From an uncultured Verrucomicrobiae bacterium (GTDB lineage Bacteria; Verrucomicrobiota; Verrucomicrobiia; Limisphaerales; Palsa-1400): a stretch of 64,000 nucleotides of DNA. Made by a program: the position numbers and the translations under genes. Below the pieces are notes generated by a model. That model had not been told where the DNA came from. It saw only the letters and a list, made by a program, of their open reading frames with translations, and did no database searches. Shown here piece by piece: positions 1 to 64,000 of this stretch. Each line of letters starts with the position of its first letter. Positions within the stretch are counted from its first letter, which is position 1. The stretch is taken from assembly GCA_963764165.1 (NCBI GenBank), contig CAVXRD010000002.1:2304001-2368000 (forward strand), given 5' to 3'.

Positions 1-53
1 ACGATATGCCGATCGCAATCCCGCTTCCGTCACGACGCAAAAAAAGTTAGCGC

Positions 54-2753
54 CTACTTCGGCGCGGCGGGATCACTCGGAGCTTCGCCGCTGACCTCTT
101 CCTTTTCCTCGCTGACGACAGGGGCGATGGCTTGCAGCTTGTCCCTCGATTCCAGATCGATCAGCTTCACGCCTTGTGTGTTGCGGCCGGCTTCGCGGAT
201 GTCACTCACACGCGTGCGCACCATCTGGCCCGCGACCGTGATCAGCATGATCTCGTCGGCGTCCTTCACCGTCAGCGCGCCGACGACTTTGCCGGTGCGG
301 TCGGTGGTTTTCATCGTGATGATGCCTTTGCCGCCGCGTGATTGCTGGCGATATTCGGAAAAATCCGTGCGCTTTCCAACCCCAAGCTCGCCCGCCACCA
401 ATAAAGTGGATTCCTGCACCACGACTGCCAGCGCAACAACGTGATCACCGCTGTCAAGCGTAATGCCTTTGACACCGGACGCGCCGCGCCCCATGGAGCG
501 CACATCCGACTCGCTGAAGCGAATGCTCATGCCGCCGTTGGTGATGAGCACAACGTCATCTCCAGAATCCGCAACCTCGCCATTTTCGGTGATGCTCCCG
601 CGGGTCAATTTCGCGTCGATCAGCGCATCGCCTTGATCAATGCCGATGGCAATGATGCCGCCTTTGCGGACATTCGCGAAATCACTCAGCGATGTTTTCT
701 TGACAGTGCCTTGCCGAGTGGCGAAGAAAATTTCCGATTTCTGCTGCCAGGTTTGATCCTCTTTGTTGGGCCCGGTTTTCGACACGATGCGGATGAGCGC
801 GGCGATTTTTTCCTCGGCTTTCAATTCGAGAAGATTCGCGATGCTCCGGCCTTTGGCGGCCCGGCCCATGTCAGGCACCTCATGAACGCGCTCGACGTAG
901 GCGCGGCCCGTGTTGGTGAAGAACATGAGGTAATCGTGCGTGCTCGCAGTGAACAGATGCTCGATAAAATCGTCGTCGTCCCCCGGAGTGGTCGAGCCTT
1001 CGCGAGTCGTCATGCCGATGACGCCTTTGCCGCCGCGGCGCTGGGCGCGATATGAGCTCACGTTCGTGCGCTTGATCAAACCGCCGTGCGTGATGGTGAT
1101 GATGACGCCCTCGTTGGCGATCAAATCCTCGATGGCAATCTCACCTTCATCAGGCGCGAGTTTCGTCAGGCGCGGGGAGGCGTGCTTTTCCTTGATGACC
1201 AGCAATTCTGCTTTGATGATGCTGAAGACGCGCGCTTCGCGGGCCAGAATGTCGAGAAGATCTTTTATCGTCGCCAGCAATTCCTCGTATTCGGCGCGAA
1301 TCTTGTCCACTTCCAGGCCGGTCAATTGATACAAGCGCAGGTCAAGTATAGAATTTACTTGCGCTTCGGTGAAGGAATAACGCCCGCTGGTCAGGCGCGC
1401 TTCGCTGCGAATGATAATGCCGATGGCCTCAACTTGCTGCTTCGTGAATTCGCGGGCCAGCAATCGGATGCGCGCCTCCTCGCGATTGCTCGAATCGCGA
1501 ATGATGCGGATGAATTCATCCATGTTGGCCAGCGCGATAAGATACGCCTCCAGCGTCTCGGCCCGCTCTTCCGCCTTCCGCAACTCGTAACGCGTGCGGC
1601 GGATAATCACTTCGCGCCGATGTTCGATGTAGCACTGAATGAGTTCCTTGAGCCCGAGCGTCTTCGGCCGGCCGTGATCAATGACGACAGCGTTGATGGC
1701 GAAACTCGTTTCCAGCGCGGTGTGCTGGAATAAATTATTAATGACAACCTTGGGCAGCGCGTCCCGCTTGATTTCGATGACCACGCGCGTGTTCTCGTCG
1801 GATTCGTCTCGGACGGCGGTGATGTCCGGAATCACCTTTTCGTTGACAAGATCGGCGATGCGCTCGACGAGCACGGCGCGGTTGACGTTGTAGGGAATCT
1901 CGGTGATCACGATTTGCTCGCGCCCGTTCTTCATCTCCTCAAGGCCGACCGTTCCGCGAATCTTCACCGAGCCTCGCCCGGTCATAAAATACTGCTTGAT
2001 GCCCGCCAGCCCGCAAATCGTGCAGCCCGTCGGAAAATCCGGGCCTTTGATATGCTGCATCAACTGGTCAACTGTAATTTCGGGGTTATCGATTTGCGCG
2101 CAAACGCCGTCGATCACCTCGCCCAAATTGTGCGGGGCCATGTTGGTGGCCATGCCGACCGCGATGCCTGTGCCGCCATTGACGAGAAGGTTTGGAAACG
2201 CGGCAGGGAATACGCGGGGCTCCGTCAGCCGCTCGTCGTAATTGGGCACGAAATCGACCGTGTCCTTTTCCATGTCGTCCATCAAGGCCGCACCCAAATG
2301 AGTCAGGCGCGCCTCGGTGTAACGCATGGCGGCGGGAGGATCGCCCTCGACCGATCCGAGATTTCCCTGGATATCGACCAGCGTCTCGCGCATCGCCCAC
2401 GGCTGCGCCATGTGGATCAGCGTCGGGTAAATGACAGCTTCGCCGTGCGGATGGAAATCACCGCTCGTGTCGCCGCAAACTTTCGCGCACTTGTAGTGCT
2501 TGCGGCCGGGATAAAGATTCAGCCGCTGCATCGCAAAAAGAATCCGGCGCTGCGAAGGCTTCAATCCGTCGCGCACGTCGGGCAGCGCGCGCGAAATGAT
2601 GACGGACATCGAGTAATCGAGAAACGAATTCTTGATTTCATCGGCGACGTTGATTTTCGCGACCGTCTCGTTCGCCGCGTAGAGCGGTCGGTTTTCGCCC
2701 GGCGGTTGATTCCCGCCTGAGGATGGCTTGGCTGGATCGTTGGTGTCAGACAT
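54..2753 (-). CDS. gyrA: DNA gyrase subunit A
   Basis: 899 aa; SFLDYSMSVIISRALPDVRDGLKP, catalytic AAMRY motif, GyrA-box QRRGGKG; downstream of gyrB. Confidence 0.98.
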   Translation of the reverse strand: MSDTNDPAKPSSGGNQPPGENRPLYAANETVAKINVADEIKNSFLDYSMSVIISRALPDVRDGLKPSQRRILFAMQRLNLYPGRKHYKCAKVCGDTSGDFHPHGEAVIYPTLIHMAQPWAMRETLVDIQGNLGSVEGDPPAAMRYTEARLTHLGAALMDDMEKDTVDFVPNYDERLTEPRVFPAAFPNLLVNGGTGIAVGMATNMAPHNLGEVIDGVCAQIDNPEITVDQLMQHIKGPDFPTGCTICGLAGIKQYFMTGRGSVKIRGTVGLEEMKNGREQIVITEIPYNVNRAVLVERIADLVNEKVIPDITAVRDESDENTRVVIEIKRDALPKVVINNLFQHTALETSFAINAVVIDHGRPKTLGLKELIQCYIEHRREVIIRRTRYELRKAEERAETLEAYLIALANMDEFIRIIRDSSNREEARIRLLAREFTKQQVEAIGIIIRSEARLTSGRYSFTEAQVNSILDLRLYQLTGLEVDKIRAEYEELLATIKDLLDILAREARVFSIIKAELLVIKEKHASPRLTKLAPDEGEIAIEDLIANEGVIITITHGGLIKRTNVSSYRAQRRGGKGVIGMTTREGSTTPGDDDDFIEHLFTASTHDYLMFFTNTGRAYVERVHEVPDMGRAAKGRSIANLLELKAEEKIAALIRIVSKTGPNKEDQTWQQKSEIFFATRQGTVKKTSLSDFANVRKGGIIAIGIDQGDALIDAKLTRGSITENGEVADSGDDVVLITNGGMSIRFSESDVRSMGRGASGVKGITLDSGDHVVALAVVVQESTLLVAGELGVGKRTDFSEYRQQSRGGKGIITMKTTDRTGKVVGALTVKDADEIMLITVAGQMVRTRVSDIREAGRNTQGVKLIDLESRDKLQAIAPVVSEEKEEVSGEAPSDPAAPK

Positions 2754-2796
2754 GAGCGCTAGAAAGATGTCCCGCAGACTTGTTTACGACAAAATT

Positions 2797-3138
2797 GGTT
2801 TGGGGAGCACACGCGCCCTCGCGTGTTGCAGTCGGCGCCCCGCCGACTGCTCTCTGGCGCAGCGGAGCGACTAAGCCGGAACAATTCAGTCGCGTTTGGG
2901 GAGCGCGGTCGTCTCGACCGCTGTTTTCGGCGTCCCGCCGAAAACTCTTCGCGCAAATGCATTTCACCATATGATGATCGTCGAAAACCGCCCAGACTGG
3001 CCGGCGGGACGCCGACCAGAGCGACCGGGACGGTCGCGCTCCCAAATCCAACTGCATCGCTCCGGCTAAGGAAATGCCAAGAAGTGGCCGGCGAGGGCGC
3101 CGGCCACAACACGCGAGGGCGCGTGTGCTCCCCAGACC
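2797..3138. repeat. Triple-nested inverted-repeat (REP-doublet/MITE-like) element between gyrB and gyrA
   Basis: Outer arms ggtttggggagcacacgcgccctcgcgtgttg (2797-2828) / caacacgcgagggcgcgtgtgctccccagacc (3107-3138); middle arms ~2871-2890 / 3051-3070; inner arms 2895-2921 / 3021-3046. Confidence 0.85.
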
Positions 3139-3205
3139 TCCAGCCACGTTTCGAGTTTCGATCAAATTCATTGCCGCATTCACGTTAAAATCTCAGAACG
3201 CTCTC

Positions 3206-5770
<2,565 letters not shown>

Positions 5771-5943
5771 CTAAAATCTACGGGAAAATGCCGTTTTTAA
5801 CAACTCTTAAAATGCGCTTTTTTTTCGGGAAAAATACCATTAGTTGAGGATGGCTCGATCAAGCTACCCAATAACTTGTAGTAGAAGCGCAATTCTTGAT
5901 CGGCAGGTTCCATTTTGGTCATTTTTCGAAAAAAGAGGTTGGA

Positions 5944-5985
5944 TTTGGTGACATTTGGTGACAATAGCTGACATTTGGTGACATT
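5944..5985. repeat. 10-bp-period tandem repeat (tttggtgaca)
   Basis: tttggtgaca tttggtgaca atagctgaca tttggtgaca upstream of gyrB. Confidence 0.8.
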
Positions 5986-6559
5986 GGCTGGCTTCGGCTG
6001 CGGTTGAACATTTGAGTCGGTGACAACAGCCTGAAAATGGGTTGGAGACGGCACGGCACAGCCAACGCGAAGAGACGCCATCAGGCCAAGACTTTCCGTT
6101 CCGGGTGTCGGCCCGTCTTCCGTGCTCCGTCCTTCCATCCCTGTCCAATAATATATAGACATGGAAGGACTTTGGCACATTGATTTTGAAACAGAAAACC
6201 TACCAGAGGTTTTTTGGCACGATTTTTAACGGAAAAATGAAAAAATGAATCTGGAACGCCCGAACTCAGGAAAGAAGACCGCTGTCGAATTGACGCGCAA
6301 CGATAATTCGGCGCAAGCTCACTCCCTCGGTCTTCCTCCTGTTCAATTTTTCCCTGTTTTTGTGTTTGAGGGTGAGATGCGAGTTTCCGGCGTCGAATCA
6401 ATAGGATCAGACAATGGAGCTGGAGCTGTAGGGAAAAGCATTCCGATCGCGCCAATTGTTAGAAAAGCAGCGCGTATCGAGCATTGCAGGAAAAGCCTGC
6501 AATTATTTGTTTTCAAAGCGTGGCGGCGCACTCTGCGTGAGCCGCCGCCACATAAGGAC

Positions 6560-7114
6560 TTAGGCGAAGGTCGGAGAGACTTCGACTTTTTGGCCGGGGG
6601 CGACCACCAGATCGCTTCCCGCCGACCAAACCTGGTCGTTGAGAAGAACCTTGAAGGTGATCGGGTTTGCCACGGTTTGCGTCCAGCGCCACGTGCCGCC
6701 GTCAACGCAGGAAAGCGGCACGCCGCGCTCCCAGTTGAGGCCGGAACCCTGGCCGCGCAGGTAAACCACGTTGCCAAATCCCACATCGATTTTGACCTCG
6801 ATGGTGGTGGCCTTCGGTTCGGTCGCGGCGGGCTTCGCCGGGGTTGTAGGTTTCGTTGGGGCTGCGGCCTTCACCGGTGCGGATGCGGGAGCAGCAGCAA
6901 CAGGGGCAGGAGCCGGGGTGGAAGCAACGGCGGCAGTTTTCGGAGCAGCCGGAGCATGGGTGGAAGCCGTGGTGGCTTTGGGAGCCGGAGCGGAAACGGC
7001 TGCGGCACTCGCGACAGTTTTCGGAGCGCTTGCAACAGTTTTCGGGGCGGCGGTGGTTATCTTTGTATCGGTCGGTTTCAGGGCGGCAGAGGCCGCGCTT
7101 TTTTTCGTTTTCAT
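6560..7114 (-). CDS. Ala/Pro/Thr/Lys-rich protein with C-terminal CBM20-like (carbohydrate-binding) domain
   Basis: Low-complexity N-terminus (APKTVAS repeats) then IEVKIDVGFGNVVYLRG..LNWERG..WRW, resembling starch-binding beta-sandwich modules. Confidence 0.6.
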   Translation of the reverse strand: MKTKKSAASAALKPTDTKITTAAPKTVASAPKTVASAAAVSAPAPKATTASTHAPAAPKTAAVASTPAPAPVAAAPASAPVKAAAPTKPTTPAKPAATEPKATTIEVKIDVGFGNVVYLRGQGSGLNWERGVPLSCVDGGTWRWTQTVANPITFKVLLNDQVWSAGSDLVVAPGQKVEVSPTFA

Positions 7115-7329
7115 ATTCAGAGTTCCAATCAACTTAAAGAAGGCAGAGAGCTTGCAGCGCCCTGCTTGGGATACGGATCATCCTTTCGAGTATTTCATCG
7201 GAGGCACGAAGACGACTCCCATGTTGGATACTCAGGCCTTTTGCAATGCAAGTCAAGCTCTGGGCGTTACCAAGAAATCGCAGGGGCGCAGGACAAAATT
7301 CTTCACGAAAGAAGAGAGCCGCAGCCGGC

Positions 7330-8763
7330 TCATGTTCTCCAGAAGATTTTCCGGCGCGTCAGGAAACTTACAGTGAAGGCAATGAGCAGCATCACAATTA
7401 CGCCTTTCCAAAAACCGCGCCACGGCGTAGTGGCCAGGGCTTCCATCCGCTGATCAATCCCAATCAAGGCCAGCAGCGGGAGGATGAGATTGTTGATGCC
7501 CGCGTAGGCAATCATCGGGTTTTGGCCGTTGTCGATCAGCAGTTGCAGCCAGCGCCGGCGCTGCAAGGCGTCAATAATAATGGAAAGCGCGATGTAAACG
7601 CAGAGGGCCAGCCCGGCAGTCACAAAATAATAGCTCATCGTCGGGTGATCTTTTTTGATGCCGCCTTCGCAAGGCTCGAAAACGAGGCCGAGGACGAGCC
7701 AGTAAATCGCCCAATTGAAAAGCCGTTGGTAGAGGACTTCCGTGGCGTTCAACGGCTTCCGAAAAAGAAACCACGCGGCCGCGCAAAGTCCAAATACGCA
7801 AAGAGCCGTCCACGGAAGCCACCGCGCCTTGAGGCCGATGACGGTGAGCAGGACCATCTCGGCCATTGTCAGGAAAATGCAGGCGTATCGCGCCAGCGAC
7901 CAACTGGCGTTCGTCGTTTCGCTGCGCGTCCAAGCCAGAATCAAATCACCGGCAATGGTTCCCGCGATGACGAGGTAAAGATATTGCAGATAATACAGGC
8001 GGTAGACCCACGGCAGCGGCGAATACATCCACACGTCATGCACCCAGCCGGGAACCGGTTGCGGCAAATTGGAAAGGCGGATGGCCAGCAGGATTCCGAG
8101 CACTCCCAGCCTGACAAGCAGATTCTTTCGGGTCGCCATCCAAATCAGCGAACCGCAGACGGCCATGTTGGCCAGGACAATTATAATAATGTCGCTGCGA
8201 TTCAGACGAAATCCCGAGCCGTCGGGATATTTCGCAAGCCAAAGAAAGGCGCACGCGCCACCCCACCCGGCAGCGCGAATTCCAAATTTGGCCGCGAAAG
8301 ACCATCGCTCAGGAAGGCGCGTCAGAATTAAAAACAGGATGAGAAAACCCAGCAAGCCCACCCACATGGTTGCGCTGTCTGGATTGGTTTTCAGGACGTG
8401 CGGGCGGATATCCATGACGAACAGCGCAAAAAACGTCAGGAGAAATCCGCGCTCCAACACGAAGGCCAACAGTTTCCAAACAGGCTCGCCCTTGTCCATC
8501 CGCCTCGAGAACGCGAGCGGGAAGGCCGCGCCCATGGAAAAAAGGAAAAATGGAAAGACCAGATCGACCCAAGTGATGCCCGGGAATCGATCCGACCAAA
8601 TGAAATGCGGCGGGGCCACTTGCGCGTGATACATCCAGCCTGGCAGCGCATTGTCCTCCTCGGGCATGAGACTGGATAGCAGCATGGCTAGGATGGCCAG
8701 GCCGCGCAGCGCATCGAGAGCCAGGGCGCGTTTGCTGGTGGGAAGGCTGGGGCTTTCAGTCAT
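7330..8763 (-). CDS. DUF5009 / heparan-alpha-glucosaminide N-acetyltransferase-like membrane protein
   Basis: RALALDALRG, GITWVDLVFPFFLF, GIKKD..T.SY, C-terminal KIFWRT; many TM segments. Confidence 0.85.
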   Translation of the reverse strand: MTESPSLPTSKRALALDALRGLAILAMLLSSLMPEEDNALPGWMYHAQVAPPHFIWSDRFPGITWVDLVFPFFLFSMGAAFPLAFSRRMDKGEPVWKLLAFVLERGFLLTFFALFVMDIRPHVLKTNPDSATMWVGLLGFLILFLILTRLPERWSFAAKFGIRAAGWGGACAFLWLAKYPDGSGFRLNRSDIIIIVLANMAVCGSLIWMATRKNLLVRLGVLGILLAIRLSNLPQPVPGWVHDVWMYSPLPWVYRLYYLQYLYLVIAGTIAGDLILAWTRSETTNASWSLARYACIFLTMAEMVLLTVIGLKARWLPWTALCVFGLCAAAWFLFRKPLNATEVLYQRLFNWAIYWLVLGLVFEPCEGGIKKDHPTMSYYFVTAGLALCVYIALSIIIDALQRRRWLQLLIDNGQNPMIAYAGINNLILPLLALIGIDQRMEALATTPWRGFWKGVIVMLLIAFTVSFLTRRKIFWRT

Positions 8764-8785
8764 GGCCGTTGTTCAGACCCGAAGA

Positions 8786-8971
8786 CGGAGCGCGGCTGTG
8801 TCGAAGACCAGCCGCAGCCATGTTAAAAGCGAGAGGCGCGCAAGCTAATTCGAATGCCGCTGCGGCTGGTCTTCGACACAGCCGCGCTCCGGCGGAGACG
8901 GGCGCCAAGGCTGAGCAAGGCATGGCTCGGCTGGAGCCTCGCCCAACCAAATTCATCGGTTCAATGCGCGA
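8786..8971. repeat. REP doublet plus one arm of a second REP family
   Basis: cggagcgcggctgtgtcgaagaccagccgcagc (8786-8818) and its exact inverse (8859-8891); catggctcggctggagcctcgccc (8921-8944); homologous inverted copy at 52521-52705. Confidence 0.9.
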
Positions 8972-9101
8972 AAAATTCGTTTCAAGGAACTTTCTCCCGG
9001 GCCTTCTTTCCGCAAACGGGGGCGGCGGAATCATTCAAGCGCCCTTTGGATGTTTGACTGCCATAAATTGAGACGCGCCGCTTTCTCGCGCATCAGAAAA
9101 A

Positions 9102-9950
9102 TCACACCTTGCCGAATTTCTTCATCGCCGCGTAACTGCGCGCAACGGCGTCCATCGGCTCTTTGCTCGTCTCGTGCTCCACCACGTACCATTGCGTGCC
9201 GCCCTTGGTTTCGCACCAGTCAAAGATAAGGCGCCAATTCAATTTGTCCTCGCCGATGACGGATTCAGGACCGCCGCCGTGCGCCTTGATGTGGATGCTC
9301 CTCGTGCGGCCCGGGAATTTGTGCAGTTCCGTCATCGGATCCGCGCCACCGTCGCAGCAATTGCTGGTGTCGAGCTGCAGGATGACGTCGGCCTTGGTGT
9401 TCTTGCCAAAAATTTCCCACGGCAACTCGCCTTCGACGGGATGAAAATCGTGGAAGTGCGAATGATAACCGATGGAGAGCTGCATCGGCCTCAACTTGTC
9501 CGCCAGCCCATCGAAATATTTGCACTTTTCAAGCCAGACGGCGCGGGTGGCGCCGGTCATGTCCGGCACGATGATGAAATGATTGCCAATGGTTTTGTTG
9601 AATTCAATCGTCGCATCCAATTTATCCGCCGCGACGTCTTCCGAAGGAGTGTGCGAGCCGCACGCGATGAGGCCGTTGTCGTCCAGCATTTTTCGGATTT
9701 CCTTGGCTGACAGTTTCCAATATCCGGCGAACTCCACCCCCGCGTAGCCGATCTTGGAAATTTTCGCCAGCGTGCCGGGAAAATCTTTTTTGCAATCCTC
9801 ACGCACGGAATAAAGCTGAACGCCGACGGGAATTTTCGGTTTGTCCTGCTTCGCCTGCGCGCTCAAGCCGAGCGAAAGACCAGCGGCGCCAAGGGCGGAG
9901 ACTTGCAGGAAATTGCGTCGGGAAATGGAATCGGTATGTGGATGTTTCAT
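9102..9950 (-). CDS. Tat-exported sugar phosphate isomerase/epimerase (xylose isomerase-like TIM barrel)
   Basis: SRRNFL twin-arginine signal; GVQLYSVR, GYHSH, QLD, HIK, VEHE motifs. Confidence 0.9.
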   Translation of the reverse strand: MKHPHTDSISRRNFLQVSALGAAGLSLGLSAQAKQDKPKIPVGVQLYSVREDCKKDFPGTLAKISKIGYAGVEFAGYWKLSAKEIRKMLDDNGLIACGSHTPSEDVAADKLDATIEFNKTIGNHFIIVPDMTGATRAVWLEKCKYFDGLADKLRPMQLSIGYHSHFHDFHPVEGELPWEIFGKNTKADVILQLDTSNCCDGGADPMTELHKFPGRTRSIHIKAHGGGPESVIGEDKLNWRLIFDWCETKGGTQWYVVEHETSKEPMDAVARSYAAMKKFGKV

Positions 9951-9965
9951 GAAATGGATTTCCTA

Positions 9966-11288
9966 TCAGGCGTGGCGCATGTAGGGGAGCGACCACGGTT
10001 TGCGATACTTGACGTGCACCAGCTTGTCGGCCTTGTCGTCGTCGATGACTTTTTCCGCGACGGAATCCCAGGCAATTTTGTGGCCGGTGCGGTAGGCGAT
10101 GTTGCCCAAATGCGCCAGCGACGAAACGCGATGGCCGATTTCGAGATTCAAAACGGGCTGCTGGCGTGATTTGACGCAGGACAGAAAATTCCGAACGTGC
10201 GCGGGCCGCGGGTCGCCCTTCCCCTTTACCTTCTGGGATGGGATATTCCCTTTCTTAGGCTCGGTCTTGAGATCCCAGCCGGTGTCATCAAGAATAATGC
10301 TGCCCTCGGTGCCGTGCCACTCGATGCCCCACGAGCGGCCGTTCAACCCATTGTTAATTCCCGCGCGATGCTCCCAAATTAATTGGCAGCTTGGAAATTC
10401 GTAAACGGTCACCAGCGAATCGGGGGTTTCGGAATCGTCGTCAAAAATAAATTTGCCGCCGCACGCGGAAACGGATTTGGGATTTTCCGGCGGCAAACCC
10501 ATCGAGGCGATGTTGAGCAAATGAACGCCCCAATCGGTCATCAGCCCGCCCGCGTAATCCCAGAACCAGCGGAAATTAAAGATGAAGCGATTCTGGTTGA
10601 AGGGACGCAACGGCGCGGGGCCAAGCCAAAAATCATAATCCACCGTGGACGGCGGCGGCCCGTCCGCGACGTGTCCAATGCTCGGCAGCCAATCGAGAAA
10701 CGCCCACGCGCGGGCCAGCGAAACTTTCCCAAGCTGCCCGGAACGAATCAACTCCGCCGCCTCGATAATGTGATCGGCGCTGCGCCATTGCGAACCCATC
10801 TGCACAACACGGTTATGGCGGCGCGAGGCTTCGAGCATGGCGCGGCCCTCAGCGATGGTTTTCGCCAGCGGTTTTTCCACGTAAATATCCTTGCCCGCCT
10901 GCGCGGCCATCACCATCGGCAGCGCGTGCCAATGATCCGGGGTGGCAATCAAAACAACGTCTATGTCCTTCCTGTCAAGCACCCGGCGAAAATCTTTCAC
11001 GGCATCGGGCTTCTTGCCGCGCTGCTCCTGGCAAATGTCCAGGCCCTTGGCGATTTGCGCATCATCGACGTCGCAAATGACAGCGCAATCGACTTCTGGA
11101 TTGAGAAAAAAACATTTCAAATCGCCCTGCCCCATGCCGCCGCAGCCGATCAGGCCGAGACGGACTTTATCATTGGGGCCCGGCTCACCGGCGCGGGCGC
11201 TGCGGATGAAAGGAGGAGAGAAAGTGCCGGCCGCAAGCGCGGCGAGCGCAGATTTGCCCAGGAATTCCCGCCGATTCAATTTAGCCAT
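9966..11288 (-). CDS. Tat-exported Gfo/Idh/MocA family oxidoreductase
   Basis: NRREFL signal; GLIGCGGMG, ATPDHWH, YVEKP, WLGPAP, DWGVH. Confidence 0.92.
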   Translation of the reverse strand: MAKLNRREFLGKSALAALAAGTFSPPFIRSARAGEPGPNDKVRLGLIGCGGMGQGDLKCFFLNPEVDCAVICDVDDAQIAKGLDICQEQRGKKPDAVKDFRRVLDRKDIDVVLIATPDHWHALPMVMAAQAGKDIYVEKPLAKTIAEGRAMLEASRRHNRVVQMGSQWRSADHIIEAAELIRSGQLGKVSLARAWAFLDWLPSIGHVADGPPPSTVDYDFWLGPAPLRPFNQNRFIFNFRWFWDYAGGLMTDWGVHLLNIASMGLPPENPKSVSACGGKFIFDDDSETPDSLVTVYEFPSCQLIWEHRAGINNGLNGRSWGIEWHGTEGSIILDDTGWDLKTEPKKGNIPSQKVKGKGDPRPAHVRNFLSCVKSRQQPVLNLEIGHRVSSLAHLGNIAYRTGHKIAWDSVAEKVIDDDKADKLVHVKYRKPWSLPYMRHA

Positions 11289-11480
11289 AGCGAAAACATA
11301 ATTGTGGAAGTCCCGAGCAATCCGCGCAAGGGAATTCACTCTCGATCACCGAGGACGCGGCAGGGCATGGAGATGGGATTAATAAGACTTATAGGACCCA
11401 GATGACCTATCGTGCGCTTGACAAATATCAGCGGCTAATAATCTCTTTGCCGCATCGCCGACATTCGTTACGTTGATGGC

Positions 11481-12479
11481 ATGAGTTTTTCGGCACTTGG
11501 ACAATTCCCCGCCTATCGGCCGCGGCGCTTGCGGCAATCGCCGGTGTTGCGAAAGCTGGTTCGCGAAACATCGTTGCAGCCCCACCAATTCGTCCTGCCG
11601 CTTTTTGCGCGTCCTGGCCGCAAGGTTCGACTGCCAGTCGGCTCGATGCCCGGTGTGTTCCAGCTTTCGCCCGACGAAATTCTGCTCGAAACGGAAAAGG
11701 CCTGCGCGGCGGGAGTATCAGCAGTGCTGCTGTTCGGCATTCCTGACCAGAAGGACGAAAAAGCTTCAGGCGCTTTTGCGGCCAGTGGCATTGTCCAGCA
11801 AACGGTGAAATTGCTCAAAAAGCATCTCCCAGATTGCCTGGTCATCACGGATGTTTGTCTCTGCGAATACATGAGCCATGGCCATTGTGGACTTGTGCAT
11901 AAGGGCGGAAAGGTCGCGAACGATCCGACGCTTTCCATCCTGGCGCGCACCGCCTTGAGCCACGCGGAGGCGGGCGCGGACATCGTCGCGCCGAGTGATA
12001 TGATGGACGGCCGCGTTGGCGCCATCCGGCAGTTGCTCGACAGCAAGGGGCTTGAAGATACCCCGATTCTTTCTTACGCCGCGAAATTCGCCTCGGCTTA
12101 TTACGGACCTTTCCGCGAAGCCGCCGAATCGGCCCCGAAATTCGGGGACCGCCGCGCATACCAAATGGACGGCGGCAACGCGCTGGAAGCGTTGCGCGAA
12201 GTGGCGATGGATATTCAGGAAGGCGCGGACATGGTGATGGTGAAACCCGCGCTGGCGTATCTCGATATTCTTTACCGCGTGAAAACGGAATTCGGATATC
12301 CGACCGCCGCCTATGCCGTGAGCGGCGAATTTTCGATGATCAAAGCCGCCGCCGAAAAAGGCTGGCTGGACGAACGCGCGGTGGCGCTGGAAACCATGCT
12401 CTCGCTGCGCAGGGCCGGCGCGGATTTCATTGTGACTTACTTTGCGACCGATCTCGCGCGATGGCTCAAGGAAGGCTGA
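11481..12479 (+). CDS. hemB: Porphobilinogen synthase (delta-aminolevulinate dehydratase)
   Basis: RPRRLR, DVCLCEYMSHGHCG, APSDMMDGR, MVKP, SGE motifs. Confidence 0.97.
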   Translation: MSFSALGQFPAYRPRRLRQSPVLRKLVRETSLQPHQFVLPLFARPGRKVRLPVGSMPGVFQLSPDEILLETEKACAAGVSAVLLFGIPDQKDEKASGAFAASGIVQQTVKLLKKHLPDCLVITDVCLCEYMSHGHCGLVHKGGKVANDPTLSILARTALSHAEAGADIVAPSDMMDGRVGAIRQLLDSKGLEDTPILSYAAKFASAYYGPFREAAESAPKFGDRRAYQMDGGNALEALREVAMDIQEGADMVMVKPALAYLDILYRVKTEFGYPTAAYAVSGEFSMIKAAAEKGWLDERAVALETMLSLRRAGADFIVTYFATDLARWLKEG

Positions 12480-12631
12480 GCCAGAGGGCCGGATAAAATT
12501 CCTCCGCCGCTGTGTTCGCTGAAGGCGGCAGAAGTGTCTCGCCTCTGACGGGCTGATCTGGCGGCGGGACGCCGCTGCCACTCTCTTCGTGAAGAATTTG
12601 GTCCCGCCTCCGGCCAAGCCACCGCCGCGAA

Positions 12632-13138
12632 TTACTTCTTGAAAATCATCAGGCAGACCAGGCCAACGACGACGACGGCCAAAACAATAATCACGGCGAC
12701 AAAAACTTTATTGGCCGTGTTGCTTTTCTTGGCAAACGCGCTCTTGTCAAAAGTCGCCGTCTTGGTTCCAGGCTCCCCGCCCAGCTTGACGCCTTGCGGA
12801 ATGACCATGGTTTGATCCGGCATTTTCTTCGGCGAGGCTTTTTGGGCGGCGCCGTCTTCCAGGCGCATTTCGATCTGGCCCAGGCGCAAAATTTGTCCCG
12901 GCTTGAGCGGCGCTTCGCCTGTCACCTGATGGCCGTTGATAAAGGTGCCGTTGGTGGAATTCAAATCGCGGATAATGACATCCGCTCCGCGCAGCAAAAT
13001 CTCGCAGTGATGGCTGGAAACCGACGCTTCGGCGATCGGGAAGGTATTGTCGTCGACGCGCCCGACGGTGGTCTTTTCGACCGCCAGCTCGTACGTCTTC
13101 CCGGTCAAGCCTTCACTTAATAGAACAAGTTTTGCCAT
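12632..13138 (-). CDS. FHA domain protein with C-terminal membrane anchor
   Basis: VGR..DN, SVSSHHC, DLNSTNGTFING; C-terminal hydrophobic helix. Confidence 0.9.
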   Translation of the reverse strand: MAKLVLLSEGLTGKTYELAVEKTTVGRVDDNTFPIAEASVSSHHCEILLRGADVIIRDLNSTNGTFINGHQVTGEAPLKPGQILRLGQIEMRLEDGAAQKASPKKMPDQTMVIPQGVKLGGEPGTKTATFDKSAFAKKSNTANKVFVAVIIVLAVVVVGLVCLMIFKK

Positions 13139-13230
13139 AGTCAGGATTTGGTCGAATTATGTCCCTCGCCCGGCTCAAGTCAAAACCTTTTTCCCCGTGG
13201 ACACGGCGGATGGGCGCGAGTTTCCATAAT

Positions 13231-14376
13231 TCATTGTTTTTCAATCATTTGGCGGAATTCGGCAAACAGCGGCGTCGAGTCATGCGGCCCGGGCGAGGCT
13301 TCCGGGTGATATTGCACACAAAAAATCGGCTTGGTTTTGTGGCGCAATCCCTCGACGGTCTGGTCGTTTAAGTTGACACGATTCACCGAGATTTCAGGAG
13401 GCAGCGTGGCGGGATCGACCGAGAAGCCGTGATTCTGGGAGGTGATCTCGACTTTGCCGGACTCCAGGTCCTTCACCGGCTGGTTTCCGCCGCGGTGGCC
13501 AAATTTTAGCTTATACGTTTTGCCCCCGAAGGCCTGTCCGAGAATTTGGTGCCCAAGGCAAATCCCAAAAATCGGCACGCCGCTTTTAATTAAATCCGAC
13601 ACCGCGCCCACCGCATAATCCAGCGCCGCGGGATCGCCGGGGCCGTTGGAAAGAAAAATGCCCGCTGGCTTGTGCGAAAGCGCCTCGGCGGCGGTGGCTG
13701 TGGCGGGCAGGACTTGCGTTTTGAAGCCGTGCTGACGCAGGCGGCGCAAGATATTGTACTTGATGCCGTAATCGAAGGCGATAATGGGGATGTCGGCCGG
13801 CGGCAACGGCGCGCCGCCGGGCGGATCGGATGGGCGTGTCAAAACGAATTTCTTGCTTTGCCCATCCTCTTCGTCCCACAGAAAGGATTTCGGATGTGTC
13901 ACTTTCTTGACGTAATCCACGCCTGCGAGGCCTGGCCAGTTCTTCGCCCGCGCCACCGCTTCCCCGGGAGAAGTATCGAGCGTCGAAATAAAGCCGTTCA
14001 ACGCCCCGCGCACGCGCAACTTTTTTGTCAGGGCGCGCGTGTCGATTCCCTGGATGCCGGGGATGCCGTTTTTCTCGAGGTATTCAGCCAGAGTGCACTC
14101 CGAGCGCCAGTTGCTCACGACGGGCGAAAGTTCGCGCACGACAAATCCGGCCACGTGCGGCTGCCAGGATTCAACGTCAAAATGATTGATGCCGTAATTG
14201 CCGATGAGCGGATACGTCATCGAAACGATTTGGCCTTTATAGGACGGGTCGGTGAGAATTTCCTGATAACCCGTCATCGAGGTGTTGAAACAAACTTCAC
14301 CGCAGGATTCGGCAGCGGCGCCAAAACCCTGTCCAACAAACACGGAACCGTCCTCCAGTGCGAGAATTGCTTTCAT
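13231..14376 (-). CDS. carA: Carbamoyl-phosphate synthase small subunit
   Basis: KAILALEDG, FNTSMTGYQE, LSNGPGDP, GICLGHQ, QYHPEASPGPHD. Confidence 0.97.
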   Translation of the reverse strand: MKAILALEDGSVFVGQGFGAAAESCGEVCFNTSMTGYQEILTDPSYKGQIVSMTYPLIGNYGINHFDVESWQPHVAGFVVRELSPVVSNWRSECTLAEYLEKNGIPGIQGIDTRALTKKLRVRGALNGFISTLDTSPGEAVARAKNWPGLAGVDYVKKVTHPKSFLWDEEDGQSKKFVLTRPSDPPGGAPLPPADIPIIAFDYGIKYNILRRLRQHGFKTQVLPATATAAEALSHKPAGIFLSNGPGDPAALDYAVGAVSDLIKSGVPIFGICLGHQILGQAFGGKTYKLKFGHRGGNQPVKDLESGKVEITSQNHGFSVDPATLPPEISVNRVNLNDQTVEGLRHKTKPIFCVQYHPEASPGPHDSTPLFAEFRQMIEKQ

Positions 14377-14450
14377 CAAGACCCTCAGGTCTGCTCCCAA
14401 GCTAGTATGGCGTTTCGGAAAACGCCATATAATTCCTTGTGTTGAAGCTC

Positions 14451-14544
14451 GGCGGGGCGAGGCTCCAGCCGATCCATCTTATTATACCCATCATTCCCAT
14501 CATTATGGGAGTCATGGACCGGTTCGACCGGCGCATCGCCCACC
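14451..14544. repeat. Degenerate REP doublet enclosing 9-bp-period cccatcatt repeats
   Basis: ggcggggcgaggctccagccga ... ggttcgaccggcgcatcgcccacc; related to 37200-37288. Confidence 0.6.
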
Positions 14545-14919
14545 TCAATGCGTGACAGCGACCGTGTCGGAAACCTCGAAGCTCGGCGTCTCAACCCATT
14601 TGACTTTCGTCATCGAAATCATCGAGCAACCACAGGTGCAGATGCTGCGAGCGCCATTGGTGGCAACACGCCCGCAATCTTCGCAGACAAAAACAGAGGC
14701 TTGCTGCGATCGCCATTGCGCGCGGCGCCACCATGCGAGAAGGATGACCGCGGCGGAAAGCAATCCAACCAGACGGGCGCCACCGGAAAACTTTGCCGCA
14801 AAGTGAGCCACGCCAAAGGTCACGACGAGAACGACAACCGCGAAGGCGCACAACAATTCGGCCAGATGGCGGTTCCGATTTTCGATTTGAATTTCTGTTG
14901 AAGTCTTGCGCATCCACAT
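14545..14919 (-). CDS. Small hypothetical membrane protein with Cys motifs
   Basis: Two hydrophobic helices then CEDC...CTCG; 124 aa. Confidence 0.55.
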   Translation of the reverse strand: MWMRKTSTEIQIENRNRHLAELLCAFAVVVLVVTFGVAHFAAKFSGGARLVGLLSAAVILLAWWRRAQWRSQQASVFVCEDCGRVATNGARSICTCGCSMISMTKVKWVETPSFEVSDTVAVTH

Positions 14920-15064
14920 AAAATGAACCTCGATTAATTTTCTATGTGATCATTCTAACCCGTCCTAAGATTCTGTCTGTAAGGCGGTTTGTGGATTTAC
15001 TGGTAGGGTTTTTCCTCGCAATACCCGGCCGGTTGGACCTCGGGGGGAAAAGAATTGGGCCCGG

Positions 15065-15097
15065 AAAAGAAGCAGGGCGCCCCACCCAGGGCGCCCG
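15065..15097 (-). terminator. Probable intrinsic terminator
   Basis: Minus-strand gggcgccc-tgggtg-gggcgccc stem followed by tgcttctttt. Confidence 0.6.
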
Positions 15098-15422
15098 TCT
15101 TGAAAACTAACTCTACTGCGCTGCCCAGCCTAGGGAAGTGGATTCTCTTTGTCTGCAAGGCGAATCATGGATTGTTTTGTAGGGCCATACCTCACCGATC
15201 CTATCTGAACACACTACATCCGAACTTGTTGATTTGGAGTTGCTTCGAGGAGAACCACCCGCCCGGCACATGCGTTACTCTGCTCCAAGGCAGCCGATCC
15301 AGCCTTGGCTTGTTGAACGGATTATTCGGCCATTTATTTCCTGGAGCGGGAAAAAACTTTACAGAAGGGAACAAAGATAATGAAGAAGTGAGCCATTTTC
15401 ACGAAAGGCGGCAGGCGCGCTT

Positions 15423-15821
15423 CTACTGTTTCCAGTTAAACGCGTCCTTCTTTAAAGCGTAGACGTAGCCGATGAAGAGCACGGCCATGAAACCGGTCAT
15501 CGACCCAAGAATCAGGCCAGGCTGGGACGTCAGCATGCCGCGGAAATTCACCGCCCACGGATAAAGAAACACCACCTCGATATCGAAAAGAATGAACAGC
15601 ATCGCCACGAGGTAAAATTTGACTGAAAGCCGTGTGCTGCCATCGCCGACCGGCAGCATGCCGCATTCGTAAGCGGTGTCTTTGATAACCGTCCGTTTGG
15701 CGCGTTTTCCCAGCAGAGCCGAAGCCACCAGGGTTCCGACGGCAAAGAGCACCGCAAGCACCACCAGCATCAGCACTGGCGCGTATTGCATTAATTGAGA
15801 ATCTTTCGGATCCATCTTCAT
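15423..15821 (-). CDS. nuoA: NADH-quinone oxidoreductase subunit A
   Basis: K.TAYECG, KFYLVAMLFILFDIEVVFLYPWA; three TM helices. Confidence 0.95.
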   Translation of the reverse strand: MKMDPKDSQLMQYAPVLMLVVLAVLFAVGTLVASALLGKRAKRTVIKDTAYECGMLPVGDGSTRLSVKFYLVAMLFILFDIEVVFLYPWAVNFRGMLTSQPGLILGSMTGFMAVLFIGYVYALKKDAFNWKQ

Positions 15822-15952
15822 AAGCTAAGAAGGCGGGGGGCCAATTTGCAAGCGGGAATGCAGCGCTCGGCAATTGAGGTTGCTTGTCGCGGCTGGGTGG
15901 GAAAAAATCACTTCATGCCGGCAGGCTCGCCATTCCATAGAATTCGACCGTC

Positions 15953-16684
15953 GTGAATCACACTCGGCCGACACCCACTTCCTCGCCTCAGTTTGATGAT
16001 CGGTTTGTCCAAGAGCTGTTCGATCGGATGGGCAAGTCTTACGACGTGATGAACCTGCTCTCGTCCTTCGGATTCTCAGAGTTTTGGCGTTGGCAATGTG
16101 TTTCTGCATTCGCGCTGGCTCCTGGAGCGCGGGTTTGCGATATGATGGCCGGCACCGGCGAATGCTGGCGCTATATCACCTGGCAAAAACCGGCGGCAAT
16201 TCTCTCGGTCGATTTCTCGTCGTTCATGATTCAACGCCAAACCCTTCGCCGGAAACCGCGCGGCGTGCCGGTGAGCGTTCTCCGTGAGAACGCCCTGGCG
16301 ACTTCCATTCCCTCCACCTCGATTGATCTCGTCGTCAGCGCCTTCGGGCTTAAAACGCTGGGGCCGGAGGGCGTGGCTCGATTCGCGCGCGAAATCCGAC
16401 GCATCCTCAAACCGGGCGGACGATATTCGCTGCTCGAAATTTCGGCCGCCCGCGATTGGTGGCTTGGTTCGCTCTACCGCTGGTATATTGATACCGTGAT
16501 TCCGCAAATCGGACGATTGTGCCTCGGTGATATTGAATGTTACCGCACTTTGGGAGTTTACACGAAGGCTTTCGATTCATGCGCGAACGTCGTCGAGGCA
16601 TTTCGCGCTGCCGGACTCGAGGCTTCACTCGAAAAGCATTTCTTCGGATGCGCCACGTCTCTGGTGGGAAGGCGCCCGGAATAG
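15953..16684 (+). CDS. Class I SAM-dependent methyltransferase (UbiE/COQ5-like)
   Basis: FDRMGKSYDVMNLLSSFG..FWR, DMMAGTGE, SAFGLK, RILKPGG. Confidence 0.85.
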   Translation: MNHTRPTPTSSPQFDDRFVQELFDRMGKSYDVMNLLSSFGFSEFWRWQCVSAFALAPGARVCDMMAGTGECWRYITWQKPAAILSVDFSSFMIQRQTLRRKPRGVPVSVLRENALATSIPSTSIDLVVSAFGLKTLGPEGVARFAREIRRILKPGGRYSLLEISAARDWWLGSLYRWYIDTVIPQIGRLCLGDIECYRTLGVYTKAFDSCANVVEAFRAAGLEASLEKHFFGCATSLVGRRPE

Positions 16685-16750
16685 CCATCAAGAGAGTTTG
16701 TGGCGCTCGCAGAATTCTTGCATTTCCGTTTCATTCTTCCATGCTGCGGG

Positions 16751-17425
16751 ATGGTTCGGCTCGTTTTATTTGACATCGACGGCACGCTTGTCCACACGGG
16801 AGGCGCGGGCGTCAAAGCTTTCGGCAAGGCTTTCCAATCAGAGTTCGGCATCGCGGACGGCACCGAGCGCCTCAAGTTCGCCGGGCGCACCGATGTCTCG
16901 CTGGTGCGGGAATTTTTCGGCCACCATCAAATCGAGCCCAGCTTGAAAAACTTCGATCGTTTCTTTGGAGCCTATCTGGATTGGCTGGAGAAATTGATTC
17001 CCAATTGCGATGGCGGCCCGTGCGTCGGCGTGATGGAGTTTTACGATCAATTGAAGACGCTGCCCGAACCGCCGTTGATCGGATTATTGACAGGCAATAT
17101 CAAAAAAGGCGCCCGGATCAAACTTGAGCGGTTCCATTTGTGGGACAAGTTTGCCTTTGGCGGATTCGCCGACGACCATGAAGAGCGCCCGCGCATCGCC
17201 GCCGCCGCTGTCCGCCGCGGCAGTGAACGGCTGGGGCGCGAATTGAGCGGTAAAGAAGTGGTGGTGATCGGCGACACGCCGCTGGATATTCATTGCGGCA
17301 GGGCCGTGGGGGCAAAGGTGCTGGCTGTGGCAACGGGCGGCGCGAAATTAGAAGAATTGAAAGCGCACAGTCCTGATTGGGCTGTGCCTGACCTGACGCA
17401 CCTTCCCGCTAGCGCGCTGTTATAG
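16751..17425 (+). CDS. HAD family hydrolase (phosphoglycolate phosphatase-like)
   Basis: LFDIDGTL, LLTGN, VIGDTPLD motifs. Confidence 0.9.
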   Translation: MVRLVLFDIDGTLVHTGGAGVKAFGKAFQSEFGIADGTERLKFAGRTDVSLVREFFGHHQIEPSLKNFDRFFGAYLDWLEKLIPNCDGGPCVGVMEFYDQLKTLPEPPLIGLLTGNIKKGARIKLERFHLWDKFAFGGFADDHEERPRIAAAAVRRGSERLGRELSGKEVVVIGDTPLDIHCGRAVGAKVLAVATGGAKLEELKAHSPDWAVPDLTHLPASALL

Positions 17426-17442
17426 CGGGGCCGCGAGTCAAA

Positions 17443-17676
17443 TCAATGTGAATGGGGACGTCCCGTTCCGCACATGCCGCAGGAACTTGGCGTTCCGCTG
17501 CACGAAGCGCCTTCCGAGGTTCCGCCCGCCACGCTGGAGGCGAAGACGGACAATTTCTTGGTCAGTTTTTTCGATCCGCATTTGGGGCAAAGGGTGGCGC
17601 CTTCCCAGTCTTTCGAACGCACAAGCACTTCCGAATCTTCCCCGCATTTCCCGCAATGAAACTCATAAATCGGCAT
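17443..17676 (-). CDS. FmdB family zinc-ribbon protein
   Basis: MPIYEFHCGKCG ... CPKCGS..LTKKLS. Confidence 0.9.
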   Translation of the reverse strand: MPIYEFHCGKCGEDSEVLVRSKDWEGATLCPKCGSKKLTKKLSVFASSVAGGTSEGASCSGTPSSCGMCGTGRPHSH

Positions 17677-17738
17677 ACAGTGAAAATACCGTTCGCTGAG
17701 CGCGGAGTCAAAGGGAAGTAACGATTGGAAAGGGCGCA

Positions 17739-17934
17739 GGGCGCATCTTTGTTTTGGCAAATGACCACGCAGGCCGCTTTGGATAGTTCCCTCGCCCCGC
17801 CTGCGGGGAGAGGGTTAGGGAGAGGGGAACAGAGAAAACAATTTGAAACCCGACCGATTTCAACGCGGCTGGACTCGCGAGAATCTTCGCGGATCCCCTC
17901 TCTCCTTCTCTCTCCCCGCCGGGCGGGGCGAGAG
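17739..17934. repeat. REP doublet (ccctcgccccgc..gcggggagagggttagggagagggg family) with a MITE-like end
   Basis: Arms 17787-17827 and 17895-17934; gggcgcatct end at 17739; inverted homologue at 43762-44027. Confidence 0.8.
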
Positions 17935-17986
17935 TGATCACTATCGGAATGCCTCAGTGTTCTTCGATTCCAAGGCTTGCAGCCGC

Positions 17987-18523
17987 TTATGCGCTCTGCG
18001 CGTTCGCCACTGACTCGGCAACCTCGGTGAGTTTCTCGTCGGCGGCTTTTTCTTCCTCAAGCGTTTCGCCAAGAATTTCCGCCGCTTCCGAATTGCCCAG
18101 TTGCTCGGCCCATGCAATCACGGTGCCGTAGGAGGCGATTTCGTAGTGCTCCACCTTTTGAGCGGCTGCGATCACGCCGGCGTCGATGGTGCTCTTGCCT
18201 TTGAGTTCTTGCAGCAGCTCGGAGCCTTCTTCAACCAATCCCTTCATTGCCTTGCAGGTTTTGCTCTTTGGCTTTTCGCCGAAGGCTTCAAACACCTGTT
18301 TGAGGCGCTCCACATGTCCCTGGGTTTCTTCGAGGTGCGACTCGATGGCTTCGCGCAGCTCGTCGGATTGAACGGCCTTTGCCATCTTCGGCAGCGCTTT
18401 CGTCAATTGAGTTTCGGCGCTGAGGAGATCGGCCAGTTCATCCAGGAGCAACTCTTGCAATTCTGCATTTGCTTCCTGGCCCTCTTGCGGTTCATTTTCG
18501 TTATCTGATGTTTTCTTTTTCAT
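17987..18523 (-). CDS. yciF: Ferritin-like DUF892 (YciF) stress protein
   Basis: DLLSAETQL.KALPKMA, HLEET..HVERL, CKAMKGL, AAQKVEHYEIASYG. Confidence 0.88.
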   Translation of the reverse strand: MKKKTSDNENEPQEGQEANAELQELLLDELADLLSAETQLTKALPKMAKAVQSDELREAIESHLEETQGHVERLKQVFEAFGEKPKSKTCKAMKGLVEEGSELLQELKGKSTIDAGVIAAAQKVEHYEIASYGTVIAWAEQLGNSEAAEILGETLEEEKAADEKLTEVAESVANAQSA

Positions 18524-18670
18524 AAGTGATGTGCATTAGCGGAGGACTTTTTAGCAGAAACCGTTCCGAAGGTTCGACCAGCCGATCCTCCTCGGGCGCG
18601 GGGTCGCCGCCAATTTGCAGTGTCTCAATCTGCAATCCAAAATTGCGAAATGCCATTTCAGGGCGCCGTT

Positions 18671-20869
18671 TTAGATTTTGGAGACTTCCTTGGCCAGCTC
18701 CTCGGAAGCCTTCGCGCGAGCGTTCTGATTGACAAATCTCAACCGCGCGACGCACATGGACCGGCTCGCAACGCTCACTTTTTCCCCGACGGGCTCGGGC
18801 TTCTCCAAAAATCCGTCTTCATGTTCCGTTCGCATCACAATCTCCCAAGAAACGGCGCCCGCTTTTGGAAAAGCAAACTCGACCGGCTCGTGAAAGGCAT
18901 TGAAACAAACCAGATAGAAATCATCCGCCAGGGGCTGGCCATCACTGCCCAGAAGATTTCCGCTCAGCAGCATGGCGAAGGATTGGTTGCTCTCGGAATT
19001 CCACTGCTCATCCGTCATTTTTCGGCCCGAGGTGTTGAGCCACAAGACATCCTCGATTTTTCCGCCGCGCACAGGGCGGCCGCGGAAAAAATCCAATCGT
19101 CGAAAAACTGGATGTTCTCTCCGCAGGGTGGCAAGCCCGGCGACAAATTTCTTCAGTCGCTCGGCGTGTTCATCCCAGTCCCACTGCAGCCAGTTGATCT
19201 CATTGTCCTGGCAATAGGCGTTATTGTTTCCGTGCTGCGATTTGCCGAATTCATCGCCGGATCTCAGCATGGGAACGCCCTGCGACAAAAAGAGCGTCGC
19301 CAAAAAATTTCGCTGCTGGCGCCGCCGCAGCTTGTTGATCTCCTCGTCATCCGTCTTCCCCTCGGCCCCGCAATTCCAGCTATTATTGTTTTTCTCGCCG
19401 TCCTTATTGTCCTCGCCATTTGCCTCATTGTGCGTGTCCTGATAGCTCACCAGGTCTGCCAATGCATAACCGTCATGGGCCGTGACGAAATTCACGCTGG
19501 CGGACGGCGTTTTGCCCGTGTACTCGTACAGATCAGCGCTGCCGGAAAGGCGCCGCGCAAAATCCGCCAGGCTGCCTTTGTCCCCTTTCCAATATCGCCG
19601 CGCGGTGTCCCGGTATTTGCCGTTCCATTCCGACCACAAGACGGGAAATTTTCCAACCAGATAGCCGTCCGCGCCCAGGTCCCATGGCTCGGCGATCAGC
19701 TTCACTTGTGAAATAGTGGGATCCTGGTGAATGACGTCAAAGAACGAGGAGAGATGATTGACCTCGTGCAATTCGCGAGCCAGCGCGGCCGCCAGGTCGA
19801 AGCGAAATCCATCCACATGCATTTCGGTAATCCAGTAACGCAAGCTGTCCATGACAAGCTGCAAGACGTTCGGCCGGTAAACCGCCAGCGTGTTGCCCGT
19901 GCCCGTGTAATCGAAATAAAAGCGGTGGTTATCCGGCGAAAGGCGGTAATACACCGAGTTGTCGATGCCCCGAAACGACAGCATGGGGCCAAGATGATTT
20001 CCCTCACAGGTGTGATTGTAGACGACGTCCAGAATGACCTCCAGTCCGGCGGCGTGGAGATTCTTGACCATCGATTTGAATTCCTTGACCTGCCCGCCGA
20101 GGCACCCGGAACCCGAAAACCGGCAATCGGGGGCAAAAAAGCCAATGGTATTGTAACCCCAATAATCCGTCAGACCCTTGTCAAGCAGATGTTGAGAATT
20201 GACCCGGTGGTGAACAGGGAGCAGTTCCACCGCCGTCACTCCAAGCTCTTTGAAATACCGGATGGCTTCTTCGCAGGCCAAACCCGCGTAGGTTCCGCGA
20301 GATTTTTCCGGCAGATGCTTCCAGAGCTTGGAGAAGCCCTTGACGTGGGTTTCATAGATGACGAGATTGCTCATCGGAACTCGTGGCGGGGCGTCTCCAC
20401 TCCAGTCGAAACTTGGGTCAATGACAACGGATTTGGGCATGCAGTGGGCATTGTTGCGATCGTCTTTCGTCAGGTCTTTATCCGGGCTTTGATCCTCGAA
20501 TGAATACGAAAACATCTCGGGTCCCCATTTTACGTCGCCGCTGATTGCCTTTGCATACGGATCCAAAAGCAGCTTGGCGGGGTTGAAACGATGGCCCTGG
20601 GCGGGGTTATGCGGACCAAAGACGCGATAGCCGTAACATTGCCCCGGGCGAAGACCCTTGACGAAAATATGCCAAATCTGATTTGTGCAGTGATATAAGC
20701 GGATGGATTCTCCGTCTGACGCGTCGGGAGAATCAAAGAGACAAAGATCCACCCGGTCAGCATTCGCGCTGAAGATGGCAAAGTTGACGCCGTCGCCTTG
20801 AAGGGTTGCGCCCAGAGGGAACGGACTTCCAACTGATAATTCTAATTTTGATTTTTGCATTTGTGTCAC
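18671..20869 (-). CDS. glgX: Glycogen debranching enzyme (GH13 isoamylase)
   Basis: PFPLGAT, KLLLDPYA, YWGYNT, DVVYNH, DGFRFD, IAEPWD, TAHDG, GNNNAYCQDNE. Confidence 0.96.
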   Translation of the reverse strand: MTQMQKSKLELSVGSPFPLGATLQGDGVNFAIFSANADRVDLCLFDSPDASDGESIRLYHCTNQIWHIFVKGLRPGQCYGYRVFGPHNPAQGHRFNPAKLLLDPYAKAISGDVKWGPEMFSYSFEDQSPDKDLTKDDRNNAHCMPKSVVIDPSFDWSGDAPPRVPMSNLVIYETHVKGFSKLWKHLPEKSRGTYAGLACEEAIRYFKELGVTAVELLPVHHRVNSQHLLDKGLTDYWGYNTIGFFAPDCRFSGSGCLGGQVKEFKSMVKNLHAAGLEVILDVVYNHTCEGNHLGPMLSFRGIDNSVYYRLSPDNHRFYFDYTGTGNTLAVYRPNVLQLVMDSLRYWITEMHVDGFRFDLAAALARELHEVNHLSSFFDVIHQDPTISQVKLIAEPWDLGADGYLVGKFPVLWSEWNGKYRDTARRYWKGDKGSLADFARRLSGSADLYEYTGKTPSASVNFVTAHDGYALADLVSYQDTHNEANGEDNKDGEKNNNSWNCGAEGKTDDEEINKLRRRQQRNFLATLFLSQGVPMLRSGDEFGKSQHGNNNAYCQDNEINWLQWDWDEHAERLKKFVAGLATLRREHPVFRRLDFFRGRPVRGGKIEDVLWLNTSGRKMTDEQWNSESNQSFAMLLSGNLLGSDGQPLADDFYLVCFNAFHEPVEFAFPKAGAVSWEIVMRTEHEDGFLEKPEPVGEKVSVASRSMCVARLRFVNQNARAKASEELAKEVSKI

Positions 20870-20898
20870 CCGGTCGGAGACCGATGCGAGGCGTTAAT

Positions 20899-20914
20899 AG
20901 CAGCGGTTGTGCCA
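20899..20914 (-). promoter_or_regulatory. Putative sigma54 (-24/-12) promoter of glgX-yciF
   Basis: Minus strand TGGCACAACCGCTGCT (GG-N10-GC) ~30 nt upstream of the glgX start. Confidence 0.65.
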
Positions 20915-21128
20915 TCCCGGCCCAAGGCGAACCTGTGCTTTCCGCGCGACCTCTTTCCAGAGTGCCATTGCATGACGCAATCTTAGGGGCGTCATGTAAT
21001 GCAATATGCGGAAGAACCCGCGCAACAAATGCAGATCGCTTTCCTCAACCCAAGTGGTACGGAACAAGCTTGATTCTCGTGCGTTCAAGTTGAAGCTGGT
21101 TGAAGCTAGCTAAACAAAAGGATCAGTT

Positions 21129-21365
21129 ATGCCACGAGGAGACAAGTCAAGCTATACAAGCAAACAGAAGCGCCAAGCCGCACACATCGAGGAAAGCTAC
21201 GAACATCGTGGAGTGAAGCCGAAAGAGGCGGCGGGACGGGCGTGGGCGACCGTGAACAAAATGTCCCACGGTGGCAAACGCAGCGGGTCCGGCCGCGGGA
21301 AAACCGAAAACCACGCTCCGGCCAAGAAGGGCGGCCGCCTGGGTGGCCGAGCGCGGAGTCGATAA
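21129..21365 (+). CDS. Small basic conserved protein (often annotated 'plasmid stabilization protein')
   Basis: MPRGDKSSYT.KQKRQAAHIEE.YE.RG...EA..RAWATVNK..GG..SGSGRG. Confidence 0.85.
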   Translation: MPRGDKSSYTSKQKRQAAHIEESYEHRGVKPKEAAGRAWATVNKMSHGGKRSGSGRGKTENHAPAKKGGRLGGRARSR

Positions 21366-21708
21366 TCTGCAGCGCGCTAAAAGGCCAGGAAAGCCCGTTG
21401 CCGAAACCATTATATGATTCGGAATTTATCATCCTGATCATCCATGCGGCGTCCAGCGCCGCCGTTTATGCCCTGGGGCTGGTTATGGGTTTCCTTGCAG
21501 GGAGCCGGTTATCCTGTTGATTCTCCTTTGCCGGCGAGATCATTTCCTGCATGCCTTCCTTGGTCTCGTTGACTCGCGGATGCACTTCCTTGATAAGATC
21601 GTGTTCGGCATTGGACAATCGTTCGATGCGCCTGCTTTTCTGGAGTGGCTCAGATCGGAGATTTCGCAGGGAGGAAAAGGAAAAGAGAAAGCGCGAATTC
21701 GGAAAAGC

Positions 21709-22095
21709 TAATTCTCTCACCAGTGGTGAGAGTTTTGCCGGAGCCAGCACAATTCGCTCGAAAAGCGCGCTGTTGATCTGGCGCTCCAAGTCCCGTTTTC
21801 CCCAATGCTCGCGAGCCGCCATGCGCAGATAAAACTCACGTTCTTCTTGACGCCTGCACTTGCCGAGAATGAGCAAATTATTGCTCCATGTTAATTCTCT
21901 CACCAGTGGTGAGAGTTTTGCCTCGCCGCGCCACGTTTCATAAAACTGCAGCATTCGCCAAAGGTTTTGCGCGGAAAATCCACGGGCATTGGGATCGCGT
22001 GCCCGAATATAGGCGGCAAGGGAGGCGACGGTTGATTTGCCCCAGCCCTCGGCTGTGACACGGCGGCTGATGCGCTCGCCAATGCCCCAATAAAT
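21709..22095 (-). pseudogene. Fragment of YhcG/DUF1016 N-terminal domain
   Basis: YWGIGERI..GWGKSTV..L..GFSAQNLWRM.QFY..LTWSNN..REFY..WGKRDLERQINSALFER; no own start, no C-terminal PD-(D/E)XK domain. Confidence 0.8.
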
Positions 22096-22098
22096 AAC

Positions 22099-22132
22099 AA
22101 AAAAAGGCGAGCAGCCGTTACGCCGCTCGCCT
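22099..22132 (-). terminator. Intrinsic terminator of rpsO-pnp
   Basis: aggcgagcggcgtaacggctgctcgcct hairpin followed by a T-run on the minus strand. Confidence 0.85.
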
Positions 22133-22156
22133 CGAGATTTGTTTCGAATCGGAAAC

Positions 22157-24292
22157 TTAGGCTTTGGGACCCATTTCTTTTTCGCGGTCTTCCATCGCGG
22201 CTTTGCGCGAGAGGCGGACGCGGCCTTTTTCGTCCACGCCCAGGCACTTGACCCAGATTTCATCGCCCATCTTGACGATGTCTTCGGTTTGTTTGACACG
22301 GAAGTTGGCCAGTTCGCTGATGTGAACCAGTCCGTCCTTGCCCGGCAGAAATTCCACGAACGCGCCGAATTCCTTGATCGTGACAACCTTGCCGCGATAA
22401 AGCTTGCCGATTTCGGCTTCCGCCGTCATGCCTTCGATGGCGTCCTGCGCGATCTTCATGCCTTCCGCCGAGACGGAGTAAATGTTGACTGTGCCATCGT
22501 CGTCGATGTTGATTTCGCAGCCGGATTCTTCGACAAGGCGCTTGATGTTCTTGCCGCCAGGCCCGATGAGGGCGCCGATCTTTTCCGGGTTGATCTTCAC
22601 CTGCACGATGCGCGGAGCGTACTTGCTCATTTCCTTGCGCGGTTCCGACAAGGTCGCGGCCATGATGTCCAGGATGGACATGCGGGCTTTGCGGGCTTTC
22701 TCCAACGCCTCCGCCATGATGCTGTGCGGCAATCCGCGCAGTTTCAAATCGAGCTGGAATCCCGTGATGCCCTTGGAGGTTCCGGCGATTTTGCAATCCA
22801 TGTCGCAGAAGCCGTCTTCCCAGCCGATGATGTCGGTGAGCAGTTTGTAATCGAGAATCTTGTCCACGTCATCATGCGTGGTGCAGATGCCGATGCTGAT
22901 GCCCGCGACCGGACGAATCAGCGGCACGCCGGCGTCGAGCAAGGCGAGAGTTCCGCCGCAAACGGTGGCCATCGAGGAGGACCCGTTGGATTCCAAAATC
23001 TCGCTCGTCACGCGGACGGCGTAAGGATAAGTCTCCAGCGGGAGCATTGGTTCAATCGAGCGTTCGGCAAGAGCGCCGTGGCCGATTTCGCGGCGGCCGG
23101 GGCCGGAGATGCGGCCGGTTTCGCCGACGGAATAATTGGGGAAGTTGTAATGCAGGATGAACTTCTTGGTCGTCTCGCCGCCAGTGTAGGAATCGAATTC
23201 CTGGGCGTCTTCGCTGGTGCCGAGGGTGACGAGGGCCAGCGCCTGGGTTTCGCCGCGGGTGAACAGCGATGATCCGTGGGCGCGCGGGAGCATTCCGACT
23301 TCGCAGGTAATTTGGCGGACATCTTCGAAGCCGCGGCCATCGAGGCGCTTGTTCTCATTCATCACGAGGCCGCGAACGGCTTCCTTTTGAATGTAGTAGA
23401 ACGCTTCCTTGAGGACGTTGTCGGTGACTTTTTCTTCGCCGAATTTTTCCTTCAACTTGGCGCCGATTTCGTCCGTGAGCGTCTTGACGGCGACTTCGCG
23501 TTCAAGCTTTTTGACAGTGAGCAACGCTGGAACCATGCGTCCGCCGGCCAGCAATTGGGCTTCGGCCAGAATATCTTCTGGAACGATGCTCACGGTGATC
23601 GAACGCTTGGCTTTTCCGCCGCGGGCGGCGAGGTCCTTTTGCGCCTGGATCATCGGCTGGCAGCAATCGTGGCCGAACTTGAGCGCCGCGATGAAATCCG
23701 TTTCGGAAATCTCCTTGGCCGCGCCTTCGAACATGACAACATCGGAACTGTTGCCGACGTAAATCAAATCGAGATCGCTGTCCCTCATCTCGCTGTGGGT
23801 GGGGTTGGCAATGAACTGGCCGTTGACCCGGCCGATGCGCAACGCGCCGAGCGGGCCGTCCCACGGAATATCGCTCACGCTCAAGGATGCCGAGGCGCCG
23901 ATGATGGTGAGAATATCGGAATCATTTTCGCCATCCGCGCTAAGCAGGAGGCTCTGCACCTGGACTTCGTTGAACCAGCCTTTGGGGAAAAGCGGGCGAA
24001 TCGGGCGATCGGTCAGGCGGCTGGTGAGAATTTCCTTTTCCGTCGGGCGACCTTCACGCTTGAAGTAGCCGCCGGGGAATTTTCCGGCCGCGGCCGCTTT
24101 TTCGCGGTAATCGACGGTGAGCGGGAAAAATTCCTGGCCCGGTTTGGCCTTGCTGGCCGCGACGGCCGCGACGAGAACGATGGTTTCTCCCAGTTGAACC
24201 GTGACGGAGCCGTCAGCTTGTTTGGCCAGTTTGCCGGTTTCGATGATAATTTCTTTGCCCCCGACTGAGGCGATAACTCTTTCTGCTGCCAT
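22157..24292 (-). CDS. pnp: Polyribonucleotide nucleotidyltransferase (PNPase)
   Basis: [50 protein letters not shown] and S1 domains. Confidence 0.98.
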
Positions 24293-24307
24293 AATATGAT
24301 ACTTCCC

Positions 24308-24394
24308 GCTGACTTGAAGGAACTTCAATCAAGACCAAGGCGGCCCGGCTGGGCCGAAGGTTTTGGGTTTTGATTGAAATCACCCCAAGTCAGC
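24308..24394 (-). promoter_or_regulatory. Long stem-loop in the pnp 5' leader (candidate RNase III processing site)
   Basis: gctgacttg/caagtcagc, ttcaatcaagaccaa/ttgggttttgattgaa and ggccc/gggcc nested arms. Confidence 0.6.
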
Positions 24395-24513
24395 AGAATT
24401 TCTAATCGCGAATTCATCCTGCGCAAAAGCCCGCTCGCGAAGGACGGGCCGATGGCATTGATCAAGCCGAGGGCCCAAAACAATGGGCCTGGCATACCGA
24501 GAAGTGAAAAATC

Positions 24514-24768
24514 TCAGTGGCGAAGCTTGAGCTTCTTGGTGACCGTCTGATAACGCGGCAAATCCGTGCTATGGAGATAATCCAATAAGCGGCGGCGCTG
24601 GCCGACCATGACGAGGAGACCGCGGCGGGAGCTGTGGTCTTTGACATTCTGCTGCAAATGCTCAGTCAGGTGATTGATGCGTTCGGTCAATAGAGCGACC
24701 TGCACGTCAGCGGACCCTGTGTCGCGTTCGTGCAGTCGGAACCCTGCTATCGTCTTTCCTTTTTCCAT
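24514..24768 (-). CDS. rpsO: 30S ribosomal protein S15
   Basis: [19 protein letters not shown]...[18 protein letters not shown]. Confidence 0.97.
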
Positions 24769-25270
24769 ATTCTTTTCGATCAATATTCGTTGAACGGGAA
24801 GCATAATTACGATTCAGACGCCTGTAAAGTCTGATTTCCACCTTTTTTTAGAGGGGCTTTTAAGGAACAAAATGCGAAAAATGAATCTGGAACTCACGAA
24901 GTCAGGAACGGAGGCTTCAGTCGTTTTCGGACGCCGGGAGTGATATGGATTGACGCCCGGGCGGTATCGAATTGACGTTGCGCGCGACCTCGGCTTGGGT
25001 CTCCTTTCCTGAGTTCGGTCGTTCCACATATATAACATATGATCTCCAAAAAGTGGCAACACCCGTTACATCGTTGAAGGCAAAGGAATTAAGTGGCAAC
25101 ACAAATGGCTGCAAGGTGGCAACAACCGGCAACATTTTCGGAACACAGAGAATCTTCACACCAAGGAAAACAAGGTCCCAAAGGTATTTGTCTCGCACGC
25201 TGTTGAATTTAGGAGCGCGGCCATCGGCGGACATCGAGCGATGGCCGGCGGCGATGGGGGTTTGGCCGTG

Positions 25271-25460
25271 AAAACTGAGGGTGCAATAGGGTGCAATAGC
25301 ATGCAACGCTCCGATCCCATCTTACGCCTCAGCCCCGAACCAGAGACTCAGAAATCCGCAAAATATCAAAGAACACGCCCTGACGGCGACAGGAAGAAAA
25401 ATAAGCCCGGAAGCCCTTTTAGTCAATTACGCTTGCAATTACACGTTTATGTGGTATGTG
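25271..25460. repeat. Dispersed non-coding repeat (copy 1; copy 2 at 39797-40078)
   Basis: Shared gtgcaatagggtgcaata block and ~100-bp ccgcaaaatatcaaagaacacgcc...cacgttt.tgtggt block. Confidence 0.8.
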
Positions 25461-25560
25461 GGGCATGGCAAGCGAAACCTCGATTGTCCAAAAGGGACCG
25501 GATGGGAAAGCAAAACTGTCATTTTTCCAGGACAGGCCCTTTCACGGATTGTTTTGAAAG

Positions 25561-26283
25561 CTATTGGACCGGCTGCACCGTTCCGCTGAGGGCAAAAAGA
25601 TTCAGGACTGAACCCGAGGGTTCTTTGTTAATTTCAACCTGATGCAGGATCTTGGCGGCGTCGGGATTGAGGTCGAAACCGTGGATGTAGTGATGATCCG
25701 TTTCGGTCTTGTGGCCTTTGGCATCCACTTTTCCAAAGCCATCGACTAAAACAAACCAGCCGCTATCGGCTGCCTTGGGCAAAAAGTAAAAGTCCGGCAC
25801 GCGGGTTGCGCGCTGCTCCACGGAGCCATCGACGTAGCGGAGTGTCACCGTGATCGGTGTGGATCCGTTGGCGCTGATAAAGAAGGCTTGCATCTGCTTA
25901 TAGTGGTTGGGTGGGACAGGGATGCCACAGGTTTCTGAGCTGGCCGGCATCCGGCGGACCTGTGGGCCGGCCTCGCCGTCGGCATAATGCAGTTTGACTT
26001 CCGGATGCCTGGCATTGGCGGCGATGAGGCCGGAAGATGGAAGTGGATTAAGCTGGCCCGCCTTGGAGACTTCCGCGGCCGCTTTGGTGATCAGGATAGA
26101 GTTGCCGGTGTCGAGGGCGTGATCGGCCAGTTGCAGTTGACCCTCCTTCTGGGTGATAACGACGCGGGCGTTGAGCAGCTTGTCCAGGTTTACCTGGACG
26201 GTTTGGTTCGAGTCAGCGGCGGCGCAGGAACCAACCAGGGCGACGGCGAAAAGCGTGCTCGAATAAAATCTGTTTGTGATCAT
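25561..26283 (-). CDS. Hypothetical secreted protein
   Basis: Signal-peptide-like start (MITNRFYSSTLFAVALVGSCAAA); ~240 aa; no recognisable family. Confidence 0.7.
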   Translation of the reverse strand: MITNRFYSSTLFAVALVGSCAAADSNQTVQVNLDKLLNARVVITQKEGQLQLADHALDTGNSILITKAAAEVSKAGQLNPLPSSGLIAANARHPEVKLHYADGEAGPQVRRMPASSETCGIPVPPNHYKQMQAFFISANGSTPITVTLRYVDGSVEQRATRVPDFYFLPKAADSGWFVLVDGFGKVDAKGHKTETDHHYIHGFDLNPDAAKILHQVEINKEPSGSVLNLFALSGTVQPVQ

Positions 26284-26438
26284 GAACACAGCATGTTCTG
26301 GGCGGACAGGGTTGTCAAAAATTGTAAGAGCACAGCGCGGAAACGGATTCGGGTCAGCGCTCAACGCCTTTTGTCAACAGAAGGGACCGGATGAGAAAAC
26401 AAAAACCGCCGTTTTTCCAGGACCCTTCACGTTTCAAT

Positions 26439-27608
26439 TTAAATAAAGAAAACCTGCTCGATCATAGGCTCGGCCAGGAGGCGCTCGCTGCGGCCATCGG
26501 GATGAATGACGTTGAGGGCGCTGCCGTTGGTGCAAATGATCGTGCCATCGCGGGCGATGTCATAGGCCAGCACGACTGAAGCCACGACGGTGGTTTGCCC
26601 CGAGGCGTCGCGACGGCACAATTGCCACGAGCGAGGCACGAGATCCACGCCTTCTTCCTCGGGTCTGCGCGTCTTTTGGGCCTGCACCAGGTTTCCCCAA
26701 ATCATCATCTGTCGCATGTTCATCCGCCGCGTTTCTGCGCTCGTGTCGGTTGAAAGCTGGCGGCCTGTCAAAAGGGCGGAGAGCAAATTGAGGAGTTGAT
26801 ACAGGACGTTGATCACGCGGAACGGAAAGAGCACCATATCCTTCAGCGCGCGCAGGAAATTGAAACCGCCTCCGGGCGCATAGGGACGGCGAATGAAATA
26901 AAGACTGCCATCCTCGCGGCCCTGGGGCGCCAAACAATCGTGGCGCGAATCTTCGAGCAAGGTTGTTAGTTCGCCCGATTCCATTTCCAACTGCTGGATG
27001 CAGAAAGGCCCCAAGCCAGCGAAGTGTCCATTGCGGTCCCGTCCGACCCCGGCGGATTGAAAGAGAATTTTTTTCCCATCGCCAGGCGCCCAGCGGGGAG
27101 CGGTGTCAAATGAATCCCCTTCGGTCAATTCCGCCACGCCGCCCTCCCCGTGGACCTTGATTCCGATATTGGCGGTTCCATTTTCATGGAGCACCGCGCA
27201 AAGCAGATCACCGGTGACGGGGGAAATGGCGAGATGGCGCAGGCGGGTGCGATTGTCGTTCCAGAGGCGCTTTTCCTCCGCGCCCAACGGTTCGGATTCC
27301 AGGAGCGCGCAAAGGCTGCCGCTTTCAAGGGAGTAAAGAAGCCTGCCGCTTTCACTGCTGGCGCAAATGCTGGTGATGGAAAGCGGCACATCTTGCGCGA
27401 CAGCATCCTTGCCCCAAAGTCCCGCGCCAAAGGGCGAACTGCCGCCGGTGCTTTTCCATGAATGCTTTTGCTGAGCCCGCACCGCCTTTTCGCGCATGGA
27501 ATTTCCGTAGGCGCTCTCCACCGTCCGCGCCGGGGAAGAACCATTTTTGACGCGGACTTTGCCGTCAGCAAGATAGGCGATGGCTAATTTGGCTGGCTCC
27601 GCGCTCAT
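26439..27608 (-). CDS. Hypothetical protein with TolB/PD40-like propeller repeats
   Basis: 389 aa; LTEGDSFDTAPRWAPGDG..ILFQSAG and LAP...DGSLYFIRRP segments. Confidence 0.7.
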   Translation of the reverse strand: MSAEPAKLAIAYLADGKVRVKNGSSPARTVESAYGNSMREKAVRAQQKHSWKSTGGSSPFGAGLWGKDAVAQDVPLSITSICASSESGRLLYSLESGSLCALLESEPLGAEEKRLWNDNRTRLRHLAISPVTGDLLCAVLHENGTANIGIKVHGEGGVAELTEGDSFDTAPRWAPGDGKKILFQSAGVGRDRNGHFAGLGPFCIQQLEMESGELTTLLEDSRHDCLAPQGREDGSLYFIRRPYAPGGGFNFLRALKDMVLFPFRVINVLYQLLNLLSALLTGRQLSTDTSAETRRMNMRQMMIWGNLVQAQKTRRPEEEGVDLVPRSWQLCRRDASGQTTVVASVVLAYDIARDGTIICTNGSALNVIHPDGRSERLLAEPMIEQVFFI

Positions 27609-27690
27609 TGGGCGAAAGTTGTAGCAATAGCCGAGTCAAATCGTCAACACACGATCTTATTTAAATTGCCGAGCGAGATGTCAGAAGAAC

Positions 27691-27860
27691 GGGGTGACCA
27701 ACATGATCACATATTTTCGATTAGCCGCAATGAGCGCATATTTTCGGTTGTTTTATTGCGGAGGGCGGTGAAGAGCCTGGCGTGGATATCAAATCTGTTC
27801 GGTAGGGGAGCAAATGACCGCGCCCAGAATATCTGATTATGTTGGTCTTGGTCTGACCCG
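27691..27860. mobile_element. MITE-like element with RAYT-type terminal inverted repeats
   Basis: gaccaacatgatcacatat (27696-27714) / atatctgattatgttggtc (27829-27847); ~120-bp homologous copy at 30296-30415. Confidence 0.6.
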
Positions 27861-27869
27861 CCATAGAGT

Positions 27870-28844
27870 CTAACGCTCAAACCGAAACAAAAGCCTAAAA
27901 ATTTGATTCGTCGACCGATCTGAAAAAACCGAAACCGTGATTGGAATAAGTCCGGTCACGTTTGTCGAAACGGTTACTGGAAAGCCGATAAATGAAGAAT
28001 TAAGAGAGCCAACCGGAAAAATACCAGGTGACGGATGATCAGCAACAAGTCTGTAATGCGAGAAGCTACCCCCAATCGGTTCCGGGTTCCACCCGGGAGC
28101 TGCTATATTGGATTCCGCCAAGGAACAATAAAATTCAAGCGTCATGCCTGTTGCAGTAACGTGAGACAGATTGGGAGCCATAAATGAAAACGTACGGTTC
28201 GTTCCCATCGGAATCACTTGGCCGTCACTGACGGGATTAAAATCTACAGATAACCCAAACCAAGGCTTTTCTTCAACGATCCCAGACAAAGCATTTGTCA
28301 GCGATTCACGCATTTGAGCAGCAGTAATAATTCCGTTGGACTGCATCACTAACAAATTGCTTACGAGCGCCAAGGTATCAGGTGGGAGGTGGGAGAAAAC
28401 CGATAATTGATTCTGGAGGGACGCTTTTTCCGTTTTCAGATCCGAAATGATTTGGTCTTTCTGGCGGTTTTGTTCACGGGCTTCTCCCGTAACCTGAAGA
28501 ATGGAATGTTGATCATCCGTATGCTGTCGAGTCAGCGTATCGATTGTACCCTCCTGCTTTGAAATCTTGCCCTTGCTGGCGTCGACGCCACAACTGTGAC
28601 CGAAATAAAAAATGACCGACAGCAGAACACAGATTACCACATGCCCCCTTTTCAAAGCGGCTAATTCGTCCCACAGCCATTTGCGCCAATGCTCGGCTTT
28701 TCCAGTCCTTGCGGTCTCTTTGACAGCAAGACCGAAACTCTTGAAGCTGTTTTGCCAAGGCAATGCGTCGGGCTTCGTGACGTTCTGTCCTGATGGCGGG
28801 GCTTCCGGCGCAGCCGGCGGAGTAGTTGGTTGGCCTTCTGGCAT
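27870..28844 (-). CDS. Hypothetical membrane-anchored coiled-coil protein (AT-richer than host genes)
   Basis: 324 aa ORF; one TM helix (VVICVLLSVIFYFG) followed by heptad-like segment. Confidence 0.7.
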   Translation of the reverse strand: MPEGQPTTPPAAPEAPPSGQNVTKPDALPWQNSFKSFGLAVKETARTGKAEHWRKWLWDELAALKRGHVVICVLLSVIFYFGHSCGVDASKGKISKQEGTIDTLTRQHTDDQHSILQVTGEAREQNRQKDQIISDLKTEKASLQNQLSVFSHLPPDTLALVSNLLVMQSNGIITAAQMRESLTNALSGIVEEKPWFGLSVDFNPVSDGQVIPMGTNRTFSFMAPNLSHVTATGMTLEFYCSLAESNIAAPGWNPEPIGGSFSHYRLVADHPSPGIFPVGSLNSSFIGFPVTVSTNVTGLIPITVSVFSDRSTNQIFRLLFRFER

Positions 28845-28950
28845 TCAAATACAGAGTGAACCTAATAGCCGGAGCGGTCAAACCGATAAAGAACCGCTGC
28901 CATAAGTATGCCCTTCGGCCGGAAAAGGTGTAACGTCTTGACGCAAAAAC

Positions 28951-29075
28951 GGTCGGTCCCACATAATTACACATTTCGCTTTGAGTCATTTGCGCTTTCG
29001 GCAAAGTAGGCTTGACAACGATCCAAACAACCGCATATTCAGCCCCTCCGCCATCCATTTCATCGGCATCGTGAT
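28951..29075 (-). pseudogene. C-terminal remnant of a RAYT-like (Y1) transposase plus its end motif
   Basis: Minus strand encodes TMPMKWMAEGLNMRLFGSLSSLLCRKRK* followed by aaatgtgtaattatgtgggaccgacc. Confidence 0.5.
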
Positions 29076-29154
29076 TCCCTCCCAAGGCCGTTTTCATTTT
29101 TTTTGCGAACTGATTCGATTGGCCATGCGTATGAAAACCGGTTAGAATGTCGAC

Positions 29155-29391
29155 ATGAGTTATGTTACGGTCGAGGTGGAAATCGAGCATGACGGCATAG
29201 TGGCCCGAGGGGTTGAAAAGCCACCTGAAAAAGCTAGCGGCCTTTTGACGGTTTTGCCGGTTGCGGGACTGAGCGCCGACGAGACGATCCCGCCTCGTAA
29301 ACGCGCCGAATTGCCGCTTATCCGCGGGGACGGCAAAACGCATCATCAACCGACCTCGGAGGATCTCGGTGCCAGCCTCTGGGGTAGATGA
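29155..29391 (+). CDS. Small antitoxin-like protein (no adjacent toxin)
   Basis: 78 aa; MSYVTVEVEIEHDGIV...P..ASGLLTVL resembles AF2212/AbrB-like antitoxins. Confidence 0.45.
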   Translation: MSYVTVEVEIEHDGIVARGVEKPPEKASGLLTVLPVAGLSADETIPPRKRAELPLIRGDGKTHHQPTSEDLGASLWGR

Positions 29392-29441
29392 ACAAGTTCC
29401 GGTTCCCCCTCGCACGAATTCTTTCGGCGAGAAACACGCGC

Positions 29442-30161
29442 TTATCGACTGCGCAGCTTGCTCAGGAGGCGAAGAATTTCCAAATACAGCCAGACGAGGG
29501 TCACCAGCAGGGCCATGCCGCTATACCATTCCATGTATTTGGGAGAGCCTTGCTGGACGTTTGATTCAATCACGGCAAAATCGAGCAAAAGATTAAAGGC
29601 CGCCACGCCCACAATGAGCAGGCTGATGCCAATGCCAATCGGCCCGGTATCGTGCATGTAAGGGATCGAGACGTTAAAAAAGCCAAGCACGAATTCCGCC
29701 AGATAAACCACGGCGATAGCTGCGGTGGCAATGATGATGCCCAGCGCCAGCTTATCCGTGACCCGCACAATCCGGGTTGCATAAAGGACCAGCATGACTC
29801 CAAACACCGCGAAGGTCAGCAAAAAGGCATTGGCAGCAATGCCCGCGTAGCGCAGGTTCATCACTTGCGAAATGGCGCCCAGGGCCAGACCTTCCAGCGC
29901 GGCGTAAAGAGGCGCCGTCACGGGTGTGGTCTTGGGCATAAATATCCCGACAAGGCAGACCACGAAACCTCCAAGGATGCCCGCCAGGAGGAAAGGTCCG
30001 TGCCACTCCGGAGTGTGCCAACTGAAGGCCGCGGCACCCAGGCAGATGAGAAGAAGGAAGCCACTCTTATTAACCGCCCCTTCCAGCGTCATGACGGATG
30101 TTTCAGTGCCGGAAGCACTCCAGGCTGCCTCCCGTTTCAAAAGCGGATTCGATGTGTCCAT
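29442..30161 (-). CDS. Bax inhibitor-1/YccA family membrane protein
   Basis: TSNP, MTLEGAVNKS, LYAALEGLALG.IS, AAFNLLLDF..IE, PKYMEWY, LVTLVWLYLEILRLL. Confidence 0.92.
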   Translation of the reverse strand: MDTSNPLLKREAAWSASGTETSVMTLEGAVNKSGFLLLICLGAAAFSWHTPEWHGPFLLAGILGGFVVCLVGIFMPKTTPVTAPLYAALEGLALGAISQVMNLRYAGIAANAFLLTFAVFGVMLVLYATRIVRVTDKLALGIIIATAAIAVVYLAEFVLGFFNVSIPYMHDTGPIGIGISLLIVGVAAFNLLLDFAVIESNVQQGSPKYMEWYSGMALLVTLVWLYLEILRLLSKLRSR

Positions 30162-30295
30162 AAAAACAGGTTCTCACTTAAGCCCATCGAATCATAAAAT
30201 CAAGGAGAATCAGGAAAAGCCCGCGAACGAGGTGTGATTGGAAGTGAGTGAGGAGCGAGTCCGCAGGAGTAGCGCAGACACCTGGATGTTTATTG

Positions 30296-30415
30296 GACCA
30301 ACATGATCACATATTTTCGGTCAGCCGACATTAAGCGCATATTTGCGGTGGTTTGATTGCGGACGGCGGTACATGGTCCCGGCGAGGCCATCAAATCTTT
30401 TCGGAAGAGGGAGGC
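30296..30415. repeat. Second copy of the 27.7 kb MITE-like element
   Basis: gaccaacatgatcacatattttcg...agcgcatattt.cggt...atcaaatct shared with 27696-27810. Confidence 0.7.
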
Positions 30416-30542
30416 TTATGGCCACATCTGCAACATGTGTTGATATTTGGCCAGTTCTCCATTGGCAAACTTCCCCCCGATGTCTCGCAACCACTGCCGC
30501 CGAAATTCTTGCCATCGCCAATAGCCGGCGTTAACTTTAAAC

Positions 30543-30860
30543 ATGCAGATTCTAATACGATTTCCAGACAAAGAGACCGAGCAGTTGGCGCTGGATACAC
30601 TGATTCCACGATTCTCCGGGAAAAGTTGGACCGCCGGCGAAACCGCTGTGCCGGCTACAGCGTTGGGATTTTTGGCGGAGCGTGGAATCAGATTCTCCGT
30701 GATTGGACCAGCTCCTTCCGAATCGGCCGCATCCAAGCCAAATCCTGAGTCTATCGACGCACTGCTGGCCCGCGCCGCGGAGGCTTTAAAGGCGGATTAT
30801 TCATCTGACAAGGAATTGACTGCTTTTACAGCTTTGGATGGAGTCCCATTCCATGCATAG
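30543..30860 (+). CDS. Putative antitoxin of a MazF/PemK module
   Basis: 105 aa; C-terminal AAEAL.ADY.SDKELTAFTALDG; overlaps toxin start. Confidence 0.65.
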   Translation: MQILIRFPDKETEQLALDTLIPRFSGKSWTAGETAVPATALGFLAERGIRFSVIGPAPSESAASKPNPESIDALLARAAEALKADYSSDKELTAFTALDGVPFHA

Positions 30861-31190
30861 AGGGGAAATTTGGCTTTTGAATCTTGATCCGACGGTTGGT
30901 GCGGAATTCAAAAGACCCGGCCTGCCATCATCGTGAGCGACGATTCGATTGGGCTCTTGCCGTTAAAGGTGGTTGTGCCTGTGACGGACTGGAAAGATCG
31001 ATACGCGGTGGCGCCATGGATGGTTCGCGTTGATCCCAATCCCAAAAACGGCTTGAGCAAATCATCAGCGGCCGATTCGTTCCAAGTAAGGTCTCTCGCC
31101 GAACAACGCTTTATCCGGCGCCTCGGAGAAGTATCAGAGGATCAACTCCGCCAGATTGCAAATGCTTTGGCCGTTGTATTAAAAATCTGA
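30853..31190 (+). pseudogene. MazF/PemK family toxin with 1-nt frameshift
   Basis: MHRGEIWLLNLDPTVGAE in one frame, IQKTRPAIIVSDD..GLLPLKVVVP...DSFQVRSL...F in another; one A missing at ~30905. Confidence 0.85.
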
Positions 31191-31239
31191 GGTAAAAGCC
31201 TCCCGTCCCATTGGTAATTGGGGGCGCGGGATTTGTCTT

Positions 31240-31372
31240 TATATTCCTCTGCGCACTCATCTTCTCTGCGTGATAGTCTTTTTCCCTATAGTAGGCAGTT
31301 GACGATGCATGCGATTCCAACCTTGATTAAACGCAATCGCGCGCGGAGGGCGCAGAGTTTCCTCGCCAAATG
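31240..31372. repeat. Dispersed palindromic repeat (homologue at ~39850-39970)
   Basis: ttcctctgcgcactcatcttctctgcg ... aaacgcaatcgcgcgc..aggcgc..gag shared. Confidence 0.7.
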
Positions 31373-31581
31373 AATCGGATTTGCCACTAATTCCACTGAA
31401 ACGTGGAGGAACCGAGAGCAAAGGGGGTGAATCGCCAAGGTAACGGGGGTGAATGCTGCCGGAACCGGGATGCCGACCCCACCCTCCGGGAATTACATTA
31501 GGGCCGGGAAGGTCTAGTTAAAACCGGTTTAGAAGCATCACCCCATTCTTTCTTGGTGCCACGGTGCCAGAGTAGTGTCGG

Positions 31582-34215
31582 ATGCAAAATTCAGTTTCTG
31601 CGTGGAGGGCGGGGATTGCCTTGATTTTGATGACTGCCGCGGCGCGGGGCGCGGTGGACGTCTTGACTTATCACAATGACAATGGCCGCACAGGGCAAAA
31701 TCTCAGTGAAACAATTTTGACCCCGGCGAATGTCAATGCGGGTTCGTTTGGGAAGCTGTTCACCTACCCGGTGGACGGCGATGTTTACGCGCAGCCATTA
31801 TATGTCTCCTCCCTCAATGTTCCCGGCCTCGGAGTCCACAATGCGGTTATTGTCGCCACCGAGAACAACAGCGTCTACGCCTTCAATGCGGACTCGGACT
31901 CAGGCACACGGGGCGGATTGTTGTGGCATGCCAATCTGGGAACCGCCGCGCGAACACCAACGCCCGATTTTGGAAATCGTTACGGTGGTTTCACCCAGAT
32001 AACACCGCAGGTGGGCATTACAGGCACTCCAGTCATCGACCTCGCCACCATGACGCTCTATGTGGATACCTTTGAACATACAGCCTCCAATTACATACAT
32101 CGCATGCACGCGCTCAATATCGAAACCGGGAAAGAGCGATCCTACAGCCCAGTCATTGTATCCGCGGCGATTCGGGGCGCGGGAGTTGGCGGTTCCAATG
32201 GGATGGTGAGATTCGAGGCCATGCAGCAGTTGCAGCGCGCGGCGCTGACGTTGTCGGACGGAATTGTTTATGTTCCTTATTGCGGATACGCGGACAGCGA
32301 TCCGTATCACGGCTGGATTCTCGGCTACAATGCCAGCAACCTGAAGCTAACCACCAATAATATCTTCAACACGACACCCAATAGCGTCAACACAGATACC
32401 AACGGCGATGCCGGGGAAGCGGGCATATGGATGGGCGGATGCGGGCTGGCGGTGGATGCTTCCGGAGATTTGTATTTCGCCACGGGCAATGGAAGTTTCG
32501 ATGCCTACAACGGCACCAACGGAACCGAATATGGCGATAGCTTTATAAAGCTATCCACCGCGCATCATTTGCAGGTGGCGGACTATTTCACGCCTTATAA
32601 TCAGGCTTACATGGCCGATAATGATTTGGACATCGGTTCAGGCGGAATACTTCTGCTGCCCAATCAGCCAGGCCAAACTCCCCATCTGATGCTGGCCGGC
32701 GGGAAGCTGGGAACGATGTATCTGCTCAATCGCGATGCTTTTACCGAAGGCAACAATCATTATAACGCAGGCGGCACCTCGGACGCCGTATTGCAAACGG
32801 TAGCCATGAACGGCGGGCATTTCGACACGCCGGCCTATTTTAATGGCTCAGTCTATGTAACGGCGGCCAATGACTCGCTTTCTTCCTTCGCGGTTGCGGA
32901 CGGAATGCTCAACTTGCCCGCGACGTCGGTGGCGAATCGCATCCTGCCGTTCCCCGGGGCGACCCCGAGCGTCTCGGCTTATGGTGGAATGGATGGCATC
33001 ATTTGGATTATTCAATACGGAAATCCGGCCACGCTGGTGGCGGACGCGGCCACCAATGTCTCCGCTGAACTCTATAACAGTGACGAAGCTGGTTCGCGTG
33101 ATCAGCTTGGAGAGGGAACGAAATTTGCCGTGCCCACTGTTGCCAATGGAAAAGTGTATGTCGGAGGCCGCGGAACTCTTTCTGTGTTTGGCTTGCTGGG
33201 CACGGTGTCCACAAACTATCCGCCTTCAGGAACCTACAACGGGCTGTTCTATAGCACGAATGCGGTGGAAATCGGGCAATCAGGATACCTGTCCGTTGTT
33301 GTGAATACAAAAGCGGACTACTCGGGGCGTATGACTTTGGGCTCGAAGGTCTACTCGTTCTCCGGAAAATTCGATGCATCTGGCGCCGCTTACAACGCGG
33401 TGAACGTCGCGGGCCAGGATCCGGTGCAAATACAGCTCCAATTCACGGCCAATAACCCCGAACAACTGGCGGGCACGGTGGGCAATGATGTGTGGACGGC
33501 GCAAGCCCTCGCGGCCGAATCAACCTACAACACCCGCACAAATCCGTGCCGCTACGCGGGCCGCTACAATGTGGTTATCCATGGTCCCGGAAACGGCAAC
33601 GCGCTGGAGCCGCAGGGCGACGGCTACGGAATCGTAACCATCGGCGGCGCCGGCGGACTGGTCTTTGAGGGAACGCTGGCCGATGGCACTCCTGTCAGCC
33701 AGACCACCACCATTTCTGACGCCGGGCAATGGGCGCTTTATTCGTCCATGTACACCGGACAGGGCGAACTCATCGGCTGGCTCAGTTTCACGAACGCCAG
33801 CGCCTCCGGGTTGTCGGGTAAACTTGTCTGGACAAAATCGCCCATTCCGAAAGCCTCTGCCTATAAAGAGGGTTTCTCGCAAAGCGCCGCACTTGAGGGA
33901 TCGCCGTTTAAAGCCGGCACAACAAAATCGCCGCTCTTAACATTTGGCTTTGGGCAATTGGTTTTGAGCGGAGCCGGCCTCGCGGAGAATGCGACCAACG
34001 ACTTTTCAGTGGCCGCAAGCGAACGGATCGAGGCGGCAAAAGGGATCACCATTAATTTTGCCCTCTCATCGGGCGTGTTTCGAGGTTCCGTTCCGAATCC
34101 CGCTGGTGGACATGATTTAAGCTTTATTGGGATATTTTTGCCCGACCAGGATTGCGGTTATGGATATTTCCTGAACAATGGATTGAGCGGCGAAGTCTAC
34201 TTCGGCCCGCAGTAA
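31582..34215 (+). CDS. Secreted PQQ-like beta-propeller protein with C-terminal beta-rich domain
   Basis: Signal peptide; DVLTYHNDNGRTGQN, VDGDVYAQPLYV, GITGTPVID, KFAVPTVANGKVYVG; C-terminal GTYNGLF.. domain. Confidence 0.85.
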   Translation: MQNSVSAWRAGIALILMTAAARGAVDVLTYHNDNGRTGQNLSETILTPANVNAGSFGKLFTYPVDGDVYAQPLYVSSLNVPGLGVHNAVIVATENNSVYAFNADSDSGTRGGLLWHANLGTAARTPTPDFGNRYGGFTQITPQVGITGTPVIDLATMTLYVDTFEHTASNYIHRMHALNIETGKERSYSPVIVSAAIRGAGVGGSNGMVRFEAMQQLQRAALTLSDGIVYVPYCGYADSDPYHGWILGYNASNLKLTTNNIFNTTPNSVNTDTNGDAGEAGIWMGGCGLAVDASGDLYFATGNGSFDAYNGTNGTEYGDSFIKLSTAHHLQVADYFTPYNQAYMADNDLDIGSGGILLLPNQPGQTPHLMLAGGKLGTMYLLNRDAFTEGNNHYNAGGTSDAVLQTVAMNGGHFDTPAYFNGSVYVTAANDSLSSFAVADGMLNLPATSVANRILPFPGATPSVSAYGGMDGIIWIIQYGNPATLVADAATNVSAELYNSDEAGSRDQLGEGTKFAVPTVANGKVYVGGRGTLSVFGLLGTVSTNYPPSGTYNGLFYSTNAVEIGQSGYLSVVVNTKADYSGRMTLGSKVYSFSGKFDASGAAYNAVNVAGQDPVQIQLQFTANNPEQLAGTVGNDVWTAQALAAESTYNTRTNPCRYAGRYNVVIHGPGNGNALEPQGDGYGIVTIGGAGGLVFEGTLADGTPVSQTTTISDAGQWALYSSMYTGQGELIGWLSFTNASASGLSGKLVWTKSPIPKASAYKEGFSQSAALEGSPFKAGTTKSPLLTFGFGQLVLSGAGLAENATNDFSVAASERIEAAKGITINFALSSGVFRGSVPNPAGGHDLSFIGIFLPDQDCGYGYFLNNGLSGEVYFGPQ

Positions 34216-34401
34216 ATGCCCAGTGTTTTTCCGCTTGAAGTCACAACGCAAGCGCCATTCGTTCCATGACCCCTTTCATCGTCTCGGCTTAATCCGAGGC
34301 GACCCTGTTCACGCATCAAGATGAAAACAATTCAAAACGATTAGTGCGCGGGCCGATACCGCGCCACGCGACCCCCCAGGGCAGACGCATCTAAATTCCG
34401 A

Positions 34402-34502
34402 GGTGGGGACGCCTCGCCGAGGCGTCCGGTTGCGCGCGAAAATGCTTTTGGCGTTGTCCGCGAATAATGCCTCACCCGGACGCCTCGGCGAGGCGCCCTA
34501 CC
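34402..34502. repeat. REP doublet (ggtagggacgcctcgccgaggcgtccg family)
   Basis: ggtggggacgcctcgccgaggcgtccgg / ccggacgcctcggcgaggcgccctacc; same arms as 49476-49631 and 51944-52099. Confidence 0.9.
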
Positions 34503-34622
34503 AATCAACGAGCTGGGCGCTCGTTGATTTTCAATAGATTACAAGAATTAAGATGCGTCTGCCCTGCGCGAGTCCCGCATGGGAACTTGCCTTCGCCATT
34601 TACCCGCCTTATGCTTCGGTTC

Positions 34623-34844
34623 ATGGCAACGATATCAGAAGTTGAAAAGCTGGCGTTGGATTTGCCGGAAAGCGACCGAGCCGTTCTGGCGGCCCATTTG
34701 CTCGAATCGCTGCCGCCAGTCCTTCGCGATGAGGACGAAGGCGTCGCTGAGGCACTTCGCCGCGATGCCGATTTGGACAAAAATCCGTCGTTGGGTATTT
34801 CGCTGGAGCAGCTTGACAAACTTATGGGGCGTGGCTGCGGCTGA
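34623..34844 (+). CDS. Addiction module antitoxin (TIGR02574-like)
   Basis: ALDLPESDRAVLAAHLLESL...AEALRR; overlaps toxin start. Confidence 0.85.
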   Translation: MATISEVEKLALDLPESDRAVLAAHLLESLPPVLRDEDEGVAEALRRDADLDKNPSLGISLEQLDKLMGRGCG

Positions 34845-35137
34845 TGCGGTTGATTCTTCACCGTGCCGTTCATTCGGACATAAATCAGATCGTGGCGTAT
34901 TACGTGCAAGCGGGGAATCAGGAGCTTGCGGCTGAATTCTACGACGAGTTGCGCCAATTAATGCTCGAAGCATCCGAGAGGCCGGAGAGTTTTTCAATTC
35001 GAGAGCGTAAGCTGCGCCGCGCGAATCTGCGTCGGTTTCCGTATCATTTTCTATTCCGTGTCGTCGGTGATTCGGTCAAAGTTCTCGTTGTGCGTCATCA
35101 TTCCCGGCATCCGGCTTTGGGGCGTGGGCGCCGCTGA
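34844..35137 (+). CDS. RelE/ParE family toxin
   Basis: MRLILH..V.SD...YY...LAAEFYDE...RRANLRRFPYHFLFR...VLVVRHHSRHP. Confidence 0.88.
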   Translation: MRLILHRAVHSDINQIVAYYVQAGNQELAAEFYDELRQLMLEASERPESFSIRERKLRRANLRRFPYHFLFRVVGDSVKVLVVRHHSRHPALGRGRR

Positions 35138-35215
35138 TGGTGGACCGTCGTTGAGTTTGAACTGTCCAGCCTTTTTTCCGCTTGAAGTCAAGACGAGGGC
35201 AGTTAGGTTGTGTGA

Positions 35216-35503
35216 GTGGCGGAAAAGCGCAAAAGAAAAACGAAGGCTCTCATGCTCGGCGTCGGTTTGGACACCGACGGGCATAAGCGCCTGACCACCG
35301 GCCCCAACTTTGCCCTCGTCGGCGGCACCGCGGAAACTCACGAAGCGATGACCGAAAAGGCCATCCGCATCAACGAAAAGCTGACGGCCAAAGGCAAGAC
35401 GCTCGATAGTGTCAGCCGCGAGGAATTCGACGACATCGCCCAATCCGTCGGGCTCCAGTCCCCCGAAAAACTGAAGGACAAGAATCAGGACGACAAGAAC
35501 TAA
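35216..35503 (+). CDS. Conserved hypothetical protein upstream of uppS
   Basis: 95 aa; LGVGLD.DGHKRLT.G.NF.LVGG..ETHE.M.EKAI; host-like codon usage. Confidence 0.8.
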   Translation: MAEKRKRKTKALMLGVGLDTDGHKRLTTGPNFALVGGTAETHEAMTEKAIRINEKLTAKGKTLDSVSREEFDDIAQSVGLQSPEKLKDKNQDDKN

Positions 35504-35518
35504 GTCGATTCCTCTCAC

Positions 35519-36259
35519 TTGACCTTGAATCCGCGCGGCACATTAAGTCCCCAGGCTCAGGCGGGCATTCCCACTCACGTCGCCGTCATCATGGATGGCA
35601 ATGGCCGCTGGGCCAAACAGCGCCACCTTCCGCGCGTCGAAGGCCATCGCAATGGCGTTGAATCCGTGCGCGCCGTGGTCCGGGCGGCGGGCGAAGTCGG
35701 CATCAAATTCCTGACTCTCTACGCATTCTCAGTGGAAAATTGGAACCGGCCCAAGGACGAGGTCGACACGCTGATGAAATATCTGGCCCGGTTTCTCAAA
35801 GGCGAAATCGGCGAATTGAACCGGAGCAATGTCCGGCTCGAAGCCATTGGCCAGATTTACCGGCTGCCGGAATTTGTGCAGGAGCAGTTGGCCAAAACGA
35901 AAGCGGCGCTCTCGAAGAACAACGGACTGACGCTCATCCTGGCCCTCAGTTACGGCGGACGGACGGAGATGGTTGAGGCTGTTCGCAGCATCGCGCAAAA
36001 GGTCAAGGAAGGGCAATTGGAGCCGGCGGAGATCAACGAGCAATTGGTTTCGCAGCATCTCTACACCGCCCATTTTCCCGATCCCGATTTGCTCATCCGC
36101 ACCAGCGGCGAAATGCGGCTCAGCAATTTCCTTCTCTGGCAAATATCCTACGCTGAATTGGTCGTGACGCCGACGTTGTGGCCGGATTTTCGCAAGCCGC
36201 AATTTTTCGAGGCGCTGGAGGAATTCACGCGGCGGCACCGGCGGTTTGGTCTCGTGTAA
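35519..36259 (+). CDS. uppS: Isoprenyl transferase (undecaprenyl diphosphate synthase)
   Basis: HVAVIMDGNGRWA, YAFSVENWNRP, LSYGGR, DLLIRTSGEMRLSNFLLWQ. Confidence 0.97.
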   Translation: MTLNPRGTLSPQAQAGIPTHVAVIMDGNGRWAKQRHLPRVEGHRNGVESVRAVVRAAGEVGIKFLTLYAFSVENWNRPKDEVDTLMKYLARFLKGEIGELNRSNVRLEAIGQIYRLPEFVQEQLAKTKAALSKNNGLTLILALSYGGRTEMVEAVRSIAQKVKEGQLEPAEINEQLVSQHLYTAHFPDPDLLIRTSGEMRLSNFLLWQISYAELVVTPTLWPDFRKPQFFEALEEFTRRHRRFGLV

Positions 36260-36261
36260 TT

Positions 36262-37191
36262 ATGCCTGCGCCCATTCCGCCCGCCCCAGCATCCGCGCCC
36301 GTTCCGCTCTCGAAGAAGGCGATATTTTTTCGGCGACTGACCAGCACCGTTATTTTATGGACGGTGGTCATTGGCGGATTGTTTTCGGGTCACAAGATTC
36401 TTTCCGATTACGTTTTTCTTGCCATTGTCCTGCTGCTGGCGGTGACGGGGATGATCGAGTTTTACGGCATGGCGGAACGGCTAAAGTATGCCTGCTATCC
36501 GAAGCTGGGATTATGCGGCGGCATCCTGCTGATTCTGTTCACCTTCGCCTGCACTTCCGGCGAAGTCGGCCGGGCGGTGACACCATCGCGGATGAATGAC
36601 CGCGAGACGATATTCATCATTCTCTTCGTGCTGGGATTGTGTGTGCGGCAATTCGTGTCGCGCAAAGTCTCCACCGGAATTCTCGCCATTTCGATCACGC
36701 TGTTTGGGTTGATGTATGTGCCGTGGCTGCTGAACTTCATCCAAAAAATCAATTTCTTCACCCAGGCTGGAGTGGAGGGGCAATATTACGTTTTGTATTT
36801 TGTGCTGGTGACGAAGTTCAGCGATTGCGGCGCGTACTTTGTCGGCTCGCTGATCGGCAAACACAAAATGATCCCGCGCATCAGTCCGGGAAAAACATGG
36901 GAAGGCTTTGGCGGCGCGATTGTGGTTTCGACCGCCGCCAGCGTCATTTACGCTCACCTCGCGGCGAAACATCTCGTGGGCATGAACCTGATGCACTCGA
37001 TCATTCTCGGCGTTATACTGAGCTTGACAGCCGTGATCGGAGATCTAATCGAATCGCTCTTTAAACGCGAAGCGGGACTAAAGGATTCCGGCGCCATTTT
37101 CCCCGGCATCGGCGGCATTCTGGATTTGCTCGACAGCCTCCTTTTCAACGCCCCCATCATGTATCTCTACTTGCGGCATGTTCTTACGTAG
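36262..37191 (+). CDS. cdsA: Phosphatidate cytidylyltransferase
   Basis: SDCGAYFVG, ISPGKTWEG, GDLIESLFKR..KDSG..FPG.GGILD.LDS. Confidence 0.95.
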   Translation: MPAPIPPAPASAPVPLSKKAIFFRRLTSTVILWTVVIGGLFSGHKILSDYVFLAIVLLLAVTGMIEFYGMAERLKYACYPKLGLCGGILLILFTFACTSGEVGRAVTPSRMNDRETIFIILFVLGLCVRQFVSRKVSTGILAISITLFGLMYVPWLLNFIQKINFFTQAGVEGQYYVLYFVLVTKFSDCGAYFVGSLIGKHKMIPRISPGKTWEGFGGAIVVSTAASVIYAHLAAKHLVGMNLMHSIILGVILSLTAVIGDLIESLFKREAGLKDSGAIFPGIGGILDLLDSLLFNAPIMYLYLRHVLT

Positions 37192-37199
37192 AAGATCTC

Positions 37200-37288
37200 G
37201 GTAGGGCGAGGCTGCCGCCGAGCCGCCCTATTATTGCCATACTTCCCATGAAAATGGGAGTGATGGGAATATTGGGAGGAATGGGAAG
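37200..37288. repeat. Single GTAG-REP arm with 9-bp-period atggga repeats
   Basis: ggtagggcgaggctgccgccgagcc then aatgggagt gatgggaat attgggagg aatgggaag. Confidence 0.7.
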
Positions 37289-37342
37289 CCCGAGCGGCAA
37301 TCCAAAATACTTTGTCACCTCGGGATTGGTTTTTCGGACGTA

Positions 37343-39568
37343 ATGAGTAATATGATGACAAACCTCATGATCGCTTCGGAACCCAATGACGCAAGTCTCG
37401 TGGCCGCCTCGCTGCAAGGCAATCGGGAAGCCTTTGGGTCCATCGTCCGCCGTTACCAATCGCTCATTTGCGCGCTGGCTTACAACGCGACCGGCAACCT
37501 CAGCCAGAGCGAAGACTTGGCGCAGGAAACTTTCCTCGCCGCGTGGCGGCAATTGCCGGGCTTGCGCGAGCCCGCCAAATTGCGCCCCTGGCTCTGTCGC
37601 ATCGCGCGCAATCTCAGCTGCGATTTGCTTAAGCGCGAGGGACGCGAGCCCGTGGGCGCGGCCGAGTCGCTGGATTCCGTCGCGGAAAGCCACGCCATCG
37701 AGCCGACTCCAATGGAGCGCACGATGTCGCGCGAGGAGGAAGCGATTTTGTGGCGTTCGATTGAGCAATTGCCAGAAGGCTGCCGCGAACCACTGATTCT
37801 TTTCTATCGCGAGCATCGCTCCATCTCGAGTGTGGCGGAGGCGCTGGACTTGTCCGAGGACGCTGTCAAACAAAGACTTTCCCGCGGGCGCAAACTCCTT
37901 GCCGATCAAGTGATGGCGTTCGTGGAAGGCGCATTGGAACGCACCGGCCCGGGACCGGGATTCGCGGGCAACGTCCTGGTGGCGCTGCCAGCGATGACAT
38001 CGACAGTGACAGGAGGCGCAGCGGTGAAAGCTGGGGGGGCCGGACTGAAAGGCCTTCTCGCTGCGGTGTTCCCGATTTTTCTCGGCAATTACGCAGGCTA
38101 CCGGGCAAGCCTTGCCTTGGCTTCGACTGAACAAGAGCGGTTTTATGTCAGGCAATTCTACCAACGGCTTCTCGCCGCCGTCGTCGGTTATTCCGTCCTC
38201 CTATCCGCGCTGGTTTGGTGGGGATCGTTGGAGGGCCGGCATCACAAACAATTGTTGACATCGCTGGTGGCCGGATTGTCTGTGGCGGGCGCTGGAACGT
38301 TTCTCGGGCTGGGGCTTTGGTCGTTCCGAACTGGCCGCCGCTTCGCGCCCACGCGCGCAACTCCGGTGGCGTGGGAATATCGAAGCGCCACTGCGTTTTT
38401 TGGACTGCCGCTGGTGCACATTCGCGTTGGCGGGGCTATGCGCGGGAAGGATTGCGTGGTTAAAGCATGGATTGCGGCTGGCGGATGCGCTGTTGGCGGG
38501 CTGTTCGCCTTCGGCGGGATGGCGGTTGCTCCGATTTCCATAGGAGGGTGCGCGCTCGGAATTATTTCGTGGGGCGGGACGGGCATCGGGCTGCTGCCTG
38601 TGGGAGGACTCGCAATCGGCGCATGGGCGATCGGGGGATTGGCGTTGGGTTGGACCTCTTTCGGCGGTTGCGCAGTGGCCTGGAAAGCGGCGACGGGCGG
38701 AGTCGCCGCTTCCCACGACGTGATGAGCGGCGACGCGACAACAAATGCGTTTTTCCGTGGCGCGACGTGGTTTGTGAGCCATTCATTGTGGTTGAATCTA
38801 GTCTGGGTGGTGCCAATGGTCGGCTGGTGGGCTTTGGCCTCGCGAGCCAAACGCCGGTTGCTGGCTGTCGCATTTACCACAGCGCTCTTCACGTTGACGG
38901 CCAGTCGCCCAGCCATCGCAGGCGATGCGCCTGCGCCGACAAATTCCATGCCTGACCGCTTCGACAATCTCATCCGCGACGATTTCTTTTCCGGCGACCC
39001 GGAGAAATTCAAGCAGGCGATGAAGCTGTGCGAAGACCGCCTGGCCAAGGACCCGAAATATGCGCCCGCGCTGGCCTGGAAAGGCTCGGGCGACCTGGCG
39101 TTGGCGGGAAAGGCGTTCCAAAGCAATGACATCCCGGAAGGCATGCGCCTTTACGAACAAGGTTTGAAGGAAAGCGATGACGCGGTCGCAATGCGGCCCG
39201 GCGATCTGCAAGTTTTGATCCCGCGCGGATCGACTTATCTCGGGATTGCCAAGTACAACCCGGTTCCGCAAGTGTCGCGCCACCTTTACGAGACCGGCGT
39301 GAACGATTACGAGAAAGTGCTCCAATTGCAGCAGCCGCGCTTTGCCCAAGTCTCACGCCACGCCAAGGGCGAGCTTCTTTCGGGTCTGGCCTATGGATAC
39401 CTCGAGCTTGGCAATCTGGAAAAATCCCGCGCCATCCTCGAACGCATAAAAAAAGAATGCCCCGATTCCGCGTATTCCCGCCGGGCGGAGGAATGGCTCG
39501 CCATCAAGGATGTGGCGATTCTAAAGAAAAAAGGCGATGCCATGTCCTGCATTGGCTGTCACGAATAA
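37343..39568 (+). CDS. ECF RNA polymerase sigma factor with long C-terminal extension (membrane region, TPR-like domain, terminal CxxCH)
   Basis: Region 2 (AFGSIVRRYQ..SEDLAQETF..WLCRIARN) and region 4 (LPE..RE...S...AEAL.LSEDAVKQRLSRGR); TM helices; Gly-rich GGxAxG tract; ends AMSCIGCHE. Confidence 0.88.
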   Translation: MSNMMTNLMIASEPNDASLVAASLQGNREAFGSIVRRYQSLICALAYNATGNLSQSEDLAQETFLAAWRQLPGLREPAKLRPWLCRIARNLSCDLLKREGREPVGAAESLDSVAESHAIEPTPMERTMSREEEAILWRSIEQLPEGCREPLILFYREHRSISSVAEALDLSEDAVKQRLSRGRKLLADQVMAFVEGALERTGPGPGFAGNVLVALPAMTSTVTGGAAVKAGGAGLKGLLAAVFPIFLGNYAGYRASLALASTEQERFYVRQFYQRLLAAVVGYSVLLSALVWWGSLEGRHHKQLLTSLVAGLSVAGAGTFLGLGLWSFRTGRRFAPTRATPVAWEYRSATAFFGLPLVHIRVGGAMRGKDCVVKAWIAAGGCAVGGLFAFGGMAVAPISIGGCALGIISWGGTGIGLLPVGGLAIGAWAIGGLALGWTSFGGCAVAWKAATGGVAASHDVMSGDATTNAFFRGATWFVSHSLWLNLVWVVPMVGWWALASRAKRRLLAVAFTTALFTLTASRPAIAGDAPAPTNSMPDRFDNLIRDDFFSGDPEKFKQAMKLCEDRLAKDPKYAPALAWKGSGDLALAGKAFQSNDIPEGMRLYEQGLKESDDAVAMRPGDLQVLIPRGSTYLGIAKYNPVPQVSRHLYETGVNDYEKVLQLQQPRFAQVSRHAKGELLSGLAYGYLELGNLEKSRAILERIKKECPDSAYSRRAEEWLAIKDVAILKKKGDAMSCIGCHE

Positions 39569-39796
39569 AGATTTCACCGAAAGGTTTCTTCAACGATTTC
39601 GGTGGAGTAGAAGTGCCCAATTTCAAGACTCGAAGGAGCCGAATTATTTAGAAAGGAGCTGTTCGTCACGCGCCCTTGAAATATTCAACTATGCTGGCGA
39701 CCTGTTTCCCGCTGCATGCAGCGGATTAACTTTGTGATTCTGTTCGTCTGACACCTTCCTCAGGAGTGCAGCATTGAGGGTGAAATCCGCCTCGAA

Positions 39797-40078
39797 AAAC
39801 CAAGAGTGCAATAGGGTGCAATACCGTGCAATGCCCCGATCACGATTTCTGTTCCTCTGCGCACTCATCTTCTCTGCGCGAGAATTCTTTTCCCGCTGTG
39901 GTTTCATCGCGGCATGAAACGCAATCGCGCGCAGAGGCGCGGAGAACGCAGAGGTTCCTCGCGGCCTGAAATGAACCGCAAAATATCAAAGAACACGCCT
40001 TGACGGCGACAGGGAGAAAAATAAGCCCAAAAATCTTTTTTGTCAATTATGCTTGCAGTTCCACGTTTCTGTGGTCTT
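39797..40078. repeat. Dispersed non-coding repeat (copy 2) interrupted by another palindromic repeat
   Basis: Matches 25271-25460 with an insert homologous to 31240-31372. Confidence 0.75.
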
Positions 40079-40273
40079 TTCGAAAGCGTATGACAGCCGT
40101 ATCATCGATTGTTCAGCCGGGGCCGGAGGCGAAAACAGCGCCGGCAGCGCCGGGCCAGGAGTGCCGCGGGCCGACCGGCCGCGCCCGCACCAGCAAAATC
40201 GCGCGCCTGCCCGCCGATAAATGCCCGTCAATCCCGTTGGGATTGCTGGGCGGGCTGCAAGCAGTAACACGAC

Positions 40274-40584
40274 GCGGTTTTTACGGTCCCGGCGCGAGTC
40301 GCGGGAATGGCAGTGGATGAAGACGGATTCCCTTTTCCGAAGACAAAAGTGTAAAAAGTGAGGATTGACGCCGGCCTCGTGCTCACCTCGTGCGCACCTT
40401 TTGGTGGCTTCGGCTGGTCAGACTCAGAATCCTTTTTGCGTCTTGGCGACTTTGCGACTTTGCGTTGAAATTCTTGCCGCCGACATGCGGTTCTTACGGC
40501 CCGGGCGCGAGCGGCGGGAATGGCAGCGGATGAAGACTGATTCCCACTTCCACATACAAAAGTGTCAAAAGTGAGGATTGACGC
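40274..40584. repeat. Two ~97-bp direct repeats ending in the RAYT-type end motif
   Basis: 40274-40370 and 40487-40584; partial third copy 41411-41464. Confidence 0.85.
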
Positions 40585-40669
40585 TGGTATGACGCTGTTG
40601 GTCTGTTAAACCCTTTTTTGGGAGTTGATTTGGGCTGAGAAGGTTTGCATCTTGGCACCTGTTGGCGGC

Positions 40670-40855
40670 GTGAAAATTCGGGACATGATACGTCTGATTG
40701 AAGATGATGGCTGGTTCTTGGATCGAACTCGCGGCAGCCATCGGCAATACAAACACCCGGTCAAGCGAGGGCTGGTAACTGTGGCTGGCAAGCCGGGCGA
40801 TGACCTTGCGCCGGGGACAAAAAACAGCATATTAAAACAGGCAGGATTGAAATGA
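40670..40855 (+). CDS. hicA: HicA family toxin
   Basis: LIEDDGW..RTRGSHRQYKHP...G.VTV.....DLAPGT..SILKQAGL; GTG start. Confidence 0.92.
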   Translation: MKIRDMIRLIEDDGWFLDRTRGSHRQYKHPVKRGLVTVAGKPGDDLAPGTKNSILKQAGLK

Positions 40856-41067
40856 GCCGATACTTGATCGTTATTGAGAATACCGTCACGGGCTTCTCAG
40901 CGTATTCACCGGATTTGCCTGGCTGCGCCGCGACGGGCGAGACCCGCGATGTGGTTGAGTCCGAGATGCACGACGCGATTGAATTCCACATCGAGGGCCT
41001 GCGAAGGGCTGGCGAGCCCGTGCCTCAGCCCCGATCTCACGCCGCGTATTGCGACGTGGCAGCTTAA
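40852..41067 (+). CDS. hicB: HicB family antitoxin
   Basis: YLIVIE....FSAYSPDLPGCAATGET..V...M.DAIEFHIEGL...GEPVP.P. Confidence 0.92.
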   Translation: MSRYLIVIENTVTGFSAYSPDLPGCAATGETRDVVESEMHDAIEFHIEGLRRAGEPVPQPRSHAAYCDVAA

Positions 41068-41278
41068 CAGACTCTGTCCGTCAAGGCAGCGAGGAACTTC
41101 CCACCGCCCCAAAAACAGCAAGAAGGGGAATTCCCGAAACCTTTGCGTCCTTGCGTTAAGAATGTCTTTGCTGCGGGGACCGAAGGGAAAACGGAGGGGA
41201 ATTAACGCCATGAGGCCAAGGCCCATGGACGCGGAGATTCTGCCGATTTTTCAGACGCCTCTTCTCAGCGTTGAAATA

Positions 41279-41342
41279 AATATGTAATTATGTTGGGCTG
41301 ACCCCTCGCTCGGACCGGTAGGGCGGCGCTGCGTCGCCGCCC
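41279..41342. repeat. RAYT-type end motif followed by a GTAG-REP arm
   Basis: aatatgtaattatgttgggctgacccc (41279-41305); ggtagggcggcgctgcgtcgccgccc (41317-41342). Confidence 0.6.
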
Positions 41343-41571
41343 CAGTATCGCTTTCCCGCAACAAGCCCGCAGGACACGAAGAAATTTGGCTTTTATCTGA
41401 CGGATGGGCCGGATGAAGACTGATTCCCATTTCCAAATACAAAAGTGTCAAATGTGAGGGTGATGTTAGCACCGATTTGAAAATGCAGATGGATGTGGCT
41501 GGCGGCGCGCAGAGGGGCTGGATTATTGTGTTTCAATAAGTGAAGCGGTCGCATAATAAGGGCTTGATCGC

Positions 41572-42228
41572 ATGTCCTTTTTTGACCGTCAATATGAAGT
41601 GTTTGCTGTGCTTGGCGACCCAAAAGCCGAGCCGGCTTGGAGCGAGCCAAGATGGGAGCGCATCGCAGACATTTTCGACCCGATCGTCCAGAAGGCACGA
41701 GATCGTGCCGCCGTGCGCTCGACCCAATTGAGTATCGGGCCGGGATCTCCCAACCAACGGGCGATCTCATTTGGTCGTATCGGCTGGAACGCCCCAAGTC
41801 ACAAGAAGTGGGTTCACGCGGCCGCAAGGGGCGATAGAGCCGAGTTTATAAGCACAGAAGTGTGGGCGCCATCGTGGACCACCTGTGAACGGGAGGGCCG
41901 TGCTCCAGATGTTTACCTCGCGGTTCGTAATGAGCAGTCAGTTCCCGGAGAGCGAGTTGGTTTTAATCCTGGTTTCATATTTGCTTTAGCGCTCGACCAG
42001 GATAGTAAGATCGTTTCCCGTGGAAAACCAAGCGCTGAAGCCTTGGCCACTCTGCTCGGCTCCCTCCTTCGCGTGCGCTGTGTTCGGCCGTGGGGCTATC
42101 GGCATGGCGACGTTGGGTTTACCAGTGCGATTGGGGATTTATATGTTACAGGGCTATTCAAACCGGGGCCGCGAAATCAGCAACCACTTTCTCCGAATAT
42201 GTTGACGGGGCATTGGGAGGTGTTCTGA
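41572..42228 (+). CDS. Hypothetical protein
   Basis: 218 aa Trp-rich ORF of plausible composition; no family recognised. Confidence 0.7.
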   Translation: MSFFDRQYEVFAVLGDPKAEPAWSEPRWERIADIFDPIVQKARDRAAVRSTQLSIGPGSPNQRAISFGRIGWNAPSHKKWVHAAARGDRAEFISTEVWAPSWTTCEREGRAPDVYLAVRNEQSVPGERVGFNPGFIFALALDQDSKIVSRGKPSAEALATLLGSLLRVRCVRPWGYRHGDVGFTSAIGDLYVTGLFKPGPRNQQPLSPNMLTGHWEVF

Positions 42229-42386
42229 AGTCTTTGCAGCGAACGCGCTGGGTGCACCGGATTTCAAACCGGAGCAATTGACGGCGCGTCGTTGATCGTC
42301 ATCTTTAAGGCGTTTCGATCTGATCCTTCATACGGTAACTTTGCCTTCGATGATCACCGTTTCAGCGTGCCAGTGTCAGTGCCAGT

Positions 42387-42555
42387 GTCAGTCCCCACTA
42401 TTTGCACTTTGGATTTGATATTGGGCACGGGGTGCAGGAGGGTCGCCGCATGCCGCGCCAATTGCGCCTGGAATATCGCGGGACGGTCTATGGGCAGTTG
42501 GCGCCTGTGTCGAACCTTTTGCGAAAAGCAAAAAGTGCAAAAAGTGAGGACTGAC
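42387..42555 (+). mobile_element. Internally deleted RAYT-like (Y1/IS200-superfamily) mini-element with 23-bp terminal inverted repeats
   Basis: gtcagtccccactatttgcactt (42387-42409) / aagtgcaaaaagtgaggactgac (42533-42555), 2 mismatches; encloses ORF 42450-42554 MPRQLRLEYRGTVYGQLAPVSNLLRKAKSAKSED*. Confidence 0.72.
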
Positions 42556-42786
42556 GCGGAGACTGACATGTCCTGGCGCGACATGTAGCCATACAGGTTG
42601 TGTAGCCTGCTGTACGGGGGGACTTGCATTAGGAACAGCAGGAATAATTGCCGCTAGTAGCTCAGGATTGTTGTCTTGGCTCAGCGGATCAATTCTTCTT
42701 GCGGGGCAAGCTGCGTTGACTTATGATTACGCCCAATGTATGGCAGGGTGTCAAGGTAAACCATAGGTTTGATTTTTGACATTTGT

Positions 42787-43152
42787 ATGGATTCAACAAC
42801 GACTGCACGCGAAAGAGACCCAATGGGCCGCACCAAAATGTGGGGACTTGCTCTTTGTTTGTTGCCCATACTAATACAAACTTATTATGTGTGCTATAGA
42901 TGTTATAAAAGTGCCGTAGATGCCGCAAAGAGGGGTGGGCATTCGTTTTTCGGGGCGGGTGGAGGGGTGATGGAGACGGCTTTTCTCAGCTTGTCGTACG
43001 TCATCTTCTTGCTGGCTATAGGACTATATCTTATTTTGCTTTTGGCAGGTTTTAGCAAGAGCACCCGATTATACTGGACCGCATACATCGCAAGTAGTGT
43101 TTTACTACTAATCTGGATTTCCGTTGGAGTCATCGGTCTGTTGATAAAATGA
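42787..43152 (+). CDS. Small AT-rich integral membrane protein
   Basis: Three hydrophobic helices; AT-rich relative to host genes; start uncertain. Confidence 0.6.
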   Translation: MDSTTTARERDPMGRTKMWGLALCLLPILIQTYYVCYRCYKSAVDAAKRGGHSFFGAGGGVMETAFLSLSYVIFLLAIGLYLILLLAGFSKSTRLYWTAYIASSVLLLIWISVGVIGLLIK

Positions 43153-43316
43153 ACTGGTACGAATCCATTTTGAAATCGTGTTTTCGTCAATTACGAAATC
43201 AAGAACCCATGTTCGATGCGGAAGGTGAAAACGAGCAATCTTTCCGATTCTTTCCAGAATTATTCGAAGCGCAGGCTAAAGCGCTCGCACTTTTAGAGTG
43301 CAGGTGTCATGCAGGT

Positions 43317-43339
43317 GTCACCCCTCACTTTTTGCACTT
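43317..43339. repeat. Inverted copy of the RAYT-type end motif
   Basis: gtcacccctcactttttgcactt. Confidence 0.75.
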
Positions 43340-43481
43340 AACGAGACCGGCTGGAATTTCGGCGGCTCCAAGACGATTTGCTGAATAGCCGGAAACCGGA
43401 GTCTCAGCCCGCTTTTAATCCCGCTCTTCTGATTCTCGGCGAATCCAATTCGGATCTCGTCTCAAATCCACAAAGCTTTCC

Positions 43482-43700
43482 TCATGCCTTATCCCGGGCA
43501 AGCCGCCGCTTTAGCTGCGAGGCCGTGAGAAACTTCCCTTTGCCACCTTTAACTTTGGCGAGACGTTTTTCCAGTATTTCGCCATGCCAAGCTGGCGATT
43601 CAAGTTGGTTGGGGTTTGAAGCGAGCGAGCGCCAAAGGAGCTCCATGGCTTCCAACCGCTCTGCCACACTCATGCGCTCGACTTCCGCTGATCCAATCAC
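43482..43700 (-). CDS. Orphan addiction module antitoxin (TIGR02574-like)
   Basis: ERMSVAERLEAMELLWRSL....ESPAWHGEILEKR. Confidence 0.8.
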   Translation of the reverse strand: MIGSAEVERMSVAERLEAMELLWRSLASNPNQLESPAWHGEILEKRLAKVKGGKGKFLTASQLKRRLARDKA

Positions 43701-43753
43701 GTCGAAAGGCTAGCTCCCCGGCGGCACGGCCGCATGTATGGGATTTTGTGTTT

Positions 43754-44036
43754 CTCTCGCCGGGGCGCATCTCAGTTTTTGTGAGGGCGGACTTCTGCCA
43801 AAAGCTCGGCAGGTCGACAAGTGATCGCTCTCACCCCGCCAAGCTTGGCGGGGAGAAAGAAGGAGAGATGGGCAACTCATTAGAAATCGGAGAGGCCAGG
43901 CGCATTGAGGGCCGATGGATTTCAGTCGTTGCCTAACCGCCCCTCTCCCTAACCCTCTCCCCGCTGCGCGGGGCGAGGGAATCCGCGATTCGTCGGCAAG
44001 GGATTGCCAATAAGTGAGATGCGCCCCTCTCGCCGG
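43754..44036. mobile_element. MITE with terminal inverted repeats and target duplication, carrying a REP doublet
   Basis: ctctcgccgg direct repeats (43754-43763, 44027-44036) flank ggcgcatctca / tgagatgcgcc; internal REP arms within 43828-43981. Confidence 0.7.
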
Positions 44037-44216
44037 TGTCGTCGGTCAGCGCGTCGATTGAAAAATGGCGTTCATTTTAGGATGAATAATTTCAGAGACG
44101 TGATCTGAGGTCTAAAAAATATTCTGTTCATCCCGTACATCCTGTCAAAATTCCGCGAAAAACCCAGTTCAACTCGATTGACAGGTATTCCTCGCGGACT
44201 TATAAAGCTCCGCGTC

Positions 44217-46674
44217 GTGCCGCGCCTGAAACACATTCTCTTCCTTTGCGTCACCGCTGCCGTGTCCCTTCTTGCAGGCGCTTCGCCCAGCGCCGCAGCC
44301 GAGACCATTTCCAATCTTCTCGCCAACACCCGAACTCTGCCGGGCTTTTTTCCGCTGTTTTGGGACACCAACAGTGGCCAGCTCTGGCTTGAAGTTTCCC
44401 ATCTCGACGAAGACTTCATCTATTACGACTCGCTTCCCGCCGGGTTCGGCTCCAGCGACTTGGGGCTGGATCGGGGGCGAGCTTGGGCGCGAACGCCTTT
44501 TGCGCTTTACCCGCGTCGGCAAGAAAATCCTTCTCATGGAATCCAACCTCGGCTTTCGCGCCACGGGAGGTTCGGCCGCCGAACAGCGCGCTGTTCACGA
44601 TTCCTTTCCGCAATCCGTCCTCGCGGGTTTCACTGTCGCTTGCGAGAACGCCTCGCATCCGGTTGTGGACGCCACCGGCTTTTTCCTGCGCGACATCCAC
44701 AATGTCGCATCCCGCCTCCGCGAAGCCAAACAAGGCAGCTTCAGCATTGACGATGCCCGCAGCGCCGTTTACATGCCGAACACGAAAAACTTTCCCAGCA
44801 ATACCGAAGTCGAATCTCTCTTGACCTTCACCGGCTCCGACGCTGGCCCTGTCTTGCGCAATTTGCTGACCGATCCCAACGCCTTTACTGTTCGCCTTCA
44901 TCATTCGTTTGTGGCCCTGCCGCCGCCGGGATACACTCCACGAGCCTTCGACCCGCGTGCCGGCTATTTTGATTTCGAATACGCGGATTATTCCGCGCCT
45001 CTTGGCGACTCCATCGCCCGCCGCTTTATCACCCGTCATCGCCTTGCCAAAAAAGATCCTTCCGCGGCGCGCAGCGAACCCGTTGCGCCCATTATTTACT
45101 ACCTTGATCCCGGCACGCCCGAACCCGTGCGCGGAGCCCTCCTCGATGGCGCCCGCTGGTGGAATCAGGCCTTCGAGGCCGCCGGATATATCAACGCTTT
45201 TCGCGTCGAAATGCTGCCCGATGACGCTGATCCCATGGACGCCCGTTACAATGTGATCGAATGGGTTCACCGCTACACGCGCGGCTGGTCTTACGGCAGC
45301 TCCATCACTGATCCGCGCACCGGCGAAATCATCAAAGGCGTCGTCACCCTGGGTTCCCTCCGCGTGCGCCAGGATTATTTGCTCGCCGAAGGACTCCTTG
45401 CTCCTTACGAAAGCGGCCAGCCGGCTTCGCCCGAAATGGCGAAATTGGCCCTCGCCCGCATGCGCCAGCTCGGCGCGCACGAAGTCGGACACACCCTCGG
45501 ACTTGCCCACAACTTCATTGCCAGCGCCTTTGACCGCGCGTCCGTCATGGATTATCCGCCGCCTTTTGCCCAATTGCGCCCCGATGGCTCTATCGATCTT
45601 TCGCAAGCCTACGCCACCGGCATCGGCGAATGGGACAAAGTCGCCATCGCCTACGGCTATCAGGATTTTCCATCCGGCACGGGTGAACCGAGCGCGCTGA
45701 CCGCAATTCTTGACTCTGCGCGCGCGCGCGGGTTGATTTTCCTCACCGATCAGGACGCCCGCCCGGCGGGCAGCGCCCATCCTCTCGTTCACCTTTGGGA
45801 CACGGGTACAAATGCCGTCGATGCGCTGCAAAAAATGCTCGCCCTGCGCCGCGCCGTCCTCGCCCGTTTCGGCGAAAACAACATCAAGCCCGGCGCGCCG
45901 CTGGCCACCATCGAAGACGTCCTTGTCCCCGCCTATTTGATGCACCGCTACCAGCTCGAAGCAGCGGCCAAATCCATCGCCGGCGTCACTTACACCTACG
46001 CCCTGCGCGGCGACGGCCAAATCCCGACCATACCCGTGCCGCCCGACGAACAACGCCGCGCTCTTAAAGCCATCCTCGGCTCGCTCGCGCCGAGCGAGCT
46101 CAAGATTCCCGATGCCGTGCGAAAACTTATTCCGCCGCGGCCCGAAGGCTTTGCTCGTCACGAGGATTTCGGCAACCACACCGGCGGAACGTTCGACGCC
46201 CTCGCCCCAGCCGAAGCCGCCGCTGAAATCGCTCTCCACGTCCTCCTCGATCCCACGCGCGCCGCCCGCCTGGTCGAACAGCACGCCCTCGACGCCGATC
46301 AACCCTCTCTAAACGATGTCGTCGACGCCATTCTCAACGCCACCTGGCTTCAAAGCGCGGGCGCCGATGAACTCGGCGAAATCCAACGGGCTGTCAACTA
46401 CATTACCCTACGCCACCTCATCGACCTTCTGGCGAATGCTTCCGCCACGCCCCAAACCAAGGCCATCCTTGCGGACAAGCTCGAATCGCTCGCCCGCCAA
46501 CTCCGCCACGCGAACCCTGCCCAATCGCCCGAGGCGCAGCGCCAGCATCTCTCTGAAGGCGCCCGCCTCATTGAAAATTACTTCGCCCATCCCGCCGAAT
46601 ACGTTCCGCTCCCCGCCGCTGCTGTGCCTCCCGGCCAACCCATAGGCTCCCTTTCCGACTGTGGCGCATGGTAA
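44217..46674 (+). pseudogene. Secreted zinc-dependent metalloprotease (DUF5117/DUF4953, EcxA-like) with +1 frameshift (pseudogene or sequencing error)
   Basis: Signal peptide to GLDRG in one frame, (G)ELGRERLL.. onward in another; G5 run at 44473-44477; HEVGHTLGLAHN and SVMDY Met-turn. Confidence 0.8.
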
Positions 46675-46850
46675 TGTCACCCATAATGTGGAACACCTCA
46701 TCCGCATGTTAAGTAGGACGATGTGACGTGACGCCTTGCGCTCTCGACACCGGATGCCGGAAAATGGGCGGCAACATTTCTTCCGAGAAATTTAACCGAA
46801 TGGCCTGCGCACCGAGACCAGGCTCTCCCCGAGCGAAGCTACGGGCGACA

Positions 46851-46968
46851 TGCGCAACCATTGCGCAGCAGTGAGCAACAAATGCGCGGAGTGAAGACCC
46901 CATCCGAGGCCGATTCCTGCGCGATTCATTCATTCTCAACGGCTTACACAGTTGGCCCGGCGGCTGCT
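46851..46968 (+). promoter_or_regulatory. Putative sigma54 promoter with tandem palindromic enhancer sites
   Basis: tgcgcaaccattgcgca (46851-46867), tgagcaacaaatgcgcg (46872-46888); TGGCCCGGCGGCTGCT GG-N10-GC at 46953-46968. Confidence 0.6.
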
Positions 46969-47048
46969 ATATATGTGGCGACGTCACGTTCTTCGGTACG
47001 CAACTGAGCGTCGCCGAAACAGTTTAACCGGTAAAATTAACAGATTAT

Positions 47049-47591
47049 ATGAATGCATTGAAAAAAGCTCTAATCGCAGGCGGTTGCGCCGTTCTCCTGG
47101 CTTTGGGAACCAACACCGTCATGGCCCAAGGCAACAATGGCGGCGGCCGCGGCCGCGGCAATTACGATCCGGCCCAAATGAAAGCCGCCCGGCTGGACCG
47201 GACCAAGACTGAATTGGAAATCACGGATGACACCGAATGGAATGCCATCTCGCCAAAGGTCAGCAAGGTTTTTGATGCCCAAGGGGAAGTGTTTGCCAAT
47301 GCCATGCGCGGTGCTCGTGGCGGTGGAAACCGCCGCGGCGGAGGGGAAGACAATGCCCAGCGCCAGCCGCGCAATAACGGATTCGGCGGCGAACCGAGCG
47401 CAGCCGTCACGGCCCTCGAAAAGGCCATCGAAGACAAAGCGCCGACCGCTGAAATCAAGACCAAGCTGGCTGCAGTCCAAGCCGAGAACAAAGATAAAGT
47501 GGCCAAATTGCTTGCCGCCCAGGAGGAATTGCGCGGAGTTTTGACACCCCGCCAGGAAGCGATCGCGACGCTGCATGGTTTGCTGCAATGA
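47049..47591 (+). CDS. Secreted Gly/Arg-rich helical protein
   Basis: Signal peptide ending VMA-Q; GGGRGRG tracts; C-terminal LRGVLTPRQEA. Confidence 0.8.
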   Translation: MNALKKALIAGGCAVLLALGTNTVMAQGNNGGGRGRGNYDPAQMKAARLDRTKTELEITDDTEWNAISPKVSKVFDAQGEVFANAMRGARGGGNRRGGGEDNAQRQPRNNGFGGEPSAAVTALEKAIEDKAPTAEIKTKLAAVQAENKDKVAKLLAAQEELRGVLTPRQEAIATLHGLLQ

Positions 47592-47666
47592 TTTGAAGGT
47601 GGCAGTGTCTAAGGACTGCAAATGTGTGGCGGCGTTCCCATGGTGCCGCCGCGCGAAATCAAAGGT

Positions 47667-49433
47667 ATGAACGAAAAAACAGTTGATAGCCCGTCCCAGT
47701 TGCTTGAACAGATGGTTGCCGCGCGGCAATTGTCTGCCACCGATGCTGCCATTCTCAATTCGCAAACGCGCTCCGGCGCGCAAAAGCAATTCACGGCCGA
47801 GGAAGATGTCCTCCAGTGGCTGGCCCATGAATATGGCCTCAGCTACACCACCCTGGAAAATGTCGAACCCGACCGCCAGTTGCTTTCACTTTTTCCCGCG
47901 CGCGTGCTCTTGAAGGAAGAATTGCTTCCGCTCCAGCGCGTCAACGGCGTGGTGGAAGTCGCCACCAGCCGGCTCTTTGCCACTCAAGGATTGGATACGC
48001 TCAAGACCTTGACTGGCCTGAAAATCAAGCCCGTCCTCGCCCCGACCGAAGCCATCCGCCGCGAAATGAAAGTCCGCCTCGGCGTCGGCGCGGACACCAT
48101 TGATACCCTCGATGACTCCGCTCCGCTGCAAGTGGTGGACGAAGATGGCGAGGATGATTCAAACCTTGAGAATGCCGCGGAAGACGCTTCGATCATCAAA
48201 TTCGTCAACCAAGTATTGACGGACGCGATTGAACTGCGCGCTTCCGATATTCACGTCGAGCCGTTCGAGGATGAGTTGCGCATTCGCTACCGCATTGACG
48301 GTGTGCTGCAGGAAATTCCCGTGCCGGCGGCCATCAAGCGCTTTCAACCGGCCATCGTCTCGCGCATCAAAATCCTGAGCCATTTGAACATCGCCGAAAA
48401 ACGGCTTCCGCAAGACGGTCGCATCAAGATCCGCCTCGCCAACAACGAGGTGGACATCCGCGTTTCGATCATCCCGATGCTGCACGGTGAAGCGATGGTG
48501 CTCCGCTTGCTGCGCCAGAAGGCAACGCTGCTGGGCGTTGAGCAGCTTGGCATGTCGGATGAAGTGGTGAAGGCGTTCAACGCCGTCCTGGAACTGCCGC
48601 ACGGAATTATACTTGTCACCGGCCCGACCGGTTCCGGCAAGACGTCCACCCTTTACACCGCGCTGGCGGCCATCAATGACGATATCCGCAAGATCATCAC
48701 CATTGAGGACCCGATTGAATACCAGATGCGCGGCATCAATCAGATTCAGGTCTCGGAAAAATCCGGGCTGACCTTCGCGCGCGGATTGCGCTCGGTGCTG
48801 CGCCATGATCCGGATGTGATTCTGGTCGGTGAAATTCGCGACCAGGAAACGGCGCAAATCGCCGTGCAAGCCTCGCTGACCGGCCACTTGGTTTTCTCCA
48901 CCCTGCACACGAACGACGCGCCCGGCGCATTGACGCGGCTGGTCGATATGAACGTCGAGCCCTATCTGGTTGCCTCCTCCCTGGAAGCCGTGCTCGCGCA
49001 GCGCCTTGTGCGGGTGCTCTGCAAGGACTGCAAGATTGAAGATACTTCCGCCACCACCGCCCTGCTGCGGGATCAAATGGGCATGCCCTCCAGCGTCAAA
49101 ATTTATCAGGGCGTCGGCTGCCCGAATTGCCGCAACACCGGTTATCATGGCCGGCACGCGATTTTTGAATGGATGGATTTGACGAGTGAAATCCGCCAGA
49201 TGGTTTTGAAAAACGCCTCGAGCGGCGAGATGCGCGAAGTCGCCGTCCGCAATGGCATGCACAGCTTGAGCGACGACGGCTGGCGCCTGATCGGCATGGG
49301 ACTGACCACGCCCCAGGAAATCATGCGCGTGGCCAAGGATCAATCGCTCCACGGTGGCCGCCCGAAACCCGCAGCCCCCGCAGCCGCGCCCGCGGAAACC
49401 GATTTCACCGTGAAAACCGCCAGAGTGGCTTAA
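47667..49433 (+). CDS. gspE: Type II secretion/pilus ATPase GspE/PulE
   Basis: ASDIHVEP, RLPQDGR, GPTGSGKT, TIEDPIE, RHDPDVILVGEIRD, STLHTN, CxxC..CxxC. Confidence 0.95.
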   Translation: MNEKTVDSPSQLLEQMVAARQLSATDAAILNSQTRSGAQKQFTAEEDVLQWLAHEYGLSYTTLENVEPDRQLLSLFPARVLLKEELLPLQRVNGVVEVATSRLFATQGLDTLKTLTGLKIKPVLAPTEAIRREMKVRLGVGADTIDTLDDSAPLQVVDEDGEDDSNLENAAEDASIIKFVNQVLTDAIELRASDIHVEPFEDELRIRYRIDGVLQEIPVPAAIKRFQPAIVSRIKILSHLNIAEKRLPQDGRIKIRLANNEVDIRVSIIPMLHGEAMVLRLLRQKATLLGVEQLGMSDEVVKAFNAVLELPHGIILVTGPTGSGKTSTLYTALAAINDDIRKIITIEDPIEYQMRGINQIQVSEKSGLTFARGLRSVLRHDPDVILVGEIRDQETAQIAVQASLTGHLVFSTLHTNDAPGALTRLVDMNVEPYLVASSLEAVLAQRLVRVLCKDCKIEDTSATTALLRDQMGMPSSVKIYQGVGCPNCRNTGYHGRHAIFEWMDLTSEIRQMVLKNASSGEMREVAVRNGMHSLSDDGWRLIGMGLTTPQEIMRVAKDQSLHGGRPKPAAPAAAPAETDFTVKTARVA

Positions 49434-49475
49434 GACTATGCGCACCGCTGCCGGCCAAAAATTCGAAGCGACAAA

Positions 49476-49631
49476 GGTAGGGACGCCTCGCCGAGGCGTC
49501 CGGGGGCATTCGTCAATAAGAGCGCGCAAAAACTGGTTTGAGAGTTCGGATGAATCGACGAAGCCTTCGGAAGAATTGTCAGCGCCAACAAATTTTCAAG
49601 CCCCCGGACGCCTCGGCGAGGCGTCCCTACC
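49476..49631. repeat. 156-bp GTAG-REP doublet between gspE and gspF
   Basis: ggtagggacgcctcgccgaggcgtccgggg ... ccccggacgcctcggcgaggcgtccctacc. Confidence 0.92.
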
Positions 49632-49649
49632 TTTCATTTGCCAATAGGT

Positions 49650-50921
49650 ATGCCCGTCTTCCAATACAAAGCATTGCAGGCCGACGGCAAATCCGCCGAG
49701 GGCACGCTCGAGGCGGGTGGCCGGCAGGAGGCGTTTCGCCAGATGGAGGAGAAAGGCCTTCGTCCAATCAGTCTCGCCGAAAGAGCGGCTGGTTCCGCTG
49801 CCGCGAAGAATGGAAGTTCCAGCTCCAGTTCGAGCAATGGAGCCGCAGCCTCGAAAGGCCTGAGTTTCAAAATCGGCGGGAACCGCGTCACTCCGAAAAT
49901 GCTGGAAACGTTTACGCGCCTGCTGGCCAGTTTGCTGGCGGCGGGCGTGCCGTTGAGCCGCGCGCTCGTGATTCTCTGCAAGGAATCTTCCAACCCGGTC
50001 GCGCAATCCAAATGGAAGGCGATTTACGATTCTGTTATTGACGGTGTCTCGCTGGCGGATTCGATGGCGACGATGCCGGAGACATTCCCGCGCGTTTACG
50101 TCGCAATGGTCTCGGCGGGCGAAACGGGCGGGTTCCTCGACCTCGTGCTTTCCCAGATCGCGGATTTCCAGGCGCGTGAGAAAGACCTCAAGTCCAAGGT
50201 AACCGCCGCGATGCTTTACCCGGCGATTTTGCTGCTGTTGTCCATCGGCGTGCTGATCGTGCTGATGACGTTTTTCGTGCCGCGCTTTCAAACGATGTTC
50301 GCGGGCTTCGGCGGGGAGTTGCCTTTGTTGACGCGCATTATTGTTGGAACCAGCCATTGGATTCGTTCCTACGGACTTTTCATCGCCATCGGGCTTGGCA
50401 TCGTGGGATTCATGGTGCGCAATTGGCTTTCCTCCGAACGCGGACGGCGCGCCTGGGAAGGACTCATCCTGAAGGCGCCGGGCATCGGCCCGCTTTTGAG
50501 CCAATTTGCCATGGCCCGCTTTTGCCGGATGCTGGGAACGCTGCTGAACTCCGGCGTGCCGCTGGTGCAGGCGCTCAACGTGGCCCGCCGCTCCATTGGC
50601 AACCAGATTCTTGTTGACGCGGTGTCCAACGCGATTGACCGTGTGAAGGAAGGCGCGCAATTGGGCGCGAGCCTCTCGGATTGCAAAACGCTTTTCCCCA
50701 GTTCCGTGCTGGAAATGATTTCGGTCGGCGAGGAAAGCGGCAAGCTCGACCAGGAATTGGTGCGCATCGCGGCTGTGACCGAAGGCGATTTGGATCGCAA
50801 CTTGAAAACAGCAGTGGCGTTCATGGAGCCGATGATGCTGTTTTTCATCGCCGGATTCATCGGGACCATTTTCATCGGCATGATCTACCCGATTTTTGCC
50901 ATGCAGGATTTTATCAAATAA
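49650..50921 (+). CDS. gspF: Type II secretion system F family protein
   Basis: MPVFQYKA, FTRLLASLLAAGVPL, AGETGG, AMLYP, VGEESGKL, EPMM. Confidence 0.95.
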   Translation: MPVFQYKALQADGKSAEGTLEAGGRQEAFRQMEEKGLRPISLAERAAGSAAAKNGSSSSSSSNGAAASKGLSFKIGGNRVTPKMLETFTRLLASLLAAGVPLSRALVILCKESSNPVAQSKWKAIYDSVIDGVSLADSMATMPETFPRVYVAMVSAGETGGFLDLVLSQIADFQAREKDLKSKVTAAMLYPAILLLLSIGVLIVLMTFFVPRFQTMFAGFGGELPLLTRIIVGTSHWIRSYGLFIAIGLGIVGFMVRNWLSSERGRRAWEGLILKAPGIGPLLSQFAMARFCRMLGTLLNSGVPLVQALNVARRSIGNQILVDAVSNAIDRVKEGAQLGASLSDCKTLFPSSVLEMISVGEESGKLDQELVRIAAVTEGDLDRNLKTAVAFMEPMMLFFIAGFIGTIFIGMIYPIFAMQDFIK

Positions 50922-50939
50922 ATAAATGAAAGGACTGAT

Positions 50940-51380
50940 ATGAACATTACAACCCGCATCACCAAACGCGCCACTCGAAAGGGCAAAGGCGCATTCACCC
51001 TCGTGGAATTGCTCCTGGTCATGACCATTCTGGCCATTCTCGCCGGCATCGTTTTGCCCAAGATGGCAGGCCGCGGCGAAGAAGCCCGCGTCAAGGCGGC
51101 CATAACTCAAATCTCCAACCTTGGAACAGCGCTGGGCGCTTACGAGGTCGATAACGGCAGCTATCCGCGCGGACAGACGGGATTGTCGGCGTTGATGGTC
51201 AAGCCGCGCGATGCGATGAATTGGCACGGGCCTTACATGGAAAAAGAAATTCCCAATGATCCCTGGGGCAAGCCGTATGTCTATCAATGCCCGGGCCGCC
51301 ACAATCCTTCGGGTTATGATCTTTCCACGACCGGCCCGGATGGCACCGTTTATGGCAATTGGACTGAAAAAGCGAAATAA
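50940..51380 (+). CDS. gspG: Major pseudopilin GspG
   Basis: AFTLVELL, AL.AYEVDNG.YP, WHGPY, DPWG.PY.Y..PG. Confidence 0.93.
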   Translation: MNITTRITKRATRKGKGAFTLVELLLVMTILAILAGIVLPKMAGRGEEARVKAAITQISNLGTALGAYEVDNGSYPRGQTGLSALMVKPRDAMNWHGPYMEKEIPNDPWGKPYVYQCPGRHNPSGYDLSTTGPDGTVYGNWTEKAK

Positions 51381-51915
51381 CGTCCGGCCGCAAGCCGCCT
51401 TTACGTTGATCGAGCTAATTCTAGTCATGACAATCATGATGGTCATCGTCGGAATTGCCGCGCCGTCCTTGAAAGGATTCTTCAAGGGGCGAAACCTCGA
51501 CAATGAGGCGGTGCGTTTCCTGGCCGTGACTCGTTACGGCCAGAGCCGCGCCATCAACGAAGGCATTCCTGTGGAATTGTGGGTCAATGCCAAGGGCGGC
51601 GCCTACGGATTGGAAGCAGTGTCGGGCTACACGGAGACGGAAAAGAAACAGCAGCAGTATAATCTGTCGCCAGGCGTGATGATCGAACTCTCGAAACCTC
51701 CGACGCTCACGGCCACAGCCACGACGCATTCGAATTATTGGATGCAGACTAAGGCGCAAGTCGGCAACACGACGCGCATTCGTTTTCAGCCGGACGGGTT
51801 TATAAGTGACATGAGCCCGCAGAATATTTACCTGCGGCAGGAGGACCGCAGCCAGATAACGATTGCAGAAGCGCCGACGCACATGGGGTACGTTATTAAA
51901 CCTGCGCAGCCATAA
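51352..51915 (+). CDS. Minor pseudopilin (GspH/FimT-like)
   Basis: MAIGLKKRNNVRPQAAFTLIELILV; IRFQPDG; overlaps gspG end. Confidence 0.82.
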   Translation: MAIGLKKRNNVRPQAAFTLIELILVMTIMMVIVGIAAPSLKGFFKGRNLDNEAVRFLAVTRYGQSRAINEGIPVELWVNAKGGAYGLEAVSGYTETEKKQQQYNLSPGVMIELSKPPTLTATATTHSNYWMQTKAQVGNTTRIRFQPDGFISDMSPQNIYLRQEDRSQITIAEAPTHMGYVIKPAQP

Positions 51916-51917
51916 CA

Positions 51918-52511
51918 ATGAACCTCGGCTCTAATCTGAATAAGGTAGGGACGCCTCGCCGAGGCGTCCGGGGGCTATCGTCAATCGGGACGCGCAATGC
52001 CTCGCTTGAGCGTTCGGATGCACGCGCGAGGCATTCGGAGAAGTATTCAGCGCCTGCAAATTTTCACGTCGCCGGACGCCTCGGCGAGGCGTCCCTACCT
52101 TCTAAGCGCCGCGCCGCTGGCTTCACGCTGGCCGAAGTGCTGGCGGCGCTATTGCTGATGGCGATCGTCATTCCGGTGGCGCTTGAAGGATTGCGCGTGG
52201 CCAGCCGGGCTGGCGAAATGGCCCAGCGCAAAATGATCGCCACCCGCATTGGCAATATGGAAATGAATCAGTTGAAGGTGATGAACCAATTGCGCGGCGG
52301 CGGCCAGGCTGGCGTGGTGGTGGATCATGGCATTTCCTACCGTTGGTCCCTCAAGAATGAGGGTTGGACAGGCGATTCCCTCAGCCAGCTTTCGCAGGCA
52401 ACCATCATAGTGAGCTTCCCGGTGCAGGGAAGAGACTACGAGGTCCATTTGAGCACGCTGGTTTCGGCCCAAACACAGCAGGCCAACGCCACGAGCTCGG
52501 GAATGTATTGA
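51918..52511 (+). CDS. Minor pseudopilin (GspI-like) with REP doublet in its leader peptide
   Basis: GFTLAEVLAAL at residue ~68; leader contains element 51944-52099. Confidence 0.85.
   Translation: MNLGSNLNKVGTPRRGVRGLSSIGTRNASLERSDARARHSEKYSAPANFHVAGRLGEASLPSKRRAAGFTLAEVLAALLLMAIVIPVALEGLRVASRAGEMAQRKMIATRIGNMEMNQLKVMNQLRGGGQAGVVVDHGISYRWSLKNEGWTGDSLSQLSQATIIVSFPVQGRDYEVHLSTLVSAQTQQANATSSGMY
51944..52099. repeat. 156-bp GTAG-REP doublet, in-frame within the pseudopilin leader
   Basis: Same arms and same length as 49476-49631. Confidence 0.92.
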
Positions 52512-52514
52512 TAC

Positions 52515-53438
52515 ATGAACGCGCGCATTGAACCCAAGACGTTGTCAGGGCGAGGCTCCCGCCGAGCCATGCCTTGCTTGGTCTTTGCGCGCATCTCCGC
52601 CGGAGCGCGGCTGTGTCGAAGACCAGCCGCAGCAGCATTCGAATTGGCTGGCGCGTCTCTCATTTTGGCGTGGCTGCGGCTGGTCTTCGACACAGCCGCG
52701 CTCCGTCATGGCTCGGCGGGAGCCTCGCCCCACCGTGCTCATGGGCATAATCACGTGCGACGCGCCCGCGCATTCACGCTGATTGAATTGCTGCTGGCTA
52801 TTTCCATGATGGCCATCGTTCTGGTGGCGGTGGGCGGAATGCTTTTCACCGCAATGCATCTGAGAAACACCGCCATTAATTCCCTCGAGGCGACCCTGCC
52901 CGTCGAACAGGCCCTGGACATCATGCAGCGCGATCTGGCCAACATCAATTGCAGCACCAACACCAACGGAATTTTCCTCGCTCCATTTCAGAGCATTCCG
53001 ACGAACGCCATACCCAACCAAATCGGCCCGAGTTTTTACACATCCGACGGCGAGTTGGATGGCAACACGCCGTTCGGCTGCATGCAGAAGGTCAACTATC
53101 TGCTGGCGCGATCCACCAACGGCTATCGCGGGCCGGGCCTCGATTTGATCCGCGCCGTGACGCGCAATTTGCTGTCCGTCAACCAGCCGCCGATGCCGGA
53201 CGAGCAGCACGCCATTCTCAGCGGGGTGCAATCGCTGACGTTCCAATATTACGACGGCACCAGCTGGGACCAGGTCTGGGACACCACGCAGCAAACAAAT
53301 TTGCCGCTGGCGATCAAAGTGCAAATCAAAATGGCCGCGGATCCCAACTCAGGCCCGCTTGCCCAGGCGTCGCCTTTGGAATTGGTTGTTCCTATCGACG
53401 TTCTCCTGACCACCAACACGGTCACCGCGATCCAATGA
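52515..53438 (+). CDS. Minor pseudopilin (GspJ-like)
   Basis: RAFTLIELLLAI; QRDLAN; FQYYDGTSW..WDTT...LPLAIKVQI; start either 52515 (ATG) or 52755 (GTG). Confidence 0.85.
   Translation: MNARIEPKTLSGRGSRRAMPCLVFARISAGARLCRRPAAAAFELAGASLILAWLRLVFDTAALRHGSAGASPHRAHGHNHVRRARAFTLIELLLAISMMAIVLVAVGGMLFTAMHLRNTAINSLEATLPVEQALDIMQRDLANINCSTNTNGIFLAPFQSIPTNAIPNQIGPSFYTSDGELDGNTPFGCMQKVNYLLARSTNGYRGPGLDLIRAVTRNLLSVNQPPMPDEQHAILSGVQSLTFQYYDGTSWDQVWDTTQQTNLPLAIKVQIKMAADPNSGPLAQASPLELVVPIDVLLTTNTVTAIQ
52548..52730. repeat. Nested REP doublets in the gspJ-like 5' region
   Basis: Outer gggcgaggctcccgccgagccatg / catggctcggcgggagcctcgccc; inner 52601-52633 / 52673-52705 identical to arms at 8786-8891. Confidence 0.92.
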
Positions 53439-54862
53439 AAACTTGCGCCAATAACAACCCATCCAATCGCGGCTCAGTGCTCGTGATCGTCATGTGGGTC
53501 GCGCTTGGGCTGGTCGCCGTCACGCTTTATTTCGGAAATTCGATGCTAATGAATTTGAAAGCCGCCGACAATCGCGCGGCCGGAATGGAAGCCGATCAAG
53601 CCATCGAAGGGGCGGCCCTTTACGTGAGCAACGTGCTGGCCAACCGCCTCAACATGATGACTCTTCCCGGCACGAACAATTTCCGCGTCAACGGCGTGAA
53701 ACTCGGCGAGGCGAAATTTTGGATCATCGGCCGCGATACCAATTATACTCAGGCCAGCCTGGCTGCCGACACGCCGACGTGGGGATTGATTGATGAAGCG
53801 GCCAAGGTCAATTTGAACTATTTGACCGGCTCGAACGCCGAAAACCTGCCGGGTGTGAGCCTCAACGTGGGGTCGGCGATGAACGATTGGCACACCACCA
53901 ACACCAACCCGAGCACTTACGGCGCGAAAACAGAAACGTATTCAGGTCTGCAGCCTGCCTACAGTTCTAAGAACGCCCCGTATGAAACGGTGGATGAATT
54001 GCGCATGGTTTACGGAATGAGCCTGGACCTTTTTTATGGCGAGGACGCCAATTGGAACGGCGCGCTGGATCCCAATGAAGACGACGGCCTGAAATTGCCT
54101 CCCGCCGACAATCAAAACGGCACGCTGGATTCCGGCTTGGTCGAGTATTGCACGACCTGGACACATGAGTCCCTCGTTTCCACCAACGGGACAAACCGGG
54201 TCGTGGTGACCAACCTCACCGCCTTGCAGGGGCTCATCAATAGCAATTTTTATGGTTTTCCCATGGGAAAATTTGCCGCCTCCTCGTCGTCTTCCAGCAG
54301 CGGCGGAGCGGGTTCGGGGGGGCGTTCCACCGGGGGATCGACTGGCTCCGCCGCCGCGGCCTCCGCCACCGCGCCGACCAGCGTTCTGGATTTTTATGTG
54401 AACAGCGGCATGACGCCGAGCCAGTTTGAGCAAGTCGAGCCGTTCCTCCTCAATAATCCAACCGGCACCGGGTTGCTGAATATCAACACGGCCTCGCAAG
54501 CGGCATTGGGCTGCATTCCGGGCATCGGCAGCAACACCGCCGCGCAAATTCTGACTTATCGCCAATCCAATCCCACGCTCGCCCCCACGGTATCCTGGCT
54601 GGCGACTGCCATGGGCGGCAACACGCAGGGGATCGAAGCCGCCGGCCCCTACATCACCGCCTACAGCTACCAATTCACCGCCGACATCGTGGCTGTGGGC
54701 CACAACAACCGCGGCTACCGGCGCGTGATGTTCGTTTTTGATTGCACCACGGGAGTCCCGCTGATCATATTCCGGCAGGACTTGACCCATCTCGGCTGGC
54801 CATTAGGCAAAAAGCTGCACGACCAAATGTTAACCGGGCAACTTGCCCTTAATTCCCGATGA
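53435..54862 (+). CDS. gspK: GspK-like minor pseudopilin
   Basis: RGSVLVIVMW, DEAAKVNLN, ETVDELRMV.G, LNINTAS..L..IPGIG helix-hairpin-helix; Asp-rich DANWNGALD loop. Confidence 0.85.
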   Translation: MKTCANNNPSNRGSVLVIVMWVALGLVAVTLYFGNSMLMNLKAADNRAAGMEADQAIEGAALYVSNVLANRLNMMTLPGTNNFRVNGVKLGEAKFWIIGRDTNYTQASLAADTPTWGLIDEAAKVNLNYLTGSNAENLPGVSLNVGSAMNDWHTTNTNPSTYGAKTETYSGLQPAYSSKNAPYETVDELRMVYGMSLDLFYGEDANWNGALDPNEDDGLKLPPADNQNGTLDSGLVEYCTTWTHESLVSTNGTNRVVVTNLTALQGLINSNFYGFPMGKFAASSSSSSSGGAGSGGRSTGGSTGSAAAASATAPTSVLDFYVNSGMTPSQFEQVEPFLLNNPTGTGLLNINTASQAALGCIPGIGSNTAAQILTYRQSNPTLAPTVSWLATAMGGNTQGIEAAGPYITAYSYQFTADIVAVGHNNRGYRRVMFVFDCTTGVPLIIFRQDLTHLGWPLGKKLHDQMLTGQLALNSR

Positions 54863-56298
54863 TCAACCTGTTCAAACCCAAACGCGGCTCGTCCGTTCTC
54901 GGAATCGCCCTCGACGGCAACCGGCTGGAAGCCGTCGTCCTGCGCCGTTCCAATGGCACGCTGCAAGTCCGCCAGACCGTTTCGGTTCCGCTGGCGCTCT
55001 CGCCGCTGACCGACGATCCGCTGCTGGCCGGACGCGAAATTCGAAATCATCTTGACGCCGCTGGCGTGCGGGAAAAGAACTGCGCCGTCTGCATTCCGGT
55101 AAGCTGGCTGCTGACACTGCAAACGAAGCTGCCGGAGTTGGCGGAGGCGGATCGCGCGGGTTTTTTGCAATTGGAAGCTGAACGCGGATTCCACAGCGGG
55201 CCGGAAAGCCTCTTCACAACGACTTCGATTTTTCAGGCCGGGCCGAACGAGCAATACGCCTCGCTGCTGGCCCTGCCGCGCAACAATCTAGAGACGCTGG
55301 AAAAAGTTCTTCGCGCCGCCAGGTTGAAGCCGGTCACCTTTGGCCTCGGCATCAGCGCGGTGCAGCCGGCGGCGGCTGAGAACAATCGGGTCATCACCAT
55401 TTTAGTCCGCAGCAACGCCATTGATCTGCAAGTCACCGGCGGCGGCGGCATCGTCGCCCTGCGCGCGCTGGACGGCGCGATGGAAACGCAAGGGGCCATG
55501 AAGCGGATTTCCTCGGAATTCACCGCCCGCGAAATCCGCATCACGCTCGGCCAGATGCCCGGAACGCTGGCGGACGGGGGCGGGAAGATTCGCGTCGTCG
55601 GCCAGGGCGAATTGGTGCGGCAGTTCGTCCACGAAATTTCCCCGCGCCTTGAAGCGATGGGGCTGAAATTGGAGACGTCCGAAAAGGCAAGCAACGCCAG
55701 TTTCGACCGGACGCTGCCCGCCGATCTGGCTGCCTCCGGCGCGGTCGCTCTCGCGGCGGCTTGGGTGCGCGGGGCCGATACGATGCCGGAACTTTTGCCG
55801 CCCAAGGTTCAGCCATGGCAGCAATGGATGAGCAAAGGGCTCTCCGCCAAGAAACTGATCTGGGTGGGCGAAGCGGCGGGAGTCGTGGTCGGCTGCGTGG
55901 TGCTCGCGTTTGGCTACCAGCAATATCAGCTCACCAAATTGCGCAACCAATGGGCCCGCATCGCGCCGAAATACAATGAGTTGATGGCCATGCAGCAAAA
56001 CATCCAGGAATTTGCGGACTATTACAAGCAGGCAGGCCGCAACGTCGCCATCTGGGCGAAGCTTGCTTCCACGTTTCCGAAGGACAACTCGGTCTCGCTG
56101 AAGACACTGGAAGTGCGCGATCAAAATAGCGTCACCTGCACGGGCGTCGCGAAGGACAATGACGCCTTCGCCAAGGTCTTCAGCAAATTAAGCGATGATT
56201 CAACCAACATTAGCAACGTGCATCCCGAAACCCGAGGCAATCGACCCATGCAATTCACGCTGACTTTTCAATGGACCGGAGGCGCCAATGGAAACTAA
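54859..56298 (+). CDS. GspL/PilM-PilN-like assembly protein
   Basis: SVLGIALDG actin-like start, ELLPP followed by TM helix and coiled coil; position in operon. Confidence 0.7.
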   Translation: MINLFKPKRGSSVLGIALDGNRLEAVVLRRSNGTLQVRQTVSVPLALSPLTDDPLLAGREIRNHLDAAGVREKNCAVCIPVSWLLTLQTKLPELAEADRAGFLQLEAERGFHSGPESLFTTTSIFQAGPNEQYASLLALPRNNLETLEKVLRAARLKPVTFGLGISAVQPAAAENNRVITILVRSNAIDLQVTGGGGIVALRALDGAMETQGAMKRISSEFTAREIRITLGQMPGTLADGGGKIRVVGQGELVRQFVHEISPRLEAMGLKLETSEKASNASFDRTLPADLAASGAVALAAAWVRGADTMPELLPPKVQPWQQWMSKGLSAKKLIWVGEAAGVVVGCVVLAFGYQQYQLTKLRNQWARIAPKYNELMAMQQNIQEFADYYKQAGRNVAIWAKLASTFPKDNSVSLKTLEVRDQNSVTCTGVAKDNDAFAKVFSKLSDDSTNISNVHPETRGNRPMQFTLTFQWTGGANGN

Positions 56299-57340
56299 GA
56301 ACCGCGAAAAACTCCTCCTGATCGGGGTCGCCATCTGCGTCGGCATGTATCTTATCGTGACGCTGGTGATTGATCCTTTGGTTGACAGCTGGCACAGCCG
56401 CACGGAGGAAATCGCCAAGCTGAACAAGCAAATTGCCGATGGATTAAGAGTGATCCGTTATCAGGATGAGACACGCGACAAATGGGATTTCATGCGCGGC
56501 AACGCGCTTTCCAAAGACCAGACGGCCGCGGAAGGCCAGATGTTCGGCGAGTTTCACAAGTGGGTGGAATCCGCGGGCGTCGCGCCTGGCTCGTTCCGCC
56601 CGCAAATTCAGGAGTCCGACAGCAACTACACGACGATCGATTGCCGTTCCGATGTCAGCGGCAGCCCGGAGTCCGTGCGCGACTTTCTCCGCAACATGAG
56701 CCGCGACTCGATGTCCGACAAGGTGCAGTCCTTTGAGTTATCCACCAAGGATGACAACGGCCGCCAACTGTCGCTGGGATTGAACACGAGCGGATTGATC
56801 ATAGCCGACAACGATCCCACCCAGGTCCAGCTTCCTCCTTCCGCGACCAATGAGCCGCCGGCCGAGACAAACATGCCTGATCCCTACCGCATCATTGCGC
56901 GCAATAATATATTTGACCAGACACGGATTGACAGGGTGGAAGGCCCGGTTCGCGAACGGCCGCGCGTGGTGAAAGTGGAAACGATCAGCGTCCATGGAAT
57001 TGGCGCGGATACCAATGGCGATGCCAATTTCGAGGGCACGGGCATCGACAGCACCAGGTTTTATCCGAAGGGCGCGAAGGTTGGGGACTTCACGCTGGCC
57101 AAGATTGGATTTGATACCGTGACCCTGGTGGATTCGAGCAGCAACACCTTTGTCCTCCCCGCCGACGGCACCTCCTCGCTCAAGCGTGAAGACGGAGGTC
57201 CGTGGGCCCGCGTCGGCTATATTCCTCCGCCGGAAGCTCAAGTGAGCAATGCCACCGCTTCGTCCGGTGGCTCCGCGCCGCCCTCTTCGGTCAGCGCCGT
57301 GGAAGAAATGTTGAGAAAACGCCGCTTGGAAGCCAAATAA
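56288..57340 (+). CDS. GspM/PilO-like protein with C-terminal GspC-like extension
   Basis: KNREKLL..TM helix, coiled coil, ferredoxin-like core, then Y.IIARNNIFD and beta-rich domain ending MLRKRR. Confidence 0.6.
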   Translation: METKNREKLLLIGVAICVGMYLIVTLVIDPLVDSWHSRTEEIAKLNKQIADGLRVIRYQDETRDKWDFMRGNALSKDQTAAEGQMFGEFHKWVESAGVAPGSFRPQIQESDSNYTTIDCRSDVSGSPESVRDFLRNMSRDSMSDKVQSFELSTKDDNGRQLSLGLNTSGLIIADNDPTQVQLPPSATNEPPAETNMPDPYRIIARNNIFDQTRIDRVEGPVRERPRVVKVETISVHGIGADTNGDANFEGTGIDSTRFYPKGAKVGDFTLAKIGFDTVTLVDSSSNTFVLPADGTSSLKREDGGPWARVGYIPPPEAQVSNATASSGGSAPPSSVSAVEEMLRKRRLEAK

Positions 57341-57374
57341 CACCTAAACCCATTTCATTTAAACTATTCCAAAT

Positions 57375-58973
57375 ATGAAAAAACAACAATTCACCGCGAT
57401 CCTGCTGGGCACGCTGACGAGTGCGTGGCTCGCCAGCGCGCAGGAGGCCGCCAGCACTGCCCCCGCTCCGGCCGACGCCGCGGCCACGAACTCCGCCGCA
57501 ACGAACGCTCCTGCGCCGCCGCCCGCGCCAGCCATTCAAGCCGATGCCGAGGCAAGTTCGACGAACGGCTTGGTGCTCAATTTTCATGATGTTCCCCTGA
57601 CCGCCGTGCTCAACTATTTGAGCGCGAAGGCGGGGCTTATCATCGTGTCCGACGTCAACCTGCAAGGGAAAGTGACCGTCGTTTCCAAGCAGCCTGTCGC
57701 GACCAATGAAATTGTCCAGCTTCTCAACGATCAATTGGGCAAGAACAATTATTCCGCCGTCATGGACGGCCGGACGCTCTCGATCATGGACAACGAGCGC
57801 GCCAAGACCTACGCGCATACACCGGTCCGCGTCGCCAATGGAACCAACAACATCCTCTTCACAGATCAAATTGTGACGGAGATCATTCCACTGCACACGC
57901 TGCAGGCGCCGCAATTGGTCAAAGACTTGTCGGATTTGATTCCGCGCAGCGCGGTTGTGACGGCGAATGAAGCCGGAAATTCCATCATCATGACAGCGCA
58001 GGAAAAGGACGTTCGCCGCGTCGCGGAAATCATCGATTCCCTGGACGGCTCGGCAGTATCGCAAGTGGAAGTTTTCAAATTGGATTACGCGGATTCCAAA
58101 TCAGTGGCCGATGAATTGAAGGAAGTTTTTCAAAGCGACGATTCGCAAATCGCCCGCGCCAACACGCGCAATAGCTTCGTTCGCGGTGCGGGCGGCGGCG
58201 GTCGCGGAGGTGGCGGCGGCGGCTTTGGTGGCATGGGAGGATTCGCGGCCATGATGGGTGGCGGCGGAGGCGGCGGCGGTGAGGAAGGAAGAAACGTTGC
58301 CACGCACGCTGTCTTTGTGGCGGATGATCAAATGAACGCCGTGATCGCGAGCGCTCCGCCGGATTACATGCGCATGATTACAAATGTCATCAAAGTGCTT
58401 GATCAGCCGAGCCAGGAAGTCACCGTGCTCCGCGTTCTCAAGCTGAAGCATGCGGATCCCGGCGAAATTTCCGATGAATTGAACAACATGTTCAATCCCA
58501 CCAGCAGCACCGATCAAAGCACCCGCTCCATGGGGATGCGGTTCATGGGCTTCGGCGGCGGCGGACCCTTTGGCGGCTTCGGCGGCGGCGGCGGCAACAA
58601 TAATAATCAAAGCCAGCGCATGAAACGCCAGATGGCAGTCTCCGTGGTGCCAGATCGCCGCAAGCAAGCTGTCATCGTCAGCGCCTCACGGGAAATGATG
58701 GCGGAGATCGAGGGCGTGGTGAAGGATTTGGACGAGGGCAACGAAGGAGTCCAGCACGTGGCGGCGTTTGACATCGGCACGGCCGATCCCGCCCAAGTGT
58801 TCGAGACCTTGTCCGGCCTCTTCATGAGCACGACGAAACCCAATTCGGCAAATTCCACCACGCTGACCCAGACGCCTCAAACCACCCGCTACACTGGCAA
58901 CGCCAACGCGCAAACCAGCGCGGCGCAAAACGCGCAAACAAGCACCACCAGCATGGGATCCAAAGCTCCTTGA
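57375..58973 (+). CDS. Secretin N-terminal-domain protein (no secretin pore domain)
   Basis: Signal peptide; LNFHDVPL..VL N0 domain; repeated LDYAD/LKHAD N1-N3-like modules; Gly-rich inserts. Confidence 0.8.
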   Translation: MKKQQFTAILLGTLTSAWLASAQEAASTAPAPADAAATNSAATNAPAPPPAPAIQADAEASSTNGLVLNFHDVPLTAVLNYLSAKAGLIIVSDVNLQGKVTVVSKQPVATNEIVQLLNDQLGKNNYSAVMDGRTLSIMDNERAKTYAHTPVRVANGTNNILFTDQIVTEIIPLHTLQAPQLVKDLSDLIPRSAVVTANEAGNSIIMTAQEKDVRRVAEIIDSLDGSAVSQVEVFKLDYADSKSVADELKEVFQSDDSQIARANTRNSFVRGAGGGGRGGGGGGFGGMGGFAAMMGGGGGGGGEEGRNVATHAVFVADDQMNAVIASAPPDYMRMITNVIKVLDQPSQEVTVLRVLKLKHADPGEISDELNNMFNPTSSTDQSTRSMGMRFMGFGGGGPFGGFGGGGGNNNNQSQRMKRQMAVSVVPDRRKQAVIVSASREMMAEIEGVVKDLDEGNEGVQHVAAFDIGTADPAQVFETLSGLFMSTTKPNSANSTTLTQTPQTTRYTGNANAQTSAAQNAQTSTTSMGSKAP

Positions 58974-59002
58974 CGGCTTAATCTGTCAACCAAACAAATT
59001 CT

Positions 59003-60244
59003 ATGACGATTCAAAACTTGAAACACACGGCCTGCCGAGGCGCGGCCTTGATTGCATGCGCCCTCGCGATTCCCGCGCTGGCCCAGGGAACTGGTGGCCG
59101 CGGCGGCGGCGGCGGCGGCGGAAACTTTGGCGGCGGCGCAGGAGGAGGAGGCGGCGGCGGCGGGCGCGCCGGGACGGCCAGCACGGCCACCACCAGCGCC
59201 ATTGACCGCCCCGGCAACGGCCAGATTGGCTCCGCCAACTTTTATGTCGACAGGGATACCGGCCAGGTTTTCGTCATTGCCGATGATCAGACACTGATGA
59301 GTGTCAGCAATGTCGTCGCCGGCCTGGCCAAGCCCAAGCCGCAGGTCTTGATCAAGGTCGTCTTCCTTGAAGCCACCTACAACAAGGGCTACGACGTTGG
59401 AATTGAAGGCGGCGTGACCAAGAACATCAACGCCAGCACATCGCTGAGCGCGTCCAACTTGTTTGGCCTGGCCTCGCAGGGTGTGACTCCCACCTCGGGC
59501 GTCAACACGCTGCCGGGAGCCGGCCTGTATACCATCGCCGGCAATAACTGGGAAGCGACGGTTCGCGCCATTGCTGAGCACGCGCACGTTGAAGTTCTCT
59601 CCCGTCCGACCATCCTGGCCCGCCATAACCAGATGGCAACCATTCAGGTTGGCCAGAATGTCCCGCTCATCACCAGCGTCAACTTCGGCGCGCTGGGCAA
59701 CCAGGAAAACGGCATCACGTATTCACCGGTCGGCATCATTTTGAACGTGACGCCCTTTATCGGCTCCGACGGCACCGTGGAAATGATATTGAACCCGCAA
59801 ATCTCGGCGGTGGACCCAACCTTGTCGCAGGCGGTTTCCTACACCACCAACGGCACGGCCATCACCGCGCCTTACATTGATATTGAATCGGCCAATACAG
59901 TGGTCGCCACACCCGACGGCCAGACAGTCGTCATCGGCGGCTTGATGAAAAACAGCAAGTCCGACACGGACAGCAAAATTCCGCTGCTGGGCGACATTCC
60001 GGGCCTGGGCGCGCTGTTTCATCATAAAGTTCACTATATCGCCAAGCAGGAGCTGATCATTATGCTGACACCGTATGTGGTGCGGACGCCCGCCGACCTG
60101 GCCCGCATGAGCTCCGACGAGCGCGGCCGCACTGAGATGGCGCCGAAGGCTTTCACGGAGAAGGAAATGAACCGGTATCTGGAAGGCGGCAAACCGACCC
60201 TGGCCCCGGAGCCGGCGCCGCCGGTTGCCATTCCTCCACGATAA
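59003..60244 (+). CDS. gspD: Short secretin (GspD C-terminal pore domain)
   Basis: Signal peptide; PQVLIKV, VLSRPTIL, GIILNVTP.I, DGQTVVIGGL, KIPLLGDIPGLGALF, ELIIMLTP.VV. Confidence 0.88.
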   Translation: MTIQNLKHTACRGAALIACALAIPALAQGTGGRGGGGGGGNFGGGAGGGGGGGGRAGTASTATTSAIDRPGNGQIGSANFYVDRDTGQVFVIADDQTLMSVSNVVAGLAKPKPQVLIKVVFLEATYNKGYDVGIEGGVTKNINASTSLSASNLFGLASQGVTPTSGVNTLPGAGLYTIAGNNWEATVRAIAEHAHVEVLSRPTILARHNQMATIQVGQNVPLITSVNFGALGNQENGITYSPVGIILNVTPFIGSDGTVEMILNPQISAVDPTLSQAVSYTTNGTAITAPYIDIESANTVVATPDGQTVVIGGLMKNSKSDTDSKIPLLGDIPGLGALFHHKVHYIAKQELIIMLTPYVVRTPADLARMSSDERGRTEMAPKAFTEKEMNRYLEGGKPTLAPEPAPPVAIPPR

Positions 60245-60258
60245 GATTAATTTGACTC

Positions 60259-61719
60259 ATGATCACCGTTCGCAGCTGGGGAATTTACGCGATGCTGGCG
60301 GCCATTTGGGGCGGCCTGCTGGGGTGGCAGGCGGCTGAGCACCTGCGTGTCCGCAAACAACTGCACGATCATTTGACAGACGTCGCCCACGCGAAGGTCG
60401 ACAGCTATGCCAAGCTCATGCGCTCCCGGAGGTTTTCCGGCGGCGTCATCGGCAAGGAGCGGCTCGAGGGCGCCCTGGACATGATGGTCGACAACCTGGA
60501 AATCCGGGCCGTCGAACTGCTCAATAACGCCAATCATGTCGTCGCCGCCGCTGGCGCGACCAATTTTTCGCTCCCGCCCGACAATGAATTCAACCACGCC
60601 GCCTACTTCGGCGGTGGCACGGCGATTCTGAAGTATCCGATGGATTTGGGGACAAACCTCGGCACGAATCTCATGGCCGAACTTATTATTCCCGGCGAAG
60701 AATTCCGCTCTCTCAACAGCAATTTGCTGGCGGCCGCTTCCAACACGATTCCTTCCATTCCCGCCACCACCAATCGTCCACCGCGCGGCGAGCGTCCGCG
60801 TTTTGATCTTAGCCACGAGCGGCCATACTGGATGACGGAGGATCAATACACTCGTTTAATTGACAGCAAAACAGCCCACACGTTTGTGGTGGTGCTTGCC
60901 GCCGGGCAGACCATTGAGGCGGAGCACAGTGATCTTTTGACCCGCATTGTTGTTTGCCTGCTGGGCACCATTGGAATAGCCGGTTACGCGGTGGGATGGC
61001 GCGCGATGGTTAAGACTTCCGAGCTGCAAGTGCGCCTCGTGCGGGCGAGCGAGCAGAACACGCACTTGAAGGAATTGAGCGTGGCCGCCGCCGGGCTGGC
61101 CCACGAAACGCGCAACCCCCTTAACATCATTCGCGGCCTCGCCCAGCTTATCGGCAAGCAATCGGGCGTGCCGCCGGAAATTTCCTCCAAGGCGCACGAA
61201 ATCGTCGATGAAACCGACCGCGTCACAGCGCAGTTGAACGAGTTCATCAATTACTCGCGCCCGCGCGAAGTCCGCCGCGCGCCGACAGATCTCGCGGCAG
61301 TGGCGGGAGAAGTTGCGCACGCGTTGAAATTCGACATCGAAGAAAAAAAGATTCAGCTCGAAGTGCTGGTCGAATCGGTGGTCATCGAAGCCGACGAACA
61401 GCTTTTGCGCCAGGCGCTTTTCAATCTTGTGTTGAACTCGATCCAAGCCGCCCGCCCCGCAGGCGTCATTCGCGTCCGCGCCAGCCGCCGCAGCACCGAG
61501 GAGGCGTTTATCGAAATCTCCGACAACGGCCCCGGAGTGCCCGTGGAAAATCGGGCCGAGATTTTCAAACCGTATTTTACAACCCACGCGGAAGGCACCG
61601 GACTTGGGCTGGCCGTCGTGCAGCAAATTGTGCTCGCTCACGGCTGGGAAATCGAATGCTTGGGCAACGAGCCGGCGGGTGCGCTTTTCCGGATTTCCCA
61701 CGTGAAATTGAAAACATAA
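60259..61719 (+). CDS. Membrane sensor histidine kinase
   Basis: Two TM helices; AGLAHETRNPL H-box, NLVLNSIQA, DNGPG, PYFTT, GTGLGL. Confidence 0.95.
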   Translation: MITVRSWGIYAMLAAIWGGLLGWQAAEHLRVRKQLHDHLTDVAHAKVDSYAKLMRSRRFSGGVIGKERLEGALDMMVDNLEIRAVELLNNANHVVAAAGATNFSLPPDNEFNHAAYFGGGTAILKYPMDLGTNLGTNLMAELIIPGEEFRSLNSNLLAAASNTIPSIPATTNRPPRGERPRFDLSHERPYWMTEDQYTRLIDSKTAHTFVVVLAAGQTIEAEHSDLLTRIVVCLLGTIGIAGYAVGWRAMVKTSELQVRLVRASEQNTHLKELSVAAAGLAHETRNPLNIIRGLAQLIGKQSGVPPEISSKAHEIVDETDRVTAQLNEFINYSRPREVRRAPTDLAAVAGEVAHALKFDIEEKKIQLEVLVESVVIEADEQLLRQALFNLVLNSIQAARPAGVIRVRASRRSTEEAFIEISDNGPGVPVENRAEIFKPYFTTHAEGTGLGLAVVQQIVLAHGWEIECLGNEPAGALFRISHVKLKT

Positions 61720-61735
61720 TTGCAAAAAGGAACCC

Positions 61736-63130
61736 ATGCCGCCGGCACCGCCAGATCACCATCCAGACTCGCCCCGCCTTCTCATCGTGGACGATGATGC
61801 CGGCCAGCGCAGTCTGCTGAATTCGTTTCTGGCCAGCCAGGGTTTTGACACTGTGCCCGTTTCCACCGGCCAGCGCGCCCTCGAAATTTTGCGCGAGCAA
61901 AAAATCGACATGATGATTTCCGATGTCCGCATGCCCGGCTTGACCGGCTTGGAGACGCTGCGGCTGGCGCGCAAGGAGCACGGCTCATTTCCAATCCTGC
62001 TGGTCACTGCCTACGCAGACGTCCGCGACGCGGTCGGCGCGATGCGCGATGGCGCTGTCAATTATCTTTCCAAGCCCATCGACCTTGATGAGCTGCTCGT
62101 TTCCGTCCGGCAGGCGACCGGCCTCTCGCAAACCACGCCGCTGAAATTTGACAAGAACAAGCAGTTGCCGGCGAACATCATTGCGGCCAGCCCGCTGATG
62201 CAGGCGCTGTTCCAGGATATTTCGCTCATCGCGGCTTCCGAAAGCCGTGTGCTGATCACGGGAGAGAGTGGCGCCGGCAAGGAAGTCGTGGCCGATGTCA
62301 TTCACGCCTGGAGCACGCGCGCGGCGGGCGCGTTGATCAAAGTCAACTGCGCCGCCATCCCGGAAACGCTGCTCGAGAGTGAATTGTTCGGGCACGAAAA
62401 AGGCGCCTTCACCGGCGCCACCGCACAGCGCAAAGGCCGCTTTGAAATGGCGGACGGCGGCACCATCTTTCTCGACGAAATCGCCGACATGGCCCCCCAG
62501 CTCCAGGCCAAGCTGCTGCGCGTCGCGCAAAACGGCAGCTTCCAGCGCATCGGCTCCAACACGGAAATTCATTCGGACGCGCGCATTCTCGCCGCGACCA
62601 ATCGCCACCTTGAAGATGAAGTGAAAGCAGGGCGGTTTCGCGAGGATTTGTTCTGGCGCCTGAATGTGGCCGAGCTGACCGTCCCGCCGCTGCGCGAACG
62701 GCGTGAAGATATTCTTCCTCTCGCGCATTCGATGCTCGCCTCGCTGACGCAGAATCACGCCCGGCTTTCCGCCGCCGTTTCCAACTGTTTGGAAAATTAC
62801 GCCTGGCCGGGAAACGTCCGCGAGCTTCGCAACGCGATGGAGCGCGCGGCGCTGCTGTGCCGCGGCGACCTGATTGTGCTCGAACATTTGCCCGCGCGCA
62901 TTCGTCCGGGGGCATCGGCCTCCATCACGCTCGCCACCACCGAGGCCAAGAGCCTGGATGATGTGGAATCGCAGGCCGTCTTGCAGGCCCTGCGCAAAAA
63001 TGATTTCAATCGCACCGCCACCGCCAAGGCTTTGGGCATCAGCCGCCGCGCTTTAATCTACAAGCTGCAGCGCCTGCGTGAACAAGGCCATGTCGTCGAC
63101 GGCCCCTCCAAAACCGACACGAACACATAA
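61736..63130 (+). CDS. Sigma54-dependent response regulator (NtrC family)
   Basis: Receiver (VDDD, SDVRMPG), GESGAGKE, ESELFGHEKGAFTGA, WPGNVREL, Fis-type HTH. Confidence 0.96.
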   Translation: MPPAPPDHHPDSPRLLIVDDDAGQRSLLNSFLASQGFDTVPVSTGQRALEILREQKIDMMISDVRMPGLTGLETLRLARKEHGSFPILLVTAYADVRDAVGAMRDGAVNYLSKPIDLDELLVSVRQATGLSQTTPLKFDKNKQLPANIIAASPLMQALFQDISLIAASESRVLITGESGAGKEVVADVIHAWSTRAAGALIKVNCAAIPETLLESELFGHEKGAFTGATAQRKGRFEMADGGTIFLDEIADMAPQLQAKLLRVAQNGSFQRIGSNTEIHSDARILAATNRHLEDEVKAGRFREDLFWRLNVAELTVPPLRERREDILPLAHSMLASLTQNHARLSAAVSNCLENYAWPGNVRELRNAMERAALLCRGDLIVLEHLPARIRPGASASITLATTEAKSLDDVESQAVLQALRKNDFNRTATAKALGISRRALIYKLQRLREQGHVVDGPSKTDTNT

Positions 63131-63159
63131 CAAAAAACGTAAGCATGAAAGGACCTGTA

Positions 63160-63888
63160 ATGAAATCTCTATTAGCGTATTCCGTGGCATTCTTCGCCGC
63201 CGCCTCATTGATGGCGGCCGACAAGGATGATGTGACAAGCGCCGCCCAGAAATTGGCCGCCGCCGACAATTATAGCTGGACCACGACGACCGAGGGCGGC
63301 CGCGGACCCGGCGGCCCAATGGAAGCCAAAACCCAGAAGGACGGCCTCATCTGGACGAAAATGACCAGGGGCGAAAACACGATGGAAGCTTACATCAAGA
63401 GTGGCAAAGCTGCCTACAAGGGCGCGGATGGCTGGACAAATGCTGACCTGACCGCAACTCCTCAACGCGGCGGCGGAAATGGTGGCGGTGGCGGCGGCGG
63501 TGGTCGCGGGGCCCGGAATCTGGCCATGGCCTTGCGCAATCTGAAGGCCCCCTCCTCGGAAGTCACCGATCTGATCGGCAAGACCAAGGAAATCGCCAAG
63601 GTCGGCGACGCCTACGCGGGTGATCTTACCGAAGAGGGCGCGAAGTCGATGTTGACGATGGGCGGGGGACGCCGGGGCGGCGCGGCGCCCGCCATTTCGG
63701 GCGCCAAGGGTTCCGTCAAGTTCTGGATCAAGGACGGCATCATCACCAAGTATCAAGTGAAAGTCTCCGGCACGGTCACCTTCAACGGCAATGACAACGA
63801 CGTTGATCGCACCACCACCGTTGAAATCAAAGACGTCGGCACAACCAAGATCACTGTGCCGGACGAAGCCAAGAGCAAATTGAGCTAA
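63160..63888 (+). CDS. Secreted Gly-rich hypothetical protein
   Basis: Signal MKSLLAYSVAFFAAASLMA; GGRG tracts; beta-rich C-terminus (GSVKFWIKDG..KYQ). Confidence 0.82.
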   Translation: MKSLLAYSVAFFAAASLMAADKDDVTSAAQKLAAADNYSWTTTTEGGRGPGGPMEAKTQKDGLIWTKMTRGENTMEAYIKSGKAAYKGADGWTNADLTATPQRGGGNGGGGGGGGRGARNLAMALRNLKAPSSEVTDLIGKTKEIAKVGDAYAGDLTEEGAKSMLTMGGGRRGGAAPAISGAKGSVKFWIKDGIITKYQVKVSGTVTFNGNDNDVDRTTTVEIKDVGTTKITVPDEAKSKLS

Positions 63889-63924
63889 GGCGATGGTTTT
63901 CGCGTCAATCATGCGACGAAAATT

Positions 63925-64000
63925 ATGAAGTCACTTCTCGCCTGCTCCGCCGCCCTTTTTGCCGCCGCGTCTCTAATGGCGGCGGACAAGGACGACGTCA
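63925..64000 (+). CDS. 5' end of a tandem paralog of the preceding gene (truncated by window)
   Basis: MKSLLACSAALFAAASLMAADKDDV vs MKSLLAYSVAFFAAASLMAADKDDV. Confidence 0.8.
   Translation, partial: MKSLLACSAALFAAASLMAADKDDV

What the first reader, a model, noticed from the sequence alone, without database searches (positions are those of the whole stretch)
51918..52125. Palindromic REP doublet lodged in-frame inside a cleavable prepilin leader peptide (gspI-like)
Seen: a 156-bp GTAG-REP doublet (51944-52099, exactly 52 codons, no stop) lies between the ATG at 51918 and the GFTLAE cleavage motif. It has the same arms and length as the intergenic copy at 49476-49631. I find no in-frame ATG/GTG/TTG between 51918 and the motif, so translation would have to pass through the element. 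Removing it leaves an ordinary short leader (MNLGSNLNK..SKRRAAG|FTL). Established: prepilin peptidase removes everything N-terminal to G|F, and in-frame palindromes in proteins are known from Rickettsia RPEs. Inference: class III leader peptides act as a protein-level safe harbour in which mobile palindromes are cut away post-translationally; the mRNA hairpin might also tune minor-pilin stoichiometry.
Basis: partly seen in the sequence, partly recalled or inferred. Interest (0 to 1): 0.85.

Follow-up and report, generated by a model that had tools for sequence, protein, structure and literature searches.

The report
Selfish hairpins tolerated in cleaved leaders
A mobile hairpin repeat sits, without a stop codon, in the front segment of a secretion-pilin gene, where it is likely translated and then likely cut off with that segment; such repeats are far commoner in these disposable leaders than inside ordinary genes, here and in relatives.

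Summary
Observation confirmed, with one correction. A 156-bp GTAG REP doublet (a REPIN; two cognate RAYT transposase genes are in the genome) lies stop-free between the only in-frame ATG/GTG/TTG (51918) and the G|F site of gspI in an intact type II secretion operon. The leader is 68 residues; the median over 133 loci is 19. Correction: the start is not ancestral. In 21 of 21 anchored relatives gspI starts inside gspH. Here that codon reads ACG, one base out of frame, the element lies just before the old gspH stop, and stop and start are both new. The safe-harbour idea holds statistically: 8 of 95 prepilin leaders must be read through repeats, against about 7 repeats in 5.76 Mb of gene interiors. 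Long gspJ leaders of relatives stay in frame (33 of 36 clusters; chance one third). Sec and lipoprotein signal peptides behave alike (9-13 cases). A role in pilin stoichiometry is unsupported. Translation and cleavage are inferred; no reads were available. Intragenic REPs are known; I found no paper on leaders as their refuge. This scan noted the same phenomenon before in other genomes (15 notes).

The parts
51944..52099 (.). REPIN: inverted doublet of a GTAG-tagged REP (core GTAG..CTAC 51945-52098; perfect arms 51942-51971 and 52072-52101)
51918..52121 (+). 68-residue class III leader of GspI (13 K/R, 4 D/E, no hydrophobic stretch), from a lineage-specific ATG two bases after the gspH stop
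52122..52511 (+). mature GspI-like minor pseudopilin, 129 aa, intact; N_methyl motif over cut-off, GspI/XpsI models below cut-off, 60-64% identical to the four congeners
51890..51892 (+). ACG at the position of the ancestral gspI ATG (inside gspH); out of frame by one base with the cleavage motif
51913..51915 (+). present (new) gspH stop codon
52103..52105 (+). TAA 16 nt before the cleavage site: the position of the gspH stop in 17 of 27 family relatives; the element sits just 5' of it
49476..49631 (.). sister REPIN between gspE and gspF; the only other doublet with the 154-bp core among 119
52548..52730 (.). two nested repeat doublets of other families (outer arms 52548-52571/52707-52730, inner arms 52601-52633/52673-52705) in the 86-residue gspJ leader 52515-52772; a GTG at 52755 could bypass them
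47622..60244 (+). type II secretion operon: gspE, F, G, H, I, J, K, two unassigned ORFs, secretin in two ORFs

Best explanation
A REPIN (REP doublet), likely moved by its RAYT transposase, lies in the gspH-gspI junction and likely survives because it is translated as part of the GspI leader, which prepilin peptidase would cut off. Shown: the element, the open frame, the single canonical start, short leaders in orthologues, a new stop and start in this lineage, an intact pilD-like gene, and enrichment of repeats in leaders. Inferred steps: (1) REPs land or persist mostly just behind stop codons, which in a packed operon is the next gene's leader; (2) selection removes copies that break the frame or damage a mature protein; (3) copies in a cytoplasmic, discarded leader persist, here together with a new gspH stop and a new gspI ATG, in unknown order; (4) the ribosome starts 24 nt before the hairpin, likely by coupling to gspH, and unwinds it; (5) PilD cleaves at G|F and releases a normal pilin. 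The insertion is likely tolerated rather than useful.
For: Only start is 51918, two bases after the gspH stop and outside the hairpin. The leader is hydrophilic and basic and ends in Gly, as class III leaders do; they are variable in length and cytoplasmic (PMC10191384 passages). A pilD-like gene with both Asp motifs is present (motifs recognised from memory). Mature GspI keeps 39 of 43 family-conserved columns, 0.91 against a median of 0.93. In this genome 8 of 95 prepilin leaders have a repeat behind the last canonical start, 1.75 per kb, against 0.86 per kb between genes and about 0.001 per kb inside genes. Control: 32 of 40 other genes with a repeat in the open frame upstream had a Pfam hit, and in 32 of 32 the domain began after the gene's own downstream start. 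In relatives, long gspJ junctions are open in the motif frame in 62 of 66 loci (control frames 23 and 21), and the ATG overlapping the gspI stop is in frame in 44 of 49 loci and 33 of 36 sequence clusters. In-frame stops observed against shuffled: gspH 6 vs 61, gspI 1 vs 17, gspJ 6 vs 81. 23 of 46 long gspJ leaders fold at z < -2, against 3 of 46 mature stretches. RAYT genes flanked by perfect arms lie at C2:2170023 and C4:582583.
Against: There is no expression or protein evidence. The ancestral start is lost and the junction is shifted by one base, so the event was not simply harmless. GspH and GspI of this genome changed 2-6 times faster than in congeners (relative-rate tests, most P <= 0.02), GspG did not and GspJ only in 2 of 8 tests; relaxed selection is possible. 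About 7 repeats also persist inside mature proteins, so cleavage is not required for tolerance. About half of all doublet reading frames are stop-free anyway (351 of 714). The only leaders I read to be cleaved experimentally are 18 residues long (PMC5389465 passage), not 68. The enrichment rests on my own gene caller and motif rules, and the Pfam anchor for control genes is less strict than the cleavage motif.
Confidence: 0.72

Rival explanations
1. The insertion crippled gspI: the 51918 ATG is a chance codon or a weak start, little GspI is made, and gspH-gspI are under relaxed selection.
For: Ancestral ATG lost and frame shifted. GspH and GspI show 20-36 private changes against 5-11 in congeners. 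A 30-bp perfect stem could block ribosomes or be cut by RNase III (inference).
Against: No stop or frameshift in the mature gene; 39 of 43 conserved columns kept; pN/pS 0.39-0.45 against 0.27-0.43 among congeners, and synonymous divergence is raised too. The two sister elements differ at 29 of 156 sites, so the copy is not new. The rest of the operon is intact.
Confidence: 0.12
2. Translation starts at a near-cognate codon inside the element, or the ribosome bypasses the hairpin, so most of the element is not coding.
For: ATC 51984 and ACG 51951/51990 are in frame. Di Nocera 2013 warns that N-terminal REPs are often extragenic. gspJ here has a GTG behind its repeats. Two of 95 prepilins have no canonical start at all.
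Against: No start-like codon lies behind the element. The inner codons lie within the hairpin domain. Frame and stop statistics in relatives show that such stretches are read through.
Confidence: 0.08
3. The hairpin was retained because it tunes the mRNA, lowering minor pseudopilins relative to GspG.
For: Very stable stem, -128.6 kcal/mol for the region. Repeats occur at three junctions of this operon. Hairpin-rich inserts recur at pseudopilin junctions across the order. mRNA stabilisation by REPs is a standing hypothesis (PMC3733652 abstract).
Against: Most relatives lack any insert at gspI (116 of 135 short); inserts differ between lineages (47 clusters among 66 gspJ cases); none lies between gspG and gspH here, where the step-down would be needed; the arm has 0, 0, 0 and 8 copies in the four congeners.
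Confidence: 0.08

Closest known systems
REPINs with RAYT (Bertels and Rainey 2011, PMC3116915; passages read)
   Same: Inverted REP doublet with spacer forming a long hairpin; doublets outnumber the singlet threshold; RAYT genes flanked by the same REP; mostly between genes.
   Different: This copy is in a coding frame; the excision intermediate and the true ends were not observed.
Intragenic GTAG REPs (Di Nocera 2013, PMC3733652; passages, section 15 and a search of 4 supplements)
   Same: GTAG tag; dimers inside ORFs; most numerous in the verrucomicrobium O. terrae.
   Different: The paper treats N-terminal cases as often misannotated; 'signal peptide' does not occur in its main text and 'pilin' not in the 4 supplements held. 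Here the cleavage motif and orthologues argue for read-through.
Rickettsia palindromic elements and other repeats fused to ORFs (Ogata 2000, not read; seen through PMC3733652 and PMC3184786 passages)
   Same: Palindromes of about 150 bp in frame in working genes.
   Different: RPE peptide stays in the mature protein; here it would be removed with the leader.
Class III signal peptides of type 4 pilins (Pelicic 2023, PMC10191384; passages)
   Same: Hydrophilic leader ending in Gly, then a hydrophobic stretch with Glu5.
   Different: 68 residues here and up to about 130 in relatives, built from repeat DNA.

Membership tests
REPIN / GTAG REP | GTAG tag followed by a short imperfect palindrome, in high copy | tested here: met
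   177 exact copies of the 26-mer; 409 tagged arms at up to 4 mismatches
REPIN / GTAG REP | Two REPs in inverted orientation forming a hairpin; singlet to doublet ratio below 2 | tested here: met
   119 doublets and 171 unpaired arms, ratio 1.4; fold z = -6.1
REPIN / GTAG REP | Cognate RAYT gene flanked by the same REP | tested here: met
   The L338 ORF scores 98 bits on NF047646 (cut-off 80). Two stop-free homologues in this genome, 66-67% identical, carry perfect arms on both sides. G011 and G022 show the same layout. The two own-genome proteins were not themselves scanned against NCBIfam.
REPIN / GTAG REP | Predominantly extragenic; no target-site duplication | tested here: met
   1064 of 1228 repeat elements of all families touch no called gene; 4 of 119 doublets lie wholly inside called genes; no duplication of 4 nt or more except one chance 5-mer
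REPIN / GTAG REP | Movement catalysed by RAYT | not testable with these tools
   Patchy copy number (315 here; 0-8 in congeners; 131 in G011) fits mobility
Class III (prepilin) signal peptide | Hydrophilic leader ending in Gly/Ala, then about 20 hydrophobic residues with Glu5 | tested here: met
   PF07963 over cut-off; highest 15-residue hydropathy in the leader 0.14
Class III (prepilin) signal peptide | Cleavage by prepilin peptidase | not testable with these tools
   A pilD-like gene is present
GspI minor pseudopilin | Family model over cut-off | tested here: not met
   TIGR01707 23 of 44 bits, NF047828 25 of 150; the name rests on best hit and gene order
GspI minor pseudopilin | Position between gspH and gspJ in a type II secretion operon | tested here: met
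Rickettsia palindromic element | Sequence homology to RPE-1 to RPE-10 | not tested
   Functional analogy only; membership is not claimed

The most novel reading that the evidence does not exclude
Cleaved N-terminal leaders of all three classes are a general refuge for REPINs, and a net sink: leaders hold at least as many repeats per kb as intergenic DNA although only about one in six random insertions should keep the frame. REPIN arrival at overlapping stop-start junctions would then drive rescue by new stop and start codons, rewriting operon junctions and stretching prepilin leaders to 70-130 residues that the peptidase still removes.
Probability: 0.3. Interest if true: 0.68.

Novelty: new variant of a known kind. 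Interest (0 to 1): 0.47.

Why it matters
It gives a simple, quantified rule for where selfish palindromes can persist inside genes: in the part of the protein that is thrown away. It predicts that prepilin peptidase ignores leader length and sequence far beyond the short leaders usually studied, which one reporter experiment can test. It also matters for annotation: my own gene caller placed the gspI start behind the cleavage motif, so such pilins and secreted proteins are easily mis-started or missed.

Tried and rejected
Sequencing runs: none was listed for 50900-53500, so neither expression nor empty-site alleles could be checked. A multiple DNA alignment of the junction misplaced the insert; I used anchored positions instead. 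Fixing the element's ends from copies in coding context failed: core lengths modulo 3 were 6, 5 and 3 of 14, so no frame-neutral unit length is shown. Local hopping as a general rule was rejected: only this pair, 2 of 119 doublets, has its nearest relative within 20 kb, with 0.75 expected. The Y1_Tnp family search listed 10 places, none flanked by this REP; the cognate RAYTs appeared only with a protein query. Variable loops in mature GspJ are Gly/Ser-rich and not hairpins (14 of 14 inspected). Control frames are biased, because ATG-A starts put a TGA in another frame, so I rely on the overlap-ATG and shuffle tests. Literature: searches (listings only) showed no paper on REPs in leader or signal peptides; some searches served background; PMC7509114 held only a reference title. 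Subscription papers, including Ogata 2000, are outside the library, and the PDF supplements of PMC3116915 were not read. No structure prediction was run, because the leader is not part of the mature fold.

Full report
Observation. The window lies in a 7.0-Mb assembly. It looks verrucomicrobial, which I infer from the taxa that share its repeat. The finding sits in a type II secretion operon, gspE-F-G-H-I-J-K and secretin. The element at 51944-52099 is 156 bp with perfect 30-nt inverted arms and matches the intergenic copy at 49476-49631 at 127 of 156 positions. The frame from ATG 51918 runs without a stop to G|FTLAE, giving a 68-residue leader. No other ATG, GTG or TTG is in frame, and no near-cognate codon lies behind the element.

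The element. It is a REPIN. The genome has 409 tagged arms, in 119 doublets and 171 unpaired arms, with no target duplication; core lengths modulo 3 are 43, 42 and 34. A pattern scan found a RAYT gene flanked by this REP in another genome (L338; NF047646 over cut-off). With that protein I found two stop-free homologues here, each between perfect arms. The arm has 315 copies in this genome, 0, 0, 0 and 8 in the four congeners, 131 in G011, and occurs in 13 of 31 family genomes. The 154-bp core occurs only twice, both times in this operon, which suggests one copy came from the other (inference).

History of the site. I examined 148 loci: the best-scoring gspI matches (fetched); lower-ranked matches were not fetched, and 146 had a usable motif. 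The gspI leader has a median of 19 residues in 133 loci, and 68 is the longest. One search compared 27 family relatives; L016 was left out for an atypical gspH end, and L054 was not included. In 21 of the 21 where a gspH anchor was found, the gspI ATG lies 28 nt after the anchor, inside gspH, and the gspH stop lies 10-28 nt before the cleavage site (16 nt in 17 of 27). Here that position reads ACG (51890) and is one base out of frame. A TAA still stands 16 nt before the cleavage site, directly after the element. gspH now ends at 51915 and gspI starts two bases later. The region is 181 nt longer than in most congeners. Either the junction was rebuilt first and a frame-neutral 156-bp unit followed, or a 154- or 160-bp unit shifted the frame and a new ATG rescued the gene. 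Copies in other coding contexts do not decide this.

Is gspI alive? The mature gene is intact and keeps 39 of 43 conserved columns. However, GspH and GspI changed 2-6 times faster than in congeners, at synonymous sites too; GspG did not, and GspJ only in 2 of 8 tests. A pilD-like gene is present. No sequencing run was listed, so expression is unchecked.

Enrichment in this genome. With my own gene caller (5082 genes) and a high-copy word mask, 1064 of 1228 repeat elements touch no gene. A first census gave 9 of 91 prepilin genes with a repeat behind the last canonical start; a stricter six-frame census gave 8 of 95. In two of these the last start lies close to or within the repeat's end. Three more genes, gspJ among them, depend on a GTG or TTG to avoid the repeat, and a GspK/PilX-like gene has one too. 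By eye about 7 elements lie inside other genes. Rates are 1.75 per kb in leaders, taking 16 codons per gene as target, 0.86 per kb between co-directional genes and about 0.001 per kb in gene interiors. As a control, 99 cases among genes without a signal motif had a repeat in the open frame upstream; 50 had the next start 12 or more codons away, and I scanned 40 of those. 32 had a Pfam hit, and in all 32 the domain began after that start. Fisher's test, 8 of 95 against 2 of 3732, gives P = 5e-12; the classes are heuristic. In 62% of 459 co-directional gaps with a repeat, it begins within 60 nt of the upstream stop, the place that in a packed operon is the next gene's leader.

Enrichment in relatives. 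For gspJ, 66 relatives have 66-450 nt between the gspI stop and the cleavage site. 62 are open in the motif frame, against 23 and 21 in the other frames. Where an ATG overlaps the gspI stop it is in frame in 44 of 49 loci, and in 33 of 36 after clustering similar leaders; chance is one third. In-frame stops are 6, 1 and 6 for gspH, gspI and gspJ, against 61, 17 and 81 in shuffles. Half of the 46 longest gspJ leaders are hairpin-rich, against 3 of 46 mature stretches. Kin are not fully independent, and not every long leader was shown to be a repeat.

Other cleaved leaders. From I judged 9 clear and 4 marginal cases of repeats in the n-region of Sec or lipoprotein signal peptides, among about 830 genes with a heuristic signal. 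Two were checked against orthologues. FliP keeps the ancestral start seen in relatives, followed by about 100 repeat-coded residues, though a TTG in the repeat's tail could bypass most of them. An FG-GAP protein has a doublet where most orthologues have a short n-region. An earlier scan note reports the same in other genomes; I had seen these cases before reading it.

Mechanism. Shown: anatomy, single start, rebuilt junction, enrichment, frame conservation. Established: class III leaders are hydrophilic, variable in length, cytoplasmic and cleaved after Gly/Ala (PMC10191384, passages). Inferred: RAYT-driven arrival near a stop codon, selection on frame, coupled initiation upstream of the hairpin, and removal by PilD. 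I put this at 0.72, a crippled gene at 0.12, a bypassing start at 0.08 and a selected regulatory role at 0.08.

Comparison and verdict. Intragenic GTAG REPs are known and most numerous in O. terrae, and their authors doubted N-terminal cases (PMC3733652). Repeats fused to ORFs are reviewed in PMC3184786 (passages), and REPINs are defined in PMC3116915 (passages). Searches listed no paper naming cleaved leaders as a refuge. This scan has noted it in other genomes: 8 prepilin notes and 7 signal-peptide notes, all unchecked AI notes. The finding is a real, well-supported variant of a known kind. What this locus adds is a controlled count and a junction with a new stop and start. Interest 0.47.

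Noticed in passing
window 52548-52730: Nested doublets of two other repeat families in the gspJ leader (85 and 145 arm copies at up to 3 mismatches). The inner family flanks a Y1_Tnp gene at G000 C1:293973 on both sides, probably its own RAYT. Read through, this leader has a hydrophobic stretch (1.95), so the GTG at 52755 may be the real start.
   Followed up: partly
window 57375-58973 and 59003-60244: The secretin is encoded as two ORFs (N-domains; secretin core). In 5 of 5 relatives the core lies in an open frame of only 423-611 aa, so the split looks conserved.
   Followed up: partly
L007, L011, L016, L018, L019, L020, L033, L075 (gspJ leader): An inverted hexamer-repeat element coding NLNLNP...RLRLG fills the gspJ leader in several genera; it has up to 12 stops in other frames and none in frame.
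   Followed up: partly
G000 C1:692442, C2:1541208, C2:1649551, C2:2185082, C2:2608955: In-frame doublets inside cytoplasmic or mature proteins. By motifs recalled from memory: a GluQ-like synthetase, a membrane protein, an RluA-like pseudouridine synthase, AroD and a cytochrome c peroxidase.
   Followed up: no
G000 C2:1732098: A gene reads through a whole doublet and stops right after it, a C-terminal extension.
   Followed up: no
window 51352-52511: gspH and gspI are more diverged from congeners than gspG and gspJ, at synonymous sites too; possibly a recombined block.
   Followed up: partly
L005 (G001): An extra degenerate gspG-like ORF lies between gspG and gspH.
   Followed up: no
L257: The same REP arm lies in the open frame before a prepilin motif in another verrucomicrobial genome.
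   Followed up: no
G000 whole genome: At least 40 distinct short repeat families, several with 10-bp periodic arms. The arm studied here also occurs in Acidobacteria, Lentisphaerae, Kiritimatiellae and Rubricoccaceae records.
   Followed up: no
G000 C3:237389 and C4:514127: Two prepilin genes with no in-frame ATG, GTG or TTG before the motif.
   Followed up: no
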